64,000 bases of DNA from Eledone cirrhosa (Eukaryota), in the NCBI GenBank assembly GCA_964016885.1, contig OZ024745.1:72602001-72666000 (forward strand), written 5' to 3'. The notes under the pieces are model-generated. The model was not told the DNA's origin. It was given only the letters and a program-made list of their open reading frames with translations, and made no database searches. Shown here piece after piece: positions 1-64,000 of this stretch; within the stretch, counting starts at the first letter, position 1, and the number at the start of each line of letters is the position of its first letter. The position numbers and the translations under genes are program-made.

Positions 1-55
<55 letters not shown>

Positions 56-215
56 GTATATGTATATATATGTATATATAAATAATATATATATATATAT
101 ATATAGTAGTAATAATAAATTTGAAGACTAAAATCCAAAGAGGGCTCGATAAGGATAACTATATATCAAATATATAAGAACCGTAGAGCAAATATATATT
201 AAAATAACAGATTAA

Positions 216-266
216 AGTTTAAGCAAAGAATCGTTGCTTTCACCCTTAACGGGATCTTCTGAAACT
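216..266 (-). ncRNA. type I hammerhead with one core substitution (U4A)
   Basis: Minus strand: AGTTT-CAGAAGA-T CCC gttaa GGG T-GAAA-GCAA cgattct TTGC-TT-AAACT. Confidence 0.62.
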
Positions 267-456
267 AACTTAATCTTCTGAAACTAAATTAATAAATATA
301 TATATATATATATATCCAAAATTAAGATAATCAAAATGATGGGTGTCATGCCAGAAAGACATGCGCCATATCACCCGCAAAATAAGGTCTAAGATTCTAA
401 CGAATAGGTCCGAGCATTTTATAATTCTCCTGTGAATATTCATGTTTATTTATAGT

Positions 457-496
<40 letters not shown>

Positions 497-528
497 TAAT
501 TTAGTTTCAGAAGATTAAGCTAGTTTCA

Positions 529-686
529 GATGAAATAAGTAACAAAAGCTGATTAATGTGAGAACGCTTATAGTAAAAGTATATGCATGTAAACGTATAT
601 ATATATATATATATATATACGTTTACACGCATAAACTTTTACTATAAGTGGTCTCACATTAATCACCTTTTGTTACTTATTTCATC
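529..686. repeat. palindrome centred on (TA)n, 67-bp arms
   Basis: 529-595 versus the reverse complement of 620-686, five mismatches. Confidence 0.93.
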
Positions 687-2655
687 CCAACTAACTATCT
701 ATCCACACCCTCAAATGAAAAACATATCGTTGAATTCTGACGTTCATAACACTACGTTGCATTTTAACCTATCTAATATCTCTTCACGAGAAGTGCATCT
801 ATTCAAGAACTCATTTACAAAACTAATTCCACTCTTCTGCAGTCACATTAACTCTTGATATCAAGCCACATCAAATAGCGACTGGTTCTACAATACAATT
901 TATATTCATATTTTTTTCGAAAAATATAGCATCATAATTCCATATAAAGAATATTTAAGTTTTGATTCAAATACCATCTGAAAATATGACAAAGTTCGTT
1001 ATATTTCCATATCTCTCCCTTTACTTTTATTTTTAAGATTGAAAACCGTTTGTTTTAAAATCTCTCTATATATTTTAAAGCCTTTCATCATAATTCTATA
1101 TACGAATCGTTGAGTTAATGCTCCAAACACCATCAACGTAATTGTATTCCTAGACCTTGTCCATTCTTTTATTATTTCTTGTATCTTTCTCAGGTCGAAT
1201 TTCTCCAGTGTCAACCTCATCTTTTATGTCACCTGTCCTGAAATCAGTTATAATGACTATATAACTACTGCGATAGTTAAGAAGAAAAATATTGTTTATG
1301 GCAGTAACTATAGTAGTAGTAGTGATAATTGTTAGTTCAATAATCTTCTTTTGGCGTCTAGGCAATAAATATTTTCCTTTTTGTTCGTATATGAGAATTC
1401 CTTTTATAGGCCACAATGGCGCTCGACGCTGGGGATAATACAAGGACGAAAAACTAGAAATAGCCTGTTGTAACTCATGAATTTATGCTGCTGCTGCTTC
1501 TGCTAATAATAATAATAAAGAAAATAATGATAAGGATAATAATAATCCTCTGTAGGCCAAAAAGCCTGTATATATAATAAAATCGTGTCATACAAAAGAT
1601 ATTTTAATACGTGTGTGTATGTATTAATAATGAATAGTTGTAGAAAAAAATAGGCAATACAATATAAGACATTTTAGAAATTTATTAAGCAAAAGAAATG
1701 CAAATAAATACAAATAAGGCCAAACCATCCATGCAGGTGTAAAGAGTTGCCTGGGCATAATGTAGGCATAATAAAAGCAAACTACGGTTGCAAATCACCA
1801 GCAAATTTTTACAAATTCTATCTTAAGTTCGAGCTGAGCTGAGCCGTAAATTGAAGCAATCGCTCTGCTGTCGATATACACATCTGACAAAGTAATTAGT
1901 AGACATCTATATTCTAGGGTCACCTGGCAGTCGTCTTCATCTCCTCCTCAGACAAAACAATATTTAGTTCATGTTTTTAAAAGCTATGAACACGTTTCTA
2001 TATGCACTGTATCGATCGATGGAGGACTCATCGTATTACATATCGCCTAGGATGTCCTCAACCCTTTTCAAGAGGGCATATGGAATCCTTCTCTCTTATT
2101 TCCTTCGAAAATCAAAATAAACGAATACAGAGGGCTATCACCAACTCTTGGAAAACTTTCAGATAAGGAAGTTTACAATATTCCTCCATCATTCCTTCTT
2201 TTCCTTGAGCTGGCTAAATTCGAGCCATTCTTTCTGACCCTAAACGTTTGCAGATAATAAGATGTTATAGCTGTCCCTTCTATTACGTTGCTGTTCATAT
2301 CATTTTGTTCACACCGCCCCTGTAAATGTTTGAAAGTTTTTTGGTGGTGAACAAAACAAAGACGACATTTCATTTTTATAAAGTAATGCTAAACTCCGTT
2401 CAAAATAGCAATAGAATTAATTTAGACACAAGGCCAAACCTTTTGACGGGAAGAGAAGGACGATTATACCAACCCCAATTATTTACAGGTGCTTTATTGT
2501 ATCGATCCAGTAAGGATGAAAGGTAACATTGACCTCGGTGGATTTATACTCAAAACTTAAAAGGCGGTAACAAAATGCTGCAAAGCATTTTGTCCGATGC
2601 TCTTACGGTTCTGCCAAAACACCACCCTAATAATAATAATAATAATAATAATAAT

Positions 2656-2980
2656 GACACGAGAGTGCAAGAGAAGGAGAGGGAGAAAATTAACCGATAC
2701 CAGGACTTAAAGTGGGAGGTAAAAAGGATTTGGAACTGCCATGAAGTCAAAGTGGTCCCGATTGTCATAGGCGCACTAGGGACTATCTCAAAAAGTTTCC
2801 AATGATGGTTAAAGAAAATTGGCCCCGCCCGCTTTTTGGAACACTTCAAAAGGCATGCTTGCTGGGAAAAGCAAGAACCCTCTGATACGTCCTGAATATC
2901 TGAGGCTGCAGGTAGTGGTTTGATATTCATTTCAACAAACTTTCCAGTTAACTAACATCAATGACTGAGACTCAAAGAAC
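2656..2980 (+). mobile_element. R4/Dong-type non-LTR retrotransposon 3' fragment (restriction-like endonuclease end)
   Basis: Reads DTRVQEKEREKINRYQDLKWEVKRIW...VVPIVIGALG, with stops and a frameshift afterwards. (AAT)n on both sides. Confidence 0.8.
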
Positions 2981-3021
<41 letters not shown>

Positions 3022-3407
3022 TAATAATGGTTTCTGATTTAGGCACCAGGCTAGCAATTTGTGGAGGTGGGGATCGATTAAATCGACCCCAGTGCATTAC
3101 TGGTGCTTTATTTTATCGACCCCGGGGGAATTTGATCTCAATAATAATAATAATAATTAGAAAAGAAGAATCACTAAACGATTGTAAACAGGTGTATAAA
3201 TGTAGGACCAGCCGCCAAATCTATAAAAAATAAATAGGTGAACACAAACTTTAAAACATCCAGACTGACTAAATATTTAAGGTTGTAGTGACATTTTGCA
3301 GTTTTATTATTGTTGATTTAATATAGTTTTGCTAGACTGCACAATTTTCATACATGCAATTCTCATCTGACATTTGTATGCATGCAGATTTATGTATTTT
3401 ACACACG

Positions 3408-3532
<125 letters not shown>

Positions 3533-5846
3533 AGATTACTGCAGCATGAGATGGTATTGCAAGGAATCTAGTTACTACCAAATTGGAGGATGTTATCGGA
3601 ATATTTTTGAGGGCGTGGATGCATTCGAAGCGCAGGCATAAGCCAGATGGCGCTCCTAATCCATCGACAGATTAAGACTACCAGCATATGTGGATGTAGA
3701 GGAAACTTTTCAAAGTTGATTTGGATGAACGTTTTACGAACTTCTTGGTAAATTATTTGGTTGAGTTCAGATGTATTGACTAAAATAATTACATTGTGAT
3801 ACGGTCATGGTACCCATTAATCGCACACGCACACACACACACACGCACACATACGCATACACACATATACACATTAATTTAAGCACTTTCACATCAATAT
3901 TAGTTACTCATATTGATTTCTAATTCAGACACAATACCTGCAATGTGAGGTTTCAATTAGATCGATCTCATTGGTACTGTATTTTATTGACCCCATAATG
4001 GTGAAAGACAAAGTTGACGTCGACAGTATTTGAATTCATTTGGTAAAGAAGCGTTATAAAATCCCATTAGGCATTTTGTCCAACACTCTAACACTTTTGG
4101 TAATCGACCGATTTGTAACAGTTATATTTACTATTGCTTAATAAACTCTTACGTCTTACATCACCGATCTGAACACTATGCAAATGGAAGCCGGAATTGT
4201 TCTGTTAAGTACGTCAAAGAATTGATGTACTTCTTATTTATAGCTTCTATGTATGCTGCTGAATGATATTCTACAGATTATGAAATGCTATACAACTAAA
4301 ATATAATACTCTCTCGAATATTTAAAACTCATTGATATAGTTTTTCCTTTTTCTCTCAGTCTTCCGCATTGATGTTCAATTCGTAGTCTTCAAATGCATT
4401 TACATGTCATCCAATACCCTTGGGATATTGAGACCATCTTTTGAACGTAGCTTCCTAATTGTCATTCATATATAATTTACTAAAGCGGTATCGGCAAAGC
4501 ATTTGGCAAAATGCTTTGTGGTATTTAGTTATGAATTTGTATGTTCTGATTCATAGGCGGCGAATTAACTGAGCCGTTAGAACATCTAATGTTCTAACAA
4601 TGCTTTGCGGTATTCTTTTCGGCTCTCTGCTCTCTGAGTTCAAATTCCACCGAGGTCGATAAAATGTACCTGTCAAGTACTGGAGTCGTTTCGTCCTCTA
4701 TATCATATTCTCGATTCCATTCGTTCACTCTCTATGTTTCTCTGGAAGAAATCTGCTGTATTTAGACGTGGGGAGGATTAGACTCCGTCAGGTTTGAAAA
4801 TGCCATAGAAACGCCGTTTCTCAATACAGCGCCCTTATACCTCCCCCAGGAGTTAAGAGACCATGCTATGCATGTTCGGATTTCAAATCCCGCCGAGGGA
4901 TTCAATAACATAAAAATATCAGTTAAATACTGTGGCGAAATAATCGAGTTTCTTCTTTCCCCAAGTTTCTGGCCTTGTGCCAGAAATCATATAAGAAATC
5001 ATATAATTCACTTGGCCATTTGTTGCTTTGAGATCAAGGATTCACTCATTCGTTTTAAATGGATCAGCACAACGTTCTTCACTGAATAGTAGCCATTTCT
5101 TCTTCAAGACTTGACAGTCTGTGCTTTGTGTTTTTTAACCAGCTAACAGATGTGACAGTCCAACTTCCGGCGCTATACTGGAGCGTGGATTATAGTATAC
5201 TAGTCAATATCAAAATATACGTTTCTGAACATTTTAGTTGATGTGTAAAGTATAGATGTATCAATGCTATGCTACTACTATCAGAATACAATTGTTTAAT
5301 ATGTAGATAACGTCCCACATAGAAAGTTGACATTTAAAAGACATTTAACTTAAATTCTACTTATCACTTTCCAAAATGTTCCAGCTTAGGGACACGCCAA
5401 ATCTATGGCGGTGTTTTCAGAAGAACTTTTCTTTTATGAAATATCACATTTTTCTCTGAGTTTGTCATATTTAAGGGAGGCATTTGATACTAATATAAAA
5501 ACTAAATTACATTTTAGCAAAGGTTTTTCTACGATCGTTTATTTTAGTGTGTATAAATGTTTAAATGTTTAAAATATATCTTGGCTAAAAATATCTCATA
5601 TGACGTACTTTTTATTCGCCTTTTAAAAATATTAAATAAAGTTATTTTAAATATTTGCTGTTTAAATGTATATAATTTCAGATCTTCCTTTGATGGTATA
5701 TAATATTTCATGGATTTCTTTCTCTAATCACAATTTAAAGACCATTTCTCTCATGATGTATTTTCAATGTTTTCTCCATGGTGTCTACCATATTTATAAC
5801 GCCCCACTATACACACACACAATATATATATGCATACACACACACG

Positions 5847-5981
<135 letters not shown>

Positions 5982-7892
5982 AAACACACACACACTTCGA
6001 CTTATTTGACTGAATATAGCATCATAAAAAGGCAGACATCAATACTTTTTTTTTCTTCAACTTCCCAGTTGTGAGAAACCGTACTTTGTCAAATGTTTAT
6101 TATCGAATAACCTGCGTTGATTTCCCATGTCACTCAATCTGGTTGTAGTTAATATTTCCAATCTTAAATTCAACATCAGTTATCAAATAACATTCCATTG
6201 GGTTTCATCTATTAGTATTTTAAGAACGATGTAATCAAACTAAATTTCTTATCATATTATGGCCTCCATTGCTTCCTGATTGTGACTTCCTCATTTTATT
6301 TTCCCTATCATGAACGTATTATTCACCTAAACTTAGTTTAAATGACAAATGGGCATTATCTTTGTCTTTTTCTTTCAGAGAACCATTAAAACATTTCCTG
6401 TCATTTGTATTGCTCTTTTCTAATTCTCAATTCTTTAAATAAATATATTTCTAGTGATATATTTTGCCAACAAAATAATTTTACATTTCAGAAATTCATC
6501 TTCTTTTCTGGAGATTATATTTTGATATTGATCTGCAAATTATAATGTTTTGAATCTATCAGAATTCCAATTTACACCACAAAGTTTGTTGTAAAGGTAG
6601 CTGTAGTTTCCTATTATGTTTAGGAATGATTCTTTATTAGTTTCAACACATGCTTTCCACAGTTACTTTATGCTACGGAACCAGAGAATGCCTGACTATC
6701 GATCCTCAAAAGAACTAACATGCACTCTCCGTAAATCATTCATTCGGATTAAAGAACACAAGTGAATCTTCTGTTAAAATAACATCGCCCACGATATCTT
6801 TGTAATTATGTAAGCTATCGAACGAAATATCGGACACTTAAGAATAAATGTATCTATTCTCATTTAACATTATTATTATGAGATCTTCTACCATCTTCAA
6901 ATGCATATATGCCACAAATATTATTCTAGATACATCTTTGAAATGATAATGTTATTTCGTTTCGTTCCGAATTAAAACGAAAAAGATTGAAATACTTTCA
7001 TATGCATTTATGTTTATCAAATTTCACTGATTTATGAACCTCATTATTTAACGAAAAGTTTACCTGATTTTCAGCTTTTACAATTTTTCTTGTAGCGATA
7101 TTTTGAAGATGTCTGGACTATTTCGTGTCGTTTGTGTATGTGGAAGTCATTTTATTATATTGTATAATATATTGATGTTGTTGTAATCGTTGTAACAGAG
7201 ACCGTTATTGTACTTAAAATATATTTGTATTGTAAATTTGTAATTGTAATTTTGTATGGGTTTTTTTTGTCATGTTTACCTCCTGCGCTAAGCATTGCTA
7301 TTGAACCTGCAACGCCTTTGCTTATTCAACATATAAAAGAACATCTCATCTCGGAAAGCTTAATATGCTACAATTCAATCATAAATAATATTTGTTGCTG
7401 TAACTAAATATAGGCATACAGTCTCATTCATACACACTCACAAACACGTAGGCAGTAAACTTAAAAAGATATCCCAAAGTGATTTAGATAAATGTTCATA
7501 TAACTTTAGACGTAATACACACGTTAATATTTATATGAAATACAAAAATAGTTATTTGGAATACCATACACTCACACGCATACACAAACTTATATGTATA
7601 CTTACACAGGCACACACACATATAAATATATCATACAGTAATATTTCACTATATTTAGTGAGCAATATATTATATTAACATGACTTTCTTATGTGGATTA
7701 ACAAGAACTTAGCTGCACATATATTGATGCAGGTAAATATATAAATATGCTTCCAAGTAATTGCTAGAGACTCAAGCAAATATTAATCATTTCCAAAGAT
7801 GCGCGCACATTTGCGCCTTACATATATACATATATTCAATAGATTATTTAGATGTTGCTAACATTTGTATCGCGCTTGTTTGTATTTTTCAG

Positions 7893-7940
7893 AAGTAACC
7901 AGGGTCCACTGTCTCGAGTGGACAGGCAACCATCCAGAGA
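7893..7940 (+). CDS. possible 48-nt exon of the same gene
   Basis: TGTATTTTTCAG acceptor and GTATGT donor. Open in phase 2-2 (SNQGPLSRVDRQPSRE), which joins the 13989 exon in frame. No domain signature. Confidence 0.3.
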
Positions 7941-9182
7941 GTATGTGTGTCTCTTTATTGTGACTAAATTCATACTTCCGTTTTGTCATGTCATGATAAT
8001 AGGGCTTCCTAACAACCGTGTCCCTTGCAAACATGAAAGGAATACGTCTACTCTTTGAAGCGGCAATTTTCATCTGCTTCGCGCTTAACATTGCATGTTA
8101 TATAAAGTAGAAGGAAAGACTGCAAGTTGAAGAAAAGCATAATTGATATTTTTTTAAGTATAACACAGTTTATCTTTAAACATTTAACTAAACGATTCTC
8201 CTTCAATTCTTTTCTCTTCGGCAGAACTATATTTCAAAGTTTAACCTTAATTCTACTCATAAATATAACACAAATCATCCCTGTTCTGACTCTAAATAAC
8301 ACTATTCCTATTTTTCAACAATATTTCAGAGCTAACATATTTTTCATAATTATTTAAGTCATCCTTCAAAGCATAACCCTTCTTTTATCTTTAAGTATAA
8401 CAAAACATGCATTCTTGAGAATATCATTAATATATTTGTTTATGTGATAAATAACTTATCTTCTTCAGTGTGATGTGCCATGTATAATATATTCTAAAAT
8501 GTATCGATAATACACTTACTTCATCTCAAAATTTCTAGCTTTTTGTATGAGAAATCTATTTATACTTAACCTTATCATCAATCATATGAAGAAAAAATTC
8601 CATTTCTCATTCGTTTATTCCTTCATCATTATTTGTTTAATTATTTTTAAATAGAGCTTAAATTATGTAATAGATGTAGATTAGAGTAATATTGAATTAT
8701 CATAAGGAAATTACCCTTGTCACGGAAGTTGTATATCTAATAAAATATCATGGAAATTATAATGATCAATTATAAACACATGTTTACTGTGTTAAATACA
8801 ATCAAATTAAATAGAGGTTTTGAAGCAGTTAAATAAATAATTCCTATAACGATTGCGTTGATAATCACGCAAATACTTTCTTTAACTTCTCACTGTAAGT
8901 TTAACCCTTTATAAATAAATATATGTAATACAAAGAAAGGGATACGTGGTGTGAAGTACAAAAGTTTCCTACAAAGGTAACATTGAATAGCTATGCAATA
9001 TCTACAAATTTCATATAACATGGCCGTATTTTAAACGTCTATTAAATATAGATTTTGAGAGCACTCAGTTCAAACTGTCCTCAAATTCTTCTCTGTATAG
9101 TTTTGCAATAATTGTAATCTATTCTTTGATATTTGAAAAAGAAATCTATAATTGCTGTTACTATCTGTATATAAATATCGGA

Positions 9183-9370
9183 CAACATGTTTTGCAGCAT
9201 ATATTTACGGCTCCTTACGTTCTGAGTTTCAAATTCCGCCGAGGTTAGCTTTGTCTTTCATCCTTATGTTGTAGATAAATAAACTACCAGTAATACATTG
9301 CGGTCAATATAATCGACTAACCGCTTCGCTTCAAATTGCTCGCTTTATGCCAAATTTAGAAACAATTATG
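9183..9370 (+). mobile_element. SINE family A, diverged
   Basis: TTACGTTCTGAGTTTCAAATTCCGCCGAGG...AGAAACAATTAT. Other decayed copies lie near 2420-2610(-), 3030-3130(-), 3920-4100(-), 4555-4690, 4870-4995, 23965-24130(-), 25990-26180, 49200-49320 and 53205-53280. Confidence 0.7.
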
Positions 9371-10266
9371 TTAATGAACAGAGATCTTTGAAAATCTAAT
9401 GTCGTTCAAGATAATGGTTTCTGTCATAGACACAGGACTCCAAACTTTGGTAGTGATGCATATTGAATTAAATAGACCTGCGGCTTCACAGATAATATAT
9501 TTTATCGATTTACGGAATGATAAACGTTAACACCGGAAGAAAATCAAATCAAAAGGTAAAGGCATGTAACAGAATGCAGGAAAGCCATTTACTGTTTGTC
9601 TTCTGAAAGCGCTACTCTAGCATAGCCTGTCACCCACCACCTCCAAGCTTCTTACAATAGTAAAAATAAATCCACTTCCGTATCTCACACAGCAACTAAG
9701 ACAGAATCTATAGATGTACATTTAGTATACATTTTAAAAATATTTATATTTGACATTATAAGAAAGAATTTGAGACAGCCGTTCAGCATGCGATAAATAC
9801 ATAGGTGGAGGCCCGTCAGTGGATCTGTTTCTCATCCTGTCACAAATTATTTCTTATAATGCCCAATATCACTTTACATGGAAAATCGCAGTAGTTATTT
9901 CATTCATAAAATATTTTTATATTATAGATATAGTACAAGAATAATTTCTAGATGATAAAACTAAAAAAACGTTCATTTCTCCAATTATGTCATTAATTCA
10001 GTTTTGTGCTTTACTTCATTTGTTGGCTTTTCTTTCCTTCTTCTTTTCTTTCTTTTCTTTCTTCACAGCAGTTCTCGATCAGCCATCTGAATTTCATAAA
10101 ACCTAAACTGTATTTCTTATTTCACGGCTATTTATATTTGATATACCAAATATAAACCATAGATATATACTTTGCATATGTATGCCTGTATATATATTTA
10201 TATGTATGCCTGTATATATATATTTATATGTATGTATGTATATATATATATATATATGTACGTATG

Positions 10267-10307
<41 letters not shown>

Positions 10308-11250
10308 GTATGTATATGTATTTATATATATGTATGTATATGTATGTATGTATGTATGAACATATGTATACATGTATGTATACAAAGGTACTCTTATATA
10401 AAAACACTAACGCTAGACACATATCACGCTTTCTCGTATTGATAAGTGTCTTCACTAACACTATATCATATCCAGGCTTCTCTACCATCAACATGATGCT
10501 AAGCTTGTAGCATTAACTGTTTTGTTCTTTAATGCCTCAGTATTTCTGTTATAGACAATGTTATCATTTGTTTGTTAAATGTTATTGTTATTGTTGATGT
10601 CGTTGTTGTTATTGTTTTATCATCCACTTTCAAAACTTGTTTGCAGCGTTAACCTAATGGAATCTTACAGCTAGTATTTGGTATACACACTTGCAAAAAT
10701 AATGTGAATAATACATCTTTCCTATGAAAGACATATATTAATATAATTATATATATATATATGATAAAAATCACACATATCTTAAAATATAAGCATCACA
10801 TAATTTGAAACCCTTAGATATAATCACAATAAATACATGAAAATAAGGATACCAGGTGTAATACATTTGTACATTGCCCAGTGCAAAGAATATATATATT
10901 TATACATATATACGTGAGTATATATAGATGAGTATCTATACCTACACATATATGTGCATACATATTACAAATGGTTGTATATATTGAATATGTTCATGCG
11001 TAAAATATCTAGGACTGTATTTACCCATATATTTTCATATTATAGTGCATTACTAAGAAGAGTCCTAATCGTTGCACGTATTCAATATACATATTTGTGA
11101 ATGTTAACATCATGTTTAGTCTAAGTATACATTAATATGCTTTATGCACGTATGCGTCTATACTCACCTGCATTGTGCATAAATGATATGCATACAATCA
11201 TGCATTTGTACTTAAACTGTTAATACATATAATGTCGCTGGTCACCTGTC

Positions 11251-11632
11251 ATTGGCAGTATTGGTAGAGGGTCGGACGCCATCTTTCGAGCATAGTTACG
11301 TCCCTTTACGGTCTGAGTTCAAATCCTGCCGAGGTTAACTTTGCCTTTCATCCTTACGGGGTCGATAAAATAAAGTACCAGTAATACACTGGCTAATTGC
11401 TGGCCTTGTGCCAAAAGTAGAAACAATTATGATTAATGTGGATTGGCAGTATCGGTAGAGAGTCGGACACCATGCTTTGAAGCATAGAATTACGTCCCTT
11501 TATGATCTGAGTTCAAATCCCGCCGAGGTTAACTTTGCCTTTCATCCTTACGGGGTCGATAAAATAAAGTACCAGTAATGTACTGGGTAATTGCTGGCCT
11601 TGTGCCTAAAATAGAAACAATTATGATTAATG
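11251..11632 (+). mobile_element. tandem pair of tRNA-derived SINEs (family A)
   Basis: Two head-to-tail copies with A-box-like TGGCAGTATCGG, B-box-like GAGTTCAAATCC, central GAGGTTAACTTTGCCTTTCATCCTTACGGGGTCGATAAA and tail GGCCTTGTGCC..AGAAACAATTAT. Both end in GATTAATG. Confidence 0.88.
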
Positions 11633-13198
11633 ATAATTCTAAAAGGTAAGGGGGGGGGGGGTCACATATTTCGTAGATATTACGAATTTAGTTGAAGATC
11701 ACAAACAATATTACGTTTTTCTTTACGTTTTCTATTGTTTTAGTTTTTCTTTATTTAGATCACCGAAATTATTGCGAGCTTTTAGGTGAACATTCTTTAT
11801 ATCTTAACATTTTAAACACACATTAAGCAAGGAGTACTTAACATTTCGTGTGCTTATGGTCATTAAGCGAATGTCATTGAATGAGATAATGTTATCTTAC
11901 TTGCTTACTTTAGGTTGCCATTCGAAATCACCGAGGTATTTAAAAACGTTTATGAAAGAAAAATGTTTGTATATGTATTTTTCCTTTCTTTTTAATATTC
12001 GCCAACAAATGCAGAAATAACACTCTTTTTGTAAATCAACGATGGCTGTTCACAAACATTTCGGTGGTGTCATTGCTAAGTTTATAAACTACAAGTCGTA
12101 TGTCATTCAAATCATCATATTGAACTTCACTGCAGATGTTTCATTATGTAACTGAGAAGATAATTACACTCGGTGTGCCTTCGAGTCCGAACATAACGTA
12201 TTAGAGATAGCTTCTAAAATACAGAGAGTTTAATGTCTTATATGAAGCCTATTGTATCAGTTATTATTCGCTGAGATAATATTTTCGCTTCGATTCCCAC
12301 ATAATGGAGACTGGGATGTATTGCTGCAGAATCTCTTTGATATATTACTTACAAATCGTTAACTTTAAATGCTTCATAGTTACTGCTGATGTTCCTTGCT
12401 ACTAGTTGTTTGTACAGCGTATAGGTTTCTAGAGTGCATGATATATCGTAACTCTCTGATAATCAGGTATCGGTCAATTACAATACTTCACTGGTGATTG
12501 ACTCAGTTGGTAAAGCATTTGGAACTGAAGAGTCCGGCCCTCTTAAATAAATATTCATTGTGTGAATATAACAAGGTCAGTGGTAAGTAAATTGTTAGAT
12601 TTTTATGTGATCTCAAAGTGATTGCAAACACATCACATCACTATATATTGTGAAATACGCTATAACTATCTCATAAATGAAAGTTAGAGAATTCGCCGGC
12701 AAATAGTTCCGTAATTTAACGGCCCTTTCAAGCTGTTGTGATTTTTACATACATTGCATATTTTCAGCTGAACTTCACTAACAAAATCAAAACATAAAAT
12801 AATGCCCTATTAACTATACTCATCATATTCATATCATTGATTTCAACGATGTACGTTCAATATCACAAAATATTTACATGCCTTTCATTCAGTTAAATTT
12901 CATGTATGAAAGTTGTTTTGCCAGGAGCTAATAACAGTTACTAATTCGAAGATATTAAAACAATATCAATTTAGTATAAACAGTTCGTATGCCATTCCTG
13001 CCAACAAGCACGATAATAAATGATATAAATTACATTATTCATTCTTCTCAAACAGATAAAAGAGAAATGAAAATCAATTGACCAATGACATGATATTAGT
13101 TTAAAATAATGGGATTCGTGTTTCATAAAGCCAGGCATTTTAAAGTTCGATATCTGTATGAACGGGCCCCCATTTCACATTATGTATCCTTCCATGAA

Positions 13199-13425
13199 GG
13201 TGGTGGATTGGCAGTATTGGTAGGGGGGGTCGGACGCCATTCTGTGCAGCATAGAGTTACGCCCCTTTATAGTCTGAGTTCAAATCCCGCCGAGGTTAAC
13301 TTTGCCTTTCATCCTTACGGGGTCGATAAAATAAAGCACCAGTAATGCACTGGGGTCGATTTATTCGACTTTTCCTTCCCCTTAAAAAAATTGCTGGCCT
13401 TGTGCCTAAATTAGAAACAATTATT
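13199..13425 (+). mobile_element. SINE family A, full length
   Basis: Same head, central domain and tail as 11251-11632. Confidence 0.88.
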
Positions 13426-13787
13426 TATCGCTCCATGCGTTCAGCCAGGCTGACTATGAATAAACTTTACGTTGGTGATGCAACAATCCCTTATTAAGAG
13501 ATCTTTTCGTCCATTTCCATATATATATATAACGCCCCATTGGTCATACTATCCACATAGAGGTGGGAAACATTGTAGATACGGATTCAAGGAGATGAAT
13601 AGTTGCATTGTTTATCGCAGGATATCTCTGTTAAGTTAATTGACATTTTCACAATACAAAGTTTAATATTTTGTTTTTGTTCTGTGTACAAAGTGTCACA
13701 TTTTATCCGTACGATACCATGCTACATAAACAGGATCTAACATTTTAACCGTTTCTTTCTTTTTCTGTCAGATATCTTAAAACGATT

Positions 13788-13888
<101 letters not shown>

Positions 13889-13988
13889 TACTTATGTGGT
13901 GTGTGTGTCTGTGTCTGTGTCTGTGTGAATATGTTTTACATTTTCATATATAATCAACAATTGTCATGGTTTATGTCCCTACCTATAG

Positions 13989-14190
13989 ATGGAGAATTGG
14001 TAAGTTTGGTCCGTGCACAGCAGAATGCGGCGGTGGACTGCAATATCGACGCGTTGAATGTATTCAGGGAAATCAAGAAATCAGCAGAGTCGTCGACAGA
14101 AATTTATGTCCCTTACCATATCCATCCAGTGAGCAGACGTGCAATAACCATAAGTGTGGTTCTTTGTGGTCTGTTGGTCTATGGAGCAGT
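13989..14190 (+). CDS. ADAMTS-like (punctin/MADD-4 type) internal exon, TSP1 repeat
   Basis: AG at 13987-13988 and GTAAGT at 14191. Translates WRIGKFGPCTAECGGGLQYRRVEC...CNNHKCGSLWSVGLWSS (W..C...CG.G.Q.R.V.C TSP1 pattern). Ends in phase 0, matching the next exon. Confidence 0.93.
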
Positions 14191-14621
14191 GTAAGTAATT
14201 TACTCTTTGTTCGTTGTTTCTTTGTTTTTTTATATTAAAATGTTTATCTGATCGTTAGCTTCTTTCATAACTTACGCTACAACATCGTCATAAATTACTG
14301 AATACCATTTTAAATAATTCACATAGTATTTAAATTAATCAATCAAAAACAAAATTCTTATTACGATTATACTTGCAACTGATTAAAACCTATGTTCTCT
14401 TTACTACCTTTAGTGCGGCAGCTTGCACGTAACTTTATTATATCTATAGATTTACTCAGAGTCGACAAGTTTGTGTATATAGATTTATACAGCATAATAT
14501 TAGGCCACATTCCTTCTTTATAAGAGTATTTGTGGTTTATATAATTCATAAAGCAGCCGGGTGTTGCGTTTGTCAAAGCTCTGTACTTTGTGGTGGGTAT
14601 GTTAATAACATTATTTTTCTC

Positions 14622-14805
14622 GTGGATTGGCAGTATCGGTCGAGGGTCGGACGCCATGCTTTCCAGCATAGTTACGTCCCTTTACGATCTGAGTTCAAAT
14701 CCCGCCGAGGTTGACTTTGCCTTTCATCCTTACGGGGTCGATAAAATAAAGTACCAGTAATGCACTGGGTAATTGCTGGCTTGTGCCTAAAGTAGAAACA
14801 ATTAT
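14622..14805 (+). mobile_element. SINE family A with 15-bp target-site duplication
   Basis: ATTATTTTTCTCGTG at 14610-14624 and 14801-14815 brackets the copy. Confidence 0.9.
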
Positions 14806-15876
14806 TTTTCTCGTGAGCAACATTTATGAGTTGTTCGTTGTAAACGTCAAAAATTTATTTCATAAGTGGCAAGTGTAATTTTTTAGTAATTAAATCCAAT
14901 TAAGGAAAGAGGGAAGGAAAGTGTTCATTTTTCTCTTTTATGGTCTATTTATTCTGATAAATGTATATATACTTATGTCATCCAACCTTTAGGGAAAGAA
15001 TGTGCTCGACAACACAAAAGGAATTTGTTTTGGAGTGGGACATTGCGTGGGAGTTGGAAATGTAGTCAGACTCTTATCAGTTAGATGGCAGAAAAATCAA
15101 TATAAAATTCCTTCAACATCGTAATTATCGTTCTTATAAAAGCTTAAATGAACCCATATACAATACGTTTATGTATAATAATCATACATTTAGTTTCACT
15201 GTGAATATTTTATGCTGTGAACATATCACAGCTACCTCAGAATTGGTGTAAAAACGCATTAAGAATATTTCGTATTTCTTTATTAGTCCATATCTGTATT
15301 AATATTTTGAAGTTTCAAAGCTTCATCGTCAGAATAGTCATACTAGTGGTGATCACATGCTTAACAGTGGTTATAGTGTATCATGAGAGGGGTACAAGAT
15401 CGTGATCACCGGATTAAAAATTTCTCATCGCTTCAAGTATGGCAATTATAGTTCTGTATAGATTTTCACACAAAACAAAACAATCTATATTGTAGGTTCT
15501 ATTAATATCAGTATGTGAACCAAAGATTCACACACAGATACAGCATAAACGAAACCAATTATAATAACTGCCATTCTTCAACTGTTGAGAAATTTTACAT
15601 CAGGCGTCTACGATCTTCTACAATTCGTATTATGAAGATGAAGGCGCCAAGGCTTCTAAACGTTAATATACATGGATCGAGGAATGATTCCATTCAAACT
15701 AAACTAAAGAAGTAATAAATATGCTTAATAAAAGTGATTAGACTGGAATTCAATCGCACTTTCGATATAACATGTTTGAAAGAAAAGCTGTTTCCTATTT
15801 GTACATGTATGTATGTATGTATGTATGTATGTATGTATGTATGTATGTATGTATGTATGTATGTATGTATGTATGT

Positions 15877-16480
15877 CAGGTCACCAGTTGGTGCTACTGG
15901 TAACATGTATCCCAGTACAACCTGTCTCATGGTCGAGTCGTTGGTGACTAAACTGGCAACCCCACCAAGGTTTCTTGGTGAGGAGGGTGACTTTGGACAT
16001 CCTGCAGGACTAAAAACAAAACCTGTCAAAGGGCAAAGGAGCTCTTAAGAGTCAATGGCCATCCAAAATCACCGGGAGAGATGACCCCTTAGCCTTTGTC
16101 AAGGCAGAATTCTAGGAGAAGGAAAACTCTGATATAACACCTGCAATCCTGGTGGTATCCAATGATGTTGACTTGTTCTTCTTTTTGGTAAATATCATCT
16201 TGGTTAAGAGAGTGGGACTGGCTTGGTGCAGTGCCTTTGCTCACTATAAAAGCTTCACGGCACAGGCATTGCTTTATATATGGAGATCTCTCTGCACTTG
16301 TCGTCACATGGTACCATGGGCCCAGCACTATGTGTCAATAATTGTCACAAGTGTAGTGTTTGTACCAGAGTTTTCAAGTCGCTGGCTGGACTAAAAGTCA
16401 CACTCGTTCAGCGGATCGGTAGGGGTTCTCATACATGGATATAAAGTAGTGGCCGTACTCGAAAACGAGTTGGCAGCCAC
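15877..16480 (+). mobile_element. non-autonomous RTE-related element (~605 bp), copy 1
   Basis: Embedded in (TATG)n. About 20 differences by hand alignment from the reverse complement of 42807-43411. Its 3' end matches the 3' end of the RTE LINE. No credible ORF. Confidence 0.85.
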
Positions 16481-17247
16481 TATGTATGTATGTATGTATG
16501 TATGTATGTATGTATGTATGTATGTACGTATGTTTATATATAATTTCTGTATATATACATATAATTGCTACACTTTCTAGATCATTATAGTAAACAAATG
16601 AGAGTCGTTAAGTTGTTTCAGTATTAACAAGAAATAACAATTTGTCTTTCAGTTATATAACTATTTCATATATGACACGGATAATCTGCTTTAATCGTGC
16701 TCAAAATTGGATGTTTTATGTAAACTTCTAGAATAAAAAACAAATATGTAGATCATCTCATTTCTTTTATCTATGTAATACAATAATGTGTCCTTTTGTT
16801 TGATACAATAAGTTCGGCTACGTACACTTCTGTTCATTTTCTATTTTCATTCATTGGACTACAGCCATGTTGTAATCCTGCGGTTTAGTTTTGAATGAAT
16901 ATTAGCTTCCCGAGTACTAATTTCAATCTAGACCTTACGTCTTTTATCGATCTCTATTTGTTGAACCCGTTAGCTTACAGGAGAGAAATTGATAAAACAT
17001 AGATGCACACATTGACACGCATACTAACACATGTCTGATGGGCTTTTGATTCCAGAGTCGGGTCGGATCGATAGAGATCAAAACTTGAGCTAATCAATCG
17101 CGAAACGCACGTCACACCCGAATAAACAAAATGACAATTTAACACCTCCCCCATACTTATTATTAATCCTTATAAGGTCTATAAAATAAAGTACCAGTAA
17201 TGCACTGGGATAATTGGTGGCCTTGTGCCAAAAGTAGAAACAATTAC

Positions 17248-17281
<34 letters not shown>

Positions 17282-17545
17282 GAAAAAATGAAATTTCATT
17301 TCTCACTCTTAGTACGGCTGATACTTAAATATAAGTATGTATACGTACATACATATATGTATACAGACGTTCAGTAGTATATATATACATACATGCACAC
17401 ATATATATATGTACGTATTGGTTTACCGAACATTTATTATAATGTTCGGTTTGTTTGTAAACAGTGTTCGGCAACCATCGTTGCCCTTTTGTTCAACACT
17501 GAACTAGTTTCTAGCTTATTAGCTGTCATCGCCATGCTTATTAGC

Positions 17546-17703
17546 TGTCGGACGCCATGCTTTGCAGCAAAGAGTTACGGCCTTTTATGGTCTGAGTTCA
17601 AATCCCGCCATGGTTAACTTTGCCTTTCATCCTTACGGGGTCGAGAAAATAAAGAACCAGTAATGTACTGTGTAATTGCTGGCCTTGTGCCAAAAGTAGA
17701 AAC

Positions 17704-17710
<7 letters not shown>
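17546..17710 (+). mobile_element. SINE family A, 5'-truncated
   Basis: Matches the family from GTCGGACGCCATGC to AGAAACAATTA. A further 3' fragment lies at about 17170-17246. Confidence 0.85.
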
Positions 17711-17775
<65 letters not shown>

Positions 17776-17944
17776 GGAATAGAATGAAACGAAATTTCAT
17801 TTCTCACTCTTAGTACGGCAATTACTTAAATGTAAGTATGTATGTATGTATGTATATGTACGCTAAGGAATGGCATCTTTTGGACTACGTCCTAGTCAGG
17901 ATGCGTGATAGACAGGATGTGCAGTGTGTTCGTGTTCTTCGTGG

Positions 17945-20569
17945 ACCACCGCCTGGTACGCGCAAAAGTGAAACTAATCACCAAACGTAAAATCCGGGCT
18001 CCTGGTGTTACCCTGCCCAAAAGATTGAATGCTACTCGTCTTAAGGATAAAAATGTGAAGAGGACATTGGAAGAAGAGATGCAGGCTGCAGATCTTGGTG
18101 AGGATTGGCCGACCCTTAAAAAGTCGGTTTATGATGTTCTGGGATTGGTGCAGCGAAAACATCAGGACTGGTTTGATGAGAATGATGTACATATAGAAGA
18201 CTTGTTGGCTGATAAGAGGCGTGCTCTGTCACGCTACTTGACGGCAAAACCACAGGAGAGGAATACGTTGCATGAGGAGCTCAGGGATGTAAAATCACGT
18301 GTTAGGCGGAGTCTTTCTCAGATGAAGGATCAGTGGTGGAGTGAGAAGGCCGGTGAGATACAAACTGCGTCTGATTGCAATAACACAAAGCTGTTGTACA
18401 GTCTCTTGCGTGAGGTTTATGGACCGTCTTCTTCTCTGGTGACACCGCTTCGCAGCAAGGATGGCAAAGAGCTTCTTCGTGACTCACAGGGAATTCTACG
18501 AAGGTGGCGAGAGCACTTTGATGATCTTTTGAATCAGCCGTCTGTCGTCAGTGAAGATTTCCTCAATCTAATTCCAGAAAGTCCTGTGAAAGTAGCTCTC
18601 GCAGAACCTCCGACGCTTGTGGAGGTTGCAGTGGCTATTTCGAAGCTGAACAGTGGAAGATCTCCAGGTATGGATGGCATACATGCTGAGCTCCTACAAT
18701 ATGGTGGTGAGAGACTCCTGCAACATCTGCACTCTTTGTTTGGAAGGATATGGGCTAATGAATCCGTACCTGAGGACTGGAGGGATGCAGTAATGGTGGT
18801 CTTGTACAAGGGAAAGGGTAACAGGAATGATTGTGGGAACTACAGAGGTATATCATTGCTTTCTGTCGTAGGGAAAGTTTTATGTAGGGTGCTTCTGGAC
18901 CGTCTGCTGACACACATTGCAGATTGTGTTCTTCCTGAAAGTCAATCTGGTTTTCGTGCTGGACGCGGCACTACTGATATGATCTTCTCAGCTAGACAGC
19001 TCCAGGAGAAGTGCATTGAACAAGGCTTGGATCTGTATCAGGTTTTTGTCGATCTGACAAAGGCTTTCGATACTGTCAACAGAGATGCATTATGGAAGGT
19101 TCTCCAGAAACTTGGTTGCCCTGATAAATTCCTTGCTTTTGTTAGATCTTTCCATGACGACGTGAAGGCTTGGGTTAATGTCGGAGGTAACATGTCGGAG
19201 CCTATCTCAGTAAAAAATGGAGTGAAACAGGGGGATATTCCAGCACCGACCCTGTTTGCCATATACTTTGCAATGGTTTTCTGTATTGCATTCAGGAATT
19301 GCGAGCATGGTGTTTACATCCGATATCGAACCTCAGGCAGCATATTTAACATCAGGCGCTTTGGTGCAAAGACAAAAGTATTTACATCAATCATAAGAGA
19401 CCTCTTATATGCAGATGATTGCGATCTTGTAGCGCACACAGAGAGTGATATGCAGCACATTTTGAATGCATTTTCTGACGCTTGCACTGCCCTGGTTTTG
19501 ACTGTCAGTCTCAAGAAAACCGTCGTCATGTACCAACCTGCCCCTAGTAAGCAGTACACTGAACCAAACATCTATGTGTATGGCAAACGACTTGGAGTGG
19601 TTGATGAGTTTGTCTACCTGGGAAGCACTGTCAATCGATACGGCAACCTTGACAGTGAAATCTCACTTAGGATTAGGAAAGCTAGAAAGGCGACTCTGGG
19701 GTCGGCGGGACATATGCAGGAGGACAAAGGTAAAGGTGTACAGGGCATGTGTACTCTCTTGTCTTCTTTATGCCTGCGAGACCTGGGTCACATATCGACA
19801 CCACCTTAAGCAATTGGAGCGTTTCCATCAGATGTGTCTCAGACGGATCCATGGCGTTCACTGGAGGGACCACATCAGTGATGTCGAGATTTTGGAAAGC
19901 TCTATGTGTGACAGTATAGAAGCTCTTGTGCTTAAGCAACGACTCCGTTGGAGTGGTCACCTTACCAGGATGAAGGATTCTAGAATACCAAAACAACTCT
20001 TCTATGGAGAGTTGGTTAAAGGAAAACGACCGCCACATAAACCAAAAAAGAGGTATAAGGATTCCTTGAAAGCCTCTCTGAAAGACGGTAACATCTCTGC
20101 TGATACATGGGAAAATGTTGCTGCTGATCGTAATAAATGGAGAAAGACTGTATATGAGGGAAAAGTTGCCTTTGAGGCATCTCGAATCGCACACGAGAAA
20201 GTAAAGCGGGATGTGAGGAAGGGCATTGCTGTTGCACTTCCAGACGGCGAGGGTCCTCCTATGGTGCTGACATGCAGCGTCTGTGCGAGACTCTGCCTAA
20301 GCAAAGCTGGACTCGAAAGTCATCTTCGCAGTCATAAAGTAAGACCAGTGGTTGACTACCAGGGTGCTGTTGGAGATGCTACTCATCATGCTTGCCAAAC
20401 ATGTGGTAGAGAATGTAAATCAGCAGGAGGGCTCAAGCGACATGCAAAAGTACACGAACTCCAACCACAGCCGACTATTCCCAGTGAATGTTTTGGTTGC
20501 CGACTCTGTGCAAGACATTTTAGATCATTGGCTGGGCTAAAAAGCCACATTCGATCGCAGCACTGTTAG
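17945..20569 (+). pseudogene. disrupted RTE ORF (RT + 3x C2H2)
   Basis: The ORF-track frames 17905..19809 and 19574..20569 are one protein broken near 19680 (IRKA / GKLERRLW). A further frameshift near 17945 separates the endonuclease remnant. Confidence 0.9.
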
Positions 20570-20577
20570 TTGCTATC

Positions 20578-20676
20578 GTGTGTGTGTGTGTGTGTGTAGA
20601 TATGCTTATGTGCGTGCGTGTGTGTGTATATATATATGTATATTATTATTGTTGTTGTCGTTATTATTATTATTGC

Positions 20677-20707
<31 letters not shown>

Positions 20708-20775
20708 GTTATTAATGTACGTGTGTGTATATGTGTGTGTGTATGTGTATGTATGTGTGTATGTATATATGTATG

Positions 20776-20827
<52 letters not shown>

Positions 20828-20837
20828 TTTATTTATT

Positions 20838-20903
<66 letters not shown>

Positions 20904-20945
20904 TTATTTTATTTTATTTTATTTATTTTTATTTTTTTTTTCTTC
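20578..20945. repeat. mosaic (GT)n/(TTA)n/(TA)n tract inside the RTE 3' UTR
   Basis: Lies between the RTE stop codon (20569) and the terminal motif (20952-20985). Confidence 0.85.
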
Positions 20946-21406
20946 TCGTGCAATGGCCATACTCGATAACGAGGGGGCAGCCATCATATGTACATACATA
21001 TATGTATATATATACATGTATGTATATATATATACATACTACTGTACGTCTGTATACATATATGTATGTACGTATACATACATACTTACATTTATATATA
21101 TATATATATATGAAAACTGGCGTGCTGCGTTGTTGCAAATGGGGTACATATGAATAAAATTAGTCCTTCATCAGTGATCTTCCAACCGTCATTGGTATGT
21201 CTTCGCATTAAAGATCATATACCTCTGGTTGGTGCGAGCAATAACTAAAAAAAGTTATTGGGACAAGTAAAATAGGGTGAAGCGAGCGAGAGATGTAAAC
21301 AAACAGAGATGGTAATGCAACGGAAAGAGAGGAAGAGAAGAGACAAGTCCGTGATATCTATGAACTTAAGTTCGGTGAAATCATAGACGAGAGATACAGA
21401 CCATCC

Positions 21407-21454
<48 letters not shown>

Positions 21455-21477
21455 GAACACACACACATATGTACAGC

Positions 21478-21758
21478 GAGGGCACATGGCCTAATGTTGA
21501 GGGTGTTGGGCTTACGAACATAATGTCATCGATTCTATTACTGGATAGCATGCTGCGATATGTTCTTGAGCAAATCACTTAATTTCCTGTTGCTCCAGGA
21601 CACTCAGTCGAGGATGAATACCAGCAGTAACTTAGAGTTAACCCTGCGGTAGACTGGCGTCCTCTCCAGGGAAGAGAATGTTACTCTCAGTCACTTAACG
21701 CCAAGGAAACCGGCGATAAATGCCGGCCTAACGAGCCTTCGGCTTGAGACAGACTTTT
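21478..21758 (+). mobile_element. tRNA-derived SINE, second family
   Basis: tRNA-like head (TGGCCTAATG), CORE-like TTCTTGAGCAAATCACTTAA, then AACCCTGCGGTAGACTGGCGTCCTCTCCAGGG...GGAAACCGG. Sits between (TA)n tracts. Confidence 0.65.
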
Positions 21759-21813
<55 letters not shown>

Positions 21814-21895
21814 TTAACTACGGTTCTTATATATTTGATATATATTTATCCTTATCGAGCCCTCTTTGGATTTTAGTCTTCAAATTTATTATTAT

Positions 21896-21940
<45 letters not shown>

Positions 21941-22036
21941 AATCGAACTTTGAGCTGATCAGTTGCGAAACGGGCGTCACCAACCAATAAACGTAATGAA
22001 GGAGTAATCAATCGTCCTTGTTTTACTTTATTTTAC

Positions 22037-22144
<108 letters not shown>

Positions 22145-22157
22145 AAAAGAGTCAGGA

Positions 22158-22214
22158 TCCCGACGGCTGAGCTCCGGCCGTTTCGACATAAATACTTTAT
22201 GGTTCTTTAAAGAG
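22158..22214 (-). ncRNA. degenerate hammerhead, homologous to 62624-62717
   Basis: Minus strand: ctct-TTAAAGA-ac CATAAA gta TTTATG tc-GAAA-CGGC cggagctca GCCG-TC-ggga. The downstream flank aligns with 62609-62650. Confidence 0.5.
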
Positions 22215-22422
22215 CACTTCCGATAATATGATGTAAAATGGTCATTTTCATAGTTTCAATGTGCTGTTGATTATATCAATGTATTGCTTTCATAGTGATC
22301 TAATAAAAAGCTTTCTCAATAATATACGTAGAATTTTAATCTATGTAGCTTTGCTATTTTTTATTATTATTAATATGGATATATTCATTAAACTATTTTC
22401 TTTATCTTTTTTCAATTTGTAG

Positions 22423-23244
22423 TGTTCTGCAAGTTGTGGCCCAGGTCATATGAAACGAAGTGTTGTTTGCACAACTAAAATGTCAGATGGACGTCATTTG
22501 CCTATAAAGGAACATATGTGTACATCAAACAAACCTGATACTATAAAATCTTGTTTTACGAAGGCGTGTAAAATTGATGCTCAATTTATACCTTTAATCC
22601 GTTCAGAAAATCTAACCTTTATTCAATTAAAGCAGGTTCCGTCAATAAACGTGAGAGTTGGATCAAATGCTGTAATTATTCCAAAGACACGAGTTACAAT
22701 AAGATGTCCAGTAAAAAACTTCCCACCACATATAGTTAACTGGAAAAAGAATGACTATATTCTACCATTATATGGTCGTGTGCGCAAATCTATGAAAGGG
22801 GCTTTGAAAATTCGTCATGCGATAGCTGAAAGAGATGCGGGAGTTTACACATGTTTTGCAGGTTCTCTACAAGCTAACTCTTCGATTCAATTTCAGACGT
22901 TAAAGAACGCTCAAAAAATTGCTTTAGCTTTTAATTCGGCAGATGACGATTTACAGACCAAGGTGAAGAAAAATTACAAAATATCTCCGGGCATTATTGC
23001 TGATGCTAGTGGAACTCGATACAAAAAAGTACAATTTCTTACCAAAAAATGGTCGCCTTGTACCGTTACATGCGGTTCTGGTACGCAGATGAGAGAGGTC
23101 AACTGTGCAATTAAAACTGATAGTTACCTTAAATTGTACCCTGACATGATATGTGTGAGAGCTGGCTTACAGAAACCTGAAAGTATTCAAAAATGTGTAG
23201 AAATGCACCAATGTCCAACGTGGAGAATTGATAAATGGACGAAT
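22423..23244 (+). CDS. ADAMTS-like exon: TSP1 + Ig-like domain + TSP1
   Basis: Pyrimidine tract and AG at 22421-22422, GTAAGT at 23245, 822 nt open. Reads CSASCGPGHMKRSVVC (TSP1), VTIRCPV...W...LKI...DAGVYTC (Ig) and WSPCTVTCGSGTQMREVNC (TSP1). Confidence 0.95.
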
Positions 23245-23489
23245 GTAAGTACATTATTATTGTACTCTAATATACTTTTCATTGCTTATCTAATCTTTCC
23301 TTTGCTCCTTTAAGTGAAATTACAAATTTTCATTAGCTCTCCTATTCAAGCACACGAAATAGGTACTCTCGCAATTAGGAGAGTTAGGTGATTCTCTATA
23401 TTTGTTAAATTCACAGTTGCCCATTATATTACAGCGGCTCCGTACCTATGTAAACTGCAACGGCAAATGAAATGGGGGATCTCTATTCC

Positions 23490-23750
23490 ACTGAGGTGCT
23501 GTCTACCTTACACTCATAACATCTCCCCTCTCTGCCTTTCCTATTCTACCTACTGTGGCCTCTTTACCTCAAAATTAGTTGATTTCTTACCACTTCATAT
23601 GAGGCATTTCCTAGTCACTCGTCACTCCTCTCTTCTTCACAGACCCGTACAATTTATTAGCCGATTCCCAGATCCTTAGAACGTCAGCCATCGTGAGTCA
23701 CCCACAGTTTGTTTTTCCTGCTGCCATCAAGGGAAACGATAACTGCATCA
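23490..23750 (+). mobile_element. degenerate CR1/Jockey-group LINE 3' fragment
   Basis: SPLCLSYSTYCGLFTSKLVDFLP...VTRHSSLLH and a downstream FFLLPS-like segment resemble the C-terminal region of such ORF2 proteins. Heavily decayed. Confidence 0.4.
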
Positions 23751-24318
23751 ACTTTATTGGTATCGAAGGTTGTACAAAGGTCATGGGCATAAATCCTGAC
23801 ACACTAATAAAAACTTTCTCTCAATCCTTTTTATCTGTTCAGACTTTGAAAACTATGATGAAAGCTAACTAACATTACATTACACTTCCACATAATTATT
23901 GCGATGTGTCTATGTAATCTCTAATCATCCCACCAGCTGTACACACTCTTCATAAATAATTCTTCCTAAGATTGGAACAAAGCCAGCAATTGGAGGAAAA
24001 GGAGAGTCGATTATATGGACACCCGTATTTAACTGGTACTTTATTTTATCGACCCCATAATGATGGAAAACAGAAGTAACCATGACAGGATTTGAGCTTA
24101 CAAAGTAGAAAGTCGTAAATAAATACCACGACCTATATTTCTAAGAAATAATGGTTTCCGATTTAGGCAGAAATTTGGGGGGAGGGAAAGTTGAATAAAA
24201 TCAGTCCTAGTGCCTTAATGGTAACTCGCATGTTTTATATATATGTATATGACTTAAATATGATGTTATATCAATGACATACATAATATTTAATCTATAA
24301 ATTCTTATGCAATTTCAG

Positions 24319-24501
24319 TGTACAACAGAGCATTGTATTCGTGATGGCTTTGCTATGATAACACGCCAAATTGACTGTTTATTTCCAAATGGTTCAATTG
24401 CAAATCCAACAGCATGTCACGGTGAAATGGTTCCAGAACATCGACGTATATGTGCAAATAGCAAATGCATTTCCTTGTGGCGTACATCAAAATGGACTGG
24501 T
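24319..24501 (+). CDS. ADAMTS-like exon, divergent TSP1 repeat
   Basis: TTTCAG acceptor, GTAAGC donor at 24502, 183 nt, phase 0-0. Reads CTTEHCIRDGFAMITRQIDC...CANSKCISLWRTSKWTG. Confidence 0.9.
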
Positions 24502-24630
24502 GTAAGCATACTATACATATTTTTCTTTTTGTCTTTGTCTTAAGTATATATATATATTGTAGCACAATAAAGTAATGCAAATATCGGATAGGTAGCACTC
24601 AACAGTTTATTGGACTGGAGTATATATAAG

Positions 24631-24919
24631 AAGAAATTAAAAGATGGTTAAAAATGTTCCATGTATTTTTTTATGCGCATTTCAAAAACAAATATCATCC
24701 AGGGACGATATTTGCGTTATCATCAGATAAAATAGGGAGAAATGATATGAAGATTAAAAAAGACACTTGTGAGCAAGGTAGTGTCTAAATAACATATGTT
24801 GTTTAGACACTACCTTGCTCATATCATCCAGGGACGAAATATCGTCCCTAGATGATATTTGTTTTTGAAATGCGCATAATACAATACATGGAACTTTTTT
24901 AACCATATTTTAATTTCTT
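24631..24919. repeat. nested inverted repeats
   Basis: Outer arms 24631-24713 and 24837-24919, inner palindrome 24770-24821. Confidence 0.9.
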
Positions 24920-25185
24920 ATATATATATATCTTGTTGAGACAATATTTTGTCTTATCATAATGGAATACTGAACAATGATTTTATTTATGAATCCAAAC
25001 AAGAAAACTATTATTTAATATGATATTTCAGAGCACGTATATAACATATAAGTTTCATACTCTTAATTAATTAAAAACATTTGAATTAATACTTGACGAA
25101 ACTTCTTTAAAAATATATCAATTTTATGCGAAGCAAATTATTGAAATATTTAAGTTTCTAATTTTATTATTTACCATAACTTCAG

Positions 25186-25333
25186 TGCCGACCTTACTGC
25201 GGTCCGACCAGATACAAATATAGAATCTTGTCTTGTGCATGGAAACATTCTAAGAAACCTGCTGGAATTAATTGCAAGAGGAAACAACGGCCTCATGCTC
25301 GCGTTGCCTGTGAAAGCAGCTCTTGTATTAATG
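25186..25333 (+). CDS. ADAMTS-like exon, TSP1 repeat (not in ORF track)
   Basis: TTCAG acceptor, GTAAGT donor at 25334, 148 nt, phase 0-1. Reads CRPYCGPTRYKYRILSCAWKHSKKPAGINCKRKQRPHARVACESSSCIN. Confidence 0.9.
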
Positions 25334-27797
25334 GTAAGTACAGTTAATATAATTAGTGTCATTCTTAACTTTATATACATGGTCACTTCTGTGACCTTAT
25401 TGAGATAATTACTATTTGAAATTGTTTCTAATTGAATAAAAGAAATAAATACAATGTGAAAGCAATCATTGACATAAACGATTTCAATGTTGGATTGTGT
25501 GAATAGTTGTGTCCTTTGACGTTTTGGTTAACACATATTGTTGATGCTGTTGTAGTTTTAGTTTTAGCTGAGATTCTTTCTGTTGATAGAGTTTTATCTA
25601 AATTCACTTTCAATTGTGGCCATACCCATTTTAGATATTTCAACATTAGTGAGACCTATGTTTTTCGGTCTGTAAAGCTAGAATTTAGTGGTGTAAATCT
25701 GCGACTTGCAGTATCTACTCCAGGTTAAATTGGTTACTTAATAGTAACATAATTTAATCATGTCACTCAGCTGTATTTTCAGTCACTAATAATTCACGAA
25801 TATATTTGAATTTGAACTTAATATGCTAAAATGTATGTTTGAGTGCGGGAAACAGTACTTTTATCATATTATCAGGAAAGAGTTGCTTGACATAATCAAC
25901 TAATATATAAGTAACCAACAGATAATAAATTAAATTTGTTTCCAACTGTCATGGAGAAATGGCAAAGGGGTTAAAGCATTGGATTAAATGCTTCATACTT
26001 ATCCTGGTCCTCCACACTCTGTGTTCAAATCCCAGCAAAGCCAACTTTGCCTTTCATTCTTTTAGCATCGATAAATAAAGTACCAATCCATTGATTGGCA
26101 GAATTATTAGTGAGTAGGACATAATGCTTTGCAGTTACTGGTCCAACTATGTATCTTCTGAGTTCAAATCTTACCTCATTCGCCAAAGAATTGCGACCGG
26201 GGAATAGTATTAGAAAGGGGAAAAGCGCTTTTTTGTCATGCTTTTGCAACAATAATACACAAATAATTATTATGTTGTATTAAGGTGAATGATTAGTCAT
26301 TGAAATACTCCTATAGGTGACACTGAGATGAACGAATGCTTCAATCAATCAAATTTTGTTGATTAGTGTATGTTTATTTTAAGAATAACAGCATAGTGTA
26401 TTAAATACATATTCACAGTAGTAAGATAGTCTAATGTTTTGTAATGCAATATATGTTTTGTGTTTGAGTGCAGGAAACGGGAAGGGAGAGACTGTATTTA
26501 TAAACGTATGTATGTGTGTTTGCATGTATGTATTTGTTTTCAAACAATAAATTAACGGTTTTAGTTGCAATATTATCTTACACTAATTTACTTATTCAAT
26601 GATTTTATTTCAGCAGTTAACTTCTTTTAAATGAATTAAATGTCATTAGCTCAAGTAAGCATTTCTGCATAGGAAACATACCTCGTATCAAACTTGTTGT
26701 TGGCATGTGAAATAAGCGTGGAACGTTATACAATTGTTTAACTGCCTATCTTCATCATAGAATTGATCTTCATATTCATATCTGGATAGCATATAAATGT
26801 ACCTATCACTACATATTGCGTAGTTGAAGGATAGTAAAGAACTGAAGTACATAGTATAATCAAACCGTTCTCAAACTCTTGGTTATAAGTTATTTAATAA
26901 CGACTGATAGTTGATGTAGGAAAATTATATATCACTGAAATAATGCTAAAGTTTAAGACGTGGGTAGAACGAAATGTTTTCATTAATTTTATTGTTTACA
27001 GCAGATTCAGTCGGTTTATTAATTAGATTGCAAAGGTGTGTGACATATAATAATAAAACGTTAATTAATGTTTTATATGCAATTGTTTACGACCACAAGA
27101 CTCGTTTTCTAGTTTTACAGTAATATTGAATAATACATTTCTATTAAACATCTTTACATATGTTTCTATCAGGCATCAATGCCAAGTCGTATTTCTGCAT
27201 AACAGCGCTTCTAAGTAAATATGTAGGATAGTATGTCTAAATCGATTACTGATACTTTAAAGAGAACCCAACAGAAAGGCTTTCGTCTGATCAATACAAT
27301 ATCTCTTACTAAACTCGGTGAATAATTATCATCACCTTTATATTTATGCTGGTAGAAGTATAACACACCTCTCTCCAGATCCCACATTTTTGACACTGGA
27401 ACAGCCATTCTTTTCGTGAAACTTGCCTAACATATATTATACGTGGTTCTCTAGTCCCATAACTAGTAAGCTATAGAATACATACGATAATATATTTATA
27501 TATCTTCTTTTCGCGCATATATATATATATATATGCGAAAAGAAGATAACCTCAACAGAGTAGTACGAATTGTATGTTAATGTTAAAAATAATATTCAAG
27601 ATTTTTTTACAGATTATACGAGAGGTACTCGAGTAGTTATTTCCATCTCGTATTAACATCATTCAATATCCACGAGCATGTATGTATTGACCCACAAAAC
27701 ACGCACACACAAACATACCTACATACATGCTTACATATTTGCACACAGAGATAGATAGATACATATATCTATATCTATATATATATCTATATATATC

Positions 27798-27831
<34 letters not shown>

Positions 27832-27936
27832 TGTATGTATGTATGTATGTATGTATGTATGTATGTATGTATGTATGTATGTATATATATATATACGTGT
27901 ATATATATTTATACATATATATATATGTGTGTGTGA

Positions 27937-27988
<52 letters not shown>

Positions 27989-28071
27989 GTTATTCCGGGT
28001 TGAATCGGAGGTAACCACAGTAAGTAAGGTACTCAATACATTGCAGAGTATAAAAGTTTTAATATAGATGA

Positions 28072-28120
28072 GGTTCTACAGGACTAGAACTGTTTCATTC
28101 TTTAGAAATCATCAGGAATC
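28072..28120 (-). ncRNA. type I hammerhead ribozyme, inverted twin of 28122-28170
   Basis: Mirror copy with an identical core and one mismatch in helix I (GAACC). Confidence 0.7.
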
Positions 28121-28121
28121 T

Positions 28122-28170
28122 GATTCCTGATGATTTCTAAAGAATGAAACAGTTCTAGTCCTGTAGAATC
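28122..28170 (+). ncRNA. type I hammerhead ribozyme, canonical core
   Basis: GATTC-CTGATGA-T TTC TAAA GAA T-GAAA-CAG ttctagtc CTG-TA-GAATC, with a GUA triplet. Confidence 0.78.
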
Positions 28171-31100
28171 GCATCTATATTAAAACTATATATATATACA
28201 TATATGTATGTATAAAACCTTAGTGCCAAACGATTAGATGACAATTCCGTCGAATAGATAGCATTCGAGTTAATTATGCTGACTACTATAATGTCGTCCA
28301 TTGGAGCACTCTTGTCTTTATTTTCAGCCAATAATACAGGTTTTCGTTCCACTGCTCAGAATGTTTGGAACGACTCCATGGTAGAAACAGAAACCCGATT
28401 TTCTTTCTTGACATTTAGCTGTGTTGTCATAGCTAGTGCAGTAAGTCGTCTCTTCCGCTTGCTTGTACTGTTATGTATCGGTCTATTTCCTGTTACATCT
28501 TGTTTTGTTTTCTTTTTTTTAATTTCTGTTTCTGTTCACCAGATATCACCCCTTTGTCTGTTTTATGTTCTGTTGCAAATATTCTGTACATTTCTGTGTC
28601 TCATGCTTTGTGATGTTTCTTTTGATTTGATATAACCCACATTCTCGGTCCAATGTTTTCCTGTTTGTACAGCTGGTCACATGACGTCTTCGTGGTTACC
28701 CTGGCATATAGCCTATTGCATTGATGATCAAGCTAATCCTGTACCGTTGTCCGAAAATTAACACTAATACTCACCGCATCTAACTCTCATTCCAATAATG
28801 TTGTTTTTTTTTGTATGCGAATATAAAGAATGTATGGTAAAACTTCCTAAAACTGTTTCTACGTTTACAAACGATTGGTAAACATATTAGCAAAATCATT
28901 GTTCAGGTGTGTTTAGTAATTTTTGAAACTAACGCATTCGGGGAAAGTTGATTAACAGATTCATTTCTTTAGAATGGAGAGTCCCCAAATTATATTGTCA
29001 TTTTCAATCATGAATATTAAAGACATCAACACTCGTATCTATGTACGGTGTGAAACTAAAAAGAGAGCTAATGTAATGATTACACAGACCAAATGATATT
29101 TTCATCTTGACAAAGGCAATCATATAAATGTAATTATTGTAATTATATCATTTCACAAAAAAATCACTTCTTTTTTAACCGTAAATTAAAGTTGTTGACG
29201 CTCATGCATAATTACATACATACATTCATGTCTATACAAAATATATAATATATATAAATAAAAACAATAACTGCATCTTCGAAAATACTCATTATAAAAA
29301 AATATATATATATATATTTGTAATATTTGATTAGATATAAATATAATCAATTTTCATTGATATAGTATGATGGTTAATTGTGACGTACGATTACTATCTG
29401 TCAAATGTTAGAAAAGTCTTCAAACCTATTGTCAAATTCGTTAAAACTAAAACATACTCAGAATGTTAAATGTAACTCCCTTGTGGATAAGTATAATTAT
29501 GTAAAATATATGAGGAAAATTACATTATCATAACAAACATACATATGAAGGTATAAATAACACTATGCATCAAATTATAAATTTTATTTTGTTACTGAAA
29601 TAGGAATTTGTGAAGCTGAATTCAACGCTGAAATTCAAATTTCTCTATCGCATTCAGAATTTGCATAACAATACATTCCTTCCTGTTATCCCCGAAGTTA
29701 ATATACTTACTGACCAAATTTCAAAGCCGTCCCTTAAAAACAAGTGATCTTAAAAACAATTTGATCTGATTAAGCTTTACTTAATTCAAAGTATAACATT
29801 TCCAAGCACATAATGTGAGGAAAACTGTAGTTAAAATTTGTTTGTTTTAATTGGAGAAAGACATTACGTGAAAGAGACGTTGAGAAGCTAATAACGTTTC
29901 AAACTATATTTAATTTATGAGTGTCTTTTTATTAACTTGCTTACCACTACTGATGTAAATACAGACATAACGTCTACAAACAAATGTTTATACGTGTTTA
30001 TATATGTCTATTCTTTCATAGGTTGGTGTGTATGAGAGTAGTAGTGAGTGTATACGTGATTAATGTTTCCCATTTATGTTAAAGCTGCTTCATTTATTGT
30101 AAACATGTTCAAGTTTCTTTAAAAGCTTTTATTGTCTGTGTTTGTCCTGCAATAAATCTAAGTGTTATATGTCGCGTATCGGGTTTGAAATTTCAAAACG
30201 AATTTTTCTAATTGTACTGCGATGGGCTTTGTTAGTTTTCAATTATTCGTACAAATGCGTGTTTACAGAAAACAAAATATGGATATCTATCAATGAGATA
30301 TAAATAAGTAAGCAACACACCAGAAAAGAAAAGAAAACTCTGCACAGAAGTTGAACATATTTTTTTTTTGGGGGGGGGGGGGGGCTCATAATTCAAATAG
30401 GAATCAGTGCTGTGAAAATTAGAACTGGTTTTGTAATATAACCAGAGCAGATTAGAATCTACTAACGAATTATGTTATAAAACCTATTCCAATAAATCAA
30501 GCTCTAGCTTTAACTTGATCATACTGATTTCCTGATAAACTATACTTAACCAATTTCTCATTGAAGATTTGATATCAGCACTTTAGGCGCAAGATACAGT
30601 CAGTACATTCGCTTCATATTTATAACTAGATGAACAAATTTCTGTGAGTTAGATGCACTGAGATTGACACAGACTTGATGACAGAATAGCAATAGTCGTC
30701 ATTGAAGTAGCCAGTGAGCTTCGTCTAAACACACTTAGCTATATACAGTATATTTTAGCTAAATGTCAAAAGATATTCTGTTCAAATGGGAAATTCTACC
30801 TTTTTATATAATATATGTTTATGGAATAGTTCTTTCATTATTTAGGCAATTTTGTAATATCTCAAACACTAATATTTTATACAATATCTATCCCAACACC
30901 TAAACAAGGCTTTCTGCTCCACATCAACCTTCTAGTACACAAGCTAAGTAAACATTGCCTATAACACACGGAGAAAAATTCTCGTCATAATATTTTGAAA
31001 AGGATGACCAAGAAAGCACAGCCTGTAGGCTTTATCAATTCACGACATTCACAGTTTTCCTTTCTCAGTAAATACCAATATGCTTTCTGCAAAATCGGAT

Positions 31101-31945
31101 CTATAAGCAATCTAATGTTCTATATTACACACCATTTGGTTTCTGTTCTACCAAGACTGAAATGATTCCCTAATAATTTGTATAACACAGAGTGCATCTA
31201 CCTCGTCACTCCACGTCATTGTTACTCTTCTTTCTCATAGTGAATTAAACATTTGACATATACTCAGTTTATCGACATCAGAAAGTTGAAACGCAAAATT
31301 AAGAATGCATTAATTCTACTCAGAAATATCACAGTTGCCATTTGATGTAATAAATAACAGGCATTGTTATATTCAGAACTACATATGATGATGAAACGTT
31401 TTAGTATTAAAAAAAAAATGTTTTTTTTAAACTTTTCACCTTGACTCAAAACAATGACAGGTTTAACGATAGATGTCTCAAAGTGGTGAGAGTGATAAAT
31501 GTCTATTTTATAATTTCATTTGTTTGAATAGTAGTAAAGAAGTAAAATATAAGAGAATGCACGCAAGGAAAAGTAAAATAAACAGAAAAGGGAGAAGAAA
31601 GTGAGAAGGGCTAAGTCAATATGGATGAAGGGGAAAGCAAATAAGGCGTGCAAAAATACTATCAAACATTAGGCGTTGTTGCAAAAATGTTAAATGATAC
31701 ATACACACGCATACACACACACGTGCACACACACACACGTGCACACACACACACACACGCACACACACACGCATATATATATATATATATATATATAGTA
31801 AGTGAGAGTATGGGTAGGTGAACAGAGAAGACAATGTAGCTAATATTACTTTTCTTTTTTCACACCAATATAATATTTATTGATGGGGGAAATAAGATCT
31901 GACAATAAGAGATCAGGTTTTCGCTCCCAATTTCTGCCCCTGTTG

Positions 31946-32064
<119 letters not shown>

Positions 32065-33384
32065 TTATATATATATTATATTTATATGTGTGTGTGTGTG
32101 TGTGTTCGTAATACTGTGTAGGAATTTGGGTGTATACGTATTTGAATGTATGTCGTAGGTTTTAAATAGAGTTAACAACCGTTTATGTAGTTTCTAAATA
32201 AATTTCCAGTTATGATTCATAGGATCACCCTATGACATTTTCCGTTCGTCTTATGCAAACGAAATTCTGAATTATCGAGGTAATACTCGTCCCAGTAATT
32301 ATAATGAATTTCAGCATTTCGCATATCAAAAACTAGTATTCTTTTATGAGTGCGCTGCTATATTTCGGTCTCCATAAAAGCTCCCTACTCACTATTATTA
32401 GGGTGGAGTTGGTCACTCGAAGGAGTTAGCCCCGAGACGTAGAACAGCTATTTCAACGAGTCTCTCTCGGAACGTGTTAATAGTCGTCATTTTGTCCACT
32501 ACGGCTTGCGACTTGGGCTCTGCACGCCAGAGAGCGGACTCCCACAGAATCTCGACATGTATCATTGGATCAACGATGGTACAATTGACTGATATTTTTA
32601 TGCTTACGTTACGCACACATTTAACTACACTCTTTAGATGTAGATATAACTCAAGATATCAGTTATGTATTTCAGTTATCCTCACTCTCCTGTGCTTTAT
32701 CACACAGCTCTTTGATAATCCCGTCATGAGAAATCTAGTTTAAAACATTTAACTGTAAGAATGAGATAGAACAATTATAGTAAGATATTAGTTACAATGG
32801 ATAAATCACTTAACAGTAAGATTCATATGTCGAACTGCATTATAATTATAAATACTAGTTTTCACAATAGCATTAGTGATGTCAGCACCATTAACAGAAT
32901 AAAGCGAGAATAGTATTGAAATGAATGTCTATAACAGTTTTAGTAAGAAAGGGTCTCTTCATAGACAAGGCAAAGGACAGGTGCGTGGTTGTTGAACGGA
33001 AGTTGGAATGTTTTCGTAAAATATAAATATGTAAACATAAAACGTATCACTCTGTTTAGAAGTGAACCGGGGTGATGTATTATGTACTAAAGAAAAGAAG
33101 CATTGTACAATGTTCCTGTAAAAGAAGTGACATTAATATGCAGGGAACAAGATGTTAACAAAAACAATGAAGTGGAAAAGAGTTTGTTGTATAAGACGTT
33201 AACTTCATTCTACTAACTAGCAAACAAACGGCTGTAATGCCTAATTTCTATTACAGCTGATTACTTAGAATATAAGACACATTTGTGACGTGAGATCAGA
33301 TTCGAGCAAACGCAAGGAACGTAAAGTCATACCACATATTTAAGCGTACTGAAACTAGTATATATATACACTGTATATATATAC

Positions 33385-33474
<90 letters not shown>

Positions 33475-33478
<4 letters not shown>

Positions 33479-34086
33479 ATAGGGAGAAAAAGACGATTAT
33501 TAGGAAGAAAAATATCTTTTTTTCCCTTTTATTTTTTTCCCTTTTTTCTGTTTAAAACAAAATATTTTACTTTGTGTGAAGTGTTAAGGTATTTATTAAT
33601 TAACAATGGCATTTATATATTTATTTATATATTTAATAATTGTCTATTACTGGTTTCAGCATTTTATGCATTATGAAAGGGAGGAATTTGTATTGGTGTA
33701 AAATGTTGATGATATTGAACATTGGAAATGGTGAAGAAAGAATAATGTTATTTACAATCAAGGTTTTTGAAGTGAAAAGAAAAATGAAAAAAAAAGAGGG
33801 TAATGTGGAACATGATAAGGTAATGGGATAGAAAAAATAATATTATTTACAGGCATAGTTCTTGAAGATAAGCAGTTCAAAATGTGTTATTATTGCAAGA
33901 GTGTTTAGTTGATCCATGGTGGAGGCCTCTTGCCATAATAACAAAAACCTTGTTTGTAAATAACATTATTCTTTCTTCACCATTTCCTTAACATGTTCAA
34001 CATCACCAACATTTTACACCAATACAAATTCCCTCTTTGATAATGCATAAAATGCTGAAACCGGTAATAGACAATTATTAAATATA

Positions 34087-34117
<31 letters not shown>

Positions 34118-34278
34118 ATGCCATTGTTAATTAATAAATGAATTAACTAATACCTTACCACTTCACACAAAGTAAAATATTTTGTTTTAAACATTTTCTA
34201 ACCCCATAAAAAGAAAAAAAGGAAAGGGAAAAAAAAATGTTTTTCTTCCTAATAATCGTCTTTTTCTCCCTATTTTCA
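33475..34278. repeat. inverted duplication, ~280-320 bp arms, ~200 bp spacer
   Basis: 33475-33756 aligns to the reverse complement of 33955-34278 with indels. Microsatellites at both outer edges. Confidence 0.92.
34033..34070 (+). ncRNA. minimal type I hammerhead, U3-A8 variant
   Basis: CTCT-TTGATAA-T GCAT aaa ATGC T-GAAA-CCGG-TA-ATAG. Palindromic helix III ACCGGT and one helix I mismatch. A decayed mirror copy lies at about 33644-33681(-). Confidence 0.6.
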
Positions 34279-34500
34279 TATATATATCTATATTCCAACT
34301 CGTGTGCTCCTTCTCCACATTTAATTATTATTATTATATATATATTATATATATATATATATTACATATATATATATATATTTATATATTTATATATACA
34401 TATATATATTCATTTATATATGTATATATATAGAGAGAGATAGATATAGATATATTTATATATATACATATATATATATTTATATATCTATATATATCTA

Positions 34501-34550
<50 letters not shown>

Positions 34551-35266
34551 TAGTAAAATATAAACTCATGAGCAATTAATCATTATACTATGCTTTAGAT
34601 TAACACATATTCCTCTTTTAGAAATAATGACATAAGATATGTTTGATAACATATCATTGCCAACATTTTTTACAACATTTTTTGTATTTAAATCTCTCGC
34701 CCTTTTAACATTTACCCATACATACATACGTATACATACATACGTATATATTAACACACAATTAACAGTTTAAAGCACAATATTCAGTTATGTAGCCATC
34801 ACTAACGAAATTGCGAAAGCCTGTTCTTATCGCAAAGTATCAGCATGAGAACACCTTGGAACATTAAACCACGTCAGTGGCATGCGTGCACATATATTTA
34901 TATTAAAAACACCAATGTCCTTTCTATTATTTGCATTCATATTTTTCTCTTTTTTTTTCAGTGTTATTATAAAAATTATAATTATTCTTGAATTTCACGG
35001 CATTAAGATTTTATAACACCGGTAACTGTGACTCTTTGTCAGGCTATTGAAAGCTGAAGATAAGGAGAACTTGTAGCCCTTTTCTATCCGTTAGTTGACA
35101 GTAATTTTGGGGGCAGAACCAAGAAGTATCGAATGCTGGAGTGTATTTATTTCATACTCAATGAAATGCATTTTCAAATAGCTGCGATCCAGTACTCCTA
35201 TAATTATAGGCATATTTTATGTGTTCTTTCTCCACATTTTACTCATTCAAACCTATTATTATTATT

Positions 35267-35535
35267 CCCGCCGAGGTTAGCTTTTCCTTTCATTCTTATG
35301 GGGTTGATTTAATCGACTTTCCCCTACCTCAACATTGTTGGCCTTGCGCCTATATCAGAAACCATTATTATTGTTGTTATTATTGTTGCTTTCCAGCATA
35401 ATTACGTCCCTTTACGATCTGAGTTCAAATCCCACCTAGGTTCACTTTGCCTTTTATCCTTACGGGGTCGATAAAATAATGTACCAGTAATGTACTGTGT
35501 ATTTCTGGCCTTGTGCCAAAAATAGAAACAATTAT
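35267..35535 (+). mobile_element. two partial SINE family A copies
   Basis: Central domain and tail motifs occur twice (about 35267-35370 and 35390-35535). Confidence 0.75.
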
Positions 35536-35551
35536 TATTGTTGTTATTATT

Positions 35552-35964
35552 CCTGTTACACTGCGTTGAGGCCGGTATAAGTATGTTTCCTATTGGACCC
35601 CAACCCGTAGTATAGAAAGAGAAGCATTCTTGCCTTTTCTTTTTTAAGGTCCTTTCATACTTTTCGTGGCTCTCCTTATTCTGTGTCAAGGACTTTACTG
35701 AATAATTCTTGCTGATCCAACAAAACAACATATTTGCCCTATATCCACTCCCAGTTTAAGATTTATCTTCCTAAGCTTCACTTTCAAATTCTGTGTCATG
35801 ATACTCAAGGCTCTGATGACGATTGGCAAGATCATAACCTCGTCGAATTCTTTTTAATTTTTTTTTTTCAGCACTTGATGATTTCATATTTCAAGTCAGT
35901 GTAATGTTCTATTTTTTTCTTTTTTCTCATGTTTACTCTGGTATCAAATGGGCATGCTCAGTCA

Positions 35965-35966
<2 letters not shown>
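35552..35966 (-). mobile_element. second R4/Dong-type 3' fragment, degenerate
   Basis: Minus strand reads IID*ACPFDTRV...KIEHYTDLKYEI...EVMILPIVIRAL...GSARII...KVL. Flanked by (AAT)n-type repeats. Confidence 0.75.
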
Positions 35967-36012
<46 letters not shown>

Positions 36013-36032
36013 GTTGTGTTTTTTTTGTTATA

Positions 36033-36069
<37 letters not shown>

Positions 36070-36519
36070 GCTGCTGCTGCCATTATTTGTTATACCATTA
36101 CTATATCGTTTTGCGTATGAGACTTCTCCGGTCTCAGGTTGTTGTTGGTCTGATCGAGATAAGAGATCAGTGATCAATTTCTAGGGTCCACCTCGAGGAG
36201 GTCGACAACTTGGGCTCCTACATATGATATGTGAGAAAAGGGAAAAAGAACAATTAGAAGACAAACCTGAAATATTATTTGATCATTCCTGAATCAACGG
36301 TTTTTCTTACGTTTTTATTGAATTTTTGATATTTTCTGGTACATACAACTTTGCAGAAAACATTTAATAGGAGCATTCATAATCTTCAAATATTACCATC
36401 CGGTTAAATATAAATTAGATATTTTCTCGTTGCGGTTCATACAAAATGTTTTTTTTTTCCATGCTCTTCTTTTCTATCTCTGCTTGTCTTTCAGTCTGCA
36501 TCACTCTCATTCTATATAC

Positions 36520-37231
<712 letters not shown>

Positions 37232-38384
37232 CTGTATGTTTGCCTTTCTATCTAATCAACTAACACTCTATCTAATGACCTAACTTGCTAACTATCTAAC
37301 TTTTTAAATCGCTCATTCACGTTTCAGTTAATTGTTATTTTCCTTAATGTTTATTTATTGTATACATTCTTTGATATGTTGTTTCTGCAGAGAAGTACCA
37401 ATTCCATCTTCAAGTTCTTTATGCATCCACGGAAGCAAATTCTATAACATATTATCTATGTTGTATTCTGGAATCATTTGGTGTTTCGGGTTTTACAAAT
37501 ATATCCTCCTCTATTTGATCCGATAGAGGTTCATCAAACCTCTGATTGTGTACAAGTCACATATGAGCCACCCAACAGGTCATTTCTCTTCAGCCATTGC
37601 CATCTAACGCTTCCAAATGATGGCTGAAGGCTCTACTTTTCTGTTCATTTCCTGAATTGTTATAACATGAAATCGTCATTTTGTGCTCTCGTGTAGACTT
37701 CGGGTTAATTTGTCCGCTCTCTTCTATTTACGTATTCTTTTTCAAATACACTCTTCACTTCAGATGCAAGTATATTTCCGGTAATTGTTTGAAAGTCACT
37801 ATTGTCTTAAATCTTTTTCAAACCAATAGTAAAGCAGCCATGAATAGTATACCCAAATTAGTTACAAGAACATTTCAAGTATTAATTAGAGAAAATGGGA
37901 GTATGGAAATACGACGAGGAATGAGAAAATAACAACGAATTAGTTATTTATACAGGAAATTTTAACTATTCTGTAGTCATGTACACGTTATCAAAACCAT
38001 AAAAAATATGTTATATTCCCAATAAGCAAGATTGTTCCCACGAATAATAATTACATATCCGTTTTATTTTATAAAGTGTTCCAATAAGATGTTATATTAT
38101 GGCATAAATAAATATGTCATTATACATTTTTGATTTTTCATCAGGTTTCACAATTGCAACGGTTTCCTGTCGTTATTTGCGGATTAGCAGAATCATTACG
38201 GCTTCCATAAAAAGTACTTGGTGGCATTTTGCTGCAGATCATTACGTTGAAATCCTACAGAAGTTAATATTACTTTGATAGAATAAATTACAAGTACTAG
38301 AGTCGATTAAATCGACTTTCCTCTCTCTTATAGAATTGCGGTCTTGTTGCCTAAATTACAAACTATTATTTTAATTAATAATAG

Positions 38385-38605
38385 GGTGGTGGATTGGCAG
38401 TATCGATAAAGCCTCAGACACCATGCTTTGTGGTATAGAGTTACGGACCTTTACGTTCTGTGTTCAAATACCGCCAAGGTTAGCTTTGCCTTTCAACCTT
38501 ACGGGGTCGATAAAATAAAGCACCAGTAATGTACCGGGGTCGATTTAATCGATTTTCCCTTCCCCCAGAATTGCTGGCCTTGTGCTTAAAGTAGAAACAA
38601 TTATA
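38385..38605 (+). mobile_element. SINE family A, full length
   Basis: Full head-to-tail match. An older decayed copy precedes it at about 38180-38370. Confidence 0.85.
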
Positions 38606-38949
38606 ATAATAAATCATTATTCTGTGGACTAATTTTTCATTTTCTATATTATTATAGTACTGATAAATGCGTGTGTGAACATAGGAAGATAATGATCCTC
38701 ATATACTAAAGGCAAATGATCGTTAAAATATATCATTTAAAATGTTTATATTTTATATTCAAATGTCTTTGGTAGATAAGAACATATATTGTTCCAGCTA
38801 ATAAATGAATCATATAACTTACATCAATTCAGTTTTTCAAGGAAATATTACACAAAATACTTGGATAATCTATGTGTATAAGTATGTATGTGAATTTGTT
38901 CGTATGTTTATTTAAAATCTAAGGAAATCTTTTATTATACATACATGTA

Positions 38950-39751
38950 TTCAGCCAATAGATGATACTTGTAATGCAAGTAGCCATTTAGAAATCAATA
39001 AAAAATCACTCCTTTAGTATCCCAAAAGACAGTCGTCCTGATTTTTCCGACTGACTTTTGTGTCTTGAACATTTGAGTTTTTGGAGACATCGAGTGACGC
39101 CATTCCATCGAGTGCCTTTTTGACTCAGGTTCATAATAATTAATCCAAGTTTCATCACCTGAAATAAACCTTCTAAAGAACATGTTCTCTTTTTGAATGA
39201 ATTCAAGGAGCTCAGTGCTGCAATTAACCCATTCAGTCTTATGCTCAACTGCGAGTTGTCTTGGTACCCAACAGGCACAGACTTTTGCAAGTGAGTCAAC
39301 AATTCTGTGAGTTCTACCATTACTTACTCCAAGCTCTAATGCCAACTCATCAAGGGTTATGCGCCTATCAGCTCTGATTAAAGCGTTTGATGCTGCTTTG
39401 TTGGCAGAGTTAACAGAAGTTGATGCGTGACCAGCTTGTCTTCTAAGCTTGCAGTTCCAACCTACACATCTACGCACATCGCTATTGTCTAAGGCGTCAC
39501 CTTTATAAACATGTTTTAGTCTCTTGTGAATGTTAACAGTGGTTTCTTCTACAGCAACAAGGAATTCAATTACTGCTCTTTGCTTTAAGGGGAAATCAAC
39601 TCAGTCACTCATCCAAATCTGAAAAACAAAATGAGATATTTTAGTCTCAAGAAGATAGGTGTCTTTACTTTGTGCTAAATTTCAACTCATTCTATAAAAA
39701 ACATGATCCTTCTATGATAAAAAAGGAATTACATTTTGCCTGGCCCGCGTA
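38950..39751 (-). mobile_element. mariner transposon relic, 5' half
   Basis: Reads KQRAVIEFL...IHKRLKHVY (HTH), RRITLDELA, WVPRQL, ISGDETW and TVFWDTKGVI. TIR-like TACGCGGGCCAGGCAAAATGTAA ends at TA 39750-39751. Contains stops and is truncated. Confidence 0.88.
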
Positions 39752-40173
39752 TGTTCAATATCCATTCATTCTAAAACATGTGTATTATCTTATCTCAAAC
39801 TCACGGCGGTTTGCTATCGATCTGGTATTGCATTTTAAAAGATATTTTTGTCAACCAAGCTTTGTTGTTGTTGTTTTTACAGCAAAGACTCTCCCTAAGA
39901 TATCAGATTGAAAAACACTCGGTAATATTTCTATCTTGCAACGTACTGGCAGTATTTTGAGAACACGTTTAATTGACGAAAAAACAGAACAATTATTTTA
40001 TGAATCATCCATAAAATTATTCTATAGTTATAATAATTAGCACTATAGAATCTTTCGTGAATTTCTGTTTCTTTGTTGATGTCATTCTTAGAGTCACTCC
40101 ACGAATCCTTAAATATCATGACTAATATTGAACGATTTCTTTTAATAATTTGCAAATATTACATTGTTAATTA

Positions 40174-40663
40174 TCTTAACTATAATAAAGGAAGGTCTGC
40201 GGGATTGCGTCCAGAATATATATTTTTTACCCCGTTTGTAAAATAAGTTGGATTACTTTGAATAAATAATGAATGAATATTACATAATTTATGTGCTAAA
40301 TTTCGTGGCTGTTGATTAAATATATTTTATAGCTTAATCTTTAAAATTCACTTCTTTAAAATTATCAAATGTCAACACTTCCGGTTAGCGGCCGTTATAT
40401 TATAACACTTATAATCGCATATATTTCCGTCGCTAATTTTCTCCTAATGCAGTTTATATATAATATCGTCTTTTTTTTAATATATCATGGATTACTGATT
40501 ACAGAAGACAGTGTAACATAGGCTTTGTTCAATTTCTGTATATATTGTCAATTACGATTTTATTTGATGTATCATATTCACATGCATATATATTTGTGTA
40601 TAATCAATATACACACTACACATGCTAGCAGAAAACCACCCGTCGGGTGGATTTTTCTGCTAG
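40174..40663 (+). mobile_element. probable non-autonomous Helitron
   Basis: Starts A|TCTTAACTATAATAAAG. GC-rich hairpin CCACCC-GTC-GGGTGG lies 9 nt before the CTAG|T end, consistent with insertion between A and T. Confidence 0.55.
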
Positions 40664-41578
40664 TCTATTTAATTAGAATATGCATTAAAATATAAAATGA
40701 GATGTTATTAAATGTTCAATAAATAATTACTATACTTTAAGGTAAGTAAACATCATTTATGTAGAATATTAATGTTATTTCTATAAAACTCACAATCCAA
40801 GAGATATAAATATGATAAATCTATCTGAATTTGATAACAAATTCTAAAATGTAAAAATTATACTTAAATTGGAATATACAATCAAATTATTGGCACACAA
40901 CAAAGGTGTATTTCTCACAACCATACAATAAGCTCTAATGTTAGTCCCACATTGTGCAAAGACTGTGTGAGTTTTCTTCATTAAAACTGCGATCATTTTA
41001 TACATTCCTTTATGTGTATTCCAACCAAACATTAATCTCTATATCAAGAAATTGTTTCACCGACTGAAATCAAAAGCTTCCTAATCCAGTTCGAAGTTTA
41101 ATGTCTTCTGTGTGTGTGTGGTGGTGGTGGTGGTGGTGGTGGTGGTGTGGAGGGGCGGGGTTCTGCTTTATGTTAAGTTTTTTTGTTTTTTTACTTTCGA
41201 AGGGGAGAAGGAAATAATTAAAACACTCTACGCCATTTCACAGATGAGATTGAATATTTCACAGCACCAAACAAACAAATATTCTTATATTACCACATGC
41301 CAATTAACCAGTAATACTGTAATTATCTCTACCCTAATTGCTACTAGCTGTAACTATAATATGCATTACGGTCTAAAGAATACGCTAATTAGTTTGCAAT
41401 TAACAAAAATGTTATGCAGATATTACGAAATTATTCACACGAACATATATCTACACCGACTATATATATGCTAACCATTGATGGGTGCGAAAATGAGTAC
41501 TCAAAGCTATGGTAGAGATTAATATTTTCTTTATTAAGGTCACATTTGAGTTTGTTACTCCAGTGTTTCCACAGTGTA

Positions 41579-41694
41579 CTCTCTATCTCTCTATCTCTTT
41601 CTCTATCTCTCTTTCTATCTCTCTCTCTCTGTGTCTCTCTTTATATCTCTCTTTCTATCTCTCTCTCTATCCCAATCTCTATCTCTCTCTCTCT

Positions 41695-41738
<44 letters not shown>
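41579..41738. repeat. (CT)n-rich microsatellite
   Basis: Directly visible. Confidence 0.95.
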
Positions 41739-41745
<7 letters not shown>

Positions 41746-42806
41746 TCTACACACACAAACGGAAGAAACAAAACTAATACTTTGGAAGAGTAATGAATAA
41801 TACATGATGGAATTCTTTGTTTTCCTTCCTCTTCTCTTGTCTATGAACATCCACGCTGGCTACCAAATATATTTCTAAGTGATTCAGTATTTCACAGACG
41901 CGTGCACTCTTCCCATCGCTCTCAGATAAACTCAGCGTGATACAATATGTGAGAAGGCTGGCCCATTTAATTACAGGTGCAATCGATCTGACGGGCTTCC
42001 GTGTAGTCTCGATCTACCCGATTCCACTCAAAAGACTTAAGGCAACACGAGGCTATAATAAAGATAATAGTCCAAGATGTCACCCAGTGAGATTGAGCCC
42101 AGTAGCTCATAATGTCGAAGTATGTTACTCAAACACAGGGCTGTGCCTGCTATGTGAATGCATACAAATATGTTGAAGTCTATTTGACAATGAAATAAAA
42201 TATTCTTACAATGTTACTATATATAATCAAGTTAATATAAAGAATGATGTGCTCATGCGCGATGATGCTATGAAATAGCTTAGAAAATAGGGTAAAGACA
42301 GAAAAAGAAGTTGATATCGGCCGCTATGTGTTCACTATTCTTATATTAACTTTATCACCTCAGCGCTTCGTAAAAGTTCAAGAAATCGGCTACATATATA
42401 GTATATGTTTTAGGAATGATTTTCTATTAAATTACAACTACCTACTTATTAACTTAGTATCTGTTATTCATTGTTTAACTTTAAAGAATGTCATGATAGT
42501 GAAGGATAATGAATGATAGAAAAAGAAAGAAGAAAAGAAAAGGAGAGAAAATAGCCAGTGATATCCACTGCATCAGTCATTCCACTTCCCGAAGTTCATT
42601 CCTCTGTTCACATCTGAGTGACCTGTGACGTTTACGGCGATAGCACTGCACTATTAAGAGTCAACTAGAGGCAATCTTCACTCTTTCTGGTGAACCAGGA
42701 ATATTAAAATATATGATTTTGTTTTTAATATATGTCTTCCTCTTTATTTTCAGGATCCGGAAATTTTGGATTACGTGGTTTCTATATTACTATACATACA
42801 TACATG

Positions 42807-43411
42807 GTGGCTGCCAACTCGTTTTCGAGTACGGCCACTACTTTATATCCATGTAGGAGAACCCCCACCGATGCGCTGAACGAGTGTGACTTTTTAGTCC
42901 AGCCAGCGACTTGAAAACTCTGGTACAAACACTACACTGGTGACAATTATTGACACATAGTGCTGGGCCCATGGTACCAGGTGACGACAAGAGCAGAGAG
43001 ATCTGCAGATATAAAGCAATGCCTGTGCCGTTAAGCTTTTATAGTGAGCAAACGCACTGCACAAAGCCAGTCCCACTCTCTTAACCAAGATGATATTTAC
43101 CAAAAAGAAGAACAAGTCAACATCATTGGATACTATCAGGGTTGCAGATGTTATATCAGAGTTTTCCTTCTCCTAGAATTCTGCCTTGACAAAGGCTAAT
43201 GGGTCATCTCTCCCGGTGATTTTGGATGGCCATTGACTCTTAAGAACTCCTTTGCCCTTTGACAGGTTTTGTTTTTAGTCCTGCAGGATGTCCAAAGTCA
43301 CACTCCTCACCAAGAAACCTTGGTGGGGTTGCCAGTTTAGTCGCCAACGACTCGACCATGAGACAGGTTGTACTGGGATACATGTTACCAGTAGCACCAA
43401 CTGGTGACCTG
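42807..43411 (-). mobile_element. non-autonomous RTE-related element, copy 2
   Basis: Inverted copy of 15877-16480, flanked by (CATA)n on both sides. Confidence 0.85.
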
Positions 43412-44056
43412 ACATACATACATACATACATACATACATACATACATACATACATACATACATACATACATACATACATACATACATACGTAGTACAACT
43501 ATGAAAGATTGTTTTCGCGTTACTACCCTCTCGTTGAGGCATGGTGTGATAGCTAGAACGATCTGGAATGCATTACGGAAGACGAAAGTTAAATCAAATA
43601 GGGATGAGTATGTCGAGACTGATGGCTCAAAGGAATACTGGTGGAACCTAAAAATAAAAATCTCCACCAAATTGCAGCGTAACCGGCTTGAAATTGTTGT
43701 ATGGGGCCACACTTTAATAACATGTTCTATAGTCTGTAGTAGAAGTTAGCTGCTCACTTGATGTCATTGTAGTAAGAAAAGGCAAGAGAGGAAGGATAAC
43801 TACGGACCATTGATGGAGAGTTTGTAAATCTTGTCTCGAAGATACACGTTTAACATCATACATTTTATTATTGGAGCTACAAGTTATTTACCAAACCGCC
43901 TGAATGAAAATATGACCGAAATTGGATTTTCATAGAAGGAACGCAGCTCCTTATTCATAAGCTTCAAATGGCTTATGAGTAACAGAAACACACACACAGT
44001 GGACCATATTCCACTGTAGTTTCATCTGCGCACCCGCATGTTCATCATACAAGGGG

Positions 44057-44105
44057 CTTATCTGATAATGTTGCGATTGCGCAGATGATACTCCGGAGTA
44101 ATAAG
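44057..44105 (+). ncRNA. degenerate type I hammerhead
   Basis: CTTAT-CTGATAA-tg TTGCG attg CGCAG at-GATA-CTCCGGAG-TA-ATAAG. 5-bp helix I, palindromic helix III and two core substitutions. Confidence 0.55.
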
Positions 44106-44139
44106 GCACACTGATTAGCCATAATAAATGAATATATAG

Positions 44140-44413
44140 AAACGGAGAATCAGTGTTGCAACGAATAAAATTTATTAGACATATTACAATCGTTTTTCTG
44201 GCGACCAGCTCGAGGCACGATCGATGTAATGATCGAACCTGACTCTGAAATCGCAAGATCCCCAGATACGTCTCGATTCTACGAAGCAGAGTTTCCAAAA
44301 ACCTTTGGAAATTCTGATTCGTAGAATCGAGATCGTGCCTCGAGCTGGTCGCCAGAGAAACGATTGTATTATGTCTAATAAATGTTATTCGACGCAACAC
44401 TGATTCTCCGTTT
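44140..44413. repeat. nested inverted repeats
   Basis: Outer arms 44140-44222 and 44331-44413, inner palindrome 44271-44332. Confidence 0.9.
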
Positions 44414-44416
44414 ATG

Positions 44417-44524
<108 letters not shown>

Positions 44525-44694
44525 AGAATAAGAAAATGCGAAGTAGTTTCAAATCTGGAACTACTTCGCATTTTCATATTCTTATGTCGATAAACTAGGC
44601 AGGGCTCTTGAATTGAATTGTATCAATCTTTACCGCGTAAGTATATATGTATATGGAAAAAATGAAATTTCATTTCTCACTCTTAGTACGGCTG

Positions 44695-44784
44695 ATACTT
44701 AAATGAAAGTCTGTATACGTACATACATATATGTCTACAGACGTACAGTAGTATGTATGTATATATATACAATTGAAAGAAGGT

Positions 44785-44826
<42 letters not shown>

Positions 44827-44918
44827 ACCTTCTTTCAATTGTATATATATATACATACATACATACTACTATACGTCTGTATACATATATGTATGTACGT
44901 ATACATACTTATATTTAA

Positions 44919-44922
<4 letters not shown>
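44695..44922. repeat. long palindrome centred on (TA)n
   Basis: CAATTGAAAGAAGGTATTG (TA)n CAATACCTTCTTTCAATTG, with diverged arms extending about 75 bp further on each side. Confidence 0.88.
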
Positions 44923-44957
<35 letters not shown>

Positions 44958-45157
44958 CAATATCTTCTTATAATTGTATTGAAACTTTCCCATACTTTTA
45001 TTTGTACTTTTTTGCAGGTATTGTTTTTTTATTTTATTTTTGGCTTTTTTTTTTCTCATAAAACAATGAACAAGGAAAGAGCTTCTTAACAATTCCTCTG
45101 GCAGAATATTCTTACTATTATTAATATTAATAATAATCTTTTATTCTCTTTTTCTAG

Positions 45158-45279
45158 TTTGCCGGGACAAGTCTCGCTACTGCTCATTGGTGACCTACAT
45201 GAAGATGTGCCGTTATCCTCAGTTCAGAATAGAATGTTGCCGCTCATGTAGCAATCACGTTTACCGGAGGTATCGTTGA
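45158..45279 (+). CDS. ADAMTS-like terminal coding exon, PLAC domain (not in ORF track)
   Basis: TTCTCTTTTTCTAG acceptor. Phase 1 start fits the previous exon (G+TT=Val). Reads CRDKSRYCSLVTYMKMCRYPQFRIECCRSCSNHVYRRYR*, the six-Cys PLAC pattern, with TGA at 45277-45279. Confidence 0.92.
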
Positions 45280-45309
45280 CACCACACTTCGACGTTGTCA
45301 CACACACAT

Positions 45310-45343
<34 letters not shown>

Positions 45344-45603
45344 GCACACGCACACCCACGCACCCACACATACACACAAACTTTGTGAAGTAAAAGAAAA
45401 GAGAAAAGAAGAAACGAAACAACAAAATCGACATGAAAATCCAGAAAAAAATCGAGCGAAACCGAACAGCAAATAACGGCGTCGACAATAATAATAACAG
45501 AGAAGAACGGATGTGACAGTCAGAAGAGACGAAGACGAAATCAAGCCATTTTATAAAAGTAAACTCCAAATAAGACAGGTTATATGAAAATGGAAATTAT
45601 CAA

Positions 45604-45635
<32 letters not shown>

Positions 45636-47009
45636 GTGTGTGTGTATATATATATTTCTAAATCAAAATAAACAATTGAATTTTATGAGAACACCCACCA
45701 AGAAACCCACCTCCGGCGAAACTTCGAATAACTATCAGACCTTTACAATATACATACATACATACATGCATGCATGCATGCATACATACATACATACATA
45801 CATACATACATACATACATACATACATACATACATACATACATACATACATACATACATACATACATACATACATAATATCCTATTTCACAGAAACCTAA
45901 TTGAATGCAAGTTCAATAATAAATTAGATGACTGTGTTGAAGGAAGGTTTCCTATAGGATAAGTCTAAAACTATCATTACAATCATCAGCATCAGTATCA
46001 TTGAAATAATTGCGCTTATTGTAATTATTTTCATCATCAACATTATGGTTAAAAACATCATCATTATTTCTGTTCATCATATTCATTGATATCCTCTATC
46101 ATCATTACTAAAGTCTTCCTCCTCACCATCATTGTGCCGTCCACATGTAAGAAAGATTCAGCGAAAGAAAGAGAGCGAGTGATAAAGAGGAGAAGGTAAG
46201 GGAGTGTGATAAAGAGGGAAACACGATAAGCCACTACGAATGTACGAGGCTAAAAACACTGAATTCGTTCTTTGCTAGAGATGCCAATTCTACATGCATT
46301 GTTAGAAAACTACTCATCGTCAGTACAATATCTAGGTAAGACCCAATACGTAAAAATTCGTTGTCAATTTAACATCATACCATTAACTCTAGTGAACATT
46401 ACTATAAATTGTCAGAATGTTCAACCAACTATCAACATTACCTCGCTGAATAAAATCAAATAATTACAATGAGATATACATGTAATCGAAAGCTTTTCCA
46501 GTTCTTTAAACGCTTCTCATCATTGGATCGTTCAGTTTCAAAAGCAGAGCCGTTAAACTCATTTCAGTTTGATATATACTCAACAAATAGGTTATCTAAC
46601 AGCCACTACGCCATGTTGAAGATGTTGGGTATAATGAGGTATGAGTAAGACATACATTCCCAATAATAACATTTCAAACCGCCTCATTTATTTCACTATG
46701 AGGATATATCATACATCACTGCATCTGTGTCATTCTCACCAACTGTATGTCGAACATATACAATAAGTCAGAATTAATGTATTAAGTACAGAGTAAATAT
46801 ATGTATTAATCTATTTCAACATGATCATCAGCGAAATATAGACTGTACTAAGACCTCAACAGCACTAGCTAGCAAGAGCATCGTTGAAGAACTTTCAAGA
46901 AAAGTAAAATGATATATAGGTACTAAAGAAACATTAGAAATTAATCAGTGACAACAATGCTATAAAGTAATAACAATTGCAATTTCAATCTATACGGAAA
47001 CCAACATTT

Positions 47010-47040
<31 letters not shown>

Positions 47041-47112
47041 TAATAATAATAATCCCTAGGTGTCAGGAAGACACTCGGCATATATCTCAGAAACAATAAT
47101 GAAAGAAAATAA

Positions 47113-47149
<37 letters not shown>

Positions 47150-48224
47150 GCCTATCAGACAAAAAAACATAGCAATTAAACTCAACAAATGTTCTACAAT
47201 ACACAGGAGTGTAGTGAGAGTTAGAACATTTGCAGACCAACTGTTATAGCAATCTCGTCAATTGCTGTAAGAAGGGCAATCAGAATTGTCACTCTTAAAA
47301 CATCTAAGTATATTATAGCGTACACCTTCCGAACACACAACCATTAGAACCTGTTTTCATAAAGGAAATATTAGGTTATATATAACATTTGCTGTTTTCT
47401 GTACTGTTTTGCATTATTTTGTTGATTTTGTTTTTCTTTATGTCATGAATCTAATTTTGATAATACATTTCAATATTTCAACTAATTTTAAGGGCATGAG
47501 ACAACACGTGATTGATATGGGGTGCAGGAGAATAATAACTTATAAATGAAAGAACAAAAGAATCTTAACGAACAAATGAATTTTAACGAACAAAAAAAGT
47601 GATTAGTTCAGAAAAATTATTTCATTTGCCTACCGAACATACACAAATACTTCTGATCTGTTCTTGAAGAGATATCAACTAATTCAGTTCACACTAATGA
47701 ATTCAAGGAAACAGAACTAAAATACAAAATAATTGACTCCGTTAAAGCTGTCGACATTAGTTGTTGAACCTTATAACGCATGTTTTCGTGGAACTCGTCA
47801 AATTATCCCTTTCTTCTTTTTGAATATATTTCGCCCTTGAGACAGAACACATGTAATTTTAGAACGCTCACGGTGTTTATTTATTAATAATGTTTTGCTC
47901 TTCATGTCTTCTTTGATTGTCTAATCCGAAGGATCGCAACAGATAAGCGATCTAGCTAAAAGATATTTACATGTATAAATGGTGGTAATGCCAATGGTGT
48001 TATAAACCACAGCTGTATTGAAGAAGCTTATTTTATTGAACTGCATAAAACACAGATCCCCATTTTATGCATGGTAAGATGTCTTTATAAAATTTTATTT
48101 CCCTCAGTATAATTGTTTCTTATATACAATGAATTTCGTTTAAATATAGCAAAAGAAAATATATTTTGAAGCGGAAGGTATGCAGAAAGACAAGAAATGT
48201 GTATACATATATTTACATACATAC

Positions 48225-48255
<31 letters not shown>

Positions 48256-48349
48256 TGTATGTATGTATGTATGTATGTGTGCATGTATGTATGTGTGCAT
48301 AGGTCTATATAAGATATTTATACAAATCCATATATATATATGTGTAATC

Positions 48350-48404
<55 letters not shown>

Positions 48405-48609
48405 CGAAAGATAGAGCGTCGGAGAAAGAGAAAGTTGTAAAATACTAATTAATATATGCACCCATTTATACATATATATCCGTCTGTGTGTGTGTGTGTG
48501 TGTATGTGTGTGTATTACATAAGTATATGTGAATACATATGTTATATATGTATATATATATGTGTGTGTTACATAAATATCTATGAATATATATGTTATA
48601 TATGTATAT

Positions 48610-48659
<50 letters not shown>

Positions 48660-49986
48660 AACAATTATATTATATTATATATATATATAAACATATGTAT
48701 ATATATAGTTGTCCTTCCGCCTGACAAGAGAGGCCGGTTTTAGAACTGCTATTCCACTATGCATTGGTAGTCAAAAATGGACGCATACATGTTAAATTTT
48801 GAACTTTAATACCAACTATATATATATATATATATATATCACAAACACACACAAATACACGTATAATTACGTAGGTAAGTATGTATATATGCATGTATAT
48901 ATGCATGTATATATAACTATATACACGTATGCAAAACGAGTGGGTAAAAGAGAGATAGAGATGTAAGATATATATTTGTAGTGTCCGTGGAAAAATCTTA
49001 TAGATTGTCTCTCTCTTAACAGAATAAGAGAGTAATCTGAGAAATTCAATGTTTACCATATTACCTTTTTCCCATATGGAGAATAATAATTCATAACAAA
49101 CAAACTTAAAGAGAACTAAATTGGTCTCACAATCTACACAATAGTGCAATCGTTGGTAATAATAGAATACACCAGTTTCTATCTTTCGTCGGTGAATCGA
49201 CATAGTAGTTAGATTTTCGGATTAAAGACCGTATTTAATCCGGCTTTCTACGTTTTGACTTCAAATCTCGACGAGATTAACTTTATCTTTCATCCTTTGT
49301 CAATAAACCAAGTATCAATTCAGGTGCAGTAGTTTGGTAGAATTGATAAAATATCGGTAATTGTTCTGTATCTTTGAGGTTCTGGATACAAATTCAGCCT
49401 CCTGAACTGGGAAAGCGGCTTCCCTTCTGCCAGAAGTTAGGATTTTTTCAGCAATACTGAAAACAACAGCAATAGAGTTTGCTGGGTTCAATCAGTTAAG
49501 AACGAGTTTAAAACGTGTGTTTACAAATAGCAGATGCACAAACGTTTTACCTACGCTTCATTTTACTCTACATATGATCAGTGCTGCTATTGATTAAATT
49601 TCGTTGACAATCCATACAGTGATAGGGAAATAAAGCAAACTAATATATTCCTGTTCGTGTTTTTATGTGCTATCAATATCTGTGAGCTAATATTATAACT
49701 GTGGATAGAAAGCGAATACGGGATCTGATATGAAACGTTAAAATACGTTGAAGGTAGTAATATCAATCCTTTGTTCTGTCTACAAGAGACAAACGCATTG
49801 TGTAAACTTTTCACAGTGAGGCAATGTGTGAGTCTATAATAAAATACGCATAGTTATTTACCTTACATCTCTATTGACCCCAGCGTTTTATAATACATAT
49901 AGCTATATATATGAATATGGTTATATATATATATATATATATATATAATCATGCTCACACACACACACACATATATATATATATGC

Positions 49987-50024
<38 letters not shown>

Positions 50025-53000
50025 TGGCCATTTGATGGTTAAAAGGAAGAAATATTCTGTGATTTTCTTATAGCTTTTTTATTTCCTAGATCATTATAGG
50101 AATTTTATTATCATTAATCCATGTTGGAGTTGCTACATTAACGTCAAATGTAACATGGTTTATTACCACTACGCGGTGGAAATCCTTTCTGGTGATATTT
50201 TATCTTAGACATACATACATAAATACATACATACGTGCATACAAAAATATATTCATTATATATAGATACATATTATGTATCGTTATGCCTATATTCATGC
50301 ACACATACAAATATTCCGCAATCTTGCAAACACACACAAATACACGTATATATATAATTACGTAGGTAAGTATGTATATATGTATGTATTACATAACTAT
50401 ATACACGTATACATAACATGCGTGTATACATTTTCACGATGAGATTTATACATATGTATGTTTATATGTCTAGTTGCATTTAAATTTTCTTAAATTAATA
50501 ATCATTTGATATTATTATGATGTAAAGAATGAAATATGTAAAATAAATTAACAAAAACCAAACTTTATTTGTACAGCTTGAAGTACTAATTGTACAGTAA
50601 AACTATTTCTTGTGTTTGTATCTTGTTTTTTTTTCGCCTTTTGTCCTCGATATTAATATATTTCCTACATTCCATAATTTGAAAAACGAAAAAATTGTAT
50701 TTATTTTTGAAGTTTTCTGTTATTTTTGAGACGTTATATATTATGCTGCAATTAGTATTGAAAATAAAAAAGAGAGACTTCCAGATTTTCTGTTGGAGGA
50801 AAAAAGAAAAAATGAAGGATGGATTGCAGTATTTTATAGAAAACTCACTGGAAACTACCCAATGGAATGTAGTCGATTGATTTCAGATATTCAATATTCA
50901 CAATGTTCAATGTAAATGAATTGGTAGAAGGACATTTATCAGAAGAATAAATAAATTACACGACTTTAACAATGTTTCGTTCGATTTTATCATAAACATT
51001 TATTATTTTTTGTTGGTGCTCGGTCAATGGAACAGTAAGTTTTATTTGCTATTGATCTTGACATAAACATTTCTCACTAAAATTCTAATGTCTAAAATGT
51101 TCTAAATATTTCAAAAATTCTAATTATATTCATAAATGGAAAGACAGCCTTTTAATTTTGCAAGAAATTTTGATTATTTATACTCGACCATTGTTAAAAT
51201 TAGTAAAGATAAAAAGAAACAATGTTGTAGACTGGCTTTTCTTCCACTTGATATAAATTAACAAAAATTTAACAAATGTGTTATATAACATAACAAAAAC
51301 CTGAAAATAATTAGTTTTCAATCCATTGAAATATTTGTTACGGATTTTTAACTATTTTCTGATAGCGTTAATAATTATTTTTAAAATGGTTGAAGACAGG
51401 ACCTATAGTTAAAATAGATGTAATGTTATACATTTTGTTATACATTTTTCCAGGACTAACTACTAGTAATATTCTAGGGAACAACTGAACCTGTCCTCTT
51501 CGAAAATTGTATCATTGTACTATTGTAAGACATCGGTTAGTTTTAATGAAAAGAAACGATAACACCTAAAGCCTGTTCAGTTCTTACGAGCTCGGGTTGG
51601 GTTTGATTCACATATATTCTTATATTTTAACTAAACTCAAAACCAGTTCAATGAATTAAACTTCAGAAGTCTTCATATTCTTAAACGGCTAAAGAATGAA
51701 TAACAACTTTGATCTTGACTAAATTTGATCTCAGAAACTAGTCAAACAAAATCAATTACTACTATACATGATTTAGTCTAACATTGTACGATTTTAATCA
51801 ACTTAATCGCCCTACGTGAGTACCTATATTAATAATAATGTAGATGGGGGTGTGCGAAGGCTGTTTAAGTACATTACCGAAAGATGATTCTGTAGCTAAT
51901 TCATATCAAATTGAATCATTACAATATATTTCAAATGTTTAAACTGAAAAGCTATTTCCTACAACGCCTTATGCTACTGGAGTTGACCTTATATTGGAAC
52001 TATGCTCCCGACCAATACGCTTAAAATAGATGTATTAACTGTAGTATTTTTACGTATGTGAGTATATAAGCACTTGCAATGATAGACTAATCATGGTGTT
52101 AACATCGTTGTTGAAAATTCGTGAAGCCATAACCCATCTTTGTGAATGAGATTGAAATAAGTTTTAAGCTTCTAGAAATGATTGATTCAAAAGACGTTAT
52201 CACTAGTTAATATTTTTCTTTGAAATCGAGATCATAAAAACATATTAACCGAAAGTGTAAAAAGCTGATTTCTCTAATAATTCAATATATCAATATACAT
52301 ATATTTTAAAATTATCTTTTGAATTAATCTCCATTGTCTACCTGGTTGTTTATGACATGTACGGTTCAGTTAGATCGATAATCAACAGGATACAGTATTG
52401 AGCAAGCATCAGCTTCATGTATCAACAAAACATGCTGTCCTTAACTTCAGATAGGTGCATTATATTTCAATGTGCGAGAGGCCTGTGGTACGTGGAAAGA
52501 CACTCTCATTGGTGTGTGTTTATTTAGAAGTTCATCATTATATAATCAAACAAAATTATAGGGAAAGATAAACTGATATATTTAGTACGCATTTATAGAG
52601 TATGGATCACTAGGAGCCTCGGGGACCTACACGGCAAACGAATGGTCATTAGAAAATTTCCCGATCCATGGAGGATATTTGGAGCATACACTTCGTGGAT
52701 GCCGTCAACGTTCCCATGATGTGTGAAGTGACTTAGTTGCTTTTGAAGAAGGTTGTTATGTGTAGATTTAACGGAGTATGTAGAAAGTCATTAACTTCAC
52801 ACAAGTGAGCCTACCAACTGATCATTAAATTAAAAGGGTGTGGGATATAACCGAGAAACAATGAACTTATTTCCAAAATATTATGAAGCGAATCTATTCT
52901 CATTGTCATAGTAAAGCCAAGACGGTTTGGTAAATTTAGAGATATACATCCGTCTCGCGTTCAATGGCAAATTGTTTTTCCTAGGAAAGGACTCACTTTT

Positions 53001-56000
53001 TAGAAACAATCTCGGATTTTCGCACTTATGGTGTTTTCTTTACAATAATCTTTCAAACCTTCACATGTCGTTTTCTAAAAAAAACAAACAAAAAAAAAAC
53101 GACCATAGTTTTATAAATTCACCAACGATGTTTTGTTAACATAGAAGCCTAGTGTTTCATAATATCACTTAGTAGTCCATTATTATATTGACTATCTAAA
53201 ATACATTGATAAAATAAAGTACCAGTAATGCACTGGGGTAATTGCTGGCCTTGTGCCAATAGTAGAAACAATTATGATACTGTTAGTGGTATGCGTGAAT
53301 AAAAGATATTCTTCTCTTAAAAACACACACACTCCGAATTCACTAAGAAAACCACAGTAGACCCAAACTACAGTTTTGCCCCAAGCCCAAGAATTCTTCA
53401 CGCTGTTGCTTTACTTGCTAGAAACAGCAGTCATAACTCTCGAAAATTATATCCTACTATTTTAACAAAAGGAGGAGCGCATTGAATTATGTAAGCCACT
53501 GCCTGAAAAGAAAAGAGAAAGAGAATCGCGGCTAGAACACCTTTAATCTGAAGTCTATTCAATCAGAGCTAAGTCTTCAAAACATTTTATTTGCCAGTTT
53601 AAAAAATGTTTTTATTGCCCTTAATTAGATGCAATTATTAGAGCAAAAGATAAACTCTCGATTAGTAAATCTGCAATCTAATTTTGATTCCCAATTGTTA
53701 TTTTACTTCATATAAATCACTAGTTCCCCAGGAAAGTTCAATAAATCTCTAAATATCCCATCGCATCAATATATATATTGTAGAGATATTTAGTAAAATG
53801 AAATCAATACTACAATATAGAAGCTGCAAAGGGAGCAGTATGTAATCCCCCCCCCCCTCCACCATGACGAAATCTATTCACGTATAGCATAATTCCTTCT
53901 ATATTTCTGCCATTAAATCCCATCTGAAAGATATGTTTCACAGATTGTCATACCTCTCGGATCGTAAGAAGGTGTAAATATCGAGATATTTTGACCGATG
54001 TTTTATCGAGGGATGCTAAATTGTATTCATATAATACCCCACCGTCTTGAAAAATAAGATGAATTGGTTAAAGTATTCCTAGATAGTCTTAAAGAGACAG
54101 GATAGTCTTGGCTGGAGTACCTTTAATCATAGATTTATTTATTCGGACTGATCAGGTGCCAAACAAAACCCCCTTTCAAACAAACACTGCGATGTGGTAG
54201 CAATTCCTTTTAATCATTTAATGTTATACCACACATCAATATGAATTCCACAGTTCCCGTTTTTCCATATTAAATACTTAAGTATGCACATTTGTATTTC
54301 GTTGGTAAGGAACAAAGCATGAACCAGATGAACGTAACGATCTATCATCATGGCACGAACTAATTTTTTGCACGTGCCTCCCTCAGCTACCAAGCTGTTT
54401 CGTCTCTTTTGAGCGACAAACATTGAACTGTTTTCGAGTCTGTGAAGCGTAGATAATGGTTCGGCTGCTACTGATGCGTCTAAGTCACTGTGATCGTCAG
54501 TAATTCCGAAAAATATAATATTTTAGAGTGGATATTTAAAACATTATGTTCTCTAGTTTTAATGAAATTTTATATTTTAAGAACAACTTGCTGGCTGCTG
54601 ATCTTTTTTAAAGTATCTATGCAACTATTTATATCTTACCGACTTTACTTCCTGTCCTTCTCAACTTGTAATACCTCTAATACATAGTTTTTATCTCAAT
54701 ATTACGTCAGGCAGCAATAACCAATAAGAAATTTTGGAAGTCTATTAAACCTCAAAGATTAAAGTTAAACATATAATCATAGTTTTATTCCATACGGGCA
54801 TCATTTCCTTTCCATCCTTGTTTTTCTTCTTCTTCTTTTTTCTCATGCAAAATCAAAGAGTAATATCTCCCCCAATTTCGTCCTTCATTCGCTCTCTTAA
54901 ACAAACACACTTTATCGCTCATACTCCGATCCCATAAAATCTCAGACGACAGTCTTCCCTCTAAATTCTCCGCTAGGTGAAGTTGTAAATAGATACTGAT
55001 AAGATGCAGCTTACTGATAGAAGTTACACAAACAAAGAAGAATGAGAAGCCTGCAGATCATTTATTAAGTACCCAAGTAATTTTTCAATATTAGTTAATA
55101 CAATCTTTAACTACATTTTGTGTATAATGTTGTTATAACACCTATTTTAGAAACAAATTTTGTCTTTTCTAGTAAACACAAAACCCCATATTTTACCTGG
55201 ATCAGAAAAGCCTTTCTTGCCTATATATTCGTAAACATATATTCTTATTCTAGGGTTGAAAAGTCTCTTATTGACTCAATACTCCATAAGCTATCTAGAA
55301 GTTCACTCTAAGTTGTGTGTGTTGATTATATGACTAGCAAAGAAAAATAGGTAGTCAAGGTTAACAACTGGACTAGGGGAGTGTCCTGTCTAACTTGCAA
55401 TTGGTCAGCGAAGACAAGTAGACCTAAAACCAGCATATAACTTAAAGCTTCATCCAAAAGTGGAGAAAAGAGGTTCTTGGTGAAACAAAATAATGAATGG
55501 GAAAGTTACTTCTATTCCACAATGAACTAGTTACTTTCATGTATATGAATATAATGTTTTAACACCTAAAATATAAAATCATAGCAGTTTCAATATTAAG
55601 GATACTGGGAAATGAATAGTATTTGACCATCCAGTTACTCATTTTCTGTGAATGTAAGAAAGTGAAATAAATTTATGTTTGGAGAGAATAATATTGGATA
55701 AGTATGCAGTTACGAAGAAATTCGCCAAAATCAGAACTTAATATTAATTTAATTAAAATAGAGCAGCAATACCAACCTCACAACTATCAATAATGAATTT
55801 CTCTCTTGAACATCATACCACAAAATCCGTCATGTTAGATACAAAAGATTTATATTTTAAATAGTGTGTGTGTTTACGCGTGTATGTGTGTGTATGTGTG
55901 TGTGCGTGTGTGTGTATGTGTGTGTTTGTGTTTGTGTGAGCGCGCGCGTGTGTGTGTGTGGGAGCATGTGTGTGTATGTGTGTGTGGGGGGGGGGGGGCA

Positions 56001-56377
56001 TGTAGCAGTCTCCAACTAATGTAATACAACCTACTTGAACGTGCAAATATAACCCTCATATTACCTGTCAAACGAAATCTCAATCTATTGTGCGCATTGC
56101 TGACTTTCCCTTCCTTGTAAATTACCAATATGCTGGAAGCACAGAAGTTGAGAAGAATAACGGAAATTAACCATCGTATATCCAAAAGAGTCTGATACAG
56201 CTAAACCTAGATTCTTTTAATACTGATCACATAGTGATTGTTGTATGAGGACGAGGTCATGAAGGCAGTCTAATTTTGTTAGAAATATTGTCAATTAAAT
56301 GAATCTATATTTCAAGGAAGAAACACGTATGTTAAATTTGGAATTCAAATAACTTACATTATTAACTTTCCTGATTG

Positions 56378-56442
<65 letters not shown>

Positions 56443-56679
56443 GCGCACACAATTCAAATGATGATGCATTATTAGTTTCGAAGGCAATCATTCAGTTGTT
56501 CGATCAACGTGAACTACAGAACGTTTGCTGTTAACATAATTCCCGAGGCAAAACCAGTGATATATACATACAGTGATGTATATATATTGTATATTAAAGA
56601 TATAGCTAAATATAATAGAGGAATGGGGCCTGTTGGGATAAGCCCTACCTTACCAGGGATATACACACACACACACACG

Positions 56680-56784
<105 letters not shown>

Positions 56785-56816
56785 GCTGAAGTAGGGCTTA
56801 TATATATATATATATA

Positions 56817-57127
56817 AACACGTGAGCGTGACATCGTCCCATCTCCATACACTTGCTGCAGCAATCTCAGTGCTTCTGACGGAGTTTTCCCCAACCGTAC
56901 AAGAAACTTTAAGTTTGTTCGTTGCTCTGTGCTCATTGCTTGACGACCTGAAACAGAGGACATGTATATAAAATTATGAAGGAAAAAGTTTGATCGCTGC
57001 AGAGAGCTAAGATTACAGTTACATTCTCCAGGGGGATTACTTTGAAGGAGAAAACTCTTATTGTGAATTTTGGGTTTGAAATAAATCTTTTGTGACATCA
57101 GTCCTGGAACTTTTCTGACACACCTCG

Positions 57128-57129
<2 letters not shown>
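56817..57129 (-). mobile_element. mariner fragment with TIR
   Basis: Minus strand has the TIR TACGAGGTGTGTCAGAAAAGTTCC, then MSTEQRTNLKFLVRLGKTPSEALRLLQQVYGDGTMSRSRV (mariner N-terminal HTH). Truncated at (TA)n. Confidence 0.85.
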
Positions 57130-57161
<32 letters not shown>

Positions 57162-57179
57162 AGCCCTACTTTAGCAGGG

Positions 57180-57220
<41 letters not shown>

Positions 57221-60200
57221 TTTAAGATATCACATCGATCTTTCATACTTGGTGATTGCTGCCAGTTAAAGCATGGAATTCCCACGAAGTCAGCTAGTAC
57301 TCGAATAGTACTAGAAATATCAGCTAGTACTGAAGTATCAATACGGCAAAACGGTTACAAATGAATTGCGTTATTATATATACTCTGCTTAGTTGACAAC
57401 ACATTATATATCATTTTTAATTGTAATATAGTTGTCATGTAACTTTAACGAACCTTAAGTGAACACGCTCATTAATGGCGTGATCGGTTTCAATTTTATA
57501 ACGAATCATCTTTGTTTTGTATATCAAGAGTAAACCATTGAGTGAAGCTATTAATGCTACAACAATATATTTTGACAAACTATTTCAACCAAACTAGAAT
57601 TAATACCTCTATGTGTTGGGTAGCTTGCCACAGTTATAAAATCCATATACACCATAGTATTTTGTTAAAATTTCGTAACATTTCTTTATATTGCTAATAT
57701 TTATTACCTTAGATCACAGATGACTTGTTTTGCAAAAGGAACCCCTTGTAGTCGGTATTTAATATTATAATTACCTATTCATATAGTCGCAATGTCCCTG
57801 TTCATTTTGTTCGCACATATTGTTAAATATCAGCCGATTTGATGGATGATTAAACATCTAGAACAAAAAAAAAACAAGTGCCTTCTTTATGGTCCTCTAT
57901 GCTAAGCAGGTCATAATAGAGGAGAAGTCACAAACCTATTTCCTTTGTAAATAAAGTACACATAATAGGTTCTGAAGGTGATACGTGAGGTTGTGTGTTA
58001 CCATTAACAAAATAATTATTAGTCTTACCTTCTCTACATCCGGTGGATAAATTTACCTTCTCATTTTCTATGATTTAATTTCTTTATTGTTTCACATTTT
58101 ACTTTATTTTCAACTCTATTATCTAAATACGTTTAGCGGTAACAATAATAAACACAACCAATCTAAACGGGTGGGTGATTTAGATTTAATCCAGTTAATT
58201 CCATTTACACTACTAATTCGCTCGTGACATCTTCAATACCACACACTTTAATCTATGTTGTACATTTGAGGCATTTTCCTTACATAAAAAAATAATTAAG
58301 AACTATTACTATGAAAATTTAAAATATTGGGATTTATTTATAACTTATCTGATTGTTTGTATAATGATTCATACAATGTAAGAATTACTGTATAATGATA
58401 CAAATAAAGGGACATCTAGTTGACAGTGAAATTGGCGATTAAAAATATATGAATCCTCTTAGGATATCATATAATCAAAATATACTGAACCAGAATCATA
58501 TTCAGCATTAATTTTAGATAAAATTTCGATAGTCTTTTGAAAACCCTCAAGAGGATTGCTCTTTCACCAAATATACTTGATAATAATAGGATTTTAACAT
58601 AACGATTGCTGGTAAATCAGATAAAATACCTCAATTGATATTAAGTTTACTTTCTCAGGCTTTCACCAGTCTAAGAGTAAAATATTAAAACCACATTACA
58701 TTTCGATAGAATATCACAGAAAAGTGTACGTTTGGTATTTTATTACATATCTTAATTGTAAATTCTGTATTAAATTCTTTCTTCATTAAAATATAATTAC
58801 TGAAATTGTTAGTATAATTAAAACAATCTGATAACACGCTGCTTTTTAAACTGTAAGGAAATATTATTTTCTTTATAATTTTCTGACTGTTTCTATTTCA
58901 ATAAAGATGTTTGTGTCTTTTTCTGGTAATCCAACGAATGCTTGGGAGCTTTTTGTACATTTATTCATCTCTCCCTCTAAAACTTCCGTTTTCCACGGTT
59001 GTAAGTGACTAGTTTCATAATATGTAAGGCATCTTAATCCTTTTCTCAGGAACTTGCTTTATTATTGCGGGAATAATTATGTTCAAACTTTCACACGTTT
59101 ACAAACACGTATGCAATAAATATATGTATGTGTGTGTGTTAAGGGAGAGGGAGAATGTGTACAATTATAATTTTAATGAAAAGAACAGGTCATATTCATA
59201 TTCAAGAACAGGTCATATATGTATATATATATATATAATATTCGCGCACAAATTCCCATAAGTATATATATATATATACTTATGGGAATTTATGCGCGAA
59301 AATTTACAGGGTCATCCAGACAGGTGTGATTGATTCACTTGATGCCCAGTTTCAACTTCTGCTGAGTTGGAGGAAATTGTTGCATATCACGAGATCATTC
59401 CAGGGTTGTATAGATTTCAGTAAAAGATGTAGGATGAGATTGCGATTGAGACATATTATGGTTGAAGGGAAGAGAAAACGCTGAGATGCTCACGGTTTGA
59501 TCATAGATCTACTGAATAAGGGTGAAATTTGGGGCTAAACAATACCCCCGGGCATATTTCTACTCCGCTGCAACTTGCCGAAGAGTTAGTAAATATATTG
59601 GGCATAATGGTTGAGTAAATAAGACTGCCAGTTACGAGTTTATATGGACTGTATCACATTTTACTTTTCTATTTTCATAATTTTTCTCAGAATTCTTTTC
59701 ACATTTTCATGAAGGACGCTATTAAATTTATTCTTGATATCAAATGTGGTCATATAACGCTTAGGTGGCATTCAGCTAGGAAGATCACAAACCATTTTAT
59801 TGATGGAAAATAAATTCTGCGTCACCGAAGAAGTATTTATATGGTGTTAAATGAATCGTGCCCATCAACAAAATGTCCCATGTATGGTGAGAGCCTGTGG
59901 GTTGCAGCTACAGCAGATTTGAGAGCAATGTTCTAGTGCATATAGGCTATGTGATCAGCAACTAATCATGATTATCACAAACATTTATCACTGAATTTAA
60001 GAGCTCGCACACAAACTAAGTATATGTTTGTTTGCATAAATATGTATGTGCAACAGAATCAAACTTTATTTGGATCCTCAGATATAACATTCTATTCTTG
60101 TAAATGAACCAAAAGTTCCGAATTTTCATTCATGACCTTTTACACAATAACTATGTTTTGAAATCCATTAAGGTTCTGTAGAAGTTAACAGAATAATTTC

Positions 60201-62293
60201 CAAATTAGGTTCAAAAGACAAATTAAAAGGCAAAACAATTAACGGCCAAATGCATGACATTCATTTTCTTTCTGTCGAAGTAACTTTTTTTTTTTATTAT
60301 TCATTGACTGAATTCCAAAATGGTAAGCTGGAATATCAAATTATTTACAAAAGAGTTTTCTAAAATAGCATCTGAGAGTTAGAGTGGCAGACACAAATCA
60401 TAGGTCTTAGACAAGCTAATTATGGTAACTATATAAGTATTTACCAGTTACTCGAAGGCCAAGCGTGTGCTTAAGTGTTCTAGTTTTGAAGATTGTACTT
60501 GAGCATGAGAGTCTTAGCCCTTCAGTTACTATTATAGCTTTGTAACTATAATGAAGTCTTCATCACTCTATCCATGTATTGAGTTTTATTTTCCCTTTTG
60601 CATAGCCCAACCTAGGTAGGCTGTTATTAGTTTTTACTTTAAGATCACTAATTGGTACCGAAAGAGTTGTAGTATGCTTCCTGGAGTTAGAATTGTGGTT
60701 GTAAATGTATGTTAGGATTCTACTGTCTAATCATGGAGTATTGTTTAGTAAGAGTAATATTGCCGCGATCAAACAGTGGTACATCGTTGAAAAATGTAAT
60801 ATGTAACTAATACCTCACTTGTAAGAAACTCAATTGTGTGATAATGACAGTATATATGTTTATATGAGCTGAATTGTAAACTTAATTTGACCCTTCCTCG
60901 AAGAATATCAGCTGTTCTGGCAGGCAAAGGCAATGAATGTAATAAAACCCTAAATCAGATACGCCGTCGATCTGGGTGTTGGCTAATTTATAGATAAAAT
61001 AAAAACACACAGATAAAATACATATAAATATTGATTCTAACATAGGCACAGGTCATGTTTTTGTTGAGGTGGGAATTTTATAAAATAAGTCTTATTTGAC
61101 CTGTGTTTATTTTATCGAACCTAAAAGAATAAAGAATGAAAAGCAATGTCCACGTCGATGAATTCATAAATATTGTATTCTGTACTTCTTGCTAACTGTT
61201 TATATGTATATAATGCATGAAAACATCATTTCTGCATATATACTTACTTGTAGTTATGTGTGGGGCATACAGGATTTTATATAGGGTAGTAAACGATGAA
61301 TTAAAAACATACATATTCCTTTCTATACAATGAAAGAAACATCAGTTGATGAGTTCACTATCTGTTAATTGGCATTTGTCTTGAAATAGATGAAACAGAA
61401 AGACATTTTTTTATTTTCATTAGAACCAGGTCTCGAAGGAGTGGTTATCCATATATTCAAACGCACCACCTAAAACAATCTCTGGTGATATGAAAATAAC
61501 CAGTTTATTTCAAAATATTTATATTAATCTGAACATCTTCCGTCACGATTTTATTTTAGAACCTAAACGCTAGTTTAATAATTATAATGAGAAAAATAGC
61601 TATGTTACTAAATCCCATCAATCTCTTGATTATTTTCAGATTTATTTTAAAATTATAAACGGTGTCTTTCATTAAAAATATGATAATGAAAGGGATAAAA
61701 CTATGATTATTTTGTGGTGCATGTTTCAGATGTAACTGCACTTCACGGTTGATGCAGCTTTATTTACCCACAAATTGATTAGGTCTCCGTTTTACTAAAA
61801 TACAAGAACTATTAGTAAAACAAAAACAAAACAATTCTATAGTATACTATAAAACTAAACTAAAAGAAAACATCACTCGAAATGGAGTATAACTTGGTAG
61901 TATGTACCATGCTTTCGCTAAGGGTTGTAGGTGTCTATGCAGTCACGAGTGCTCTCTCGACAATCCCTTTCTTGATCCCAAAGAACTTCCATGAAAGAGT
62001 GATGCACAGGCACTGGTTTATATTTTCTTTATCGATCCTGTCTATCTGTCTGTTTCCCTCTGAATTGCAATTTATTTTCCCCAATTATTTTCCCCACAAC
62101 ACTGTGGTCTTGCTAAGAAAGGCAAAGAATAGTAGACTTTATGGAATGTTGAATAAATTCAGTTGCATTAGCACACGAAAATCTAGAGATCATGAAACAC
62201 GAAACTTTCTCACCCTACGGAAAAATTTGTGTTTCAAGGCCGAGGACGAAATGATATCTTGCTACATTCCTTGAAAGGAAAGTGAGTCTAAAC

Positions 62294-62420
62294 CAGTGAT
62301 TCCCAAGGTGGACACTATCATCCCCTTTAGTGTTCTGAGATACTCAAAAGCAGCACTAACAGGCACGGGGTAGTAGAGGGTTGTTGGATGGCAGGCAGTG
62401 TTAAAGAATATAAATTCGTA
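62294..62420 (+). mobile_element. possible hAT (Charlie-like) terminal fragment
   Basis: CAGTGATTCCCAAGGTGG resembles hAT TIRs. No partner TIR found. Confidence 0.3.
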
Positions 62421-62623
62421 GTTTCTCGTAAATCTGTCACCCTTCAGTTATTCAATAAATACTTAAATACATAATACAAACACACACACACATATATATA
62501 TATATATATGCGTGTGTGTACATATATATAACAAAGGAAATGTGGTAAGGAACCAGATGGACCATAACGCACCAGAGTACTCAATACTTAGGGTAGTAGA
62601 GTGGGAAATAGGAAAAAGTATGA

Positions 62624-62717
62624 CCCCGACAGCAGAGCTCAAGCCGTATCGACGGCTATTTCTGGACTAAATTAGAATATTTAGCCTGGTGAATAAATAG
62701 CCGAACTTGTCAAGGGG
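62624..62717 (-). ncRNA. type I hammerhead, U3-A8 variant with long helix II and GAUA in place of GAAA
   Basis: Minus strand: CCCC-TTGACAA-gtt CGGCTATTT ... AAATAGCCG tc-GATA-CGGC ttgagctct GCTG-TC-GGGG. Confidence 0.68.
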
Positions 62718-63475
62718 GTACTTCCTTATATGGGAAGATTGTAGTTGTCAAGTGGATTGGTTAAAATTTGTTGTAAACACAAATAAGTCTATCATGGCAT
62801 TTAGTGGGAGGTAGGGGTGGCTGAACTTGCCTGTAGAACAATAGGGGAGTGAGTGGAGCGGTCAAGCGTTGAAAGTGATATGTATACAGCAGAATCTAAG
62901 GATAGTGTATGAAGTGGAGGAGGGAGGTTATAGAATAGGTAAATCGAATGAGAGTAGGAGACAATAAAAGATAATAGAAAGAAATAAAAAAAATATCTAA
63001 AAATCACAATGCTATCTTACAATTACAGGTTAATAAGTTGAGAATAGAAAAAAATTGTAGAAATTACAAAACTGATACAAAATTTGCTATAAGTAGTTAG
63101 TAAAACGTGTTAGGCCAATTCTATCTTAAAATTACAGGGGTGGGGGAACTGATGCTACAGAGGCCCGATGGGCTGCATCAGGGTAGGCGAAAGGGGAAAA
63201 GCAGACGAGGAAGAAAATTGGGGGTGGAAGGAAGTGATAGGATGAGACAGGAGAAGAAGAAGACAAAGAGGAAAAGAAAAGAGATACAACTACCTATGTA
63301 AGCTGGGGTTTCCCCTAACTTATTCGGCAAGTGGGGGAGGGTCAAGCAGAAATTGAAAATTGAAAATTAGAATTGGTGCGCCAATTCTAATTTTCAATTT
63401 CTGCTTGACCGGCAATCGCTCTGTATAATCAGTTTCTGATTATTACTAGAATTCTATAAGAATCAAACATTCATG

Positions 63476-63570
63476 ATTTTCAGCAAACAGGCGGAGTACT
63501 TAGCTTTGATAAGCACCAAAAAGTGCGAAACAGAGCTCTGTCAGCTTTATCTCCCCTGTTTGCTGAAAAT
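63476..63570 (+). ncRNA. type I hammerhead ribozyme, U3-A8 core variant
   Basis: AGCT-TTGATAA-GCAC caaaaa GTGC-GAAA-CAG AGCT CTG-TC-AGCT. All three helices pair and the cleavage triplet is GUC (cut after 63542). Helix I extends through an internal loop to a 16-bp stem. Confidence 0.8.
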
Positions 63571-64000
63571 TAAAGTAAGTGAGATTGTCACTACTCTAAA
63601 ACAATAGCGTAAGGTCTTCGAAATGCTTTTAATTAAGCATACAGTGTATTGCAAAATACACTATATATACATTCATATATATATGGCTATTTCAGAGCAC
63701 CAATTCTAATTTTCATATATATATATATATATATATATAGGATTATCCTGGATGCAGTAATGGTTAATTACTACACTGGATGGAGTTGACGTACTAAATG
63801 ACAGAATCGAACGATCATTATACTGCAACCACAAACTGAAAGCTAAATTCTCTCACTATAAAATAACTTAACATTCGAACCCGTAACTATAACATTGCTT
63901 TCTAGCTAACTACTTTCTCTCAATAACAACTTCTTAACTATATCCACCCACTACAAGACAATACCCTGCTTATCACTATAAATGGAAACTTAGTGCAATT

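Follow-up and report, generated by a model that had tools for sequence, protein, structure and literature searches.

A U3-A8 type I hammerhead motif in a 319-bp tandem repeat of Eledone cirrhosa, likely a non-LTR retrozyme

The window, a stretch of 64,000 nucleotides from the AT-rich, 3.0 Gb genome of Eledone cirrhosa, contains near its end a hairpin that resembles a hammerhead ribozyme with two altered core bases. The locus raises the question whether this is a hammerhead with a maintained variant core, to what kind of element it belongs, and how the variant arose. We consider it probable that positions 63476-63570 hold the type I hammerhead of a repeat (family A) that is young, 319 bp long and non-coding. 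This repeat is likely a non-LTR retrozyme, likely copied and inserted by the reverse transcriptase (RT) and endonuclease of a Penelope-like element (PLE), probably of the Hydra clade. The U3-A8 pair would have been inherited from the founder of a sub-lineage, and cleavage is predicted mainly for the dimer. The features of the window are listed in Table 1.

Table 1. Hammerhead-bearing repeats of the window and their parts.
Feature	Positions	Strand	Remarks
Family C motif derived from a hammerhead, U3-A8, ACCGGU palindrome, stem II closed by U.U	34030..34070	+	helix I not formable
5'-truncated 3' end of a Hydra-type PLE (family B)	62493..63342	-	RT and GIY-YIG coding upstream in longer copies
Family B hammerhead, U3-A8, long stem II	62615..62730	-	A14U at ~62648, likely inactive as judged by sequence
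Short inverted fragment of the family A unit start	63340..63379	-	joined directly to element B at the latter's truncated 5' end
One complete family A unit (non-coding tandem repeat)	63381..63699	+	319 bp
'Tail': 16-nt repeat of the unit start, then (TA)n	63700..63739	+	
Type I hammerhead hairpin of family A	63476..63570	+	outer helix 16 bp, GGAG/CUCC, internal loop, core helix I 4 bp, stem II, palindromic stem III
Core U3-U4-G5-A6-U7-A8-A9	63506..63512	+	U3-A8 pair is the family A consensus
Stem II, 4 bp (G10.1-C11.1), loop 6 nt	63513..63526	+	two pairs altered on both sides in sister family A2
Helix III, 12-nt palindrome, predicted dimerisation arm	63530..63541	+	predicted cleavage site after C63542

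The hairpin is a real hammerhead motif. U3 lies at 63506 and A8 at 63511, with GAAA at 63527-63530 and GUC with C17 at 63542; the sequence has the type I core N3-U4-G5-A6-N7-N8-A9 with a Watson-Crick 3-8 pair, G12-A13-A14, A15.1-U16.1 and H17. The initial annotation had read the core in the same way, changed at positions 3 and 8 with GAAA and GUC present, and had cited the C3-G8 pair of the hammerhead, which the available part of PMC3884650 confirms. Its extension of helix I through GGAG/CUCC into long outer arms was correct as well, and the arms (63476-63491/63555-63570) pair perfectly. Helices II and III had both been called perfect; this holds for stem II, but helix III is a palindrome without a loop. 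The 95-mer 63476-63570 folds with z = -8.7, equalled by none of 200 shuffles. The Rfam model Hammerhead_HH9 matches 63489-63564 with 26.5 bits (E 4.4e-4), below the gathering score of 52, a shortfall that would not be surprising where the core is a variant and the sequence not from an amniote. An Rfam scan of the whole window gave no hammerhead among the 150 of 208 matches listed, nearly all of which were microsatellites matched to miRNA models.

In the window one unit is followed by a 16-nt tail and (TA)n; this copy carries a single hammerhead and probably represents a dead-end insertion. Family A copies are about 96% identical to one another, and the repeat is young. In all, 107 stretches, some overlapping, were examined; exact matches number at least 180, and a first look gave 1249 candidates. 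Partial tandems account for 33 of 77 family A loci of 10 kb each, an inverted arm sits at the 5' end in 52, and one locus (L172) holds an array of eight units. Runs of (TA)7 or longer come after 59 of the 77 copies and are found in 297 of 1540 background windows; TA runs within the unit itself confound this comparison in part. The DNA upstream of a unit is in all sampled loci either unrelated, an inverted arm or the end of a further unit, and no non-unit sequence is shared there among the 77 loci except in one 41-nt pair ending in TA. Coding sequence and an LTR arrangement are absent from the sampled loci. Judged by its DNA features, a low-GC tandem unit of 319 bp with one type I hammerhead per unit and dimers to multimers, family A is likely a non-LTR retrozyme. 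It would be a new retrozyme family, while the U3-A8 variant and the element class have both been published before.

The insertion site is probably intergenic, because an exon for the PLAC domain of an ADAMTS-like gene lies 18 kb upstream of the 63476-63570 copy and PLAC is usually the last domain; an intronic site in this gene was rejected on these grounds. Exons of the ADAMTS-like gene (TSP1, Ig and PLAC domains) were seen at 22423-23313(+) and ~45160-45252(+). The window also contains a frameshifted non-LTR retrotransposon ORF with C-terminal zinc fingers at 17896-20569(+), which we take to be RTE-like, and transposase remnants at 38995-39600(-) and ~56560-56900(-), presumably mariner-like by their motifs.

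Since helix III has no loop, a monomer can close it with a tetraloop and no more than 4 bp. A pairing probability of about 0.01 is obtained for core helix I, and likewise for helix III, in the predicted ensemble of the monomer, because the 5' strand of helix I together with U3-U4-G5 pairs with the palindrome; by secondary-structure prediction the hammerhead fold lies 2.9 kcal/mol above this misfold. The minimum free energy (MFE) structure of the homodimer is exactly the dimeric hammerhead (-96.5 kcal/mol vs -85.8 kcal/mol for two monomers). Cross-pairing of the palindromes has a probability of 0.74-0.98 in five of seven natural family A tandems, and the two without it both carry mutated palindromes; for one variant of sister family A2 the dimer MFE is not the hammerhead. 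Helix III is palindromic or near-palindromic in four different sequences. The off-helix of the monomer is 89.6% paired, with one two-sided change, and C3 in place of U3 would deepen the predicted trap by 2.7 kcal/mol. Family A RNA is predicted by these folds to cleave mainly as a dimer, and a cleavage assay on the monomer could therefore give a false negative.

Family A2 comprises repeats of 310-318 bp that are about 80% identical to A; their helices I, II and III have changed by covariation, with U3-A8 retained. A tandem array of A2 with about 14 units was seen at G000:C2:207697244-207701764. U3 and A8 occur in 36 of 38 A2 anchors, the other two being out of register, and the pair is present in all 30 aligned copies (15 of A, 15 of A2). 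In the covariation analysis of these 15 + 15 copies 97.5% of the cells are paired, versus 36-51% in slid controls; the cells stem from few subfamily splits and are not independent events. Eight pairs, in helices I, II and III and the outer arm, are altered on both sides between A and A2, against a shuffle mean of 7.6.

The strongest rival explanation is a core of weak or no catalytic activity. The PLE enzyme would then recognise the RNA structure, tandems would come from tandem precursor transcripts, and U3-A8 would be a hitch-hiking founder change. The predicted misfolding of the monomer would agree with this, and family C has reached at least 307 matches with a helix I that cannot form. The available text of PMC11167929 describes a PLE hammerhead that is dispensable for insertion in vitro and needs protein for its cleavage, and in the pairwise mutagenesis of a type III hammerhead, as far as PMC9901934 was accessible, activity was restored by the G3-C8 swap alone; U3-A8 was not conspicuous as a rescue in that deep scan, where other double mutants of the motif were low. 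A dead core is nevertheless judged unlikely. The core bases are essentially invariant across the ~20% divergence over which the helices of A and A2 covary, and relatives in an independent sample have a further two-sided change in stem II with 63506 and 63511 unchanged among the rows listed. In family B the free position 7 differs between subfamilies, and positions 3 and 8 do not.

For the preferred reading of a working hammerhead, the mechanism that we infer builds on the repeat anatomy, the copy census, the covariation and the single origin of U3-A8 on the tree. Tandem family A copies would be transcribed, and pairing between the palindromic helices III of two units would allow both cores to fold. 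Cleavage after C17 would give 319-nt monomers, which would be ligated into circles; in the monomer the palindrome and the helix I/U3-U4-G5 strand would keep the ribozyme off. A PLE enzyme might nick TA-rich DNA and copy the RNA beyond one full unit, which would lead to partial tandems with inverted 5' arms. In the accessible part of one preprint, eight of nine Xenopus retrozyme dimers gave no cleavage in vitro (bioRxiv 2026.07.22.740005). Craig et al. 2021 (PMC8557442), in the part consulted, describe as typical of PLE insertions partial tandems with inverted 5' copies, short tails and ends of (TA)n. Family A insertions have this anatomy, namely partial tandems, an inverted 5'-truncated arm, a short tail and microsatellite ends, which supports PLE dependence.

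A PLE copy adjoins family A in the window. Proteins of family B have a C-terminal GIY-YIG, DKT and RWR motifs, a CxCX5C linker, and CxxC and CxH around the E/N, with no CCHH, and the elements end in (TA)n; by these motifs, compared with the published description, family B would be a Hydra-clade PLE. Pfam gave no match for two family B protein fragments. Hydra-like PLE coding fragments are present in 29 of the 77 family A loci. The A-B junction of the window lies at 63340-63345, and a second one was found at L118 near 8845-9200; template switching during a single insertion event could account for such direct fusions. They occur at two of 37 5'-facing ends (P 0.04-0.14), a frequency only suggestive of a partnership. 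Insertion of A into an existing B copy was rejected: neither the window nor the 17 kb that follow it contain the 1.5-kb part of B that belongs upstream of the break, so that fusion or deletion is more likely. Contig depth is far higher over the last 140 bases of B (62541-62680) in runs X1, X2 and X4, and loose ends there carry a related hammerhead; this is possibly a short, abundant element with the 3' end of B.

Unit A could itself be the terminal repeat (pLTR) of an autonomous PLE, which would call for ORF-bearing copies outside the 107 stretches sampled. This is decidedly improbable, in spite of an insertion anatomy like that of PLEs, in view of the arrays of up to eight units, the invariable unit end, inverted arm or unrelated DNA upstream, and three sister families that are likewise ~310-320-bp repeats with a common backbone. 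The pLTR of a coding element was rejected for lack of common upstream sequence and of homology to PLE UTRs. Among the 81 UTRs searched, no PLE 3' UTR was homologous to unit A; the UTR matches to A all came from three loci that resemble adjacent or chimeric insertions.

The sister families also bear on the origin of the variant core. A2, A3 and A4 all share the unit length and backbone just mentioned; A3 is 72-74% and A4 58-63% identical to the other families. A3 (L079:2500-2950, L220-L249) has C3G8 in 34 of 39 copies, U3A8 in none and U3G8 in one, four being unparsed. A4 (L119:5066-7621, L126, L215) also has a C3-G8 core and includes a homogeneous 310-bp array adjoining an A insertion. Both were found by a covariance model on fetched loci, a search that may miss more distant sisters, and both are older sisters of A/A2. 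On a tree of 29 picked copies, with two mis-parsed rows omitted and a midpoint root only, A and A2 form a clade with support 100/100 (97/93 without the hairpin columns), and A3 and A4 fall outside. By parsimony the change to U3-A8 has a single origin in this retrozyme superfamily, followed by inheritance.

A census of family A cores, in which positions 3 and 8 were left free, found U3A8 in 174 of 180 copies, U3G8 in three, U3U8 in two, C3A8 in one and C3G8 in none (0 matches in the control versus 180). Independent decay of C3-G8 copies after insertion, although both changes are common GC-to-AT transitions and the genome is AT-rich, has virtually no chance of being the source and was refuted, as no copy of the 180 is C3-G8, merely four carry a single transition and only ~0.05 copies with both changes would be expected. 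The initial annotation had proposed a maintained variant core that strict CUGANGA searches would miss, to be abandoned if the family consensus were C3-G8 with U3A8 at chance level. The census, together with the retention of U3-A8 in A2 amid covarying helices, bears out this proposal.

The initial annotation had further placed the same U3/A8 pair in two unrelated hammerheads, at 34037-34043 and 62707-62713(-). Both sites do carry U3 and A8, but neither appears intact. The first, in family C, is a hammerhead-derived motif and not an intact hammerhead by its sequence; U3/A8 is found in 35 of 35 aligned copies, and helix I is at most ~1 bp in every one. The second is the family B copy, which reads GAUA for GAAA, alone among 39 aligned copies. 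Among the first 100 listed of 611 family B matches, 96 cores are U3A8, two C3A8, one A3A8 and one U3C8. In addition, an inverted pair of canonical C3-G8 hammerheads with U.U-closed stem II, from a different repeat family, lies in the window at 28127(+) and 28115(-).

A descriptor scan of 662 kb of unselected DNA found 45 intact motifs and none in the reversed control, which speaks against chance matches; 31 cores were C3G8, 12 U3A8 (from about six families) and two others. U3-A8 is a common minority core in this genome, and the earlier description of a rare variant is not upheld; the variant is also already published. Searches with a strict core would thus undercount the hammerheads of the genome by these 12 of 45. 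Extrapolation to ~10^5 hammerheads genome-wide is rough, because insertion flanks may be repeat-rich. More U3-A8 hammerheads in unrelated sequence were seen at L128, L175 and L136, one of them family C-like with an intact helix I. Another tandem repeat with a C3-G8 hammerhead and a short palindromic helix III occurs at L038:2350-2915(-), with a spacing of ~468 bp, and at L151 and L171.

A wider reading can be offered only tentatively. The superfamily might have crossed from C3-G8 to U3-A8 while mobile, with U3 favoured as it tunes a conserved switch between an inactive monomer and an active dimer; inverted arms, TA ends and A-B fusions could be footprints of mobilisation by a Hydra-clade PLE, and about one quarter of the extrapolated 10^5 hammerheads could be invisible to CUGANGA searches.

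The published systems were compared from the available parts of the respective reports. No paper uniting hammerhead, retrozyme and U3-A8 was found in the literature search, although supplements of the 2014 and bioRxiv papers cited below may list similar motifs. For octopus or cephalopod hammerheads and retrozymes Craig et al. alone was relevant, with nothing on family A in the part seen. Perreault et al. 2011 (PMC3088659) give several natural examples of C3-G8 to U3-A8 covariation, stated to be active in vitro; here, a tree of one repeat superfamily in addition shows where the switch falls relative to the C3-G8 sister families. Such paired natural sisters allow a comparison of core tolerance in vivo and of the crossing of a two-step core change.

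About 1,300 minimal U3-A8 hammerheads, missed by a C3-G8 descriptor, are reported from Cercyon PLEs of Schistosoma mansoni (Cervera & De la Pena 2014, PMC4209133). Family A resembles these in having U3-A8 as a family-level trait, a palindromic helix III and a dimer model; the Cercyon motifs are minimal hammerheads in pLTRs with a helix II of 7-8 bp, whereas family A combines a 4-bp helix II with a long outer helix and lacks an ORF. The Cercyon type is matched more closely by family B than by A. With the Hydra clade, as described in the accessible part of PMC8557442, family B shares DKT, RWR (RWK in Craig et al.), CxCX5C, CxxC, CxH, the lack of CCHH, (TA)n and a 3' hammerhead. It differs in U3-A8 and a very long stem II; the Hydra-clade rows of File S2 are C3-G8 in 26 of 26 cases, which the descriptor may require. 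The U.U-closed stem II of A3, A4 and C is also found in many of the listed Hydra hammerheads.

Retrozymes have been proposed as passengers of PLEs in 2020 (PMC7229834) and in 2026 (Li, Clavereau, Pollet, bioRxiv 10.64898/2026.07.22.740005). In the latter, as far as available, dependence is derived from co-occurrence and pLTR homology in vertebrates; here it is derived from insertion anatomy, with no pLTR homology to A. This anatomy supports the proposed dependence of animal retrozymes on PLEs; the significance of the findings as a whole is modest. Metazoan non-LTR retrozymes are described as 150-450 bp low-GC, non-coding tandem units with a type I hammerhead that co-occur with PLEs (Cervera & de la Pena 2020, PMC7229834, in part), and dimer-dependent cleavage is known for those of the axolotl. 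Family A differs from them in its U3-A8 core, its 12-nt palindromic helix III and the PLE-type inverted 5' arms. It is like them in being a non-coding, low-GC tandem unit with one type I hammerhead and a short helix II, present as dimers to multimers.
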